Below, piece by piece: positions 1 to 30,652 of a stretch of 30,652 nt of DNA. Positions within the stretch are counted from its first letter, which is position 1, and each line of letters opens with the position of its first letter. This DNA comes from a virus (taxonomy: Duplodnaviria > Heunggongvirae > Uroviricota > Caudoviricetes). Position numbers and translations under genes: made by a program. The stretch is from the IMG/VR virus record IMGVR_UViG_3300045988_047713, positions 1 through 30,652 of that record; one strand, 5' to 3'. The notes beneath the pieces are model-generated. The model was not told the origin of the DNA and ran no database searches. It saw nothing but the letters and a program-made list of their open reading frames with translations.

Positions 1-399
1 ACCGTATTTATAATCCCATACGTAAAGCGTATCAGTATTAAAGTCATACCAGCGATAATCACAGGTTCCGTACTGACCGGGCAACAACCAGTCAATGTGA
101 ATGCGAACTTCTGAAAACAGCGGATCAAGTTTCGCACCAACTGAAAGAACATCTGCTATAAAGTCATCCGCGTAAATGTGCATGTCTTCAGTAACCTGAA
201 CACCGTTAGGAGCAAGACACGGCATTAATGGCGGTTTACCTTTAATCTTCTGTTCTAACACCCAGTGCCCGGCTGTACCTTCTTCAGCACTGGGTGACGA
301 TGGTTCTACATAGTCAATCCGCTGTGACAGTTGAACGCTACCCGGACAAGCTAACCAACGTTTTGATCCACTGGCACTAAAGGTAGCGTGACTTGTCAT
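1..399 (-). CDS. PD-(D/E)xK nuclease, Cas4/RecB-like (DUF2800-like); N-terminal 133 codons only, gene runs off the window start
   Basis: Minus-strand frame from ATG at 399-397 stays open to position 1; N-terminus MTSHATFSASGSKRWLACPGS...EEGTAGHW...GTCDYRWYD resembles phage Cas4-like exonucleases; ATGA overlap with upstream gene stop. Not in ORF track (truncated). Confidence 0.5.
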   Translation of the reverse strand, partial: MTSHATFSASGSKRWLACPGSVQLSQRIDYVEPSSPSAEEGTAGHWVLEQKIKGKPPLMPCLAPNGVQVTEDMHIYADDFIADVLSVGAKLDPLFSEVRIHIDWLLPGQYGTCDYRWYDFNTDTLYVWDYKYG

Positions 400-1169
400 C
401 AGAATGCCCCACCCATTTGTTTAACAGATTCAGCCTGACCAACAATGTTTTCAGCATCAGCCGGGGCCGCGTTAATGCGTTCAATCAGTTCGATGATAGA
501 TTTCAGTTTTACTGGGTCGTCAATCTGCATCACGTTCTGAGTTTCATACAGTCCCATGATTCGCTGACTTAATGGCGCAGCACGGTCACCCGTAATTTGT
601 CCAAACATCTGCATCAGTGCTGACTGAAGAACCTGTGTGTTATAAACTTTAGCCGGATCCGTGGTTACAGGTTGCTCGACAGGCGCGACTGGTGCAGCCG
701 GTGCTGCTGGTACAACTGGAGCTACCGGAGCGGCAGGAACCGCTGGAGCAGGATCAACAGGTGCTACATAACCTGGTGCAAGTTCTGCAGGTCCGGTATA
801 ACGCCCTGCTTCAACTGCTTCAGCGATAAGTTCACGTTTAACACCGTCAACAAACGCTTCATCCAGTCTTTTCTTTTGACGCCACAGACCATCACCTTTG
901 TTCAGGGATTTACTGTCAGTGTGGATACGCGGATCATGACGCAAACCCCATTTGTCGAACTCTTCAGTGCTGGTTTCATTATCATCAATATCTTCAGTTG
1001 GTGCAGATACAACAGGCAGTGATTCAGCAACGACAGTCACGGTTTCTTTAGTGATACCATCACCCTGAGCAGTCATGAGTGGTGCAGCACCAGTCGCAAT
1101 AGCATTTGCCAGATTGTTGATCGCAGTTTCCAGACCCGGAGCAGTTACAAGTAATTTAACTTCGAACAT
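399..1169 (-). CDS. hypothetical protein with Pro/Ala-rich central linker (PAAPVAPV repeats)
   Basis: 256-aa ORF; GAGGA RBS 7 nt upstream of ATG at 1169; preceded by two promoter copies; coupled to the downstream nuclease gene. Confidence 0.6.
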   Translation of the reverse strand: MFEVKLLVTAPGLETAINNLANAIATGAAPLMTAQGDGITKETVTVVAESLPVVSAPTEDIDDNETSTEEFDKWGLRHDPRIHTDSKSLNKGDGLWRQKKRLDEAFVDGVKRELIAEAVEAGRYTGPAELAPGYVAPVDPAPAVPAAPVAPVVPAAPAAPVAPVEQPVTTDPAKVYNTQVLQSALMQMFGQITGDRAAPLSQRIMGLYETQNVMQIDDPVKLKSIIELIERINAAPADAENIVGQAESVKQMGGAF

Positions 1170-1201
1170 TACGTTTTCCTCTTGTTGTTTGGTTGTCGCT
1201 A

Positions 1202-1244
1202 ACTTTAAAAGGTGTTGTGTAATCTGTCAAGAATTATTTTACAC
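1202..1244 (-). promoter_or_regulatory. conserved sigma70-type promoter, copy 1 (minus strand)
   Basis: -35 TTGACA (1230-1225), 17-bp spacer, -10 TAAAGT (1207-1202), AT-rich UP element TAAAATAATTC upstream of -35; about 30 nt upstream of the 1169 start. Confidence 0.55.
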
Positions 1245-1263
1245 TCGCCTTTCGTTGATGCAG

Positions 1264-1307
1264 ATGTTAGAGGAATAAGTTGCAATACGTCAAGAACTAT
1301 TTTAAAC
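1264..1307 (-). promoter_or_regulatory. conserved sigma70-type promoter, copy 2 (minus strand); possible divergent partner for the helicase gene
   Basis: -35 TTGACG (1293-1288), 18-bp spacer, -10 TAACAT (1269-1264). On the plus strand the same motif gives TTGCAA (1280-1285), 17 bp, TAAACT (1303-1308), about 30 nt upstream of ATG 1340. Confidence 0.45.
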
Positions 1308-1339
1308 TTTTTTCACGATTCGATATTACAGGGTAGAAA

Positions 1340-3001
1340 ATGAAAGCTCGTTATTATCAGACTGAAGCTATCAATAACGTATGTCAGGCATGGTCAAGCG
1401 GTGCTGACGACGTGATTCTTGTGCTTCCCACGGGGGCAGGAAAAACGTTCTGTATGTCTGAACTGGTAAAAACAAGAGACGGTGTAAAAGTCATCCAGGC
1501 ACACCGTAAAGAACTGGTTAGTCAAATCGCAATGGCTGTTGCTCGCCAGGGATTACCACACAGATTTATAGCGCAAAAAGATACTGTTAAGTTTGCAACT
1601 AATCAGCAGATGAAAACGCTTGGTTACAGTACCTATTCCCCCGGCGCTGACATCGTTATTACCAGTTCACAAACGTTAAGAACAAAACAGTACGAACGGT
1701 GGTACAACGATGTGTCTCTTGTATTCAGCGACGAAGCGCATCACCTGGTACGTGGCACACAGTGGGGAGACTGCCGGGAAAAATTCCCTAACGCTAAAGG
1801 TCTGGGTGTTACAGCTACACCGATCCGTGCTGACGGTAAAGGCCTGGGTCGTCATGCGTCAGGTTACGCAGATCAGATGATCATCGGTCCATCAATGCGT
1901 GAGTTAATCAGCCAACAACACCTGGCTGATTATCGCCTGATCATGGCTGAAACAGACCTGGAATTAACTGCAGAAATGATTTCCCATACTACGGGTGATT
2001 ACAAACCCTCTGCGTTAAAAAAAGCGATGGAAGATTCAAACATCGTTGGTGATACCGTCAGTACGTGGAAAACATATGCAGATGGTTTACTCACTGTTGT
2101 GTTTACGTGTGATGTGGATTCTGCTGAAGCACTGGCACAAGAATTTCGCGATGCGGGTATTCCAGCAGAGGCGATCAGCTCACGAAACAGCAATCAGGAA
2201 CGAGCGGATATCCTGGAACGTTTTGAACGACGTAAAACACTCGTGCTATGTAATAACGATTTATTCGGTGAAGGGTACGATTGCCCGGCAATGGAATGTG
2301 CTGTAATGGACCGTCCAACAGAATCTTACTCTTTGTTTGTACAACAGATGGGTCGTCCGTTGCGTTTCAAACCGGGTAAAAAAGCACTGATTATTGATAA
2401 AGTCGGTAATGTTCGTCGATTTCTGGCCCGTGGTTTTCCACTTCCCGATCAGCATTACAACTGGTCTTTAGACGACCGTGACCGTCGTTCATCAAACAGC
2501 AGTGGGAACAGTAACACAACATGTACAAACAAGGGTGATCCTGATAACGGTATTCCACCGTGTCTGAAGCCTTACCCATCTGGTCTACCGTGTTGCCCGT
2601 ATTGTGGTCATGTTCCTGAAAAAGCCGAACGCTCAGGCCCGGATCGTGTAGAAGGTAATTTGCGTGAACTGACACCTGAAGAACTGGAAGAATTACGCCG
2701 GGCAGTGGTAATAATCGACCGTGATCCTGTTGCGGTAAAAGAACAAATGTTGAACGCGGGTGCACCCCATGTTGCAGCTTACAGTGCAATGAAAAATATT
2801 CAGGCAATGAACGATGCACAGCGTAAGTTACGTAGCATGATTACCACATGGGCCGGTATTCAGCGTGACAAAGGTATACCCGTTGATGACGCTTACAAGA
2901 TGTTTTACAGGGTGTTTGGTGTTGATGTGCTCAGTGCTCAGGGATTACGTACTCGTGAAGCTAATGAACTCGCCGCAAGGGTTGCAAGTTCATTAATCTG
3001 A
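1340..3001 (+). CDS. superfamily-2 DNA helicase (DEAD/DEAH-type) with C-terminal Cys-rich zinc-ribbon-like segment
   Basis: 553 aa; N-terminal ARYYQ motif, Walker A LPTGAGKT, Walker B/DEAH-like FSDEAHH, Cys cluster CLKPYPSGLPCCPYCGH. Confidence 0.8.
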   Translation: MKARYYQTEAINNVCQAWSSGADDVILVLPTGAGKTFCMSELVKTRDGVKVIQAHRKELVSQIAMAVARQGLPHRFIAQKDTVKFATNQQMKTLGYSTYSPGADIVITSSQTLRTKQYERWYNDVSLVFSDEAHHLVRGTQWGDCREKFPNAKGLGVTATPIRADGKGLGRHASGYADQMIIGPSMRELISQQHLADYRLIMAETDLELTAEMISHTTGDYKPSALKKAMEDSNIVGDTVSTWKTYADGLLTVVFTCDVDSAEALAQEFRDAGIPAEAISSRNSNQERADILERFERRKTLVLCNNDLFGEGYDCPAMECAVMDRPTESYSLFVQQMGRPLRFKPGKKALIIDKVGNVRRFLARGFPLPDQHYNWSLDDRDRRSSNSSGNSNTTCTNKGDPDNGIPPCLKPYPSGLPCCPYCGHVPEKAERSGPDRVEGNLRELTPEELEELRRAVVIIDRDPVAVKEQMLNAGAPHVAAYSAMKNIQAMNDAQRKLRSMITTWAGIQRDKGIPVDDAYKMFYRVFGVDVLSAQGLRTREANELAARVASSLI

Positions 3002-3042
3002 TGGTAATCTGCATAGAAATATTTTAAACGTAAGGAACTGTA

Positions 3043-3549
3043 ATGCGTGATTTGATGGTTGACATTGAGACGTGTGGCACTAAACCAGGTTGTGCAGTGC
3101 TGTCAATTGGCGCTGTTTACTTTGATCGTCAGGGTAACATTGGTGAAACGTTTTACGCATCAATGGGTTTTAATGCGCTCGCTTACGGTCACACAGACCC
3201 TGACACTATGAAGTGGTGGTCGCAGCAGTCAGAACAAGCACAAAAAGATGCTTTTGGTGGTACTGCCGATCCTGTTCAGGTTGCTAAAGATTTTGCCAAA
3301 TTCATCTGGCACGATGCTAAACCGTGGGGCAATGGTTCCACATTCGATATCACTATTCTGGAAGCATGGTTTAATGCTGTTGGGGTTCGTTGCCCGTGGA
3401 AGTTCTGGAATGTTCGTGATGTTCGTACAGCTGTTGATTTGCTGGGTATTAACCCGAAAGAATTTACCCGTGACGGTACTTACCACAATGCGTTAGACGA
3501 CTGTTTACACCAAATTAAATATCTTACTAGTGGGACTAAAACATTATGA
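3043..3549 (+). CDS. DEDDh-family 3'-5' exonuclease (DnaQ/RNase T-like)
   Basis: 168 aa; Exo I motif MVDIETCG, Exo III motif YHNALDDC. Confidence 0.75.
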   Translation: MRDLMVDIETCGTKPGCAVLSIGAVYFDRQGNIGETFYASMGFNALAYGHTDPDTMKWWSQQSEQAQKDAFGGTADPVQVAKDFAKFIWHDAKPWGNGSTFDITILEAWFNAVGVRCPWKFWNVRDVRTAVDLLGINPKEFTRDGTYHNALDDCLHQIKYLTSGTKTL

Positions 3550-4037
3550 CAACGCTTGAACAATGGGCGATTCGTCACGGTATTAGTCAGATGGCGTTGT
3601 ACGAGTTATACGCGCTTTATCAGCCTGACGGAACACCACACGAAGACGGTGTAAGTGAAAGCGCCACCAGTAAAGAGTGTGAACTGATTGCGGCACGTGC
3701 CGGGCAACGTATCTGGCGTAATAACTCAGGTGCTCTGAAAAACGAAAAAGGAATGATGGTTCGTTATGGTCTTGGTAACACCAGTGCGAAAATCAACGCT
3801 GTTATGAAGTCAAGCGACTACATCGGCATTAAAACCAAAATCGTTACACCGGATATGATCGGTTCGAAAGTGGGTGTCTTTATTGCTGCCGAAATGAAAC
3901 GCCCTGGCTGGCACATGATCCCCAGTGATAAACGTGCACAAGCACAGGCCACTTTCGGTGCGATTGTTGAAAACGCAGGTGGTGAATTTCGTTTCATCAC
4001 TCACCCTTCACAATTTGAAAAATGGATTAAACAATGA
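3546..4037 (+). CDS. VRR-NUC-like nuclease (PD-(D/E)xK fold), tentative
   Basis: 163 aa; WRNNSGA ... SSDYIGI ... AAEMKRPG spacing matches the VRR-NUC D...E.K pattern; ATGA overlap with exonuclease gene. Confidence 0.5.
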   Translation: MTTLEQWAIRHGISQMALYELYALYQPDGTPHEDGVSESATSKECELIAARAGQRIWRNNSGALKNEKGMMVRYGLGNTSAKINAVMKSSDYIGIKTKIVTPDMIGSKVGVFIAAEMKRPGWHMIPSDKRAQAQATFGAIVENAGGEFRFITHPSQFEKWIKQ

Positions 4038-4207
4038 ATACTGAACGCATTGAACGTCTGCAAAAACTGATTGATAACCACGGTATTGAAGCTGTTGCCA
4101 AACGTCTGAACGTTACTGAAATTCATGTTAAACGTAATCTGCTTACCGGGCGATCTGCTATCAACCTGGTCAAACTGATGGCTGCTGAACGTCAGTTCGG
4201 AGCGTAA
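4034..4207 (+). CDS. small hypothetical protein (57 aa), possibly helix-turn-helix
   Basis: ATG overlapping the upstream TGA (ATGA); fills the gap between two genes; MNTERIERLQKLIDNHGIEAVAKRLNVTEIHVKR. Not in ORF track (<60 aa). Confidence 0.4.
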   Translation: MNTERIERLQKLIDNHGIEAVAKRLNVTEIHVKRNLLTGRSAINLVKLMAAERQFGA

Positions 4208-4210
4208 ATT

Positions 4211-6565
4211 ATGAAAGGGTTACTGAACCGTAAACAGTGGGTCATGTGGCGACTTGAGACAGTCGCCGATCGTCCAAAACCAACGAAAGTACCATACAGC
4301 CCGGTACACGGTTATAAAGCCAGTACCACTAACCCTAACGACTGGTCTGACTATCACACCGCGTTGGGTATGGCGCAAATGTACGGTATGTCTGGTGTTG
4401 GTTTCGTATTCACAGAAAACGACCCTTATTTCTTTATCGATGTTGATAACTGTCTGGTAGATCAGGCGACAGCTACGTGGTCACCTCTGGCGCATGAATT
4501 CGTAAACCGTTTCCCAAATGCTTACACTGAAGTAAGTCAGTCAGGAACAGGTTTACATATCATCTGTGCTTATACCAGCATACCGGAAGGTTTTAACAGT
4601 CTGAACGACCAGAAAACCGGGCTGGAAATGTACTGGCGTGATCGTTTCGTCGCGATGACGCTCACGGGTAATGGTGATGTTGATATTGATTATACCCAGG
4701 GTATTCATGATTCTATTGCCCGGTATGGTCGCATCCGTTCAGACCGTTCCGCACGCTGGACAACAGCACCCTGTGATGACTGGTCAGGCCCGGCAGACGA
4801 TGATGAACTGATTAAAATGGCGTTAAATTCGTCCAGTGCTGCTTCAGTATTTGGTAATAAAGCATCATTTGCGGATCTGTGGAATGCAAACGTTGAACGC
4901 CTGTCTGTGTCATATCCCAGCGACCAGGGAAAAGACTACAATGCATCTGCCGCTGATGCTGCCTTGTGCTCACACCTTGCGTTCTGGACCGGAAAAGATT
5001 GCGAACGTATTGAACGATTGTTTAACCGTTCCGGGCTGGTTCGTGGTAAATGGACAGATCGTCAGGATTACCGTGAAAACACAATTCTGGGCGCTGTGGA
5101 ACGTTGTGATACGGTTTATCGTAGTCAACCGACGCTGACACCAGAACTGATGAAAGCAGTCACACCAGCGCCTACCATCGTTCCTAATGGTGGAACACCT
5201 GCGTATATGAGTGTGAAACCCGGTGAAGGTGCATATGGTTCAAACCACACGGTTAACGCATCCACGTTCGTTAATAACTATTATCCGAACAACACATTAA
5301 TTTTCGTCCAGCAACAGCCGTACCGGTTTAATGGTCGTGTATGGGAACGTGTGAGTGAAGATGAACTGAAACATCAGATATCTATGGCAATGCTCGCCAG
5401 CGAACCAAAAGCTGACGTGATTAATGGTACGTACAAGGTATTGTCGTATTTATTCACACGGGCTGATCGTGAGCTTGGAACATGGCCCGGTGTTGATGTA
5501 TCACACTATATTGTTTGTCAGAACGGGATACTGGATGTACATACGGGTAAATGTGATGCACATAACCCGGATTTCTTTACGACCAGTATTTTACCATATA
5601 GCTATGATCCGTTTGCCCGTGCGCCAGCATTTGAACAGTTTCTTAATACAACTCTGGAAGGTGATCAGGAACGTATTGCACTGTTGCAAGAATGGCTTGG
5701 TTACATGCTTGTCAACTCGTATGACTATCAGAAAGCGATGCTGTTGATTGGTGCGCCACGTTCCGGTAAAGGTACGATCGGTCGTATTATTCAGGCACTG
5801 GTAGGTGACGAAGCATATGCAGGGATCACACTGGAGGGTTTAGCTAGTGATGCGGTACTTGAAACTGTGCTGGATAAATCTGTGCTGTTTATTGGTGATG
5901 CTCACAGTGTGTCCGGGCCTGATCGCAACCGAATTCTGGACCGTTTCAAATCTATTACAGGTTGTGATGCGATTCCGGTTAATCGTAAGTATAAAGGTGC
6001 ATGGAACGGTCGTTTACCGGGACGTATGACACTGGCTGCTAACAACATACCTGCATTTGCTGATGATTCAGGTGCAATGGCTAACCGTTTGCTGATCCTA
6101 CCATTCAACATTTCGTTCCTGGGTCGTGAAGATACCACTCTGGAAGCACGACTGATGAAAGAACTACCGGGGATCTGTAACTGGGCGATTGAAGGTTTGC
6201 AACGGTTACGTGCAAACGGACGGTTTACTGAACCAAAAGCAAGTCTGGAAGAACGTCAGGAAATTATGGATCAACAATCACCACTTAGAAGTTTTATCAG
6301 AGATTGTTGCGAATTGGTATCTGATGGTGAGGTGCACACTGAAGAACTATATGGTCGTTATCGTCTCTGGAAAACACAGGAAGGTGGTCCAGCAATGACT
6401 AAAACTGCATTTAGTCGGGCGTTTAAATCCACCCTTCGTGGTAAAGTGAAAAAAGACGTTGTTAATATAAATAACGTTCGACTAAACGGTTTCAGGGGTA
6501 TTCGTCTTCTCCCTTTTCAGTCAACAGCTAATGTAGTGCCTTTCCCACCTGCGAGTAACGGTTAG
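4211..6565 (+). CDS. DNA primase-helicase: PrimPol-type N-terminal domain fused to D5_N / P4-family SF3 helicase
   Basis: 784 aa; VHGYKASTTNPNDW...GVGFVF...FIDVDNC (bifunctional primase-polymerase motifs); Walker A LLIGAPRSGKGT; Walker B-like VLFIGDAHS. Confidence 0.8.
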   Translation: MKGLLNRKQWVMWRLETVADRPKPTKVPYSPVHGYKASTTNPNDWSDYHTALGMAQMYGMSGVGFVFTENDPYFFIDVDNCLVDQATATWSPLAHEFVNRFPNAYTEVSQSGTGLHIICAYTSIPEGFNSLNDQKTGLEMYWRDRFVAMTLTGNGDVDIDYTQGIHDSIARYGRIRSDRSARWTTAPCDDWSGPADDDELIKMALNSSSAASVFGNKASFADLWNANVERLSVSYPSDQGKDYNASAADAALCSHLAFWTGKDCERIERLFNRSGLVRGKWTDRQDYRENTILGAVERCDTVYRSQPTLTPELMKAVTPAPTIVPNGGTPAYMSVKPGEGAYGSNHTVNASTFVNNYYPNNTLIFVQQQPYRFNGRVWERVSEDELKHQISMAMLASEPKADVINGTYKVLSYLFTRADRELGTWPGVDVSHYIVCQNGILDVHTGKCDAHNPDFFTTSILPYSYDPFARAPAFEQFLNTTLEGDQERIALLQEWLGYMLVNSYDYQKAMLLIGAPRSGKGTIGRIIQALVGDEAYAGITLEGLASDAVLETVLDKSVLFIGDAHSVSGPDRNRILDRFKSITGCDAIPVNRKYKGAWNGRLPGRMTLAANNIPAFADDSGAMANRLLILPFNISFLGREDTTLEARLMKELPGICNWAIEGLQRLRANGRFTEPKASLEERQEIMDQQSPLRSFIRDCCELVSDGEVHTEELYGRYRLWKTQEGGPAMTKTAFSRAFKSTLRGKVKKDVVNINNVRLNGFRGIRLLPFQSTANVVPFPPASNG

Positions 6566-6581
6566 TCATTGCACAAGGATG

Positions 6582-6624
6582 TGTAAAATAATTCTTGACG
6601 AATTACAGATGTGTGCGCTATAGT
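6582..6624 (+). promoter_or_regulatory. conserved sigma70-type promoter, copy 3 (plus strand)
   Basis: UP element GTGTAAAATAATTC, -35 TTGACG (6595-6600), 18-bp spacer, -10 TATAGT (6619-6624); drives the operon 6656-8887. Confidence 0.6.
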
Positions 6625-6655
6625 CTGTACATCAAGTGAACAAGGAGTGATTGTT

Positions 6656-6853
6656 ATGAAAAACATATTTGACCGTTTAATTACTGTTATCGTATTTCTT
6701 GTGTCCGTAACGCTCGCGTCTTGTATTGTCGGACTAATGACCCGTGGTAATCATGCGGAAACTCCGTGGTGGTTTCTGGCAGGTATTGGGTTATTAGCGG
6801 CTGCTGCATCAATTGGCGCTTGCATGTGGGGAGTGAAAAACGATCATGACTGA
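6656..6853 (+). CDS. small membrane protein (65 aa, two predicted TM helices)
   Basis: AAGGAG RBS 8 nt upstream of ATG 6656; hydrophobic stretches LITVIVFLVSVTLASCIVGL and WWFLAGIGLLAAAASIGA. The track start at 6611 lies inside the promoter -10, so the internal ATG is preferred. Confidence 0.6.
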   Translation: MKNIFDRLITVIVFLVSVTLASCIVGLMTRGNHAETPWWFLAGIGLLAAAASIGACMWGVKNDHD

Positions 6854-7061
6854 GTTCGGTGCTGTAATCAAAAAAGAAGACCGTTATGCACATATTGATA
6901 CCCGAATTACCTGGGTTGATATCAGTGAAGCTACCCTGTTCAGTTCAACTTACATGGCTGGAGTTGCACTTAAAGCACTTCACGATCAGGGTTTCAATTG
7001 CAGAAAAATAACAATTGCGCCTGTTAAAATCACGCGGATCGTCGAGGAGACAGAAGGATGA
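6846..7061 (+). CDS. hypothetical protein (71 aa)
   Basis: ORF overlapping the upstream stop; same operon. Confidence 0.5.
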   Translation: MTEFGAVIKKEDRYAHIDTRITWVDISEATLFSSTYMAGVALKALHDQGFNCRKITIAPVKITRIVEETEG

Positions 7062-7762
7062 AAATTGTCTGGTCATTATTCGACGGTTCAGGGATTATGG
7101 GCTTACCGTGGGCTGAGGCTGGTTATCATGTTTATTGTTTTAATGCTGATGGTGCAGATCATGGACCATATGATAAATTTCATGCGAGATACATCCACGA
7201 GGGGCTTCATTATATAAATACATGGATAGATGTTAATTTTATGAATGCTGCGGTTGCGGGTATTTATGGGAAGCCGGATATTATATTTGCATTCCCCCCA
7301 TGTACAGACATGGCTGTAAGTGGTGCATCAGCGTTTGAATCTAAAAGGAAAAAAGATCCGTTATTTCAAGAAAAAGCAGCATTTACGGCAATGATTGCAA
7401 GTAGAATCGCTGACCATTTCAATATTCCGTATTTTGTTGAAAACCCGGTCAGTGTTCTTTCTACTTTTTGGCGAAAACCTGATTATATATTTAACCCGTG
7501 GGAATATGGTGGTTATCTACCTGAAAATGACATTCATCCTTTCTTTCCTGAGCATATTAACCCACGAGATGCTTACCCTAAGAAAACATGTTTATGGACA
7601 GGTAACGGTTTTATTATGCCAGAAAAGAAAATTGTCCCGGTTAAAAAAGGTTATTCAAACCAACATCTTAAATTAGGCGGAAAATCTACTAAAACAAAAG
7701 TCATCAGGTCATTAACCCCGCGTGGTTTTGCTCGCGCTGTATTTGAGGCTAACAAACAATGA
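7058..7762 (+). CDS. minimal DNA (cytosine-5)-methyltransferase-like protein, no recognisable target-recognition domain
   Basis: 234 aa; motif I LFDGSG (aa 7-12), motif IV FPPCTD (PC catalytic dipeptide, aa about 79-84), motif VI FVENP (aa about 126-130), C-terminal LTPRGFARAVF resembling motif IX; spacing of I/IV/VI matches classical C5-MTases but the protein ends at 234 aa. Confidence 0.6.
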   Translation: MKIVWSLFDGSGIMGLPWAEAGYHVYCFNADGADHGPYDKFHARYIHEGLHYINTWIDVNFMNAAVAGIYGKPDIIFAFPPCTDMAVSGASAFESKRKKDPLFQEKAAFTAMIASRIADHFNIPYFVENPVSVLSTFWRKPDYIFNPWEYGGYLPENDIHPFFPEHINPRDAYPKKTCLWTGNGFIMPEKKIVPVKKGYSNQHLKLGGKSTKTKVIRSLTPRGFARAVFEANKQ

Positions 7763-8031
7763 TAATCGTCGTCACAGGTGGTCGTGACTTCAACGACAGA
7801 ACAGCAGTGTTTTCAGCATTAGGGTTACTTCACAAACAATTCCCGGTTACCGAACTGATTGAAGGTGGTGCGTCAGGTGTTGATAACCTGTGTAAGCAAT
7901 GGGCGCAATTACACGGTATTCCTGTGCGTAGTTGCCCGGCAGCGTGGGACGATCTGACTGTACCTGGTGCGGTTGTAAAACAGGGTAAGCACGGGACATT
8001 GACCATTTATCACGGGCTGAACCTGTGGTGA
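7759..8031 (+). CDS. SLOG-superfamily (DUF2493/DprA-LOG-like) protein, apparently short or truncated
   Basis: 90 aa; MIIVVTGGRDFND...LIEGGASGVDNLCKQWAQLHGIPV matches the DUF2493 N-terminal Rossmann core; ATGA overlap with the MTase-like gene. Confidence 0.55.
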   Translation: MIIVVTGGRDFNDRTAVFSALGLLHKQFPVTELIEGGASGVDNLCKQWAQLHGIPVRSCPAAWDDLTVPGAVVKQGKHGTLTIYHGLNLW

Positions 8032-8279
8032 AAACTATAAAACTGTGTGATCTGCTGGATAACACATCTTCAATTGTCCGACACGATCCGAAGTTTGCTG
8101 TAACTTACCTGGCTGAAAAACAACTCATGCTTGCTCACCTGTCAGACGCCAGTAATCAGGAATTATACGCGCTTGTTGAGCGTGAATTGTTTAAAGCCAA
8201 ATACAAACTAACGAACGTCCAGTTGACAGCGTTTGACAAACACTACGACGCACTGATTAAAGCGATGGGGGAGTTGTGA
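8025..8279 (+). CDS. hypothetical protein (84 aa), GTG start overlapping the upstream stop
   Basis: ORF track frame; GTGGTGA start/stop overlap; no recognisable motifs. Confidence 0.4.
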   Translation: MVKTIKLCDLLDNTSSIVRHDPKFAVTYLAEKQLMLAHLSDASNQELYALVERELFKAKYKLTNVQLTAFDKHYDALIKAMGEL

Positions 8280-8281
8280 TT

Positions 8282-8536
8282 ATGAATAAAGCGTCGCCTG
8301 TAGAAATACGCAAGTGTCTTGAAATGGCAAACAGTCTTGCACATGCCGGGATTAGATTTGTCCCTGTACCGGTAACCAGTGATGATGAATTTAATTCGCT
8401 GGTTTCTCATTCTTACGGGATACTGGACAAAATAGCAGACGATTGTGATACGACTAACCGCCAGTTCGAAAGCCTCAGCAACCACAAACATCACTTCATC
8501 AACGGCACTTGCGTAGAGTGCCTGAAAAGTGAATAA
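8282..8536 (+). CDS. hypothetical protein with C-terminal CxxC (GTCVEC)
   Basis: ATG at 8282, 3 nt after the upstream stop; the track start at 8276 is a GTG two codons upstream. Confidence 0.5.
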   Translation: MNKASPVEIRKCLEMANSLAHAGIRFVPVPVTSDDEFNSLVSHSYGILDKIADDCDTTNRQFESLSNHKHHFINGTCVECLKSE

Positions 8537-8599
8537 CTACCTGTTCATACTATTCATCAGTGCGCTCTATGTGGCGCACGTTTTCTATGAGGTGTACCG

Positions 8600-8887
8600 A
8601 TGACCATAAGACGTGTTGTGTGTGCGGCAAATAAATATGAACTTAACGATGGTTCAACTAAGATTTTCACTGGTATCCGACACTATTGTCCCGTTATGCG
8701 TCAGAATATAGAGTTCTGGAAATTATCCATCAAACGTTCTACAGAAGTACAAGGCTTTGTAGATCAGTATGGTGTTTTCATGGACCGTTTTGAAGCACTT
8801 CAGGTTGCAAAAGATGCCGGGCAACTGAATATCGCCAGACCAAAAACATCACCTGAAGATCGGTTATTTAGCGAGGACTTATACTAA
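8600..8887 (+). CDS. hypothetical protein (95 aa)
   Basis: GAGGTG RBS 7 nt upstream of the ATG; last gene before a strong terminator. Confidence 0.55.
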   Translation: MTIRRVVCAANKYELNDGSTKIFTGIRHYCPVMRQNIEFWKLSIKRSTEVQGFVDQYGVFMDRFEALQVAKDAGQLNIARPKTSPEDRLFSEDLY

Positions 8888-8893
8888 CAAAAA

Positions 8894-8922
8894 AGCGGGG
8901 CTAACTACCCCGCTATCTTTAT
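8894..8922. terminator. bidirectional rho-independent terminator
   Basis: Hairpin AGCGGGG-CTAACTA-CCCCGCT (8894-8914), A-run upstream and T-rich run downstream, so it works on both strands; lies between convergent genes. Confidence 0.75.
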
Positions 8923-9737
8923 TGACCCATCATATCTTTATACATCATCAAAACAACATCATCCGGCATATTGTCTACATCACAATGTGGGTTATGCGAT
9001 AACGCATACAGTCTGATTTTCTCCTTCAAATCGCTGACATCGACTACAGGTGGTTCCACTCGTGCTACAGGTGGTTCCACTCGTGCTACAGGTGGTTCCA
9101 CTCGTGCTACAGGTGGTTCCACTCGTGCTACAGGTGGTTCCACTCGTGCTACAGGTGGTTCCACTCGTGCTACAGGTGGTTCACAAACCATCACGTTAAA
9201 CGGTGTACCGGTGCCTTCGTATTTTTCAAGCAAATCGACCATTACGTTTACACATTCCGGGATCCAACCCCGGCGCAAACCATTCTGAATCCAACTGTCA
9301 GTAATTGTGTGTTCGTTTAAATTTCTGCGTAACACGTATCTGGTACATTCAAAATTACCGCACATCGCCTCAAACCGTGTCCACACGTCGTGACCGTGAA
9401 CAGCTTCCAGGATCTGTGAATCAACATATCTGACACGTTGCCAGTAGTTATTAGCAAAACGCCTGTGTGGTAATTTCTGACGCAGTTCGGTAACCGGTAT
9501 TGTGCGTTTAAGAACAATGTTTTCGTCAGAATGTTGTACTGACAAGGGTGACAGTGTGAAGTCAGTAATCTCTTCAAGAATAATACTGATCGTTTCAATT
9601 TTAGGATGAAATCTACCGCTCAACCATTGGTTGTAACGACCAACAGTTACCTTAACACCTCGACGATTAAGGTATTCAACAGCATTTTGCACCCCGCCTT
9701 TTAAATCTATCAATTCGTCTAAAAGGTTCTTTTTCAT
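8919..9737 (-). CDS. hypothetical protein with N-terminal HTH-like segment and 7 tandem EPPVARV heptads
   Basis: 272 aa from ATG 9737 (AAGGTG RBS 7 nt upstream; the track start at 9773 is 12 codons further); internal perfect 21-bp nucleotide repeats; sits directly beside the operator array. Confidence 0.6.
   Translation of the reverse strand: MKKNLLDELIDLKGGVQNAVEYLNRRGVKVTVGRYNQWLSGRFHPKIETISIILEEITDFTLSPLSVQHSDENIVLKRTIPVTELRQKLPHRRFANNYWQRVRYVDSQILEAVHGHDVWTRFEAMCGNFECTRYVLRRNLNEHTITDSWIQNGLRRGWIPECVNVMVDLLEKYEGTGTPFNVMVCEPPVARVEPPVARVEPPVARVEPPVARVEPPVARVEPPVARVEPPVVDVSDLKEKIRLYALSHNPHCDVDNMPDDVVLMMYKDMMGQ
9044..9190. repeat. perfect tandem repeat, 21-bp unit CTACAGGTGGTTCCACTCGTG, about 6.7 copies, in-frame within a CDS
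   Basis: Read directly: identical units from 9044 to about 9184; encodes the EPPVARV heptads on the minus strand. Confidence 0.9.
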
Positions 9738-9780
9738 TATCACACCTTCTTTATTTAACCACGGATAAATCATAACTCGC

Positions 9781-9955
9781 GTTAGCAGCTAGTGCAAGAT
9801 GTGCTTTATATGTTAGTGCACTTACACCTAATACATATTGTGCTTTAACGGTTAGTGCAAGATGCACGTTGTGCATTAGCTGTTAGTGCACGTTGTGTAT
9901 CTATGTTGGTACAGTTAGTGCACGTTGTGTATTATATAGTGCACGTTATGCATTA
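9781..9955. promoter_or_regulatory. array of 5-7 palindromic operator/iteron-like sites (core TAGTGCACGTTGTGCATTA)
   Basis: Copies near 9790, 9812, 9861, 9885, 9917, 9938; each contains an inverted repeat TGCAC-N3-GTGCA; spacing about 25-35 bp. Confidence 0.6.
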
Positions 9956-9967
9956 AAGTTATACTTA

Positions 9968-10085
9968 ACATAGATTGCATCATGTTTATTTTTTAACCAA
10001 CCTTTCTCTATCTTATTCTTTTTATTACCTTTTTATAGATAACATAGAAAACATAGATAAATAGAAGAAGTAGTATAGAAAGATA
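9968..10085. repeat. AT-rich intergenic element, copy A of a ~105-110-bp duplicated sequence
   Basis: CATGTTTATTTTTTAACCAACCTTTCTCTATCTTATTCTTTTTATTACCTTTTTATAGA...ACATAGATAAATAGAAG is about 90 percent identical to 29201-29310. Confidence 0.8.
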
Positions 10086-10225
10086 GAGATAGTACATATA
10101 GTGTATTAGCTGTAAATAGAGCTAAAATAAAAGTCTGGGAGATACCTATTGTAATCTATGTTTTTATGCAAGTCTTTGAAATCATTGTGATTATTGGCTA
10201 CGTATTTATGTATGTGGTCGAAAAT

Positions 10226-10243
10226 TAGTGCATGTTGTGCATT
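10226..10243. promoter_or_regulatory. isolated operator copy (TTAGTGCATGTTGTGCATTA)
   Basis: Same palindromic core as the 9781-9955 array, about 100 bp upstream of TerS. Confidence 0.45.
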
Positions 10244-10348
10244 AACTGTAAACTTAATACTAACATTGTATTAGCTGTAAAACAGGGCGTGTAGACAACC
10301 CGTGGGTATCTGTGGGAAACTAATTTAAAATTTATGGGAGACAAATTT

Positions 10349-10984
10349 ATGAAAATTTCAGACCGGGCTAAAAGAGCTGCTCTGGAGTTAACAACCGATC
10401 AACTACGCTTCGCTAACCTGTGGTTAGATCGTGTCAATAACGGCTTCAGCAACGCTCAGTGCGTCTTACACGCTTATCCGGGGCATAAAGACCCTGACGC
10501 AGCTAAAGTCACCGCACACCGCCTCCTGTCGAATAGGAAGGTGTTGAACTATCTGGACGCGATGGGAAGTCATGCGCTTGAGTCTGTCGGGGAATCGTTA
10601 ACGAGTCGTGTCGAGTGGTGGAAACGAGCGGCAAGCACGGCTGAAGAATTACTGGAACCGTATTGTCAGCGCGTAATCGTCCCTGGTGAAGACGACACAG
10701 AAGCGAAACACCTGTGGGTGAACAGTACCGACGATATCCCCAGCCATCTTCAACAGTACGTAGTTTGCTACAAGCGTTACATGCTGGGCGGATACATTCT
10801 GGTGACGCGTGAATTGTTCGATCCGAAAACTCGTGCAAAAGCGTCTGAACAACTGGATAAAATCACCGGGAACAGTATCGACCGTGTGGAATTGTCTGGT
10901 GTGGTTGGTAACGTGGTTCAGAGTGTTCCTGAAGGTGCAACTATCGACGATATCGCGCAACTGTATCAGAAGGCGCTTAAATAG
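10349..10984 (+). CDS. terminase small subunit (TerS)
   Basis: 211 aa from ATG 10349 (GGGAGA RBS); N-terminus LTTDQLRFANLWLDRVNNGFSNAQCVLHAYPG...AHRLLSNRKVLNYL fits the small-terminase HTH pattern (LT.KQ.RF...A...AGYS...LL.N.KV). Confidence 0.65.
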   Translation: MKISDRAKRAALELTTDQLRFANLWLDRVNNGFSNAQCVLHAYPGHKDPDAAKVTAHRLLSNRKVLNYLDAMGSHALESVGESLTSRVEWWKRAASTAEELLEPYCQRVIVPGEDDTEAKHLWVNSTDDIPSHLQQYVVCYKRYMLGGYILVTRELFDPKTRAKASEQLDKITGNSIDRVELSGVVGNVVQSVPEGATIDDIAQLYQKALK

Positions 10985-10993
10985 GCGGTTGTT

Positions 10994-11028
10994 CCGGCTT
11001 AAATCGTGCCGGAAACCGTTTGCGTTTT
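10994..11028 (+). terminator. weak terminator-like hairpin downstream of TerS
   Basis: CCGGC-N9-GCCGG stem followed by a T-rich stretch (GCGTTTTCG); T-run is separated from the stem. Confidence 0.25.
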
Positions 11029-11098
11029 CGATAAACAAGGTTAGGTGGTGCAAGTGTACTGTTGAAGGTGTTAAGTTCGTCAGAGAGCGTTTTAGAAA

Positions 11099-11116
11099 GC
11101 CCGGAACTAACCGGGC
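11099..11116 (-). terminator. rho-independent terminator for the minus-strand rdgC operon
   Basis: Hairpin GCCCGG-AACTAA-CCGGGC; on the minus strand followed by TTTCTAAAA. Confidence 0.45.
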
Positions 11117-11178
11117 GTATGTTCATTATTCGTGATTATTACTACGTATCATCTGGTAGTTTTCAGCATCACTACGTT

Positions 11179-12093
11179 TCATCGTTTAGCCTCCCCACCC
11201 AAAGCAGTGATAAGTTGTTTGATCAGTGCCTGAAGTTCACCTGTCATCAGTACAAAATCAGCGTCAAATCGTGCCAGACTGTCTTCAAGGTCAATATCGT
11301 CGTTCTGGCACATCAGTTCGTCGCAGAATTTCACACGGTTTAACGTCATGCTGTCAGTTAGCGTAAACGTTACCCGCTGCTGCCAGTCCATCGCCAGCTT
11401 TGTAACGACTTTCCCGGCTTCAATATGCGTGGCTATTTCGTCACTGGTTAAATCCTGTTTTTTAACACGTGCAACACCGCCGTCAGTCAGGATCGCTTTC
11501 AGTTCCGCAGAATCACCCATTGTAAAACCTGTTGGCGCGTTTCCTGAACGTACCCACTCCGTTGTTGTCAGTTCAACAGGGTTTTCAGTTGTCAGTGGGA
11601 CTACAGGCAGACTACCCAGGGATTTACGCAACAGTGCTAATGCGTCTTCAGCCCGTTTAGCACTGGACGCATCAACCACGATCAACCTGTTAGTGATATC
11701 AATCCACAACTGTGTACGACTGTTTTTAACGAACGCTCGTGGTAACAGACTGTGTAACACTTCATCTTTCAGCGCGTCTTTCTCTGTTTTCTTCAGCTTA
11801 CGCGCCTGTTCAGCTTCCAGTTTGGCGATTCGCGCGTTCAGATGTTGTTTAATGACCGGACCCGGAATAATCTTTTCCTGTTTCTGGATGGTCAGCAGAT
11901 ATTGCCCGTTAGCCTGGTGAACCAGTGTATGATGTTGTTCAGTTGCCGGAACCCAACCAGTACGCGTCATATCCTGTGAACCGCACGGGGTAAATTGAAA
12001 CGCACACAGGCTGTCTTCCAGTGTTGGTAACTGGACCATTAATGCCATTGGGTTAGTCAGACGATAAATGATTGCGTTTTTAAAGAAGTTCAT
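11179..12093 (-). CDS. rdgC: recombination-associated protein RdgC homolog
   Basis: 304 aa; N-terminus [12 protein letters not shown] and overall length match bacterial RdgC (E. coli RdgC is about 303 aa, N-terminus MLWFKNLMVYRL as recalled); similarity judged from memory, not by search. Confidence 0.75.
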
Positions 12094-12290
12094 AGTTGTT
12101 TTCCTGTTATAACGTCAGTTAATGGTTTAAACGAATCATCGGTGATTGTTGAATTTAAATATTCGCAGACAGCTTTAACAATCCCAGCATGTGTCATTGG
12201 TTCATCTTTATATGACGACTCAAAACTAAACCCCGTGAATAGAATCTCACCACCATTATTAGTTACTGTTCCAAATCGTGTAATTTTCAT
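12090..12290 (-). CDS. hypothetical protein (66 aa)
   Basis: ORF with ATGA overlap to rdgC; same operon. Confidence 0.5.
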
Positions 12291-12292
12291 GA

Positions 12293-12487
12293 CTAGTCGA
12301 TATCCTGTGGATTGACTTTAACGGATGTTTGAATTGCTACAGAAGGTGAATAACCAATACAGGTAAACTCCACACATTCAGCTTCAACAATCAAACCTGT
12401 TTTAACAGCAGAGTTGATAGCCGTGTTTAATTCTGCTGTCAGACGTTTAATTTTATCCTGATGTTCTAATGCTTCAGACAGTTTCAT
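12293..12487 (-). CDS. hypothetical protein (64 aa)
   Basis: ATG at 12487 (MKLSEALEH...); the track start at 12496 is a TTG. Confidence 0.5.
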   Translation of the reverse strand: MKLSEALEHQDKIKRLTAELNTAINSAVKTGLIVEAECVEFTCIGYSPSVAIQTSVKVNPQDID

Positions 12488-12633
12488 GATAACCAATACC
12501 TCACTAAATTATTAGTTAGATTATCCAGCGCCAGAAAGAAATTGACAATGAATATGAGTCCTAACATTCCCACTAACCACGGTAATAGTTTAACGACCCA
12601 TAATGGTATTTTTGAAATCAGCCAGAAAATCAT
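12484..12633 (-). CDS. small membrane protein (49 aa)
   Basis: ATG 12633, hydrophobic MIFWLISKIPLWVVKLLPWLVGMLGLIFIV; ATGA coupling on both sides. Not in ORF track. Confidence 0.35.
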   Translation of the reverse strand: MIFWLISKIPLWVVKLLPWLVGMLGLIFIVNFFLALDNLTNNLVRYWLS

Positions 12634-12785
12634 TTCCTGTTCCTTCTTTTCTTCGCCTCGCGTCGGGCTTTTGCAATACCTGTTTTACGATGTGGTTGTT
12701 TACGGTCAGTAATAAGTCGTTGTGGTGGAATACCCCACAATGTGTTAGTGGAACTTAACAGTTTAATCGCGTAATCAAGAATCAT
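12630..12785 (-). CDS. small basic protein (51 aa)
   Basis: ATG 12785 with GGTGA RBS; C-terminal KARREAKKRRNRK. Not in ORF track. Confidence 0.3.
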   Translation of the reverse strand: MILDYAIKLLSSTNTLWGIPPQRLITDRKQPHRKTGIAKARREAKKRRNRK

Positions 12786-12892
12786 ACGTTCACCACTTTT
12801 AAATCAGGTGTCAGGCTACGATGGTCATGATGACCGTTCATGGTAAATGAGAAAGTGTAATCGCACTGTTCACCGTTGAACGTGAAGGGGAT

Positions 12893-13048
12893 TTAAAACC
12901 CTGTATCGTCAGTGATGCGAACTTTAACCGGGTATTCAGCTTGCGGATCGACCGCTACAACAGTACCGAACGGTTGAGATTTGCGACGTGCGAGAATTTC
13001 TAACAGTCGTGGACTGGTGATTTCTACGTGTTGACCAGTTTTAAACAT
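12893..13048 (-). CDS. small hypothetical protein (51 aa)
   Basis: Internal ATG 13048 with GGAG RBS; the track start at 13075 would lie at the predicted transcription start of promoter copy 4. Confidence 0.4.
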   Translation of the reverse strand: MFKTGQHVEITSPRLLEILARRKSQPFGTVVAVDPQAEYPVKVRITDDTGF

Positions 13049-13080
13049 GGTGATAACTCCAGTTGTTTTACACAAATTGA

Positions 13081-13124
13081 AGTCTATCTGATGATGTGTA
13101 AACCGTCAAGAATTATTTTAAATT
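13081..13124 (-). promoter_or_regulatory. conserved sigma70-type promoter, copy 4 (minus strand)
   Basis: -35 TTGACG (13109-13104), 17-bp spacer, -10 TAGACT (13086-13081), UP element TAAAATAATTC; drives the rdgC operon. Confidence 0.55.
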
Positions 13125-13299
13125 GTCCGTCACTGTCTGCAGCATAGCAAATGCCGTGACTGTATATTGTCGCAGTTCGTGTAATGCGTTGATAGTCTGA
13201 GCATTGGTTACGAACACGCAGGTCATACCCGGACTGTATAATCAGCCAGGTTGCAATGATGGCGAGTAATTTTAAAACGTATCTGAACATGTTCCACAC
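13084..13299 (-). CDS. small hydrophobic protein (71 aa), possible membrane/secreted
   Basis: AGGAG RBS upstream of ATG 13299; N-terminal hydrophobic LKLLAIIATWLIIQS. Confidence 0.5.
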   Translation of the reverse strand: MWNMFRYVLKLLAIIATWLIIQSGYDLRVRNQCSDYQRITRTATIYSHGICYAADSDGQFKIILDGLHIIR

Positions 13300-13351
13300 T
13301 CCTGTTTGATAGTTTCAGGGTAGTGTGGAACTGGTGAAGATGGTATAGGAT

Positions 13352-13750
13352 TTACGATAATTTAACAGTTAATCCGGCGTTGGTCAGAACGTTAGCGACA
13401 TCACGCACACCAGCTTCATATCCGTCTATAGGTGTTGCGGGTGATTTAACACAAATGCCAGCATGCTTTGGTAATTCAATTACCAACTGTTCCCGACTGG
13501 CTTTCCACATGTCCCACGCGCGATTCAAACGATCGCCTTCTTCCACGGTGTACTCGTCATCTTTCCTTAATTTTTCTAAGACGTTTTTTGGTGTTCCGTA
13601 TTTGTCTGAATAACACGCTTCAAACTGTTCACGACTCTTATCCACTTTTTCAACCCTCCACCCATATTTAGCACGATTCATAGCGGTCCGTTCATCATTC
13701 GTGGTGAACAGTACGCGCCCGGATTTATGACAAATGTTCCAAGTCGTCAT
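13352..13750 (-). CDS. hypothetical protein (132 aa)
   Basis: ORF track; no recognised motifs. Confidence 0.5.
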   Translation of the reverse strand: MTTWNICHKSGRVLFTTNDERTAMNRAKYGWRVEKVDKSREQFEACYSDKYGTPKNVLEKLRKDDEYTVEEGDRLNRAWDMWKASREQLVIELPKHAGICVKSPATPIDGYEAGVRDVANVLTNAGLTVKLS

Positions 13751-13802
13751 TTCGCTAATACACCAATAATGAAAATTAGCATGTAGAATAAAACATTACG
13801 GG

Positions 13803-13961
13803 TCATAATTCATAAACCTTAAAACTACCGCCTGAATAACGATGTTTATTACACAACTTACAACGGTGTTCCTGAGTGGCGTAATTACGTTCATCTCCGT
13901 GGATAGTACGATACAAATACCATTCGTGTTTGCAGAATAATCGTTTGAGAAATATCTTCAT
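13803..13961 (-). CDS. small Cys/His-containing protein (52 aa), zinc-finger-like
   Basis: ATG 13961 with AAGGTG RBS; CKHEW...HRCKLCNKH. Not in ORF track. Confidence 0.35.
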   Translation of the reverse strand: MKIFLKRLFCKHEWYLYRTIHGDERNYATQEHRCKLCNKHRYSGGSFKVYEL

Positions 13962-13968
13962 AGTTCAA

Positions 13969-14286
13969 TCACCTTTTTAACACATCACGACAATCACACA
14001 ATAGACGAACATATGTTAATTTACGTTCATCTAACAACGCCGCCATGTTGTTAGCCTCATTTGCGAGGAATTCTAGCGCGTCTTTTTCAGAACAAAAACA
14101 GTGATAAGAGTTTTTGAGTAATACACGACCTTTATCGCTGTAACGACATTTAACACGCCAACCTTTTGGTGTTTTATTTATAATCTCATATTGTTCAATA
14201 TAATGATGGACATCAAGAGCTTTATATTTATCACTACAAGTAGGTTTGCGGATAAACCACATGTTTTGGTTATCAGATACATTCAT
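13969..14286 (-). CDS. hypothetical protein (105 aa)
   Basis: Internal ATG at 14286 chosen because it overlaps the upstream stop; the track ORF extends to 14343. Confidence 0.45.
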   Translation of the reverse strand: MNVSDNQNMWFIRKPTCSDKYKALDVHHYIEQYEIINKTPKGWRVKCRYSDKGRVLLKNSYHCFCSEKDALEFLANEANNMAALLDERKLTYVRLLCDCRDVLKR

Positions 14287-14489
14287 TATTTGACTCCATG
14301 ACCTGGTGCAAAACAAACTGTATTGTTTTCTTTGAAAACCCAACCAGCTTTTTTAGCCTGTTTCAGACAATCACGAAAGTTTTTACCACCGAACGAAGTA
14401 ACCTCAGTTGCGAAAAATGGACCTTTAGGTTTTTTACATACGGCGCAATCACAGTAAAGGTCCATTGAATAACCACTAACAACCATCAA
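14286..14489 (-). CDS. small Cys-rich protein (67 aa)
   Basis: CDCAVCKK ... VCFAPGH; ATGA overlap with the upstream gene. Confidence 0.5.
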   Translation of the reverse strand: MMVVSGYSMDLYCDCAVCKKPKGPFFATEVTSFGGKNFRDCLKQAKKAGWVFKENNTVCFAPGHGVK

Positions 14490-14704
14490 TAACCCCTTTT
14501 AATCTTCCCCAATGCTTGTTGCACAATCTGCCAGGACGATAACATGAATAATTGCGCGTATTGTCCCAGTGCTAAATTTCGTGGTTTATCCTGGTAAGCG
14601 TAAATGGTCGCAATGTCATCAGCTTCCAGACGGATCCGCCACGGTGTCAGAGTTGGTTTATCACCCATGTTCGACGCGCTCCAGTAGTTCACGAATGTTT
14701 TCAA
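14486..14704 (-). CDS. hypothetical protein (72 aa; possible internal start at 14668)
   Basis: ORF track; overlaps the next ORF by 44 nt unless the internal Met is used. Confidence 0.45.
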   Translation of the reverse strand: MKTFVNYWSASNMGDKPTLTPWRIRLEADDIATIYAYQDKPRNLALGQYAQLFMLSSWQIVQQALGKIKRGY

Positions 14705-14984
14705 TTACACGTTGTTTTGTCTGAGTAGTGACACATACACCATCAGTGCGCCCAAAAGTTTCTAACACAGTTTGAAGTGCTTGATACATTTCAGGACTGT
14801 TTAACATTAATGACAGGTTACCCCGGAGTTCCTGGAGTTTTCCTTGTTCTTCGTTTGGTAAGTAACAAGGGTCTTCCATTTTAATAATCACTTGCGCGAT
14901 TGCCCCGTGGTCTGGTGATGAAATACTCACATGATTTTCAACCCATCCTTCATCTTTAAACCACGGTAATTGTGAACATTTCAT
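14661..14984 (-). CDS. hypothetical protein (107 aa)
   Basis: First gene downstream of promoter copy 5 on the minus strand. Confidence 0.5.
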   Translation of the reverse strand: MKCSQLPWFKDEGWVENHVSISSPDHGAIAQVIIKMEDPCYLPNEEQGKLQELRGNLSLMLNSPEMYQALQTVLETFGRTDGVCVTTQTKQRVIENIRELLERVEHG

Positions 14985-15214
14985 ACCTGTAACCCTCTTG
15001 TTTTTTGTTTAGTGACAAGATATCTCTTCAACCCGTCGCAACTAATTTCACAATCCCCGCAGGAACCACCATCCAACCAGATGATGCATAGTGTGTGATT
15101 TCGTGGGGTGAGTTACGCTTTATACTCACCGTAGCGCCTGACAATCAGCGGTATCTTCAGCCGGACAATTCCGGGTTACTACATACTTGGTCAGGTATCT
15201 TGTCTATGACAACA

Positions 15215-15258
15215 ACTATACAGATACATGAGCAATCTGTCAAGAATTATTTTAAACC
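15215..15258 (-). promoter_or_regulatory. conserved sigma70-type promoter, copy 5 (minus strand)
   Basis: -35 TTGACA (15243-15238), 17-bp spacer, -10 TATAGT (15220-15215), UP element; about 220-nt leader to ATG 14984. Confidence 0.55.
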
Positions 15259-15319
15259 TCTGTTACCACCTGTCACCCGTGGTAAACTGTACAGAACAGT
15301 TACAAACGGACCGATAATC

Positions 15320-17083
15320 ATGAATAAGTTTACTGGAAATATTCATAATTACCCGCGTTGGCGGGATGCCTACGCAAATGACGAACGTATCTGGCGAAAA
15401 GGTCAGCCACGACCGGATTATAAACAGTGTTACATTGACCGCATTAACCTGTTAAATCGTATGCGCACGGATCGGGCAATTGTCCCGGTGCTGAAAAAGT
15501 ATTACGAAACAAACCCGGTAGCGTTTATCCTCGACTGGGCGTTTACTTACGACCCGCGTAACGTCGGTACTGAGTACACGCCTAACATGCCTTTCTGCCT
15601 TTTCGAACGTCAGATCGACATGGTTCAGTTTGTTTATGAAGCGCTTGAAGACAAAGAGAAAGGACTTTGGGAAAAATCGCGAGACTATGGCGCGACCTGG
15701 GTAGCCTGTGGTTTGTCCGTATGGGCGTGGCTGTATCGTCCTGGTTCTTCAGTTGGCTGGGGATCACGTAAAGAACAGCTTGTTGATAAACTGGGCGACC
15801 CGGATAGTATTTTTGAAAAGATTCGCCAGATTATCCGCGCATTACCACCGGAATTACGCCCGGTCGGTCTGCGTGAAAAAGACCATCTGGTTTACATGAA
15901 ATGTATCAACCCAGAAAACGGTGCAACAATTACTGGTGAAGCTGGCGATAACATCGGTCGTGGTGGTCGTAAATCTGTCTATTTTCTCGACGAGGCAGCA
16001 CACGTAGATCGTCCTGAACTGATCGAAGCGTCGTTGTCAGCTAACACCAACGTTCGTATCGACATCAGTTCAGTTAACGGTGTTGGTAACGTTTTTTATC
16101 GTAATCGTAAAGCTGGTCTGGAATGGGAACCAGGTAAGAAATTACCCCGTGGTAAATTGCGTGTCATGGTTCTGGACTGGCGTGATCACCCGGCTAAAGA
16201 TGACGAATGGTATAAGCGAGAAAAACAATCGTTCGCTGAAAAAGGTTTACAGCATATTTTCGCACAGGAAGTTGACCGCGATTATGCCGCTGCTGTTCAG
16301 GGCGTGTTGATTAAAGCTGAATGGGTACGCGCTGCTTTTGACGCGTTCCGTGACACAGAATGGCGCAAAGCTAACGGACTACTTACACCAACAGGTCAGC
16401 GTATCGCCGGACAGGATGCCGCAGACGGTGGTGAAGACGCAAGCGCACTGGTAATTGCTCACGGTGTATTCCTGACACATCTGCAACTTGACCACAGGGG
16501 CGCTGAACTGGCTGCACCAGGAATGTTGACGATGGCTAATATGCTGGGTGTTGATGAATACTGGTACGAAGTTAACGGTGTTGGTACAGGCGTTAAAGTA
16601 GCGGCAAATGACCGGAAAGATACTCTACGCTTCCGTGTGCGCCCGTGGTTACCGAACGGAAAAGTGGTGGATCCAGGTGGTGATATTATCGGTGGTACGA
16701 AACCTGGCGATAAAGACCGTAAATCAAACAAAGATTATTTCTCAAATTATAAAGCACAGGCATCGTGGGCGTTACGCCTGCGATGTCAGCGAATTTATAA
16801 ATGGTATGTGGAAGGTCAACCACAGGATCCAGACGAAATTATTCTGATTGATCCATCACTGGAAAATGCACAACGGTTAGAGGCTGAGTTAAGTCAGCCA
16901 ACATATACCAGTAACGGTGCCGGGAAGATTGTGATCGACAAAAAACCAAATGGAAGTAAGTCGCCAAACTTTTTCGATGCTGCGGTTATTGCACTATCAC
17001 CAAAACGCACTGAATTTGTCGAAGAACCATTTACTGGTGGTGTGAATCCTGTTGGTACGCCTGATTACGGTGACATTTTTTAA
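15320..17083 (+). CDS. terminase large subunit (TerL)
   Basis: 587 aa from ATG 15320; ERQIDMV...GLWEKSRDYGATWVACGLSVWAWLY (Q-motif plus deviant Walker A), Walker B VYFLDEAAH, nuclease-domain acidic cluster GQDAADGGEDASALVIAHG. The in-frame extension to 15095 is rejected because it would encode across promoter copy 5. Confidence 0.8.
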   Translation: MNKFTGNIHNYPRWRDAYANDERIWRKGQPRPDYKQCYIDRINLLNRMRTDRAIVPVLKKYYETNPVAFILDWAFTYDPRNVGTEYTPNMPFCLFERQIDMVQFVYEALEDKEKGLWEKSRDYGATWVACGLSVWAWLYRPGSSVGWGSRKEQLVDKLGDPDSIFEKIRQIIRALPPELRPVGLREKDHLVYMKCINPENGATITGEAGDNIGRGGRKSVYFLDEAAHVDRPELIEASLSANTNVRIDISSVNGVGNVFYRNRKAGLEWEPGKKLPRGKLRVMVLDWRDHPAKDDEWYKREKQSFAEKGLQHIFAQEVDRDYAAAVQGVLIKAEWVRAAFDAFRDTEWRKANGLLTPTGQRIAGQDAADGGEDASALVIAHGVFLTHLQLDHRGAELAAPGMLTMANMLGVDEYWYEVNGVGTGVKVAANDRKDTLRFRVRPWLPNGKVVDPGGDIIGGTKPGDKDRKSNKDYFSNYKAQASWALRLRCQRIYKWYVEGQPQDPDEIILIDPSLENAQRLEAELSQPTYTSNGAGKIVIDKKPNGSKSPNFFDAAVIALSPKRTEFVEEPFTGGVNPVGTPDYGDIF

Positions 17084-17090
17084 ACAGTGT

Positions 17091-17120
17091 GGCGGGATTA
17101 TTCCCGTCATTTTCTTTTTT
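17091..17120 (+). terminator. rho-independent terminator after TerL
   Basis: Stem GGCGGGA / TCCCGTC (one G-U pair), 4-nt loop, followed by ATTTTCTTTTTT; the T-run doubles as the UP element of promoter copy 6. Confidence 0.5.
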
Positions 17121-17156
17121 AATTCTTGACAAATTACATTATAAATGTTTGTAAAT
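17112..17156 (+). promoter_or_regulatory. conserved sigma70-type promoter, copy 6 (plus strand), -10 ambiguous
   Basis: -35 TTGACA (17126-17131) with conserved flanking AATTC...AATTAC; candidate -10 TTGTAA/TGTAAA at 17149-17155. Confidence 0.45.
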
Positions 17157-17190
17157 TATCTGTTAGATTAATGTAACACGTCTATACTCC

Positions 17191-17207
17191 TGCAGGTAAC
17201 CAATCGG
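17191..17207 (+). promoter_or_regulatory. palindrome/hairpin in the 5' leader of the Gly-rich gene
   Basis: GGTAACC-AATC-GGTTAC (6-bp perfect arms), followed by the palindrome TTAATTAA; lies between the promoter and RBS CAGGAG. Confidence 0.35.
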
Positions 17208-17244
17208 TTACAGTTAATTAACATTCTCTCACAGGAGTTTCAAC

Positions 17245-17943
17245 ATGTCTGACATGACTTTAGTTCCCACTGGCGGTTTCGGCGGTGAAGCTGGCGCGGC
17301 TGCACTTGGTGGTGGTATCGGCGGTCTTATCGGTTCCTGGTTCGGTAACGGCTGGGGTGGTGCCGGTGGTTGGGGTGGTCGTGGTATTGGTGCTGCTGAA
17401 GGTGTTGTTGTTCAGAACTCTCTGGATACTAACGCTATTCTTCAGGCTATTAATGCGGCTTCACTGGCTAACATTCAGGGTCAGAATGGTACTAACCTGA
17501 CTGTTGAACGCTCAGCAGCTTCTACCTATAACGGTCTGACCCAACAAAACACACAAAACCTGCTGGCAAACGTTCAAGGTTTTGCAGGTCTGAACACGCA
17601 GATTCAACAGGGTACTAACACTGTGACCAATGCGATCTGTGCGTCTGAAACTGCTGCACTGACTCGTTCTTTCCAGGCACAGTTAGCGGCTGAGAAGTGT
17701 TGCTGCGAAACCAACCTGAATATCGAACGTCAGGCAGAAGCAACTCGTGCACTGATCCGTGACCAGTTCGCACAGTCTCAGGCTGTTCTGATTTGTGACC
17801 TGAAATCTCAGATTCAAACCCGTGACTTCCAGTTGTCTCAATTGTCACAAACGTCTCAGTTGGCGTGCAAAATTAACCAGGTCGATCAGCTTATTAACTT
17901 CAAGCTGCCTACTCCGCAAACTCCACCGACTGGCTGCTGCTAA
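17245..17943 (+). CDS. Gly-rich N-terminus / Gln-Asn-Thr-rich / Cys-cluster protein (unknown function)
   Basis: 232 aa; GGFGGEAGAAALGGGIGGLIGSWFGNGWGGAGGWGG glycine-zipper-like N-terminus, internal CCC, C-terminal PTGCC; CAGGAG RBS. Confidence 0.6.
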   Translation: MSDMTLVPTGGFGGEAGAAALGGGIGGLIGSWFGNGWGGAGGWGGRGIGAAEGVVVQNSLDTNAILQAINAASLANIQGQNGTNLTVERSAASTYNGLTQQNTQNLLANVQGFAGLNTQIQQGTNTVTNAICASETAALTRSFQAQLAAEKCCCETNLNIERQAEATRALIRDQFAQSQAVLICDLKSQIQTRDFQLSQLSQTSQLACKINQVDQLINFKLPTPQTPPTGCC

Positions 17944-17954
17944 TTGGTCAACTA

Positions 17955-17978
17955 AGCGCCTCTGTACGGGGCGCTTTA
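17955..17978 (+). terminator. weak terminator/attenuator-like hairpin between the Gly-rich and His-rich genes
   Basis: Stem AGCGCC / GGCGCT with 9-nt loop, followed by only TTT; may give partial termination or transcript stabilisation. Confidence 0.3.
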
Positions 17979-17993
17979 ACAGGAGATAAGAGT

Positions 17994-18353
17994 ATGCATT
18001 ACAAACCGTATTACGTTATCAAAAAAGACGATGATGACGATGAAGAGGAAGATGTAGAAATTCATCACCATCATCATTATCACCACGGGCATCACCCGGA
18101 CACGATGGGAGTATTTCATCATGATAGCTATGCTGGCGAACATGGTTCAGTTATGGCCCATGTTAAAGCACGTATGGATAACCCTCCTTCGACTTGGGCG
18201 TCGTACCACGATAAGCCCGGCGGGATGATGTCCATTGTTGAAATGGAATATCGCGAACTGATGGAAGAAAAAACCGAAGGTTCGACGTCTGGTATTAAAA
18301 AAGAGCTAACAGATCTGGCTGCCGCCTGTATCAACGCGCTTAAAAAGATGTAA
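17994..18353 (+). CDS. acidic His-rich protein (DDDDDEEED followed by HHHHHYHHGHH)
   Basis: 119 aa; AGGAG RBS; strongly biased composition read directly from the translation. Confidence 0.55.
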   Translation: MHYKPYYVIKKDDDDDEEEDVEIHHHHHYHHGHHPDTMGVFHHDSYAGEHGSVMAHVKARMDNPPSTWASYHDKPGGMMSIVEMEYRELMEEKTEGSTSGIKKELTDLAAACINALKKM

Positions 18354-18369
18354 CTAACAGGAAACCGAC

Positions 18370-18873
18370 ATGCAGAATATTAACGCAGGTATGGGTGTCA
18401 CCCAGTTTAACGGTATGAAACCGCGAAGCACTATTAACATTGGTGGTGTGGAGTGGTCGTTACGTCGGGATGCCACTGACTCAACAACAATGTTTCCTCA
18501 TCCGAAGGTAAGCTGGCTTAACGCTGGTTGTGAACCGATGGGTGATGGTCGTTTTCATTACTGTTGGATTTTGGGTGTGATTCCCCCGACACCGGGGACA
18601 ATCGAACGACCTGTTAATGTGATGTATGTTGGTTTCCATCAATTTAAAATTAATATCGCACCTAATTCAATTAGTCAGGCTGATTTAGACAGGATGCATG
18701 TTTATGTCAGCGATACTTCTCATTTTGCTGGTGAATTTGTCAGTAAGTTTTTAGGTACAGAACCTGAACCTGTGGAAACCCGTGAAAATATCAGTCCGTG
18801 GCCCCCGATGAATGATCCTCGTGAGCAACCAAAAGTAGCAAAAAATAAGGTAAACGAAGATGACGAAGAATGA
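18370..18873 (+). CDS. hypothetical protein (167 aa)
   Basis: AGGAA RBS; acidic C-terminus. Confidence 0.5.
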   Translation: MQNINAGMGVTQFNGMKPRSTINIGGVEWSLRRDATDSTTMFPHPKVSWLNAGCEPMGDGRFHYCWILGVIPPTPGTIERPVNVMYVGFHQFKINIAPNSISQADLDRMHVYVSDTSHFAGEFVSKFLGTEPEPVETRENISPWPPMNDPREQPKVAKNKVNEDDEE

Positions 18874-19114
18874 AGGGGTAGACAAAGTAATCGAAAGTCT
18901 GGGGTTACGCGCACACGTAATCGTAGACGAAGGTCACAGTCAAGAAGCGATCATGAAGTCGGCATTTAACGATTTTAAAGCGTTGGGTTCAATGAGTGGG
19001 ATCATGGCAGTGATGACTACCGGGAAATTGAGCCAGCAACAGTTAGACCTGGCGCAACGTATCGCTGTGAAAGTAATTGCCGTTTTAGGTCTTAAAGAGT
19101 CAGAAAAAGCGTAA
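18860..19114 (+). CDS. hypothetical protein (84 aa)
   Basis: ORF overlapping the upstream stop by 14 nt. Confidence 0.45.
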   Translation: MTKNEGVDKVIESLGLRAHVIVDEGHSQEAIMKSAFNDFKALGSMSGIMAVMTTGKLSQQQLDLAQRIAVKVIAVLGLKESEKA

Positions 19115-19128
19115 AAAAGGAGGTTGCT

Positions 19129-19293
19129 ATGTGTTGTAGAACATCGTGTTGTCTGGGAAGTCCTGCTACGCAATTTGGTCTTCTTCAATCACAGATTGCA
19201 CATACTCAGGCCGTTTTCAGAGGGTTTACCAGTCCGTTCATAGTACCATTACAGTTTTCCGCGTTCACGTTTAGGCCTTTTGTATTTTACTGA
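19129..19293 (+). CDS. small Cys-rich / Phe-rich peptide (54 aa)
   Basis: Perfect AAGGAGG RBS 5 nt upstream of the ATG; MCCRTSCCLGSP...FTFRPFVFY; ends just before the terminator. Not in ORF track. Confidence 0.4.
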   Translation: MCCRTSCCLGSPATQFGLLQSQIAHTQAVFRGFTSPFIVPLQFSAFTFRPFVFY

Positions 19294-19301
19294 TCGACTT
19301 T

Positions 19302-19327
19302 GCCCCGGAACTGTCCGGGGCTTTTTT
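19302..19327 (+). terminator. rho-independent terminator
   Basis: GCCCCGG-AACTGT-CCGGGGC followed by TTTTTT. Confidence 0.75.
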
Positions 19328-19602
19328 CAACGTCTGAAAGATGAAAGAACAGCGAGGCTAACAGAACCTAAACCGAATATGACGGCGTATGTTAACTGAT
19401 GTTGAAGTTTCACAAAACCGTAATAATCGCTTTGTAATTCCACGATATCAAAAGCAATTGAAAAACTGGTTACCAGCAACATGATTGAAAGAACACGAAT
19501 CAGAGCAACTGCTAATCCTATCACCCCTTGTTCTTTTTTCTCAGTTGTAATAACGACAACAATCATTAACAGAAGTGAAAAAGCAATGTACATGTATTCC
19601 AT
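19327..19602 (-). CDS. membrane protein (91 aa, about 3 TM helices)
   Basis: Hydrophobic segments throughout; ORF track. Confidence 0.55.
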   Translation of the reverse strand: MEYMYIAFSLLLMIVVVITTEKKEQGVIGLAVALIRVLSIMLLVTSFSIAFDIVELQSDYYGFVKLQHQLTYAVIFGLGSVSLAVLSSFRR

Positions 19603-19607
19603 AATGA

Positions 19608-19769
19608 TTAGTCCCGATAAACTTCAGTACACCCATAAACTTTACCAGGGTTGTAAGCCTGTTCAGCTTGTAAAGCACCCTGACACTGTTCGAACGTCAT
19701 GATACGTTCTGTCACAGGTTCAATAGTCACACCATGCAGAACAAGCACCAGTACATAACCAATTAACAT
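19608..19769 (-). CDS. small protein with N-terminal hydrophobic segment (53 aa)
   Basis: ATG 19769 overlapping the upstream stop; MLIGYVLVLVLHG... Not in ORF track. Confidence 0.3.
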   Translation of the reverse strand: MLIGYVLVLVLHGVTIEPVTERIMTFEQCQGALQAEQAYNPGKVYGCTEVYRD

Positions 19770-20098
19770 TTTCTTAGAGTCTCCCGCCAGTTCAGCCCGT
19801 GTAGGTTTACAGTTGCAAGCCTCACTTTTGGGATACCGTAACGACGATTATCCCAAAATTCATCACAGAGTTCTGGTTCACTAAAATACCCGTAAACACC
19901 CCCGTAACTATCCGTGGCTATATAGTCAATATCTTCAGGAACAGTTAAAGACAAACCAAAATAATTGACAGTTTTATAACAGTTAACATTAAACAGCGTC
20001 ATTTTACAATCTGGTGCTTCTTCGTGAATATCCCACGATTTACCACAATGCGAACATTGATATTCATCATTACAACGAATAGCGTTTACATGGTTCAT
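19763..20098 (-). CDS. hypothetical Cys-containing protein (111 aa)
   Basis: ORF track; CSHCGKS...C. Confidence 0.5.
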   Translation of the reverse strand: MNHVNAIRCNDEYQCSHCGKSWDIHEEAPDCKMTLFNVNCYKTVNYFGLSLTVPEDIDYIATDSYGGVYGYFSEPELCDEFWDNRRYGIPKVRLATVNLHGLNWRETLRKC

Positions 20099-20115
20099 GA
20101 TTGTTCTCCTGTTAT

Positions 20116-20316
20116 TCAGTTGACTAAGTAATAAATGTTATCACGGGCCAATTCATCAGCGTCTTCCTGACATTCGATTAAGGTGTTATCGTCATGCCAT
20201 TCTTTAGCACATTCACGCGCTTGTTTACGACGTTTTTTCTTACTGTTACGAAGGTCTAAAAATATTTTTAATTCTTTATCATAAGCTCTTACCATACGTT
20301 TCATTGTACTTTTCAT
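20116..20316 (-). CDS. hypothetical protein (66 aa)
   Basis: ORF track; ATGA coupling upstream. Confidence 0.45.
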   Translation of the reverse strand: MKSTMKRMVRAYDKELKIFLDLRNSKKKRRKQARECAKEWHDDNTLIECQEDADELARDNIYYLVN

Positions 20317-20600
20317 GATTGTTCTCCGATTGCTTTAGCAACAATAGTTTTCATTTTCATATAAATTTCATATTCAGAATTACGTTTTGCGATAGCTAAT
20401 TGTAAAACTTTTAACAGTTCCGGCGCTGCAGCGATTAATCGTGCGTTTGCTAATTGTTCTGTTTTGTCACCGTTATAAGTTGGTGTATATGCAATCTCAA
20501 CACCTGAGTCTGAAACAATATCGGGAGTATTATCATCATTGATAATAACTTTCCACGAACCTTTTGTACCTTTAAACTGGTTCATAATTATTACCCTCAT
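20313..20600 (-). CDS. hypothetical protein (95 aa)
   Basis: ORF track; coupled. Confidence 0.45.
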   Translation of the reverse strand: MRVIIMNQFKGTKGSWKVIINDDNTPDIVSDSGVEIAYTPTYNGDKTEQLANARLIAAAPELLKVLQLAIAKRNSEYEIYMKMKTIVAKAIGEQS

Positions 20601-20893
20601 TTATAATAAAGTTCTTTTTCAAGCCTGATGATTTCTTCTTTCAACCACGAAAGTTCTAAAAGAGTTTGTTTACCCCACGCCATCACTTCGGCATACCGTT
20701 TACACTCATAACTGTGTTTTTTACGCTCGTAACAGGTAAGCTGTCGTTGACAACGCGTGCTATTTAAAAGGTGAAACCTTATGTTTACACTAACGCGGTT
20801 TTCAATTAAATCATCATTTATACAATCGTTTACGTTGCGCCAGTCTTGTCGCATTTTAGCTAGTGCAACAAGTTTTTCAGCCCGTGTGGTCAT
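20597..20893 (-). CDS. hypothetical protein (98 aa)
   Basis: ORF track; coupled. Confidence 0.45.
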   Translation of the reverse strand: MTTRAEKLVALAKMRQDWRNVNDCINDDLIENRVSVNIRFHLLNSTRCQRQLTCYERKKHSYECKRYAEVMAWGKQTLLELSWLKEEIIRLEKELYYK

Positions 20894-21201
20894 TTAACTG
20901 TTTCCGGTACAAACCACATTGACGCGAGATACGCACACCCGGCAATTTTATGTTCGTGTTTAGGTTCGAAACTACCAAGAATTACATTGATGTGTGCATG
21001 GGCCTGTTTAAAGTTCACACCGTTAACAGCAACTGCGTATTCTTTCAGACCATTGAAAAACCATTTGCTGACCCACTGATTCCACGGGTTAGAATTTTCA
21101 AAAAATTCTTTCGGAATACTACCCATCGCCGGGAGAAATTCAGCAATGTTTTTAGGTCCAAAAGCAATATCCAGTTGTGTAATATTTTCATTCGGTTTCA
21201 T
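20890..21201 (-). CDS. hypothetical protein (103 aa)
   Basis: ATG 21201 with AAGGA RBS preferred over ATG 21210. Confidence 0.5.
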   Translation of the reverse strand: MKPNENITQLDIAFGPKNIAEFLPAMGSIPKEFFENSNPWNQWVSKWFFNGLKEYAVAVNGVNFKQAHAHINVILGSFEPKHEHKIAGCAYLASMWFVPETVK

Positions 21202-21232
21202 AGTTATCATCCTTCATTCATTTGATGACTAA

Positions 21233-21276
21233 AGCATAATCGCACGTTTGCAATCCGTCAAGAATTATTTTAACAC
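21233..21276 (-). promoter_or_regulatory. conserved sigma70-type promoter, copy 7 (minus strand)
   Basis: -35 TTGACG (21261-21256), 17-bp spacer, -10 TATGCT (21238-21233), UP element. Confidence 0.55.
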
Positions 21277-21295
21277 CGTGCAAAAAAACCATCAC

Positions 21296-21304
21296 TGATA
21301 TAAC
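21296..21304 (+). promoter_or_regulatory. candidate extended -10 promoter for the portal gene
   Basis: TG-A-TATAAC (TG 21296-21297, hexamer 21299-21304), about 40 nt upstream of ATG 21344; near-identical to TGATATAAT upstream of the MuF-like gene. Confidence 0.3.
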
Positions 21305-21343
21305 ATACGTTAAGAACCGTAAACCGTATGGAGCCTGTAAAAC

Positions 21344-22699
21344 ATGGCTGATCAACAATTCGAACAACTAGCCGTTGCCGGGTACAGTCGAACAGGCAAC
21401 CAGGTAAACGACGATTTCCTTCCTAAACTGAACGGTAAACAAGGCCGTCGTATTCTTCGTCAGATGGCTGAGAACGACGAAACGATCGGTGGTGTACTGT
21501 TTGCCATGAGTAGCGTTTATCGTTCTGTACAGTGGATTTTTGACCCGTCTGACAAAGATGATCCAGAAGCTATTCGTTATTCAGAATGGCTGCAGGACGC
21601 TATTGAAAATAAAATGGGTGATCCGCGTGGTGCACTCCCGGATGATACCTGGTCTGCGTTCGTTCAGACATGGACAGACGTTGATGTATTCGGCTGGGGT
21701 TGGTATGACATTTGGGTGAAAGACCTTGATGACGGTACAGTGGGTATTGCCCGTCTGGTTCCTGTAGCACCTGAAACGCTTGCTGGTTGGGATATTGAAG
21801 AACCGACAGGTTATGTTCGTGGTATTTATCAACGTTCACCTAACCAGGGTACAACGACGTTAATCACGCGTGACCGTTCGCTTCATTTGATTTCAAGTCC
21901 GAATAAAGGTAACCCGGAAGGTTTATCACTACTGCGCACAGCTTATCGCCCGTGGTACTACAAAAAAGTGAATATGGAAATCGAATCCATACTTGCCGAA
22001 CGTGGTACAGGGTTCCCGGTAATTACTGTTAACGCAGATATTAAGAAAGCGGCTAATGACCCCAACGTTCCTGAACAACAGCGTCAGGCAGCACAGGCGA
22101 TGATTGATAACTATGAAAACATCGTCGCTAATATCAAACGCAATGAACAATCAGGGCTGGTGATTTATTCTAAACCGTATATCACGGGTTATGATAACGA
22201 AACAGGTGTTACTACGTATGGTGGTGAACAACAGGTGAAACTGGAATTCGTTACACCTAACCAGACCAGTTCTGTGGATATTGACCGGACGATTAAACGC
22301 CTGGATACCAGTATTGCCCGTGCGTTACTGGCTGATTTCATGTTTTTCGGAACGGGTGGTAATACCGGGAATAATGCTAACCTGGGTAGTCGTACTGAAC
22401 TATGGATCCGCGCAATGCAATCACGTATTGACAGCATTGTAGAATGTGTTAATCGTCAGTTAATACCACAATTATGGTCATTAAACGCATTTCCTGATGA
22501 ATACCGCCCGTCGATTCGCGCCGGGTCAATCAGTAAAGACAGCATCGAGACGTTGACCACTGCACTTGCACGACTTGCACAAGCTGGTGCGCCTGTATTC
22601 CCGGATCCAGACCTTCAGGAATACGTATATAAAGAGGCGGGTCTACCTATTACGGGGATTGATAAAGCAGGGGACGGATTACCGTCTATTGACGACTGA
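21344..22699 (+). CDS. putative portal protein
   Basis: 451 aa; position between TerL and the MuF-like head morphogenesis gene and size typical of portals; no diagnostic motif recalled. Confidence 0.5.
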   Translation: MADQQFEQLAVAGYSRTGNQVNDDFLPKLNGKQGRRILRQMAENDETIGGVLFAMSSVYRSVQWIFDPSDKDDPEAIRYSEWLQDAIENKMGDPRGALPDDTWSAFVQTWTDVDVFGWGWYDIWVKDLDDGTVGIARLVPVAPETLAGWDIEEPTGYVRGIYQRSPNQGTTTLITRDRSLHLISSPNKGNPEGLSLLRTAYRPWYYKKVNMEIESILAERGTGFPVITVNADIKKAANDPNVPEQQRQAAQAMIDNYENIVANIKRNEQSGLVIYSKPYITGYDNETGVTTYGGEQQVKLEFVTPNQTSSVDIDRTIKRLDTSIARALLADFMFFGTGGNTGNNANLGSRTELWIRAMQSRIDSIVECVNRQLIPQLWSLNAFPDEYRPSIRAGSISKDSIETLTTALARLAQAGAPVFPDPDLQEYVYKEAGLPITGIDKAGDGLPSIDD

Positions 22700-22705
22700 A
22701 TGAAA

Positions 22706-22733
22706 AAGGGACCGTTACTGGTCCCTTAATTTT
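22706..22733. terminator. bidirectional rho-independent terminator
   Basis: AAGGGACC-GTTACT-GGTCCCTT flanked by A-run upstream and T-run downstream; between convergent genes. Confidence 0.7.
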
Positions 22734-23065
22734 TACTTAGTTTCAGGCTGCACGATTGACAGTAATTTACTCGCTTCATCAACCGCAGTCTGAATACGAG
22801 TCTGTAACGGATAACTGTTGTTGATCGCACGTTCCAGCGTTTTATCAAGCAGTTGCAGTTTGACTTCGTCATCGCCAGTGAACGCGTACATATCAGCAAC
22901 GACTTCCTTAAACTGTGATGCTTGCTCAACAATAGTCGTGGTTACAATGTATTTCCAAACTTTGTTTAACAGTTTAAATTTCACTTCGTTGTCAGCAACT
23001 GCATCAACCAGAATTTCAGCAGCAGTCTTGTCATATTTAACAAGCTCAAGAATTTCAAAACGCAT
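22733..23065 (-). CDS. hypothetical protein (110 aa)
   Basis: ORF track. Confidence 0.5.
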   Translation of the reverse strand: MRFEILELVKYDKTAAEILVDAVADNEVKFKLLNKVWKYIVTTTIVEQASQFKEVVADMYAFTGDDEVKLQLLDKTLERAINNSYPLQTRIQTAVDEASKLLSIVQPETK

Positions 23066-23080
23066 TTAAGTCTTCTCCTG

Positions 23081-23425
23081 TCAGTTAACATACTTCGCGA
23101 TCAGTTTATCACAGTCCTCGCGACAGGTAGCATACTTAAACAGGTCACTAGCTGCTTCTGCCCGGTAGTCAGTATCAATGGTGTAATGTTCATTGACATA
23201 ATTATAGGCTGCAAGGTAGTTGCTGAACATCCCTGTAGTTACCACTTTCGGTTGTTCCCTTACGACCTTACCGTTAAACAGATATGCGATTAGCAGAATC
23301 AGACCACCGATCACAGGACTTGTGAGAAATGCGATAAAGAACCATACACCAGGGTTACGACCTGTTTGTTTGGCAACACCCGCGACAACCAGAGAGAAAA
23401 GAATCCATAAGATAGTGAATAACAT
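23081..23425 (-). CDS. membrane protein (114 aa, two N-terminal TM helices)
   Basis: Perfect AAGGAGG RBS; MLFTILWILFSLVVAGV and WFFIAFLTSPVIGGLILLIAYLF. Confidence 0.55.
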   Translation of the reverse strand: MLFTILWILFSLVVAGVAKQTGRNPGVWFFIAFLTSPVIGGLILLIAYLFNGKVVREQPKVVTTGMFSNYLAAYNYVNEHYTIDTDYRAEAASDLFKYATCREDCDKLIAKYVN

Positions 23426-23455
23426 GATTGTGTCCTCCTTTGTTTTGATGTTTGT

Positions 23456-23499
23456 AGGTTACACGTCCTTGTGTAATCCGTCAAGAATTATTTTAAATT
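23456..23499 (-). promoter_or_regulatory. conserved sigma70-type promoter, copy 8 (minus strand)
   Basis: -35 TTGACG (23484-23479), 17-bp spacer, -10 TAACCT (23461-23456), UP element. Confidence 0.5.
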
Positions 23500-23736
23500 A
23501 TCGTAGACAGGCGGTAACCCCATTGCGGCCTGTACAGACCGTTTTTCGTATTCCTCCCGAAGTTTCTGAAGTCGTTCAATACCGATGTCACAACCACGCA
23601 TAATATCAGCGCACAGGTCGTTGTAGGTCGCTTCAGATTGCTTGCTGTGTGGGTAATCAACACAGGATGGATCTGTAATAATGACTTTCGGCAGATACGC
23701 GACAGTATCGCCCATTGCGTTTTTAAATATCGTCAT
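23488..23736 (-). CDS. hypothetical protein (82 aa)
   Basis: Internal ATG 23736 chosen; the track ORF start at 23847 would overlap the upstream gene by 110 nt. Confidence 0.45.
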   Translation of the reverse strand: MTIFKNAMGDTVAYLPKVIITDPSCVDYPHSKQSEATYNDLCADIMRGCDIGIERLQKLREEYEKRSVQAAMGLPPVYDNLK

Positions 23737-23737
23737 T

Positions 23738-24202
23738 TTAGCACCGGTGATTAAGTTCCTGACCTGGTTGAACACGAGTACCACAACATTTACAAACATA
23801 GCGCCACTCAAAACCGGGTTGTGCTGCATAGTTACGGTAACCAGCATCGTAAAGTTGCTCTATCGCGTGAATAACAGATGTATTGTTATAGTTAGTAACC
23901 GAATTTCTCATTTCATCAATAACCTTTTCACGTTCTTTCGGAATAGGTCTGAAGTTTTCCGCGTTACCTACAATAAACGATTGTGTACCGTCATCAGGCT
24001 TTAACCATGTATCATCACCATGATGACCTAATACCGTCACCTTTACCCAATCGTGATCAACGCTTGCTAACCACTCGCATACTGTACCGACAGGTGGTAA
24101 ACCTTCACCATCCCATTGTTGTTTTTCATTCACACAGTCAGGACAAATACCATGTTTTTGGTCACTGTTATCACGCATGTGTTTTTCACAAAAACTTTTC
24201 AT
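23738..24202 (-). CDS. Cys-rich protein (154 aa) with WDG..LPPVG domain
   Basis: CPDC...C near the N-terminus and CKCCGTRVQPGQELNHRC at the C-terminus; domain shared with the ORF at 27551-27781. Confidence 0.5.
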   Translation of the reverse strand: MKSFCEKHMRDNSDQKHGICPDCVNEKQQWDGEGLPPVGTVCEWLASVDHDWVKVTVLGHHGDDTWLKPDDGTQSFIVGNAENFRPIPKEREKVIDEMRNSVTNYNNTSVIHAIEQLYDAGYRNYAAQPGFEWRYVCKCCGTRVQPGQELNHRC

Positions 24203-24528
24203 AAATACGACCCCACAATTGCTGCACAGTTGACGATCGCTAAACGCGTTGCTTTTTCACGGTCTTCTCCGTGGTTAACTGGTTGCTTATAACTAACACC
24301 AGTGTCAGGGTTATTAACAGTCACTTCGTTGTCACGAACATCCAGATCCATGTACATGTTAACCATCAGACTGAAAGCATCCTCATTACGTGTAAGAGGG
24401 TTCCACAGGCGACCAATACCTATATCAATACCTTCGTTTATGTAACGTTCGTCGTACGCGACGTAATATTTACCCTGGATTTCAGCAGCCCGTGCTGCGT
24501 TGACTAATAAATCACGATTGTTCATCAT
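24199..24528 (-). CDS. hypothetical protein (109 aa)
   Basis: ORF track; coupled. Confidence 0.5.
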   Translation of the reverse strand: MMNNRDLLVNAARAAEIQGKYYVAYDERYINEGIDIGIGRLWNPLTRNEDAFSLMVNMYMDLDVRDNEVTVNNPDTGVSYKQPVNHGEDREKATRLAIVNCAAIVGSYL

Positions 24529-25028
24529 ACCCGTCCTGTTGATCCAAACCCGCCATTACGCTGACTATCAACATCTGGTAATTCTTCCACTTCAACCAGA
24601 TTAACAGGTTCAACACGTTCAACCATAAGCTGACAAACGCGTTCACCGTCTGCGATAGTCTGTAATTTCTGCCCGTGGTTAGTCAGCGTAACGTAGTATT
24701 CTTCTTTATAATCACGATCACCGATACCCACACAGTTGATCAGTGACAAACCATTTTTAAGACTCATGCCGGAACGCGGGTAGAATTTAATGCAATATCC
24801 GTTATCAACTGACATTTTCAGACCAGTGGGGATCATAGCGCGGTCGCCGGGCCATAATGCGATTGTTCCTGCAACAACCGGACGTTCCACTTTAGCGCCT
24901 GATTCTGTGAATATGGTTACCGATTCTTCCCACAGACAAGCACGAACGTCTAACCCTGCGCTGTCTGGTGTTGCACGTGTCGGAAGTTCAGCGTGGGGTG
25001 TTAGTTTTTTGATATACAGGTTAGTCAT
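24525..25028 (-). CDS. dut: dUTP diphosphatase (trimeric dUTPase)
   Basis: 167 aa; motifs AGLDV, YPRSGMS, GIGDRDY, C-terminal GGFGSTGR. Confidence 0.8.
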   Translation of the reverse strand: MTNLYIKKLTPHAELPTRATPDSAGLDVRACLWEESVTIFTESGAKVERPVVAGTIALWPGDRAMIPTGLKMSVDNGYCIKFYPRSGMSLKNGLSLINCVGIGDRDYKEEYYVTLTNHGQKLQTIADGERVCQLMVERVEPVNLVEVEELPDVDSQRNGGFGSTGRV

Positions 25029-25189
25029 TGTTTAATTCCTCTTGTTTTACTAGTAAAAAAATCAATTTCAAGAGAACCTTGTCGATCTAAAATCTCGGTG
25101 TATTTACGGACACGAATTGGTAAAAGTTCACCACTATCAATCAGATCCGCGATTTCTCGCAATTGTTTGGCAACATCTTCATTAGTCAT
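25025..25189 (-). CDS. small hypothetical protein (54 aa)
   Basis: ATG 25189 with GAGGA RBS; stop overlaps the dUTPase ATG. Not in ORF track. Confidence 0.35.
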   Translation of the reverse strand: MTNEDVAKQLREIADLIDSGELLPIRVRKYTEILDRQGSLEIDFFTSKTRGIKQ

Positions 25190-25223
25190 TGTTTGATTCC
25201 TCAGTGTGTTTCGTTCGTGACAA

Positions 25224-25268
25224 ATGTTAGTGTGATCGCTTGCAATGTGTCAAGAATTATTTTAAACT
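25224..25268 (-). promoter_or_regulatory. conserved sigma70-type promoter, copy 9 (minus strand); possible divergent partner for the gene at 25297
   Basis: -35 TTGACA (25253-25248), 18-bp spacer, -10 TAACAT (25229-25224). Plus strand: TTGCAA (25240-25245), 17 bp, TAAACT (25263-25268), about 30 nt upstream of ATG 25297. Confidence 0.5.
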
Positions 25269-25296
25269 TCTGTCAACGTTAACCAATGAGGAATAA

Positions 25297-26055
25297 ATGA
25301 TGTTTGAACATCCGTGGAACATACCTGCATATGATGCTGAAAGTGAAAAACAATCACTTGACTATCAAATGAAAACACAACAAGTAGACTGGAGTGAAGC
25401 GCCAGACTGGGCTACATGTGTTGTTCTTAATAAGACAACAAACACTTTTGCATGGTCTGATGGTTCAATGTACGCACCAATTTTAAGAAATCCGCCACAA
25501 ATTATGGAGAATGCTGATGACTTTGAAATCTTTGAAAAACGCCCTTGTGGTCCAGCAACACCTGTCAAAACAAAACTGTTAATGACACCGAAAGCCCGTG
25601 GTAATACTTACGAAGAATTCATTGCGACCGGGTGGAATGACGACCAGTTAGTCGAACATGGTTATGCTGTTCGTATTACAGACAAACGTTCCTGGTCACC
25701 AATGACCGTCGGAACTGAAACAATTACACCACCGTCAAACTGTCGGTGCACATTCACACCCGTTCAACAACCATCAACAGCGTCTGATTTACTGAAACAG
25801 GCTGAACAGCTACTGACAGAACGTGGTAAGCAGTATGACACGTCTAGTCAGGAACGTTCGTCAGCTAAAATAGTTGCTGCGTTTAACACAATTACCGGGC
25901 GCGATTTAACACCAGGTGAAGGATGGTTGTTCCTGATGTTGTTAAAAGCGGTTCGTTTCTATTCCAACACTGAAACACCACATCGTGACAGTCTGGAAGA
26001 CCTGATCAGCTATGCTGCATTACACGCAGAGGAATATCTTAACAATGAACGGTGA
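25297..26055 (+). CDS. hypothetical protein (252 aa)
   Basis: GAGGA RBS; no confidently recognised domain. Confidence 0.5.
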   Translation: MMFEHPWNIPAYDAESEKQSLDYQMKTQQVDWSEAPDWATCVVLNKTTNTFAWSDGSMYAPILRNPPQIMENADDFEIFEKRPCGPATPVKTKLLMTPKARGNTYEEFIATGWNDDQLVEHGYAVRITDKRSWSPMTVGTETITPPSNCRCTFTPVQQPSTASDLLKQAEQLLTERGKQYDTSSQERSSAKIVAAFNTITGRDLTPGEGWLFLMLLKAVRFYSNTETPHRDSLEDLISYAALHAEEYLNNER

Positions 26056-26227
26056 ACAAGCATTCGACCTTCTGGTTAAATACGACATTATTGTTATTCA
26101 CTGTGACCGTGAACAAATCGTTTTCACGGACGATCTTTGTTATGAAGAACCTTATGACGGTGATAAACGGTCTGCCACGATTCGGTTAATCGAACGTGTG
26201 GCACGTGACAGAGGGGAACTATTATAA
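26045..26227 (+). CDS. hypothetical protein (60 aa)
   Basis: ATG 26045 overlapping the upstream stop; the track ORF starts at an upstream in-frame codon. Confidence 0.4.
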   Translation: MNGEQAFDLLVKYDIIVIHCDREQIVFTDDLCYEEPYDGDKRSATIRLIERVARDRGELL

Positions 26228-26421
26228 TGGTTCAAACTATTTCTGAATTACTACCCACCGTTTATGGCAACGTGACAGAACTTGCCAGGCGGATTGGGTG
26301 TAACAAAGCGACAGTTTATAAATATATGGATGACACCAATGGTGAATTTCACGCGGTAGTGAATGGTAAGTTGATGGTCAGACCAGGTTTTAAAGGACGT
26401 TATACTCGTGACAAAAGATGA
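26227..26421 (+). CDS. small helix-turn-helix DNA-binding protein (64 aa)
   Basis: TELARRIGCNKATVYKYM resembles an HTH recognition helix pair. Confidence 0.5.
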   Translation: MVQTISELLPTVYGNVTELARRIGCNKATVYKYMDDTNGEFHAVVNGKLMVRPGFKGRYTRDKR

Positions 26422-26551
26422 AAAATTATTACGTGAACTTGAAATAGACTACGAACGAGCGCAAAAAGCGTTAAAGTTTCTGGAAGAACAGATCCGCGAA
26501 GTTAAGAACCGCATTCAGGGAACTGAAAAACGTAATCTTCCACGCCCGTAA
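26408..26551 (+). CDS. small coiled-coil-like peptide (47 aa), GTG start
   Basis: Open frame filling the gap before the terminator; LRELEIDYERAQKALKFLEEQIREVKNRI. Weak. Confidence 0.25.
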   Translation: MTKDEKLLRELEIDYERAQKALKFLEEQIREVKNRIQGTEKRNLPRP

Positions 26552-26555
26552 CACG

Positions 26556-26564
26556 TGATATAAT
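26556..26564 (+). promoter_or_regulatory. extended -10 promoter for the MuF-like gene
   Basis: TG-A-TATAAT (TG 26556-26557, TATAAT 26559-26564); predicted start falls inside the left arm of the adjacent terminator hairpin. Confidence 0.45.
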
Positions 26565-26566
26565 CG

Positions 26567-26594
26567 GCCTCAGTGTGTTAACTGAGGCTTTTTT
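26567..26594 (+). terminator. rho-independent terminator abutting the MuF-like start codon
   Basis: GCCTCAG-N8-CTGAGGC followed by TTTTTT, then ATG at 26595; the right arm contains the GAGG Shine-Dalgarno of the downstream gene. Confidence 0.6.
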
Positions 26595-27554
26595 ATGGCT
26601 ACTAAAGACCCATACCCGGATATTTCAGACAAGTATGACGCTCGCATTCGCGAAGCACTTGATGTTGTGTGGGAAAACGTGCGTCGTAGTGAGTCGTTAG
26701 CTAACCTGGAATACATCATTGAAACTCAGGGTATTACCGGGCTACTCCCCATTCTTGAAACACTCCCTGATGAACTTAGTGCACAGTTGCGCCCGGTTAT
26801 TGAAGACGCGATCGCCGAATCAGGTCGTGTAGTCGTTCAGGTTTTACCGAAAGCGGCTGTGACAGGTCCGGTTGTGTTCAGTCTGGTCACCCCACAGGTC
26901 AGTACATACATCAACAACTATGTCGGACAACTGATCCGTGAAGTCAGTGACGAAACAGTCAAAGCTGTTCAGATTGCTGTTAACCAGGGTGTGGTAACCG
27001 GACGAAATCCGCGTCAGATAGCCCGTGATTTTCGATCATCAATAGGGTTAACCACACGGCAAGAAATGACGGTTCAACGTCTGCGATCAGCACTGGAAAA
27101 AGGTGAAGCAGGTTATATGAACAGTCTGACCACTGTTACAGACAGTGCGAAGAACGCTGTAAGTGCCGGGAAACTATCACAGGCGAAGATTGACCAGATA
27201 ATCGAACAGACACGCTTGCGTTACGTAAAACAGCGTACAGAGACAATAGCGCGTACTGAATCACTTCGTGCTGTATCAGTTGGTCAGGATCAGGCAATAC
27301 GTCAGGGACAGATTACCGGGGCTGTTAGTAATGAATTGCTGAAGCGCTGGTTATATAGAAAGGATGGTCGGACACGTGATGCGCATATTTCCACGGGTGA
27401 AACGAACGGTTGGATACCAATGGACAGACCGTTTTCAACGCCGTTAGGACCACTTATGTTTCCTCGTGATCCTAACGGTAGTGCCGCTAACGTGATTAAT
27501 TGTCGTTGCAGGGTACAGTATAGTTTGCCGGAAGATATAGGTTCATTGGGTTAA
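26595..27554 (+). CDS. head morphogenesis protein, Mu F / SPP1 gp7 family
   Basis: 319 aa; C-terminal region ...NGWIPMDRPF...ANVINCRCRVQY matches the conserved end of MuF-like minor head proteins. Confidence 0.7.
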   Translation: MATKDPYPDISDKYDARIREALDVVWENVRRSESLANLEYIIETQGITGLLPILETLPDELSAQLRPVIEDAIAESGRVVVQVLPKAAVTGPVVFSLVTPQVSTYINNYVGQLIREVSDETVKAVQIAVNQGVVTGRNPRQIARDFRSSIGLTTRQEMTVQRLRSALEKGEAGYMNSLTTVTDSAKNAVSAGKLSQAKIDQIIEQTRLRYVKQRTETIARTESLRAVSVGQDQAIRQGQITGAVSNELLKRWLYRKDGRTRDAHISTGETNGWIPMDRPFSTPLGPLMFPRDPNGSAANVINCRCRVQYSLPEDIGSLG

Positions 27555-27781
27555 TCAGGTTCACGCCAGTCAAGAGGTCGCACATCACATAACAGACGAA
27601 CATTATCTTCAAATTTTATGTTTATCCTGTGATGTGCAGTATCATTTTCATAAACAGAAGGCCATATTTCATAACCCTGAACAGTTCGTGCCACCCACTT
27701 GTTAACGCTTGCCAGATGGATCAACACTTCACAACCAACTGGAGGAAGGTTTTTACCATCCCAAATCTGTTTCATTCCCAT
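27551..27781 (-). CDS. small protein with WDG..LPPVG domain (76 aa)
   Basis: QIWDGKNLPPVGCEV...W parallels QQWDGEGLPPVGTVCEW in the ORF at 23738-24202. Confidence 0.45.
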   Translation of the reverse strand: MGMKQIWDGKNLPPVGCEVLIHLASVNKWVARTVQGYEIWPSVYENDTAHHRINIKFEDNVRLLCDVRPLDWREPD

Positions 27782-27786
27782 AGCGG

Positions 27787-28062
27787 TTACTCCTGTTTTT
27801 CACCACAGAACGGACAATAAGACATTTTGATGTTGGTTCCCAGGCGTGTGAAGTTCTTCGCCAGTTCACCGTTTTTCTTTTTAGCACGGTATGCAAGACG
27901 ATATTTCAACATAACGTGAATTTTACCAGACGTCAGACCGAAACACTGATTATCCCAGCCCACTTTATCAAACAGGTTAGTGCTGACTTCCGAACCTACT
28001 GGTACTTTTTCCATCAGACGTTTTTGAAGTTCGTCACCAATTTTTTTCATACAATCACACAT
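27787..28062 (-). CDS. zinc-ribbon protein (91 aa)
   Basis: N-terminal CDC and C-terminal CPFCG; GAGGT RBS. Confidence 0.5.
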   Translation of the reverse strand: MCDCMKKIGDELQKRLMEKVPVGSEVSTNLFDKVGWDNQCFGLTSGKIHVMLKYRLAYRAKKKNGELAKNFTRLGTNIKMSYCPFCGEKQE

Positions 28063-28223
28063 TACGCGTACCTCGATAGTCGTCTTAATTTAACGATCAA
28101 CCTTGTGACTTTACTCCAGTCAGATTCAGTAAAATCGTCCACATCTTTAGCCCATAACTCATTGACATGTCGTGGGTTATATGGTTCTTTCTTGACAGGC
28201 TGTTTCCGTTTCTTTTTACCCAT
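28062..28223 (-). CDS. small basic protein (53 aa)
   Basis: ATG 28223; MGKKKRKQPVKK...; TAATG overlap with the downstream gene. Not in ORF track. Confidence 0.3.
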   Translation of the reverse strand: MGKKKRKQPVKKEPYNPRHVNELWAKDVDDFTESDWSKVTRLIVKLRRLSRYA

Positions 28224-28226
28224 AGG

Positions 28227-28610
28227 TTATTCCCCAGGGTGACGGATATTCAGATCCGGGAGAATTTGCATCGGGTTAAACGTAACACGATAACGATACT
28301 GATCTGTTGGTGAAGGGTCTATTTGTTCAATGAAATAAGTTACCTCCGTGGTTAACCCCATAAAGTGTTTCTTAACGTCGTTCGGACCAGTTTTACAGGT
28401 GATTTCGATCTCTTTGCTAGTGTTCTCACGGGCACAACGACCTTCGATAGACAAAAGATACTCACCGTTACGAACGTTATAGAAAACGATACGACGATTT
28501 ACTTCAAAGTTAGCTGCAGCGGTTGCAACGTTACGACTGGCAACATCAGCAGCATTATCACAGGCTGTCAAGGTTGTTGTCAGTAATGCACACAGGATCA
28601 GTTTCTTCAT
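28227..28610 (-). CDS. lipoprotein (127 aa)
   Basis: Signal peptide MKKLILCALLTTTLTAC with lipobox LTAC. Confidence 0.6.
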   Translation of the reverse strand: MKKLILCALLTTTLTACDNAADVASRNVATAAANFEVNRRIVFYNVRNGEYLLSIEGRCARENTSKEIEITCKTGPNDVKKHFMGLTTEVTYFIEQIDPSPTDQYRYRVTFNPMQILPDLNIRHPGE

Positions 28611-28625
28611 TTTAGTGTCTCGGAG

Positions 28626-29009
28626 TTATTTAATGATTAATGTTGGTTGTAAGTCTTCTTCGTACCACGTCCAACCAATACACGCACCATCTTCAGCATC
28701 AACATATGGTTTCAACCAATCGATAAATTGTTCAATCTCACCACCATAATTTTTAATATCACTACGACTAAAAACATATTGAGTATCGGTGAAATCAAAT
28801 TTAGGACAACTATTTATTACTTCCGGGTGATGATAAAAACTGCTACAACTACCAATAAAATTCCATCTGGGAAGACTGAAAAACTTATGTTGTGGTAGTT
28901 TCTCTGGTTCTTTTTCACCACAGAACATGTGTGCAATAATAGCTTTCACATCCACGGGTGCATCTACTTTAATCTGACACTTCAACACTAATTCGGTATA
29001 CATTCCCAT
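28626..29009 (-). CDS. hypothetical protein (127 aa)
   Basis: ATG 29009 with GAGGA RBS; the track start at 29084 lies inside promoter copy 10. Confidence 0.5.
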   Translation of the reverse strand: MGMYTELVLKCQIKVDAPVDVKAIIAHMFCGEKEPEKLPQHKFFSLPRWNFIGSCSSFYHHPEVINSCPKFDFTDTQYVFSRSDIKNYGGEIEQFIDWLKPYVDAEDGACIGWTWYEEDLQPTLIIK

Positions 29010-29055
29010 TTTCACATCCTCATTCACCAGCAACCCATTGTCGCTCCCTGTGATA

Positions 29056-29099
29056 AAGATATACCACAGTTTGCAATCCGTCAAGAATTATTTTAAAGA
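29056..29099 (-). promoter_or_regulatory. conserved sigma70-type promoter, copy 10 (minus strand)
   Basis: -35 TTGACG (29084-29079), 17-bp spacer, -10 TATCTT (29061-29056), UP element. Confidence 0.55.
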
Positions 29100-29101
29100 T
29101 A

Positions 29102-29188
29102 CAGCTAATACAGAACGTGTACTAACTGTACATGGTTTTACATAGGTTTCATGATTTTGAGTTGCAGCTAATACACGTTCTGTATTAG
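29102..29188. promoter_or_regulatory. two palindromic operator-like sites (CTAATACA-N5-TGTATTAG family)
   Basis: 29102-29128 (CAGCTAATACAGAACGTGTACTAA) and 29167-29188 (GCTAATACACGTTCTGTATTAG, perfect 8-bp arms); architecture related to the TAGTGCACGTTGTGCATTA sites at 9781-9955. Confidence 0.5.
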
Positions 29189-29200
29189 TAGATCATAAAT

Positions 29201-29310
29201 TCATAGATTTCGTCATGTTTATTTTTTAACCAACCCTTCTCTATCTTATTCTTTTTATTACCTTTTTATAGAAAACATAATAAACATAGATAAATAGAAG
29301 AGTAGTATAA
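29201..29310. repeat. AT-rich intergenic element, copy B of the duplicated sequence
   Basis: About 90 percent identical to 9968-10085 with two small indels. Confidence 0.8.
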
Positions 29311-29382
29311 GTAGTATAAGTTGCTGTAAGTAGGAGAGGTTTAAAAGGTATAGGGGGGTCGCATACTTCCCATGAATCTATA

Positions 29383-29424
29383 CGTAAAATAATTCTTGAC
29401 GGATTACACCGACACAACTACCCT
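29383..29424 (+). promoter_or_regulatory. conserved sigma70-type promoter, copy 11 (plus strand)
   Basis: UP element, -35 TTGACG (29396-29401), 17-bp spacer, -10 TACCCT (29419-29424). Confidence 0.5.
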
Positions 29425-29454
29425 GTGGTTAAGAGAACAAGAAGGGTTGAATGT

Positions 29455-29781
29455 ATGGATCCGAACATCAGAGTTGCTACAGACGAATTCATTCGTCGCG
29501 CCCGTAAAATTCACGGTGATCGTTACGACTACTCATTCAGCATTGTTGAAGATAGTTCCAGCACAGTGGTTATTATTGACCGTGAAACTAACACAGTGTT
29601 TTTCCAGGTTGTCGCTGAACATCTGGACGGTGTTGAACCGGTAACGACTGCTGTTGAACCGATCAAGAATCTTTCTGAGATATTCGGTAACGTCGTAAAC
29701 AGCGTGTATCACCAGTGCATTTATTCATCTGAAATGTTAGAATTTAGTCATGTTGAAACAATACGAGGACAATCCCCGTGA
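29455..29781 (+). CDS. hypothetical protein with degenerate HGD.YDYS-type N-terminal domain (108 aa)
   Basis: ATG 29455 with AAGGG RBS; FIRRARKIHGDRYDYSFS resembles a motif recalled from the N-termini of some phage endonuclease-associated proteins, but the usual Cys/His ligands are absent. Confidence 0.45.
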   Translation: MDPNIRVATDEFIRRARKIHGDRYDYSFSIVEDSSSTVVIIDRETNTVFFQVVAEHLDGVEPVTTAVEPIKNLSEIFGNVVNSVYHQCIYSSEMLEFSHVETIRGQSP

Positions 29782-30188
29782 TTAACGTAAAAGTTAATAA
29801 GGTTGACAACTCACTACGTATGGTATTCGGTTGGGGTAGTATCTGTAAAAAACGTAATCAGGAGACAGGCCAGTTAGAAATTTACACAGACACGGACAAC
29901 GAGCAATTTCCCGAGGATGTCACTCTGAAAGCATGGTTGGATTTCATGAATTCTGATCAGCGCATCATGGACAATATGCACAATGAACAACCTGTTGGGA
30001 AAGTTGTGTTTGCGTTTCCGATGACTGAAGACATTGCGGCAAGTTTTGGGCTGGTTGATAAACTGGATCAGACAGGCGTCATTGTTGGTACGTTGATAAC
30101 TGATGACGAAGTTTTGAAAAAGTTTCAGACTGGTGAATATACGGGATATAGTATCGGTGGAACTGCATATTATGAGGATGTGGAATAA
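29778..30188 (+). CDS. hypothetical head-assembly-associated protein (136 aa)
   Basis: ORF track; ATGA coupling; position in the head gene block. Confidence 0.5.
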   Translation: MINVKVNKVDNSLRMVFGWGSICKKRNQETGQLEIYTDTDNEQFPEDVTLKAWLDFMNSDQRIMDNMHNEQPVGKVVFAFPMTEDIAASFGLVDKLDQTGVIVGTLITDDEVLKKFQTGEYTGYSIGGTAYYEDVE

Positions 30189-30652
30189 TGCGTACAGATG
30201 GTACTAATCATTTACGCCGCGCTAAATCGATGAAGATCGGTTTTCTGTCCGGCGTGACAAAACCTGCTCACGAGGGAGCAAATGCTCTTGTTCTTAAATC
30301 ACATTCAGAACCGCCTGCTGTTGTTCTTTTAAAGTCAACATTTAGTGCAGCACTGGCTGAAAAAGAACTTGAACAGAAAGTTCGTGATTTCCTCTCTAAT
30401 TCGTGGATGTTGAACGATGCGCTTTATGAAGCAGCAGAGGATATTGCAAAAGATGATTCTGTTACCGATAAACAAGCAGCATTGCGTGACGCGGTAAATG
30501 AATATATTATAACGTTGCAACAGGCCGCTGGTATTTCGATGAATAAAGCGAAAGGTGGTAAAACTGAAGGCGGTGAAGTTTTCCCGGCATCTGATTATGC
30601 ATATGTACCAGATCCAGAAAAACCTTCAACCTGGAAACTTCGTTTAACAGCT
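30188..30652 (+). CDS. hypothetical head-assembly protein, 5' part only (runs off the window end)
   Basis: ATG 30188 in TAATG overlap; frame open to position 30652; FPASDYAYVPDPEKPSTWKLRL resembles motifs seen in phage scaffold/head proteins. Confidence 0.45.
   Translation, partial: MRTDGTNHLRRAKSMKIGFLSGVTKPAHEGANALVLKSHSEPPAVVLLKSTFSAALAEKELEQKVRDFLSNSWMLNDALYEAAEDIAKDDSVTDKQAALRDAVNEYIITLQQAAGISMNKAKGGKTEGGEVFPASDYAYVPDPEKPSTWKLRLTA

Follow-up and report, generated by a model that had tools for sequence, protein, structure and literature searches.

The question raised by this locus is whether a set of compositionally extreme proteins, encoded between TerL and the portal gene of a tailed phage, helps to build the virion or acts on the host cell. 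The DNA analyzed here (the window, 30.6 kb in all) belongs to a Sashavirus/Nonanavirus (9NA-like) siphophage. A first-pass annotation had described a cassette of such ORFs at 17112-19327, and ORF calling does find five co-oriented genes there on the + strand, which we call G1 through G5. The cassette also lies inside the TerL-portal gap, as that annotation had it, but it fills only the first 2.2 kb of a gap of 4.3 kb, and the rest (19327-21210) is taken up by a converging minus-strand gene set. A literature search found no paper describing these five genes. The features of the region are the following.

17089..17116, + strand: terminator-like hairpin (17089-17110, 9-bp stem) and T run, TTTCTTTTTT, after TerL; upstream boundary of the cassette
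17126..17155, + strand: candidate sigma-70-like promoter, TTGACA-N18-TGTAAA, read from the sequence
17183..17188, + strand: -10-like hexamer TATACT, 7 nt upstream of the leader palindrome
17196..17211, + strand: leader palindrome GTAACCAATCGGTTAC, GTAAC-N6-GTTAC, 5' of G1
17245..17943, + strand: G1, 232 aa; glycine-zipper-like head, Q/N/T-rich helical body, CCC and C-terminal GCC
17954..17977, + strand: GC-rich hairpin AGCGCC...GGCGCT and TTT directly after G1, -17 kcal/mol
17994..18353, + strand: G2, 119 aa; N-terminal acidic run and His tract, C-terminal MazG/HisE-like domain; PHROG 9157
18370..18873, + strand: G3, 167 aa; alpha+beta, no recognisable relatives; part of the G1-G3-G4 core
18860..19114, + strand: G4, 84 aa; its first 14 nt are shared with the end of G3; PHROG 7239
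19129-19293 (19117..19293 with its RBS), + strand: G5, 54 aa; Cys-rich, beginning MCCRTSCC, with a Pro/Phe-rich hydrophobic C-terminal half
19302..19327 (hairpin 19302-19321), + strand: strong intrinsic terminator, 8-bp stem with 7 GC pairs, then T6; downstream boundary of the cassette

Boundaries and regulatory elements

The earlier proposal of a single transcription unit is supported by terminator-like hairpins that frame the cassette exactly on both sides, and it needs one amendment: since a GC hairpin lies directly after G1, the cassette would be a unit with an internal attenuator. That hairpin is probably a leaky terminator or attenuator. An equivalent AAGCGCC...GGCGCTTTT stands 3' of G1 in Sasha, yong3, Greed and KarlJaspers, with a variant in eiAU and other hairpins at the same side of G1 in loci L015 and L018, and the Sasha and AVIO78A records annotate a terminator there. 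The AVIO78A record also annotates a terminator at the upstream boundary hairpin. The terminator after G5 is kept in all Sashavirus and 9NA loci, and yong3 and Greed have different hairpins in its place.

Two elements could start transcription of the unit. The AVIO78A record labels the 17126..17155 candidate a promoter, and the list produced by our consensus promoter scan does not contain it. The TATACT hexamer would be the promoter element of the cassette, given that TATACT, TATGCT, CATACT or TATTCT is found at the equivalent offset in Sasha, Solent, yong3, Greed, KarlJaspers, JLBYU09 and eiAU, and that such a box stands 7-8 nt upstream of the leader palindrome across the compared loci. The palindrome itself may be either an mRNA 5' stem-loop or an operator at +1. 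Exact GTAAC-N6-GTTAC has its sole copy in the window at this place. In 9 further loci, belonging to four phage groups, a single copy likewise stands 33-50 nt ahead of the start codon of G1, and RNAfold predicts the leader hairpin in all of these loci. The leaders of PY100, L015 and L018 share the 5+6+5 geometry and have different arms, and these three were chosen for being palindromes, so that their hairpin pair count is circular. None of the known TyrR, OmpR, ArcA and CpxR operator consensuses matches the palindrome. An Rfam scan gave sub-threshold matches only, among which the mir-598 match is an artefact that falls on the Asp/His codon run of G2.

Spread and dispensability of the cassette

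The gene order G1-G4 is kept beyond Sashavirus, in Seuratvirus, Nonagvirus, Hanrivervirus/Tlsvirus, Eiauvirus and the dwarf myovirus PY100. The phage groups that have the cassette number six or more, and its place in the genome differs among them. The full set is present in L018, and G1-G3-G4 recur without G2 in the unrelated metagenomic phages L015 and L019. A T4-like contig has G3 with no G1 upstream of it, and T5-like phages contain decayed copies. G1 has 215 homologues and is present in 177 phage records, G3 is present in 140 records, and G4 homologues occur in six phage groups, with a small ORF overlapping the end of G3 in the majority of distant lineages too. By these gene comparisons, G1, G3 and G4 form a constant, ancient core to which G2 and G5 are optional additions. 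The first-pass annotation had listed "two unknowns," G3 and G4, which belong with G1 to that core. It had also missed the MazG/HisE-like part of G2 and the wide, mobile spread of the unit with its own conserved cis elements.

The cassette proteins are 60-80% identical between phages whose virion proteins are unrelated, one of them a myovirus, and the comparison of these loci shows gene order and cis elements traveling together between unrelated phage groups. Phage 9NA has a Solent-like sequence minus a clean 1,078 bp, with flanks that are 99.6% identical, and the deletion removes G1, G2 and a third of G3. Thus, these are not essential virion parts, and the deletion shows that the operon is dispensable for plaque growth, with which the decayed copies in T5-like phages agree. 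The earlier statement that no product is an obvious virion building block agrees with the growth of 9NA in this state, and with the spread of the cassette among phages with unrelated virion proteins.

Properties of the five products

Scans of the five proteins against Pfam, NCBIfam and PADLOC gave nothing usable, and by sequence only G2, which is small nucleotide pyrophosphatase-like, resembles anything known.

G1 (PHROG 9288, 3e-123; with a second, weak match at 4.6e-4 to a "virion structural protein" family) has 22 Gly within residues 1-53, those at 22, 26, 30, 34, 38 and 42 forming five consecutive GxxxG motifs, and contains 65 Q+N+T, a CCC at 152-154 and the GCC at its C-terminus. The CCC is invariant or nearly so in enterobacterial phage homologues and is also present in PY100, eiAU, L015, L019 and L020; the GCC is missing from PY100, eiAU and one clade, and the L018 homologue has no cysteine at all. 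AlphaFold (pLDDT 56) leaves residues 1-61 disordered and predicts a single helix from 62 to 220, a low-confidence model that we therefore did not use for fold searches. G1 matched nothing in Pfam, NCBIfam, PADLOC or PDB, and a profile search of PDB sequences gave nothing below E 0.1. Among 33 homologues scanned against Pfam the matches are scattered, with DUF6160, itself uncharacterised, in 13 (best E 0.015) and Gly-zipper_YMGG in one (E 1.5).

Membrane or envelope activity had first been proposed from the glycine zipper. The GxxxG repeats are real, but a membrane anchor is unsupported: the best 19-residue Kyte-Doolittle value is 1.14, below the 1.6 usual for a transmembrane helix, and residues 1-61 are predicted to be disordered. 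With this hydropathy and no Pfam match, G1 does not fall with Gly-zipper_YMGG, Gly-zipper_Omp or Gly-zipper_OmpA. We also rejected an i-spanin (no transmembrane-grade segment and no clear heptad register), an N-terminal leader of the type IV pilin-like or double-glycine kind (the motifs do not fit) and prenylation- or palmitoylation-like sites at the CC ends (bacteria are not known to have such machinery). The PJ16 record names G1 "lateral tail fiber chaperone," and this and the BASEL labels, under which it would be a tail-fibre chaperone or virion structural protein, find no similarity in Pfam, NCBIfam or PDB and do not fit 9NA, which lacks G1.

G2 carries DDDDDEEED followed by HHHHHYHHGHH (15 His in total) and, further on, ExxE-x15-ExxD (E85, E88, E104 and D107), which falls within the pattern ExxE-x(12-28)-ExxD. 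The ExxE...ExxD motif is the metal-binding signature of all-alpha NTP pyrophosphohydrolases. In the family alignments E85, E88 and E104 are invariant, and the D at position 107 is replaced by E in a few members. When 24 family members were scanned against Pfam, 9 matched PRA-PH (HisE, PF01503; best 0.0022) and 6 matched MazG (PF03819; best 7e-4); every remaining Pfam family was matched by a single member only. The MazG/PRA-PH matches share one consistent register and score 13-18 bits against cut-offs of 21.3 and 22, with the aligned domain spanning only ~60% of the profiles, and the G2 of the window has no Pfam match of its own at E <=0.1. A first match to 2p06 (the PDB entry of AF_0060) was partly driven by the His tag of that chain; with the search redone on the C-terminal domain alone, 2p06 scored E 0.087 and 1yvw E 0.3. 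The JLBYU09 record names G2 a "putative pyrophosphatase." The C-terminal domain of G2 thus appears to resemble the MazG/HisE NTP pyrophosphohydrolases, by matches that are consistent and below threshold. The likeness to these proteins and to AF_0060 lies in the C-terminal 70 residues with the acidic motif; G2 differs from MazG and HisE in its acidic, His-rich N-terminal extension (MKIRxAGYxLPR in other lineages).

Metal binding by the His- and Cys-rich products is plausible from their composition. The His tract recurs in divergent G2 proteins (yong3, eiAU, P0194/P0199/P0205 and, as HYHHTHHHHHH, the L018 neighbour) and is absent from Hanrivervirus and Greed-type G2. Like the His tails of the metallochaperones HypB, SlyD, UreE and Hpn, it has 10 His in 12 residues beside an acidic stretch and recurs in divergent homologues; unlike them, it is joined to a MazG/HisE-like domain and is absent in several lineages. 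The suggestion that the acidic run mimics DNA is not supported, and G2 does not look like an Ocr/ArdA-type mimic, which has an extended, conserved array of surface carboxylates: there is only one short run of 9 residues, it varies among homologues, and eiAU has the basic RRMRRHH instead.

The predicted fold of G3 is confident, yet no solved structure matches it, and neither the fold of the T6SS Eag (DUF1795) chaperones, known for effectors with glycine-zipper segments, nor the Mog1/PsbP-like fold (DcrB, PsbP) gave a significant structural superposition. Profile searches of PDB sequences with G3 and with G4 gave nothing below E 0.1, and the individual members of both alignments gave only scattered Pfam matches. 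An exhaustive HMMER search with the G3 profile recovered only 57 small stand-alone relatives; the 2,076-aa protein P0307 looks like a spurious repeat match and was set aside. H44, C54, C65, H90 and H110 are conserved in G3. G4 has no family match, and a match to GajA (E 0.015, 12 bits) was dismissed as noise.

The 54-aa ORF G5 had been put forward as a gene, and the comparison with 9NA, Sasha and Solent upholds this: 20 of 24 substitutions fall at third codon positions (16 synonymous and 4 non-synonymous codon changes). Its RBS, AAGGAGG at 19117-19123, 5 nt before the ATG, and the terminator are conserved, and a Seuratvirus homologue with 46% identity stands at the equivalent place. G5 (PHROG 25697, 1.9e-7) is annotated in 9NA (gp15) and Solent and has homologues in yong3 (unannotated), Greed and CAjan, with the N-terminal Cys conserved. 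Judged by these comparisons, G5 is a genuine, conserved micro-protein gene. It is not an o-spanin, because it begins MCCRTSCC and has no signal sequence or lipobox. A RiPP precursor was rejected, as no neighbouring product matches an enzyme family apart from the MazG-like G2, and so was a mimic of an outer-membrane-protein beta-signal, since G5 has no export signal.

Possible roles of the cassette

One account, that the ORFs are non-functional and owe their extreme compositions to chance or low-complexity artefacts, is already refuted and retains practically no probability. Counted over every stop-free stretch of 60 aa or more in the window, the expected number of occurrences is 1e-8 for the His run of G2, 4e-6 for its D/E run and 1e-10 for the Gly density of G1; CCC alone is expected 0.44 times and is therefore not unusual by itself, and the acidic and His stretches do vary between homologues. 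All five genes are nonetheless under purifying selection (third-codon-position bias in each) and have hundreds of homologues in conserved order. A non-essential virion appendage is a more serious contender, in which G1 would be a fibre, whisker, decoration or tail-fibre accessory, with G3 and G4 as its assembly chaperones; its loss from laboratory 9NA would then parallel that of the side tail fibres from laboratory lambda. In most lineages the cassette directly follows tail-fibre or baseplate genes in the direction of the late genes (Seuratvirus, Nonagvirus, Hanrivervirus, eiAU, the T5-like remnants, L015 and L019), and the Q/N/T/G-rich single long helix predicted for G1, its weak PHROG match, the PJ16 label and an attenuator that suits a major subunit with minor helpers all fit. 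However, 9NA is viable with its deletion, no fibre genes adjoin the cassette in Sashavirus, PY100 and L018, and the identity of G1, N-terminus included, across siphoviruses and myoviruses with unrelated tails and heads is not what is expected of a part that docks to one particular virion. The unit moreover has a promoter-like region and terminators of its own, G2 has no obvious role in a fibre, and no product matches any fibre or chaperone in sequence or fold. We consider the appendage unlikely.

The metal-binding suggestion of the first-pass annotation can be made concrete as a metal-handling system. Zn, Ni, Cu or Fe would be bound or shuttled by the G2 His tract, the CCC and GCC motifs in G1, the conserved Cys and His of G3 and the CCxxxxCC of G5, and this account could draw on the recurrence of these residues described above. 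Against it stand the G2 proteins that lack the tract, the cysteine-free G1, the patchy GCC end, the absence of any match to a metal-binding family and the lack of a known reason for a virulent phage to need such a system, and we regard it as highly improbable. Nearly as improbable, in our estimate, is envelope-active killing or exclusion, with G1 as a pore-forming or colicin-like protein and G3 and G4 as holder or immunity proteins, serving lysis control, superinfection exclusion or the killing of neighbours. The GxxxG repeats favor this idea, as does the layout: in colicin operons an abundantly expressed first gene is followed by a leaky terminator and then by small genes, and a palindrome adjoins the -10 box. 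The cassette shares with them a large first gene product (Gly-rich head, helical body), a leaky terminator before small downstream genes and a palindrome right after the -10 box. This is an architectural analogy only, as the phage-borne cassette has no sequence or fold similarity to colicin operons, no LexA box and no cytotoxic, immunity or lysis domain. Furthermore, the hydropathy of G1 is under the transmembrane level, none of the five translations has an N-terminal signal-peptide-like or lipobox-like sequence (G5 included), and family scans found no toxin domain.

There remains the proposition, which we hold to be evenly balanced, that the region is a moron-like accessory operon acting on the host. 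Phage morons are autonomous promoter-gene-terminator units, such as lom and bor of lambda, usually at the ends of late operons. The cassette is likewise dispensable and exchanged horizontally between unrelated phages, framed by terminators at both ends and usually placed at the end of the tail gene block, and its promoter consists of predicted consensus-like boxes conserved across lineages. It differs from morons in being carried by virulent rather than temperate phages and in comprising four to five genes, with an attenuator inside the operon and a conserved palindrome in its leader, and no product resembles a known moron product. The position after tail-fibre or baseplate genes also fits a fibre-related role and counts against the accessory-operon reading.

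As an accessory operon the cassette would be a self-contained, horizontally mobile unit borne by many virulent Enterobacterales phages and running from promoter through leader stem-loop or operator, G1, leaky hairpin and G2-G3-G4-(G5) to terminator. It would be transcribed by host RNA polymerase, and the leader hairpin and post-G1 attenuator would let G1 far outnumber the other products. G1 may be the effector, a long helical body with Cys residues behind a disordered glycine-zipper head, that self-associates and targets a host component conserved among enterobacteria, perhaps at the envelope, and G3 and G4 may bind it as holders or assembly partners. G2 might hydrolyse a nucleoside triphosphate or alarmone-type nucleotide with Mg2+ at its acidic motif, its His tract being an accessory metal-binding tail, and G5 would be a thiol-rich accessory peptide. 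The promoter and transcription start are predictions, and the roles suggested for G1, G3, G4 and G5 are read from architecture alone. The head of G1 is too weakly hydrophobic for a classical membrane helix, which counts against an effector at the envelope, and the position of all MazG/PRA-PH matches under the curated cut-off counts against an enzyme. The benefit proposed, in natural hosts, is takeover, counter-defence or competitor exclusion, not virion construction.

About 140-180 sequenced enterobacterial phages carry the operon, among them therapy candidates and members of the BASEL reference collection, for example KarlJaspers, DanielBernoulli, GottfriedDienst and KarinMuster. Its genes are labelled "hypothetical" in the records or, in conflict with one another, "lateral tail fiber chaperone," "sugar-binding protein" and "TerL"; the present analysis puts misleading annotations right and brings in a conserved micro-protein gene (G5) absent from most records. 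Functions needed only in natural hosts are typically encoded by modules of this sort, which hop among unrelated virulent phages with gene order and regulatory leader intact and yet go missing from a laboratory strain. This makes the cassette a concrete candidate, amenable to genetic work, for a new function in phage-host interaction. It is a tentative further step, and one we think somewhat doubtful, that G1-G3-G4, with G2 and G5 as add-ons, make up a previously unrecognised host-acting phage system that combines an abundant glycine-zipper, Cys-bearing helical effector, a dedicated partner of new fold that holds it, tuning by a nucleotide pyrophosphatase and a portable regulatory leader. If this is so, many families of enterobacterial phages would owe counter-defence, superinfection exclusion or host takeover to the G1-G3-G4 system.

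Layout and coding status of the cassette

The phage is a 9NA-like siphophage. Across 17000-19400 it shares 98% identity with Sashavirus BDX09P1, Escherichia phage PJ16 and BASEL phage KarinMuster (Bas82), and about 86% with the Salmonella phages Sasha, Sergei and Solent. All five ORFs named in the first-pass annotation are present as described. Both flanks of the cassette are identified, TerL on one side and the portal protein on the other, and the features between them are as follows.

Features of the cassette
17089-17110: terminator-like hairpin plus T run after TerL, upstream frame of the cassette
17245-17943, + strand: G1, Gly-rich, Cys-bearing protein, 232 aa
17954-17977: GC-rich hairpin (AGCGCC...GGCGCT plus TTT) directly 3' of G1
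17994-18353, + strand: G2, acidic His-rich protein, 119 aa
18370-18873, + strand: G3, 167 aa
18860-19114, + strand: G4, 84 aa, its start overlapping the end of G3 by 14 nt
19129-19293, + strand: G5, Cys-rich peptide, 54 aa
19302-19321: strong terminator plus T6, downstream frame of the cassette

Beyond the cassette, the remaining half of the TerL-portal gap (19327-21210) holds a minus-strand gene set that converges on the cassette, its seven small ORFs running toward the cassette terminator; the Sasha and Solent annotations give the first of these (19327-19602, 91 aa) three transmembrane domains, and another, the Cys-rich 19763-20098 (111 aa), has a CxxC besides other cysteines. TerL itself (15095-17083) is a mechanical ORF of 662 aa from a GTG start; its annotated orthologues have 587 aa (1,764 nt), matching the ATG at 15320. 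Sasha has an additional 516-aa minus-strand gene between TerL and the cassette (L012 1600-3150), which its RefSeq record names a homing endonuclease; neither the window nor Solent carries this insertion.

The reported extremity of composition holds for the His run, the D/E run and the Gly-rich head, which exceed the chance expectation for the window by 5 to 10 orders of magnitude, and does not hold for CCC alone, which is expected 0.44 times there by chance. An Rfam mir-598 match (18027-18096, minus strand; 33 bits against a gathering threshold of 69, E 1.8e-4) is a repeat-driven artefact, sitting on the GAT/GAC/GAA and CAT/CAC codons that encode the G2 acidic and His tracts.

Comparative evidence shows that all five are real genes. 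They belong to PHROG families 9288 (G1), 9157 (G2), 8329 (G3), 7239 (G4) and 25697 (G5), all of unknown function, and in G1 to G4 substitutions between the window and Solent or yong3 cluster at third codon positions. Evolutionary rather than direct evidence also counters the proviso that the 54-aa G5 ORF might show no sign of translation, since 20 of the 24 substitutions that separate its 54 codons from those of 9NA, Sasha and Solent are at third positions (16 synonymous and 4 non-synonymous codon changes), every copy retains its Shine-Dalgarno sequence and terminator, and the Seuratviruses Greed and CAjan have a 67-aa homologue of 46% identity at the corresponding place. Hafnia phage yong3 carries an unannotated G5 homologue, and these three share the N-terminus MC(G/C)xxxxCCLGSPATQxGxLQxQxA.

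Spread, dispensability and regulatory elements

Homologues of G1 to G4 occur in the same order in Sashavirus, Seuratvirus (yong3, Greed and CAjan), Hanrivervirus (KarlJaspers and JLBYU09), the dwarf myovirus Yersinia phage PY100 (ORF29-32) and Edwardsiella phage eiAU-183 (O197_08-11). In Nonagvirus (JenK1 and relatives) match positions put G1 and G3 on one strand, separated by about 0.5 kb. Of the records in the phage collection, 177 contain G1 and 140 contain G3. The usual site of the cassette is the end of the late block, immediately 3' of lateral tail-fibre genes; Sashavirus has it between TerL and the portal gene, and in PY100 it is among small early-type genes beside dam and ssb, distant from the fibre genes. 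Two metagenomic contigs, L015 (98.7 kb) and the T4-like L019, have G1-G3-G4 and lack G2; L018 (73.8 kb) has G1-G2-G3-G4 with a different small Cys-rich ORF and adjoins replication genes; and the T4-like L017 has G3 without an upstream G1. From the gene content of these four, G1, G3 and G4 form the ancient core, with G2 and G5 as additions. Within the L018 locus (2689-5023) the ORF in the G5 position encodes 71 aa. In T5-like Epseptimaviruses the sole remnant is a frameshifted G1 after an L-shaped-tail-fibre-like gene; in Salmonella phage bux (L007 3752-4350) it directly follows that gene and is also truncated, and this partial match recurs in about 40 Epseptimavirus records. As judged from these comparisons, the cassette is a widespread mobile module.

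Comparison of 9NA (L003 4125-4690) with Solent (L013 1625-3284) shows that 9NA is a Solent-like sequence minus a clean 1,078 bp, with flanks 99.6% identical and a junction overlap of 16 nt; the deletion is recent. It leaves G1 codons 1-45 joined, in the wrong frame, to an internal part of G3, so that gp12 is G1 residues 1-45 fused out of frame, gp13 is G3 from an internal Met, and G2 is wholly lost; G4 and G5 are retained. The annotated gp12 and gp13 are thus deletion remnants and not genuine genes. The cassette is therefore unnecessary for plaque growth of 9NA, a laboratory strain propagated on S. Typhimurium LT2, and none of G1 to G3 can be an essential component of the virion, which bears out the original remark that none of the products is an obvious virion building block.

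An exact GTAAC-N6-GTTAC palindrome, present once in the whole window (17196-17211), also occurs once each, at 33-50 nt upstream of the start of G1, in nine other loci (PJ16, AVIO78A, Sasha, yong3, Greed, CAjan, KarlJaspers, JLBYU09 and eiAU) whose flanking sequences have otherwise diverged. A -10-like hexamer (TATACT, TATGCT, CATACT or TATTCT) lies 7-8 bases upstream of it, preceded by TTTACAA-like repeats at about 11-nt spacing. RNAfold predicts a stem-loop in every leader; Solent retains pairing through a G-U wobble, and 9NA, with G1 deleted, has a mismatch in the element. PY100, L015 and L018 have palindromes of the same 5+6+5 geometry at -34 to -53 with different arm sequences, and a formal pair count is circular for these three, which were chosen as palindromes. 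We read the element as a predicted stem-loop at or near the mRNA 5' end; the alternative is an operator overlapping +1. The hairpin after G1 is kept in sequence in Sasha, yong3, Greed and KarlJaspers, is kept in kind only in eiAU, L015 and L018, and is annotated as a terminator in two records. From this hairpin we infer that G1 is produced in excess over G2 to G5.

Properties of the individual proteins

G2 is the only product with a recognisable enzyme-like domain. Conservation among the 91 members of its family is confined to the C-terminal ~70 residues and centres on an invariant or nearly invariant E85-x-x-E88, 15 residues, E104-x-x-D107, a form of ExxE-x(12-28)-ExxD, the signature of all-alpha NTP pyrophosphohydrolases (MazG, HisE and dimeric dUTPases). 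The window G2 alone gave no Pfam match. When 24 diverse members were scanned singly, 9 matched PRA-PH (best 0.0022) and 6 matched MazG (best 7e-4), at 13-18 bits under cut-offs of 21-22, and every other family was matched by at most one. The register is the same throughout these alignments (domain residues 10-60 on PRA-PH 9-60, and 26-68 on MazG 2-45), and against PDB sequences the domain profile matched AF_0060 (2p06, E 0.087) and HisE (1yvw, E 0.3) over the whole domain. The JLBYU09 orthologue is independently annotated as a putative pyrophosphatase. G2 is thus a probable, though unproven, remote member of this superfamily. Its N-terminal half takes two forms, one with an acidic run and His tract (the window, yong3, eiAU, the homologues P0194, P0199 and P0205, and L018, where the tract reads HYHHTHHHHHH) and one with MKIRxAGYxLPR and no His run (Hanrivervirus and Greed). 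The His tract thus recurs among divergent homologues and probably has a function, for which a metal-binding tail is the simplest candidate. The suggestion that the acidic run mimics DNA finds no support, because that run is not conserved among homologues.

G1 begins with M(S)D(T)MxL(L/I)P in all lineages and conserves a Gly-rich segment that includes GSWFGNGW, one or more QGFAGLNTxI motifs, and (D/K/R)CCC(E/S/G), ATRxLI and LCDxK; the C-terminal GCC(GC) is missing from PY100, eiAU and one clade. The L018 homologue lacks cysteine altogether, though the neighbouring G2 retains its long His tract. An AlphaFold model from 33 sequences is of low confidence (pLDDT 56): residues 1-61, the head, are disordered and residues 62-220 form a single long helix, of which only 150-210 attain 70-75. 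Five GxxxG repeats lie in register in the head, but its hydropathy peaks at 1.14. No clear heptad register was found in G1, nor any family or PDB match.

The predicted fold of G3 is confident (pLDDT 80, residues 21-110 in blocks averaging at least 90), with six strands and two helices. Its weak matches include Mog1/PsbP-like proteins and holder-type chaperones (DcrB, SciW, EagT6 and PsbP), which is no more than a lead. When 1.84 billion representatives were searched exhaustively with its profile, only 57 clusters of small stand-alone proteins were recovered. No relatives of G4 were detected outside the cassette. Public records name the G1 and G3 families in mutually inconsistent ways, and no search supported G1 as a lateral tail fiber chaperone (PJ16, L001 4246-4944) or a putative sugar-binding protein (BASEL records; KarlJaspers, L005 5815-6516), or G3 as a putative TerL protein (JLBYU09, L010 2501-2992).

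Possible role of the cassette

We give about an even chance to a moron-type accessory operon, in view of its mobility with kept identity, its dispensability, and its framed, self-regulated layout. In such an operon G1 would be the abundant effector, G3 and G4 its partners, G2 a nucleotide pyrophosphatase and G5 an accessory thiol-rich peptide, with the target in the host. The main rival, which we consider unlikely, is a dispensable fibre or decoration with its chaperones; the cassette strikingly adjoins tail-fibre genes, but G1 to G4 keep 60-80% identity, together with the regulatory leader, across phages with unrelated heads and tails, so their partners must lie inside the cassette or in the host. 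This conservation during movement among unrelated virions is the strongest argument against a virion role.

No published description of G1-G5 was found in the accessible literature. The initial observation is thus confirmed and extended, and its interpretation is supported only in part: the compositionally extreme cassette is neither an artefact nor already explained, and is a widespread, uncharacterised operon. A demonstrated host-directed function would make it of greater interest.

Follow-up and report, generated by a model that had tools for sequence, protein, structure and literature searches.

A predicted promoter, a hairpin and a ribosome-binding site overlap upstream of the MuF-like head-morphogenesis gene of 9NA-like siphophages

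[quoted passage not shown] The locus described here lies in a 9NA-like siphophage (Nonanavirus/Sashavirus) and was analysed within a window of 30,652 nucleotides, the whole stretch of DNA under study. It resembles the four T4 cases in that a gene located within a longer transcription unit would be translated in a promoter-specific manner, here on computational grounds only. It differs from them in the promoter, which is of the gp55-dependent TATAAATA late type in T4 and a sigma70 extended -10 element (TGnTATAAT) in front of the MuF-like gene; in the hairpin, which in the enteric 9NA-like phages also carries a T-tract, doubling as an intrinsic terminator that ends at the AUG; and in the gene regulated, which codes for head morphogenesis, not for a lysis enzyme or a nuclease. 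As the box TGATATAAT is of the sigma70 type, the cassette would work like the T4 cases outside the T4 late-promoter family. A free-text search of the literature for overlapping promoters, terminators and ribosome-binding sites returned nothing, the searchable literature contains no 5'- or 3'-end mapping or expression data for any 9NA-like phage, and transcription is addressed neither in the 2014 genome announcement of 9NA nor in the BASEL paper.

Box, hairpin, Shine-Dalgarno sequence and ATG are all found within 39 nt (26556-26594) of a 43-nt intergenic gap (Table 1), and the layout is the one given in the original prediction: a terminator hairpin whose T6 tract ends exactly at the ATG of the MuF-like gene, a GAGG ribosome-binding site that lies fully in its right arm, and TG-A-TATAAT immediately upstream. 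Alignment of the N-termini across clades shows a conserved M-x-(x-K)-DPYP, which fixes the start codon itself, and the protein matches Phage_Mu_F (PF04233) with an E-value of 6e-11. In the GenBank record of Sasha, the ribosome-binding site is annotated inside a terminator.

Table 1. Features at the MuF locus and at related promoter boxes, in coordinates of the window
Feature	Position	Strand	Remarks
TerL box TGGTAAACT	15280-15288	+	31 nt upstream of the true large-terminase ATG 15320
Portal box TGATATAAC	21296-21304	+	39 nt upstream of the portal ATG 21344
Candidate operon promoter TTGCAA-17-TAAACT	25240-25268	+	inside a repeated bidirectional promoter cassette; conserved in 9NA
Co-directional operon of 4 non-structural genes	25297-26551	+	DUF6378 protein, 71-aa ORF, NinH, 47-aa ORF
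Stop codon TAA of the 47-aa ORF	26549-26551	+	last gene of the upstream operon
Extended -10 box TG-A-TATAAT	26556-26564	+	sequence read; 6/6 hexamer, TG one base upstream
RNA hairpin	26566-26589	+	9-bp stem, 6-nt loop; terminator scan and folding
5' arm GGCCTCAGT	26566-26574	+	pairs with the 3' arm ACTGAGGCT at 26581-26589
Predicted transcription start window	26570-26573	+	within the 5' arm, 6-9 nt past the -10 hexamer; from spacing
Hairpin loop GTGTTA	26575-26580	+	
Shine-Dalgarno sequence GAGG	26584-26587	+	7 nt before the ATG, wholly in the 3' arm
T6 tract	26589-26594	+	ends at the MuF start codon; terminator-completing
MuF-like head-morphogenesis gene, 319 aa	26595-27554	+	ATG 26595; Pfam PF04233, PHROG head morphogenesis
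Head-operon box TGTTAGAAT	29735-29743	+	34 nt upstream of GTG 29778

The box shows the properties of sigma70 extended -10 promoters: TG at -15/-14, a perfect TATAAT, selective conservation, and no recognisable -35 (the hexamer at 17-nt spacing, TCTTCC, has 2/6 matches), and it was missed by a scan for two-hexamer (-35/-10) promoters. In sigma70 promoters, the start is located by a spacing rule from the -10 hexamer; since the stem begins only 2 nt after the box, the predicted start falls inside the 5' arm, where the purines A26572 or G26573 are favoured. The discriminator, CGGCCT, is GC-rich and may make the MuF promoter a weaker one. The hairpin, in turn, has the properties of an intrinsic terminator: a GC-rich stem of nine pairs (five of them G-C by the terminator scan), a 6-nt loop, six U residues, and a position downstream of a co-directional unit, much as in the terminators at 17089, 19302 and 22706 of the window. 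It differs from these in that the stem holds the Shine-Dalgarno sequence of the next gene and begins 2 nt after a -10 hexamer, in that the U-tract abuts an AUG, and in that relatives retain the hairpin without the U-tract. The basal pair is a G.U, leaving 26567-26588 as the Watson-Crick core. Its ΔG of -15.3 to -15.9 kcal/mol is surpassed by only one other 26-nt hairpin on the + strand of the window, and places it within the top 0.024% of all windows folded on both strands.

The operon upstream has annotated homologs in 9NA, Sasha and AVIO78A. Its only Pfam matches are DUF6378 and NinH, and the PHROG families of its four ORFs are of unknown or 'other' function, none of them structural; among these four, there is no Q-family gene as in the lambda-type Q module (PR'-tR'), the matches being to DUF6378, NinH and families of unknown function alone. 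As the operon is upstream and co-directional, its transcripts would run into the hairpin. They might begin at the candidate promoter listed in Table 1, a tentative assignment from a sequence that scores 8/12, below the scan threshold. The TAA of the 47-aa ORF precedes the stem by 14 nt, and with the stop codon at this distance translational coupling from that ORF was considered unlikely. An RNase III site was rejected as well, a 9-bp stem being too short for RNase III. A search of the whole window against Rfam 15 at the gathering threshold gave no match, and no second copy of the hairpin was found in the window with three mismatches allowed; the idea of a dispersed repeat (REP- or PeSL-like) was rejected, as the hairpin is single-copy in the window.

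It is rather likely that 26556-26594 forms one regulatory cassette of the MuF gene, from which only RNA initiated at the gene's own promoter escapes both termination and occlusion of the Shine-Dalgarno sequence. Transcripts from the upstream accessory operon would fold the 9-bp hairpin; most of them would end at the T6 tract, directly ahead of the AUG, and those that read through would have their GAGG locked in the 3' arm and be translated poorly. Host sigma70 RNA polymerase would also initiate at the -35-less TGaTATAAT, with a start at about 26571-26573, and this own-promoter RNA, lacking half the stem, would neither terminate nor hide its ribosome-binding site; MuF would thus be made only from its own promoter. 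If termination is efficient in the enteric phages, the translation block would be largely redundant.

The computed folding energies are consistent with such a block. Opening the region from the Shine-Dalgarno sequence to the AUG costs 14-21 kcal/mol in read-through RNA, compared to 4.5-7 kcal/mol in RNAs that start 7-10 nt after the box. With GAGG wholly in the 3' arm the computed cost is 14.4-14.8 kcal/mol, the genome median being 5.8 kcal/mol; with medians of 5.8 and 6.4 kcal/mol, MuF ranks 4th of 77 starts in 9NA and 1st of 67 in Vibrio phage K455. The start inferred from spacing, 7-9 nt after the box, corresponds to stem positions 6-8 and to an opening cost of 4.5-5.7 kcal/mol, whereas a start only 5-6 nt after the box would leave a stem of 6-7 bp that takes 7-9 kcal/mol to open. 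Other strongly sequestered starts (gp4, gp8 and gp50 of 9NA, 0043 of K455) were set aside, as no TGn box abuts them; at K455 0043, an ORF seems to have been called wrongly within a terminator.

Motif counts taken by themselves do not exceed chance. In the window, exact TGNTATAAT occurs once against 1.29 expected, and TGATATAAT with up to one mismatch seven times against 9.8 expected; scans of the whole region for promoters and terminators are equal to those of its shuffles, and the folding of the 81-nt region reaches a z-score of -1.6 only. What goes beyond chance is the placement of the elements within 39 nt and their conservation in relatives, and it is the comparative data that carry the support. 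In 15 distinct sequences from two clades, the TG and the positions -12T, -11A, -9A and -7T of the box are invariant while -13, -10 and -8 vary, a pattern that fits the known information content of extended -10 promoters (TG, -12T, -11A, -7T); the TG and -12T/-11A/-7T are kept in relatives down to 39% MuF identity. The box was conserved while its intergenic flanks and the hairpin loop turned over, homology to the upstream genes of the Klebsiella phages and of the metagenomic variant L011 breaks just 5' of it, and in the enteric, Vibrio and L108 lineages the box lies 29-32 nt from the ATG. More distant MuF homologs, under about 39% identity, are uninformative, being located mostly directly behind an ORF of about 390 aa, with overlapping stop and start and no cassette.

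Conservation of the hairpin was followed by aligning the enteric and Vibrio sequences by position (box, 5' arm, Shine-Dalgarno sequence); as the 3' arms differ in register between the clades, covariation was counted within clades only. Among the enteric phages, 15 of the 18 stem positions are invariant, compared to none of the six in the loop. The two changes within the stem, C>U in 9NA and A>G in Klebsiella, are G.U-compatible on the + strand only, the basal pair varies between G.U and A-U and is unpaired (T/T) in Sasha, and no double compensatory change occurs in the stem of this clade. The Vibrio stem shows two compensatory pairs, both from one sequence (the observed value was reached in 12 of 500 shuffles); in addition, one U.G pair of this stem is invariant and an A is bulged.

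Stems that are unrelated in sequence, GCCTCAGT in the enteric phages, GCCGCATTACC or GGCTGCATTCC in the Vibrio phages and CACTCTC in Enterobacter phage Mulvp2, follow one layout: all three begin 0-2 nt after the box and contain the Shine-Dalgarno sequence. The T-tract is less constant. It is present in most enteric relatives, as T5-T7 or TTTTCT; L011 has GAATC in its place, and the Vibrio phages, Mulvp2 and L011 have the Shine-Dalgarno hairpin abutting the box with no T-tract. This suggests that sequestration of the Shine-Dalgarno sequence is the conserved core of the arrangement and termination an enteric addition. In the phages of Proteus and Morganella, where the upstream gene is divergent, the box is kept and the hairpin is absent; in L108, a separate terminator precedes the box and the leader is open. 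Taken with the computed opening costs, the three unrelated stems favour the proposal that occlusion of the ribosome-binding site would be relieved by an internal start. The broader proposal, that the locus couples insulation from early transcription with promoter-specific translation, gains independent comparative support in each of its steps; termination is not part of the conserved core, and that the upstream operon is 'early' is assumed.

The MuF box has counterparts elsewhere. The near-identical box predicted before the portal gene is present and conserved in 9NA, and the portal gene of K455 has its own, TGATATACT, 31 nt upstream; the portal box of the window has no hairpin, and the gene upstream of portal is divergent. 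The arrangement at the TerL box is identical at 9NA gp11. The gene starting at GTG 29778 is the homolog of 9NA gp37, the first of the head operon, which has the box TGATATTAT 32 nt upstream. All four virion units of the window thus carry a box, 30-39 nt upstream. In 9NA, six virion or lysis units (TerL, portal, MuF, gp37, gp47, gp56) have a -35-less box 30-44 nt upstream, and box numbers at such a set distance from virion-gene starts exceed expectation (9 compared to 2.3 expected, P=0.0015; 11 compared to 3.1). In K455, boxes lie 24-34 nt upstream of portal, MuF, 0007, 0028, 0033, 0039 and 0042, with cgTGATATACTa before six of these genes and TGcTACAAT before MuF; at gene 0007, box, terminator hairpin and ATG are found together. 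At the capsid-gene terminator of 9NA, Bas82 and Sasha, a box lies 1 nt before the terminator; over the MuF region, Bas82 (KarinMuster) shows 96% identity. The Klebsiella relatives have lost the box at this terminator, so the overlap design is not obligatory.

As this -35-less TGn box is found in front of TerL, portal and the head operon as well as the major tail gene and the lysis genes, it appears to mark a promoter class of virion and lysis genes, presumably the late class. In this it differs from other extended -10 promoters: the box defines a phage class that stands beside a second class with a -35 and an UP-like element, and in the Vibrio phages its uniformity is unusual (cgTGATATACTa), so that a phage-specific factor is conceivable. 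The second class, AAAATAATTCTTGAC[GA]GATTACA, has 11 copies in the window, contains no stem-loop, and appears to drive the blocks of small genes. The PeSLs of T4-type phages, reportedly described by Arbiol et al. in 2010 as multi-copy, near-identical early-promoter cassettes implicated in recombination, are similar in that promoter and stem-loop form a compact unit at module boundaries of a mosaic phage genome, but the MuF hairpin is single-copy, and the multi-copy element here is the -35 cassette, which lacks a stem-loop. A tentative extension, which we consider possible but on balance doubtful, is that the temporal programme of 9NA-like phages consists of two host-polymerase promoter classes, -35/UP cassettes for accessory blocks and TGn boxes for virion and lysis genes, switched by an AsiA-like factor that disables the -35 or by a factor that reads the box directly; hairpins right after the box would then make termination and translation promoter-specific where a late gene follows co-directional accessory genes.

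Plain compaction could lead to the same picture without regulation: the hairpin would be the terminator of the upstream operon and nothing else, promoter and ribosome-binding site would be squeezed into the 43-nt gap, and the Shine-Dalgarno sequence in the stem and the start in the 5' arm would be by-products. The hairpin indeed has all features of an intrinsic terminator, a T-rich tract is kept in most enteric relatives, the annotators of Sasha marked just a terminator and a ribosome-binding site, and efficient termination would leave little read-through RNA to regulate. Compaction is nevertheless unlikely, in view of the Vibrio phages, Mulvp2 and L011, which keep the Shine-Dalgarno hairpin abutting the box without a T-tract, of L108, where the terminator could be placed upstream of the box with the leader left open, and of the rank of MuF among the most sequestered starts in two genomes. 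The inverted repeat might also act as DNA, binding a dimeric phage regulator at the start of a virion-gene promoter and setting its timing, with the RNA hairpin secondary. This is distinctly improbable: both substitutions within the enteric stem break the DNA symmetry and permit wobble pairing on the + strand alone, the Vibrio stem has its invariant U.G pair and bulged A, RNA of the + strand folds better than that of the - strand (-15.9 vs -13.3 kcal/mol), the position of the Shine-Dalgarno sequence and the T-tract are features at the level of RNA, other promoters of the TGn class have no such repeat, and the palindrome is single-copy. On the side of an operator are the overlap of the 9-N6-9 palindrome with about -5 to +19 of the predicted promoter, the symmetric changes in the two arms between VpaJT_1 and K455, which co-evolution of operator and protein would also produce, and the small HTH-like proteins, such as NinH, encoded just upstream.

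A very improbable reading takes the TGATATAAT box as inactive and has MuF expressed from an upstream promoter by regulated read-through of the terminator, whether by antitermination of the lambda-Q type or by a hairpin-melting factor. The order of nin-type genes, terminator and morphogenesis genes does loosely recall the lambda nin-Q-PR'-tR' region, and the MuF start site is a prediction from spacing. Against this, the box is conserved at its informative positions and recurs before virion genes whose upstream genes are divergent and where there is no terminator, the four upstream ORFs include no Q-like or other antiterminator family by Pfam and PHROGs, antitermination would not release the Shine-Dalgarno sequence from the hairpin, and the Vibrio relatives have nothing to antiterminate. 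That an ordinary terminator merely lies beside a fortuitous and functionless -10-like sequence would agree with the chance frequency of exact and near box matches in the window and with consensus scans that equal their shuffles; conservation of the box to 39% protein identity despite the turnover of flanks and loop, the break in homology with the Klebsiella and L011 upstream genes just 5' of it, and the enrichment of boxes at a fixed distance from virion-gene starts make such a coincidence scarcely credible, and it is already disfavoured.

Own-promoter escape from a hairpin that terminates and sequesters is the reading preferred here. The arrangement at MuF is real, ordinary in principle, and a compact new variant: the logic of a promoter placed in a hairpin is already known from T4, where it was established decades ago, and the understanding of the mechanism is unchanged. 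For annotation, it carries the warning that a 'terminator' directly before a gene can double as promoter and ribosome-binding-site context of that gene. As a part of 39 nt, the cassette would shield a gene against transcription and translation from upstream yet permit its own expression, and may be of use in synthetic biology. The series of box, hairpin with Shine-Dalgarno sequence, and AUG, in which the stem is replaced and the terminator gained or lost, offers a clean case for the evolution of overlapping signals. In the searchable literature, regulation appears not to have been studied for the 9NA-like phages (Nonanavirus, Sashavirus and their Klebsiella, Proteus, Enterobacter and Vibrio relatives), and the two promoter classes provide a testable map for this group. 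If the two-class programme is true, promoter-specific hairpins would be a general design rule of these phages, rebuilt at least three times with unrelated stems.

The window is that of a 9NA-like siphophage; around the cassette (26556-26594, directly before the MuF head-morphogenesis gene) identity reaches 96-97% with Escherichia phages KarinMuster_Bas82 and AVIO78A but only about 81% with Salmonella phages 9NA and Sasha. The site reads cgTAAcacg-TGATATAAT-c-GGCCTCAGT-gtgtta-ACTGAGGCT-ttttt-ATG. The original prediction had described here an overlap of extended -10 box (TGn box), terminator hairpin and Shine-Dalgarno sequence (SD); re-reading confirms this observation, with every coordinate correct. 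The start codon is fixed by the N-terminus M-x-(x-K)-DPYP, kept in all relatives. The hairpin (-15.3 to -15.9 kcal/mol) is single-copy in the window, ranks second in stability among 26-nt hairpins of its + strand, and falls in the top 0.024% of all window positions on both strands.

On window evidence alone, the cassette elements do not exceed chance, and the case rests on comparison with relatives. Exact TGNTATAAT occurs once in the window against 1.29 expected, and one-mismatch box matches seven times against 9.8, neither in excess; consensus promoter and terminator scans of the window equal their shuffles; the folding z-score of the 81-nt region is an unremarkable -1.6; and Rfam has no family match anywhere in the window.

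The same cassette, identically spaced, is found in Sasha, 9NA, the Klebsiella e270.1 type, and several IMG/VR and metagenome contigs, and its conservation is selective: when seven distinct enteric sequences are aligned, TG, -12T, -11A, -9A, -8A and -7T of the box do not vary, nor do 15 of 18 stem positions, whereas none of 6 in the loop and none of 5 in the post-stem spacer is invariant. Inside the stem, the 5' arm changes C>T in 9NA and the 3' arm A>G in Klebsiella-type phages, and both substitutions retain pairing as G.U in + strand RNA; the basal pair is G.U or A-U, with an unpaired T/T in Sasha, and these seven sequences hold no double compensatory change. Klebsiella-type phages and the metagenomic variant L011, which has box and hairpin intact, carry a different upstream gene from the other lineages, and their similarity to these begins only a few bases 5' of the box (aacctgTGATA...); the cassette thus travels with MuF. 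In the Sasha GenBank record, an annotated terminator overlaps the ribosome-binding-site coordinates of the head-morphogenesis gene, without comment.

The strongest evidence for the cassette is the retention of its architecture in distant relatives, as compared below.

Layout 5' of MuF by lineage
Lineage	Upstream gene	Box	Hairpin over SD	T-tract
Enteric (window, 9NA, Sasha, Klebsiella)	co-directional	TGnTA[T/C]AAT	GCCTCAGT, from 2 nt 3' of box	yes
L011 (metagenome)	co-directional	TGATATAAT	as enteric	no (GAATC)
Vibrio K455, 141E35-1, 1.103.O, 268E42.1, 13VV501A and contigs (39-41% MuF identity)	co-directional	TG[c/a/t]TA[C/T]A[A/C]T	GCCGCATTACC...GGAGTGCGGC	no
Vibrio VpaJT_1	co-directional	TGcTATACT	GGCTGCATTCC...GGAGTGCAGCC	no
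Enterobacter Mulvp2	co-directional	TATAAT	CACTCTC...GGGGGTG, directly abutting box	no
L108 (51% identity)	co-directional	TGcTATAAT	none	on separate terminator
Proteus 2207-N35	divergent	TGATAAACT or TGGTATAAC	none	no
Morganella Henu15	divergent	TGcTAAGAT	none	no

It follows from this comparison that three unrelated stems occupy the same place between -10 box and AUG, with the SD inside; a hairpin or terminator is found exactly in the lineages where upstream transcription runs towards MuF. The K455-type hairpin begins 1 nt after the box and stops 1 nt short of the ATG, and two pairs of the stem have changed in compensatory fashion between VpaJT_1 and the other Vibrio phages (A-U to G-C, C-G to U-A), a value reached in 12 of 500 shuffles. 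L108, where a separate terminator is followed by the box and an open 32-nt leader, shows an alternative solution. Box columns TG, -12T, -11A, -9A and -7T are invariant in 15 distinct sequences from two main clades; the most informative positions of extended -10 promoters are among them. More distant MuF genes have no cassette and follow an ORF of about 390 aa, presumably the portal, with overlapping stop and start. The comparison thus supports the interpretation in the original prediction, and suggests promoter-specific translation as the conserved core across the supergroup, with the U-tract as an enteric addition.

The opening cost, the computed free energy to keep the stretch from SD to AUG unpaired, is 14.4-14.8 kcal/mol for RNA from upstream in the window (13-21 in relatives), and 4.5-5.7 if the RNA begins 7-10 nt beyond the -10 hexamer (about 7.3 in K455-type Vibrio phages); genome medians are 5.8 (9NA) and 6.4 (K455). 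The MuF start ranks 4th of 77 in sequestration in 9NA and 1st of 67 in K455. Sigma70 starts lie 6-9 nt after the hexamer and the window stem begins 2 nt after the box (1 nt for its Watson-Crick core), so that initiation would be forced into the 5' arm, likely at A26572 or G26573. A start at +5 or +6 would leave a 6-7 bp stem costing 7-9 kcal/mol to open, a real uncertainty for the model. In the likeliest mechanism, RNA initiated upstream would fold the hairpin and mostly terminate in vivo at the U-tract just 5' of the AUG, and any reading through would load no ribosomes; RNA from the TGn box would lack the 5' arm, escape termination and leave the SD open. We infer that the upstream operon is expressed earlier than MuF.

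The TGn box itself appears to belong to a class of promoters serving virion genes. In 9NA, every virion/lysis unit has a -35-less TGnTAnnn[T/C] box whose end lies 30-44 nt 5' of its first gene: TerL (TGGTAAACT), portal (TGATATAAC), MuF and gp56 (both TGATATAAT), gp37 (TGATATTAT) and the major tail gene gp47 (TGTTAAACT). Nine boxes stand at this distance from starts where 2.3 would be expected (P=0.0015); a looser pattern gives 11 against 3.1. The window has the box at all four such units, and K455 repeats cgTGATATACTa 24-34 nt before portal, 0007, 0028, 0033, 0039 and 0042. The near-identical portal sequence in the original prediction is therefore both correct and part of a larger pattern. The mechanically called large-terminase ORF starts at a GTG; its real start is the ATG indicated by 9NA gp11 homology and the TGGTAAACT box, and the extension runs across two promoters of the minus strand.

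The blocks of small accessory genes are headed by another promoter class, separate from the -35-less boxes: the highly repeated AAAATAATTCTTGAC[GA]GATTACA, 25-33 nt long, with eleven copies in the window. It combines an AT-rich, UP-like portion with a TTGAC -35 and a conserved beginning of the spacer. A regulator might bind at the conserved GGATTACA that follows the -35.

Positions of features, in the window unless another phage is named
Feature	Position	Strand	Remark
Upstream operon (DUF6378 protein, 71-aa ORF, NinH, 47-aa ORF)	25297-26551	+	non-structural
TAA of 47-aa ORF	26549-26551	+	last of four co-directional genes
SD GAGG	26584-26587	+	7 nt 5' of MuF ATG, wholly inside 3' arm
MuF gene	ATG 26595	+	319-aa Phage_Mu_F head-morphogenesis protein
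TerL box	15280-15288		true ATG 15320
Portal box	21296		
MuF box	26556		
gp37-homolog box	29735		
Terminase extension	15095-15320		GTG 15095; minus-strand promoters at 15215-15276
AAAATAATTCTTGAC[GA]GATTACA, eight copies	1216-1248, 1279-1311, 13095-13127, 15229-15261, 21247-21279, 23470-23502, 25239-25271, 29070-29102	-	
AAAATAATTCTTGAC[GA]GATTACA, three copies	6583-6607, 17114-17138, 29384-29408	+	
100-bp duplication	9969-10068, 29202-29301		first copy in large non-coding gap 9774-10333
Iteron-like repeats	9793-9953, 10224-10281, 29106-29185		GTTAGTGCACGTTGTGTAT and variants
21-nt tandem repeat	9023-9211		in - strand ORF 8919-9773
Gene convergent with MuF	27551-27781	-	overlap 27551-27554
Convergent-junction hairpins	22706-22727, 19302-19321		
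Capsid-gene box and terminator	200-263 in Bas82 (L184) and Sasha (L185); 19301-19365 in 9NA (L182)		outside window
K455 (L183) gene 0007 site	~2740-2790		
K455 (L183) CDS 0043	20539-20685		annotated GTG
9NA (L182) gp4 start	1634	-	

The design recurs elsewhere. K455 gene 0007, with TGATATACT-a-GCCCTaTC-ttaacc-GAcAGGGC-TTTTTATT-ATG, is a second, independent combination of box, terminator hairpin and AUG, at a different gene of a distant relative, and ranks 3rd of 67 in sequestration. Located 3' of the major capsid gene, a box lies 1 nt before a terminator stem (TGgTAACAT in 9NA, TGgTATTAT in Bas82, TGaTATCAT in Sasha; not present in Klebsiella relatives L186 and L187), with the SD outside the hairpin and the next gene's GAGG 3' of the T-tract. 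A promoter starting in a terminator's 5' arm, and so escaping that terminator, thus seems to be used more than once in the group. The most sequestered start in 9NA is that of gp4 (20.6 kcal/mol to open), where a long hairpin, TTCCGCAC..CCCTG/CAGGG..GTGCGGAA, ends 1 nt before the ATG; since no TGn box abuts it, this may be a different kind of translational control. K455 0043, whose GTG falls within the loop of a strong hairpin resembling a terminator (AAGGAGCGCACC-gagt-GGTGCGCTTTT), immediately 3' of the putative major tail gene, probably represents a mis-called ORF.

Plain compaction, in which the elements overlap with no translational role, is unlikely, and is weakened by the lineages that lack the T-tract. 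A DNA operator is improbable: the stem changes are wobble-only, on the + strand, which folds better than the - strand (-15.9 against -13.3 kcal/mol), the Vibrio stem has an invariant U.G and a bulged A, and the repeat is absent at sister promoters. Slightly less credible still is antitermination without a local promoter, since the promoter-class evidence for the box counts against it and the four upstream ORFs include no antiterminator family. Pure chance, the least probable explanation, is excluded by conservation.

At its 3' end, MuF shares 4 nt with a convergent gene (PHROG family of unknown function); no terminator separates the two, and transcription of MuF would continue antisense into the 27551-29084 block. 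At this point Sasha has an annotated terminator and 9NA a 230-nt gap. Strong hairpins mark two convergent gene-block junctions: that at 22706, with T-runs on both strands, is a bidirectional terminator, and no hairpin in the window is more stable than that at 19302 (-17.3 kcal/mol). An AT-rich segment of 100 bp recurs 19 kb away with 94% identity, and iteron-like repeats adjoin both copies; the second copy lies just 5' of the head operon, a place in which AT-rich 'ataaatagaaga' is also seen in 9NA and K455. The segment may act as an origin, or be a pac-related or regulatory region. Seven tandem 21-nt units (CTACAGGTGGTTCCACTCGTG), four perfect, would give a protein of 284 aa a heptapeptide repeat.

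The cassette follows the logic of T4 genes e, soc, 49 and I-TevI: there, SD and AUG are sequestered in read-through RNA of the early or middle period, and a late promoter lying just 5' of the ribosome-binding site initiates within the part that encodes the 5' strand, with a translation difference of about 100-fold for gene e (PMC3014915). The cassette nevertheless stands outside the family of T4 late promoters, since its box is of the sigma70 extended -10 type rather than TATAAATA, and unlike in the T4 genes its hairpin doubles as a canonical intrinsic terminator ending at the AUG. The accessible literature holds no description of 9NA-like phage transcription; the main genomics paper, outside that scope, may contain one. 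The cassette is not a new principle, but a tidy, evolutionarily robust example, and supplies an initial map of regulation in this unstudied group of phages.

What the first reader, a model, noticed from the sequence alone, without database searches (positions are those of the whole stretch)
27551..29099. Minus-strand cassette with a lipoprotein and zinc-ribbon protein inserted between head genes
Promoter copy 10 drives a 127-aa unknown, a 127-aa lipoprotein (lipobox LTAC), a 53-aa basic protein, a zinc-ribbon protein and a small WDG-domain protein. Phage lipoproteins in such positions often act in superinfection exclusion by blocking a receptor, as T5 Llp does, or as outer-membrane spanin components, but no endolysin or holin is adjacent here.
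Basis: inference. Interest (0 to 1): 0.45.

Follow-up and report, generated by a model that had tools for sequence, protein, structure and literature searches.

The report
Phage accessory operon with gp64-family lipoprotein
The five-gene minus-strand cassette is real, but its lipoprotein is not a spanin or a T5 Llp-type receptor blocker: it belongs to a very widespread, strongly conserved phage lipoprotein family (mycobacteriophage L5/D29 gp64) that is toxic to bacteria, has an unknown target, and is widely mislabelled as a recombination factor.

Summary
The window is a 9NA-like E. coli siphovirus, 95-96% identical here to AVIO78A and BASEL phage Bas82. A conserved promoter motif at 29072-29095(-) precedes five tightly packed minus-strand genes: orfA (127 aa), orfB (127-aa lipoprotein, LTAC lipobox), orfC (53 aa, basic), orfD (91 aa, four conserved Cys) and orfE (76 aa). 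They lie between the Mu-F-like head gene and the XkdF-type protease gene.

- orfB matches Pfam PF25682 (Phage_VG64) at E=4e-46.
- The family is in 935 phage records, including mycobacteriophage L5 gp64, Bacillus SPO1 gp1.2 and Streptococcus Sfi21. All examined members carry a lipobox.
- Identity to Mycobacterium and Bacillus phage members is 45-50%.
- Asp at +2 predicts inner-membrane retention.
- Bas82 has its own holin, endolysin and i-/o-spanin genes about 20 kb away.
- Hosts without an outer membrane make an Llp/Cor-type receptor blocker unlikely.

Published work reports that D29 gp64 is cytotoxic, dispensable, and modulates lysis when its lipid anchor is lost, and that the L1 orthologue is lethal to M. 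smegmatis and E. coli. Most likely orfB is a membrane-tethered periplasmic effector acting on a conserved envelope target. Exclusion at the inner membrane is untested. The other four genes have no assignable function. This is a new member of a known but unexplained family.

The parts
29072..29095 (-). Conserved promoter repeat (A/T-rich UP-like element plus -35 TTGACG at 29079-29084). The likely -10 is TATCTT at 29056-29061 (17-nt spacer) or TATATC at 29058-29063.
   Evidence: 12 copies of the 24-mer with at most 6 mismatches. The 16-mer occurs 10 times versus 0.05 expected. Promoter scan. Conserved in Bas82, AVIO78A and PDP46. Function as a promoter is inferred, not shown.
29106..29124 (.). 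Operator-like palindrome TAGTACA-N5-TGTATTA, centred about 33 bp upstream of the -35.
   Evidence: The motif is confined to this region and to 9790-10273.
29169..29187 (.). Second operator-like palindrome TAATACA-N5-TGTATTA. Together with the first it forms a 24-nt inverted repeat.
   Evidence: (I16). The spacer orientation differs between relatives.
28626..29009 (-). orfA, 127 aa, acidic (pI 5.0), function unknown (phrog_4334).
   Evidence: E=2.6e-39. 143 homologue clusters, none named. Invariant MGMYTE start and SFYHHP / FSRSDxKNY motifs. No Pfam or PDB match. Occurs without the lipoprotein in other phages.
28227..28610 (-). orfB, 127-aa prolipoprotein of the PF25682 (L5/D29 gp64, L1 Hlg1) family. 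Signal peptide is residues 1-16, lipobox LTAC, lipidated Cys17 (codon 28560-28562), Asp18 at +2. The mature domain is 111 aa with conserved Cys59/Cys72, RR and KKHF motifs.
   Evidence: Pfam 156 bits against a cut-off of 27. phrog_478. 3094 clusters at 90% identity. 1100 clusters at 50% identity. Alignment A1. AF2 model with a helix plus five bent strands.
28062..28223 (-). orfC, 53 aa, basic (pI 10.2; N-terminus MGKKKRKQPVKK), function unknown (phrog_17117).
   Evidence: Synonymous exceeds non-synonymous change against relatives.
27787..28062 (-). orfD, 91 aa, putative zinc-binding protein (CxC at the N-terminus, CPFCG at the C-terminus) with the basic YRAKKKNGELAKN motif. Its start overlaps the orfC stop (TAATG).
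27551..27781 (-). orfE, 76 aa, function unknown (phrog_26831). Its stop codon shares the palindrome TTAA (27551-27554) with the stop of the convergent head-morphogenesis gene.
   Evidence: No PDB match. 84% identical DNA is present but unannotated in 9NA.
26595..27554 (+). Flanking head-morphogenesis gene (Mu F / SPP1 gp7-like), convergent with the cassette.
   Evidence: Pfam PF04233 E=6e-11 and phrog_2468 E=2.5e-70.
29385..29408 (+). Divergent copy of the same promoter repeat, facing the 118-aa ORF (29425-29781) and the XkdF-type protease gene (29778-30188).
   Evidence: Pfam PF14550 E=9e-8 for 29778-30188.

Best explanation
The region is an operon of five independent accessory genes in a virulent 9NA-like E. 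coli siphovirus. It is read leftwards from one copy of the phage's repeated sigma-70-like promoter and lies in a variable slot between the head-morphogenesis gene and the protease, scaffold and capsid genes.

Its one interpretable product, orfB, belongs to the PF25682 phage lipoprotein family (mycobacteriophage L5/D29 gp64, L1 Hlg1, SPO1 gp1.2). After export, lipidation at Cys17 and cleavage, the Asp at +2 should keep it in the inner membrane. The 111-aa beta-rich domain would then be tethered on the periplasmic face, the same position its homologues occupy in monoderm hosts.

There it most likely binds a component of the outer face of the cytoplasmic membrane that is conserved across bacteria. 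Through that target it would perturb envelope growth, integrity or energisation, with the lipid tether limiting its reach. It is an accessory, dispensable function that conditions the envelope during infection. It is not a core lysis protein, not a receptor mask, and not a recombination directionality factor.

Shown here: gene structure, family membership, lipobox, cross-phylum distribution and genomic contexts. Taken from the literature on homologues: toxicity, dispensability and the lysis-modulating effect of untethering. Inferred: inner-membrane location, a conserved envelope target, and expression timing.
For: Gene structure and promoter.

Family membership: Pfam PF25682 at 156 bits (cut-off 27), E=3.9e-46; phrog_478 E=9.5e-46.

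Distribution:
- 3094 clusters at 90% identity.
- 1100 clusters at 50% identity, all 84-190 aa and single-domain.
- 935 phage records: Mycobacterium 349, Bacillus 192, Gordonia 79, Streptococcus 50, Staphylococcus 47, plus Proteus, Vibrio and Erwinia. Identity over the mature domain is 45-50% to L5 gp64 and SPO1 gp1.2.

Lipobox:
- Present in L5 gp64 (LSAC), SPO1 gp1.2 (LVGC), an unannotated Sfi21 ORF (LTGC) and Chy5 gp61 (LVGC).
- Present in 113 of 113 parsable homologues.
- The +2 residue is Asp or Glu in 25 of the 27 parsable homologues among the 30 closest.

Invariant Cys17, Cys59, Cys72, RR and KKH(F).

Context: the gene sits in early or replication-gene regions as a stand-alone gene, never beside lysis or receptor-binding genes.

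Dispensability: 9NA keeps only the last 44 nt of orfB, and cassette content differs in 9NA and PDP46.

Literature: D29 gp64 is a lipoprotein (LVGC, Cys31). Both wild type and C31Y are cytotoxic in M. smegmatis. Deletion has no lysis phenotype. C31Y restores early, efficient lysis in a lysA2a/lysA2b double deletion (bioRxiv 10.64898/2026.08.27.747656). [quoted passage not shown] 2008, BMB Rep 41:363, as cited in PMC9317374 and PMC4171505).
Against: - No experiment exists for any Gram-negative member. Function is transferred from homologues at about 47-50% identity.
- The primary L1 paper could not be read. Only its title and a review's sentence were available.
- D29 itself was not in the phage collection. 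Its membership rests on the syntenic L5 gene 64, on the D29-like Chy5 protein having the same LVGC lipobox, and on a length difference that matches (128 + 9 = 137 aa, Cys22 to Cys31).
- Inner-membrane retention is a rule-based prediction from Asp+2.
- The same promoter motif also precedes plus-strand head genes, so promoter class does not establish early timing.
- Toxicity on overexpression can be non-specific.
- The benefit to the phage is unknown. D29 lacking gene 64 behaves like wild type in lysis assays.
Confidence: 0.55

Rival explanations
1. orfB is a superinfection-exclusion protein acting at the cytoplasmic membrane. Tethered on the periplasmic face, it would block DNA entry (or the tape-measure or channel step) of later-arriving phages, as Ltp of S. 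thermophilus phage TP-J34 or T4 Imm/Sp do. Toxicity would be a side effect of overproduction.
For: It is a lipoprotein on the outer face of the cytoplasmic membrane. It is patchily distributed, dispensable and stand-alone, lies outside lysis cassettes, and occurs in both lytic and temperate phages. L1 hlg1 is described as delayed-early. Exclusion was not tested in the D29 study.
Against: Identity of 45-50% between phages of E. coli, Mycobacterium and Bacillus is hard to reconcile with a target on the highly variable injection machinery of competing phages. There is no similarity to Ltp, Imm, Sp, SieA, Llp or Cor families. Lethality in two phyla and the lysis-suppressor phenotype point to a host target.
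Confidence: 0.2
2. orfB is a genuine accessory lysis factor that helps to breach or destabilise the envelope at the end of infection, as the authors of the D29 study propose.
For: The C31Y allele of D29 gp64 bypasses loss of both holin-like regulators and advances lysis. The protein is cytotoxic.
Against: Deleting D29 gene 64 changes no lysis phenotype in any background. The suppressor is a mislocalising gain-of-function allele. The gene is never in or beside a lysis cassette in the contexts examined. Here it lies about 20 kb from the lysis genes of the relative Bas82, and L1 hlg1 is delayed-early rather than late.
Confidence: 0.15
3. orfB is the outer-membrane (o-) spanin, or an Llp/Cor-type outer-membrane lipoprotein that masks the phage's receptor.
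For: It is a small phage lipoprotein.
Against: - Asp at +2 predicts inner-membrane retention, and this holds in the closest relatives.
- Bas82 already has an Rz-like i-spanin with an embedded o-spanin in a canonical lysis cassette.
- The mature protein is a 111-aa folded domain with 6 Pro.
- Family members are encoded by phages of monoderm hosts.
- It is not adjacent to a receptor-binding protein gene.
- Bas82 infection depends on O-antigen.
Confidence: 0.03
4. orfB is a site-specific recombination directionality factor (RDF), as PHROGs (phrog_478), Pharokka-type annotations and many RefSeq records state.
For: Database labels only.
Against: Every examined member has a lipoprotein signal peptide and would be exported from the cytoplasm, away from DNA and integrase. 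Bas82 has no integrase among its 107 annotated features. The original GenBank records of the same phages say 'hypothetical protein' where the RefSeq copies say RDF. No experimental source for the label was found.
Confidence: 0.01

Closest known systems
Mycobacteriophage L5/D29 gp64 and L1 Hlg1 (Pfam PF25682 'Phage_VG64'; NCBI name 'beta-sandwich lipoprotein')
   Same: Same Pfam family at 156 bits. Same length class, lipobox, conserved Cys pair, and RR and KKHF motifs. Identity over the mature domain is about 49%. It is a stand-alone gene among non-structural genes.
   Different: The host is a diderm enterobacterium. Asp+2 adds a sorting decision that does not exist in monoderms. The gene lies inside the head-gene region of a virulent siphovirus. 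No functional data exist for this or any Gram-negative member. The D29 authors describe the family as restricted to actinobacteriophages, whereas it is also present in phages of Bacillus, Streptococcus, Staphylococcus and Proteobacteria.
T5 Llp and phi80/N15/T1 Cor (outer-membrane lipoproteins that block FhuA)
   Same: Small phage-encoded lipoproteins made during lytic growth and dispensable for growth.
   Different: No sequence or fold similarity. The predicted location is the inner membrane, not the outer. The gene is not linked to a receptor-binding protein gene. The family is conserved across hosts with unrelated receptors and without an outer membrane.
Ltp of Streptococcus thermophilus phage TP-J34 (exclusion lipoprotein on the outer face of the cytoplasmic membrane)
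   Same: Same predicted topology: a lipid-anchored domain outside the cytoplasmic membrane.
   Different: Unrelated sequence (no Ltp Pfam hit). Ltp is prophage-expressed and targets the tape-measure protein of incoming phages. The PF25682 family is far more conserved and is toxic to the host.
Rz1-type o-spanins
   Same: Phage lipoprotein with a lipobox.
   Different: Wrong sorting signal, wrong size and composition, wrong genomic position. A canonical spanin pair already exists in the close relative.
Leftward accessory-gene cassettes interrupting the morphogenetic genes of 9NA-like phages (9NA gp34-36; Bas82_0026-0032; AVIO78A_040-045)
   Same: Same slot, same promoter motif and 95-96% DNA identity to AVIO78A and Bas82.
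   Different: Gene content varies. 9NA lacks orfA and orfB apart from a 44-nt remnant. PDP46 has about 1.4 kb of extra genes. AVIO78A has a 1-nt indel in orfA.

Membership tests
PF25682 / L5-D29 gp64 / L1 Hlg1 phage lipoprotein family | Full-length match to the family HMM above the curated cut-off | tested here: met
   156.4 bits against a cut-off of 27, residues 4-122 on profile positions 8-126 of 127. phrog_478 E=9.5e-46.
PF25682 / L5-D29 gp64 / L1 Hlg1 phage lipoprotein family | N-terminal lipoprotein signal peptide with a lipobox Cys | tested here: met
   MKKLILCALLTTTLTAC. The lipobox Cys is invariant in alignment A1. It is present in 113 of 113 parsable homologues and in L5, SPO1, Sfi21 and Chy5.
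PF25682 / L5-D29 gp64 / L1 Hlg1 phage lipoprotein family | Conserved core motifs (ADVxS.N, NFE..RR.VF.N, IEG.C ... C, KKHF.G, V.YF.EQ) | tested here: met
   All are present in orfB. The invariant columns are listed.
PF25682 / L5-D29 gp64 / L1 Hlg1 phage lipoprotein family | Cytotoxic when overexpressed; dispensable for phage growth | not testable with these tools
   Reported for D29 gp64 and L1 hlg1. Natural loss in 9NA supports dispensability only.
o-spanin (Rz1-like) | Outer-membrane sorting (no Lol-avoidance signal at +2) | tested here: not met
   Cys17-Asp18-Asn19. Asp or Glu at +2 in 25 of the 27 parsable homologues among the 30 closest. The Asp+2 retention rule is established E. coli knowledge, not tested here.
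o-spanin (Rz1-like) | Gene embedded in, overlapping or adjacent to an i-spanin gene within a lysis cassette | tested here: not met
   Its neighbours are orfA and orfC. The lysis cassette with an Rz-like spanin and an embedded o-spanin lies elsewhere in Bas82.
o-spanin (Rz1-like) | Short, Pro-rich, largely unstructured mature peptide | tested here: not met
   The mature part is 111 aa with 6 Pro. The predicted fold is a helix plus five to seven strands.
T5 Llp / Cor receptor-blocking lipoproteins | Sequence or structural similarity to Llp or Cor | tested here: not met
T5 Llp / Cor receptor-blocking lipoproteins | Genetic linkage to the receptor-binding protein gene | tested here: not met
   The cassette is flanked by head genes. 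The tail fibre gene of Bas82 is about 18 kb away.
T5 Llp / Cor receptor-blocking lipoproteins | Blocks adsorption or infection through an outer-membrane receptor | not testable with these tools
   Needs adsorption and plating assays. Bas82 is reported as O-antigen dependent.
Recombination directionality factor (database label) | Cytoplasmic protein acting with a phage integrase | tested here: not met
   The protein has an export signal and lipobox. No integrase is annotated in Bas82.
Zinc ribbon (orfD) | Two conserved Cys pairs able to bind one zinc ion | tested here: met
   C2 and C4 are at least 90% conserved; C83 and C86 are invariant in 25 sequences.
Zinc ribbon (orfD) | Zinc-ribbon fold (two beta-hairpin knuckles) | tested here: inconclusive

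The most novel reading that the evidence does not exclude
PF25682 lipoproteins could be a pan-bacterial class of phage effectors that act from outside the cytoplasmic membrane on one universally conserved target, for example the lipid II / peptidoglycan-synthesis machinery, the divisome or membrane energisation. [quoted passage not shown] On this reading the E. coli phage member, which has a cultured near-identical relative in the BASEL collection (Bas82), would be the tractable entry point for identifying a new 'protein antibiotic' target.
Probability: 0.3. Interest if true: 0.75.

Novelty: new member of a known kind. Interest (0 to 1): 0.42.

Why it matters
The cassette itself is ordinary phage accessory cargo. 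Its lipoprotein, however, belongs to one of the most widely distributed and best conserved small phage protein families. The family has a Pfam entry but no mechanism, and a misleading functional label (RDF) has propagated through PHROGs-based and RefSeq annotation.

Genetic work so far is in mycobacteriophages, and its authors regard the family as restricted to actinobacteriophages. Showing that the same lipoprotein is carried by E. coli, Salmonella, Proteus, Vibrio, Bacillus, Streptococcus and Staphylococcus phages implies a target common to diderms and monoderms. It also moves the question into E. coli genetics, where suppressor screens and envelope fractionation are easy.

Practically, the result corrects the annotation and removes the spanin and Llp readings.

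Tried and rejected
- Sequence searches of orfB, orfA, orfD and orfE against PDB chains gave nothing below E=0.1.
- Foldseek against viral models returned only family members.
- NCBIfam and PADLOC gave no meaningful hits for any of the five proteins.
- A search for domain fusions that might reveal the function of PF25682 found only disordered C-terminal tails and one N-terminal crAss001_48 fusion among the 150 best of 1100 representatives.
- I tested whether orfA and orfB form a conserved pair. They do not: orfA homologues occur in other phages without the lipoprotein.
- Rfam found no known RNA anywhere in the window.
- The 9NA genomics paper (PMC6819911), the L1 hlg1 paper (PMID 18510866) and the D29 record (NC_001900, AF022214) were not available.
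- No terminator-like site was found at the cassette end.
- The mechanical 152-aa TTG-started version of orfA was rejected because the TTG is the -35 hexamer.
Full report
**What the window is.** Megablast of 27400-29450 finds 19 phage records. The best are Escherichia phage vB_EcoS_AVIO78A (96.0% identity, full length), BASEL phage KarinMuster_Bas82 (95.6%) and PDP46 (94.7%). Weaker, partial matches go to Salmonella phages SP069, 9NA and Sasha. The window is therefore part of a 9NA-like (Nonanavirus/Sashavirus) siphovirus.

In the annotated relatives, the plus-strand morphogenetic genes are interrupted several times by blocks of small minus-strand genes. The finding is one of these blocks. It lies between the Mu-F/SPP1-gp7-like head-morphogenesis gene (26595-27554, Pfam PF04233) and a 118-aa ORF followed by an XkdF-type protease gene (29778-30188, PF14550).

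**Checking the observation.**
- orfA is 127 aa, starting at ATG 29009. The longer TTG-started ORF begins inside the -35 hexamer. The N-terminus MGMYTE is invariant in 34 homologues, which fixes the start.
- orfB (28227-28610) begins MKKLILCALLTTTLTAC. This is a textbook lipoprotein signal: a basic n-region, an 11-residue hydrophobic core, and the lipobox LTAC.
- orfC (53 aa) has pI 10.2.
- orfD (91 aa) has CxC at its N-terminus and CPFCG at its C-terminus.
- orfE (76 aa) begins MGMKQIWDG.

Spacing is tight, with Shine-Dalgarno-like sequences and a TAATG overlap between orfC and orfD. All five match PHROG families (E from 1.6e-8 to 9.5e-46). Codon-level comparison with relatives shows mainly synonymous change in orfC and orfD. 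These are real genes.

**The promoter repeat.** Upstream lies a repeat whose core 16-mer TAAAATAATTCTTGAC occurs 10 times in the window, 9 of them exact, against 0.05 expected by chance. The longer 24-mer has 12 copies. The motif looks like an UP element plus a consensus -35, followed by variable, weaker -10 hexamers. The copy at 29072-29095(-) faces orfA, and a divergent copy at 29385-29408(+) faces the downstream head genes. Both are conserved in three relatives. Promoter activity is inferred. Because the same motif precedes both accessory cassettes and structural genes, it does not by itself tell when the cassette is expressed.

**The cassette is mosaic.**
- 9NA lacks orfA and almost all of orfB but retains the last 44 nt of orfB at 93% identity, a deletion scar.
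- PDP46 carries about 1.4 kb of extra genes.
- AVIO78A has a 1-nt indel in orfA.
- orfA homologues occur in unrelated 45-50 kb phage contigs without the lipoprotein, once again next to a Mu-F gene.

The five genes are independent modules sharing a slot, not a system.

**The lipoprotein family.** orfB matches Pfam PF25682 'Phage_VG64' over its whole length (156 bits, cut-off 27) and phrog_478. The family is very large:
- 3094 clusters at 90% identity.
- 1100 clusters at 50% identity, all 84-190 aa with no informative fusions.
- 935 phage genome records.

Those records are dominated by phages of Mycobacterium (349), Bacillus (192, including SPO1 gp1.2), Gordonia, Streptococcus (including Sfi21) and Staphylococcus. 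They also include Proteus (T5-like), Vibrio, Erwinia, Pantoea, Pseudomonas and Salmonella phages. Identity of the mature domain to L5 gp64 and SPO1 gp1.2 is 45-50%, which is remarkable for a small phage protein.

I translated L5 gp64, SPO1 gp1.2, an unannotated Sfi21 ORF and Chy5 gp61. All begin with a lipoprotein signal peptide and lipobox (LSAC, LVGC, LTGC, LVGC). So do 113 of 113 parsable metagenomic homologues. In a 40-sequence alignment the lipobox Cys, a Cys pair (C59/C72), RR and KKH are invariant.

**What the lipoprotein is not.**

*Not an o-spanin.*
- The near-identical relative Bas82 has a canonical holin, endolysin, Rz-like i-spanin and embedded o-spanin cassette about 20 kb away.
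- orfB has Asp at +2, the classical E. coli inner-membrane retention (Lol-avoidance) signal. This is established knowledge, not tested here. Asp or Glu occupies +2 in 25 of the 27 parsable homologues among the 30 closest.
- The mature protein is a 111-aa folded domain.
- The family thrives in phages of monoderm hosts.

*Not an Llp/Cor-type receptor mask.* The same localisation and host-range arguments apply. There is no sequence or fold similarity, no linkage to a receptor-binding gene, and Bas82 is reported to depend on O-antigen.

*Not a recombination directionality factor.* That label comes from phrog_478 and appears in RefSeq copies of records whose GenBank originals say 'hypothetical protein'. 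An exported lipoprotein cannot partner an integrase, and Bas82 has no integrase. No literature source for the label was found.

**What is known about the family.** A 2026 preprint on mycobacteriophage D29 (10.64898/2026.08.27.747656) reports the following.
- gp64 is a 137-aa lipoprotein (LVGC, Cys31).
- Both wild type and C31Y are fully cytotoxic in M. smegmatis.
- Deleting gene 64 changes no lysis phenotype.
- All five spontaneous suppressors of a double deletion of the holin-like regulators were C31Y. They caused early, efficient lysis.
- The authors regard gp64 as an accessory envelope protein constrained by its tether, with an unknown target and a distribution restricted to actinobacteriophages.

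D29 itself was not in the collection. L5 gene 64 is its syntenic counterpart. The D29-like Chy5 protein has the same LVGC lipobox, and its length difference matches an upstream start.

A review states that L1 hlg1 is the identical orthologue of L5 gp64. It cites Chattoraj et al. [quoted passage not shown] I could not read that paper.

**Most likely mechanism.** Three lines of evidence point the same way: a uniform extracytoplasmic, membrane-tethered topology in all hosts; extreme conservation across phyla; and toxicity in two phyla together with the untethering phenotype. Together they suggest a domain that binds something conserved on the outer face of the cytoplasmic membrane and perturbs envelope growth, integrity or energisation, with the lipid anchor limiting its range.

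The gene context, among early or replication genes and never beside lysis or receptor-binding genes, and the natural loss in 9NA fit an accessory host-conditioning role. Exclusion of secondary infection at the membrane step is the main rival. It has never been tested, but it sits awkwardly with such high conservation. A dedicated lysis role is weakened by the null phenotype of the D29 deletion.

**The other four genes.**
- orfD is restricted to Enterobacterales phages and prophages (44 clusters). Its four conserved Cys clamp the two termini in the model, and it has a conserved basic patch. Zinc binding is plausible, but a zinc-ribbon fold is not demonstrated.
- orfA (143 clusters), orfC and orfE have no match in Pfam, NCBIfam, PADLOC or PDB.
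- I cannot assign functions to these genes. Host-takeover or anti-defence roles are possible but unsupported.

**Regulatory surroundings.** Two 19-bp palindromes (TAATACA-N5-TGTATTA) lie just upstream of the cassette promoter, at 29106-29124 and 29169-29187. The only other cluster of this motif, about eight sites, is at 9790-10273, upstream of the small-terminase gene. A 100-nt A/T-rich segment is shared between the two regions at 94% identity. This suggests a common DNA-binding regulator, which I did not identify.

At the other end, the stop codons of orfE and the convergent head gene share the palindrome TTAA, and no terminator-like structure separates them. Convergent transcripts must therefore overlap.

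**Verdict.** The functional guess is mostly wrong for the two named analogies and untested for exclusion in general. The lipoprotein is a new, Gram-negative member of a known but mechanistically unexplained family. The cassette as a whole is ordinary mosaic accessory cargo. The interest lies in the family's breadth, its misannotation, and the availability of an E. coli model.

Noticed in passing
window 9790-10273 and 29106-29187: A 19-bp palindrome (TAGTGCA/TAATACA-N5-TGTATTA) occurs in about 8 copies upstream of the small-terminase gene and in 2 copies just upstream of the cassette promoter, and essentially nowhere else (18 strand-matches versus 4 expected). In relatives the asymmetric 5-nt spacer appears in the opposite orientation at the same sites. 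These may be binding sites of an unidentified regulator or a packaging or replication protein.
   Followed up: partly
window 9969-10068 and 29202-29301: A 100-nt A/T-rich non-coding segment is duplicated at 94% identity, in both places next to the palindrome cluster and between divergent genes. Rfam finds nothing. Bas82 annotates a 47-aa ORF over the second copy, which is probably spurious.
   Followed up: partly
window 27551-27554: The convergent genes orfE (-) and the head-morphogenesis gene (+) share the palindrome TTAA as overlapping stop codons. No terminator-like hairpin lies between them, so the cassette and head-gene transcripts must run antisense into each other. Sasha-type relatives annotate a terminator at this position.
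   Followed up: partly
phage records found (e.g. NC_001335 L5 gene 64, NC_017973, NC_023564): RefSeq copies name this exported lipoprotein 'site-specific recombination directionality factor RDF', while the GenBank originals of the same genomes say 'hypothetical protein'. The label matches phrog_478 and appears to be a propagated misannotation affecting hundreds of records.
   Followed up: partly
window 29778-30188 (+): The gene after the cassette is labelled 'DNA methyltransferase' in 9NA and Bas82 (phrog_1530). It matches the XkdF-type prohead serine protease family (PF14550, E=9e-8) and sits directly before the scaffold and capsid genes. The methyltransferase label is probably wrong.
   Followed up: partly
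window 6656-6853 (+): A second small ORF (65 aa; equivalent to Bas82_0077 'lipoprotein') has a lipobox-like LASC after a hydrophobic stretch, followed by a second hydrophobic segment. It may be a small two-pass membrane protein rather than a lipoprotein.
   Followed up: no
window 9023-9211, inside ORF 8919-9773 (-): About seven tandem copies of a 21-nt unit (CTACAGGTGGTTCCACTCGTG), four of them perfect, give a 7-residue peptide repeat in a 284-aa protein of unknown function.
   Followed up: no
L002 (9NA) and L003 (AVIO78A) versus window 28227-29009: 9NA retains only the last 44 nt of the lipoprotein gene (93% identical), a deletion remnant. AVIO78A has a 1-nt indel that splits orfA into two annotated ORFs. 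9NA also contains an unannotated 84%-identical copy of orfE.
   Followed up: yes
window 15239-15254 (-) within mechanical ORF 15095-17083 (+): A perfect promoter-repeat copy lies inside the 5' part of the longest possible large-terminase ORF. The Bas82 TerL is 588 aa, so the real start is probably near 15317, and the repeat then drives the leftward cassette ending at 14984.
   Followed up: no
L013 (Logan ERR11456847 contig, 46.8 kb): In an unrelated siphovirus an orfA homologue heads a small cassette that is also convergent on a Mu-F-type head gene and divergent from the lysis genes. The slot next to the head-morphogenesis gene may therefore be a recurrent landing site for accessory genes.
   Followed up: no
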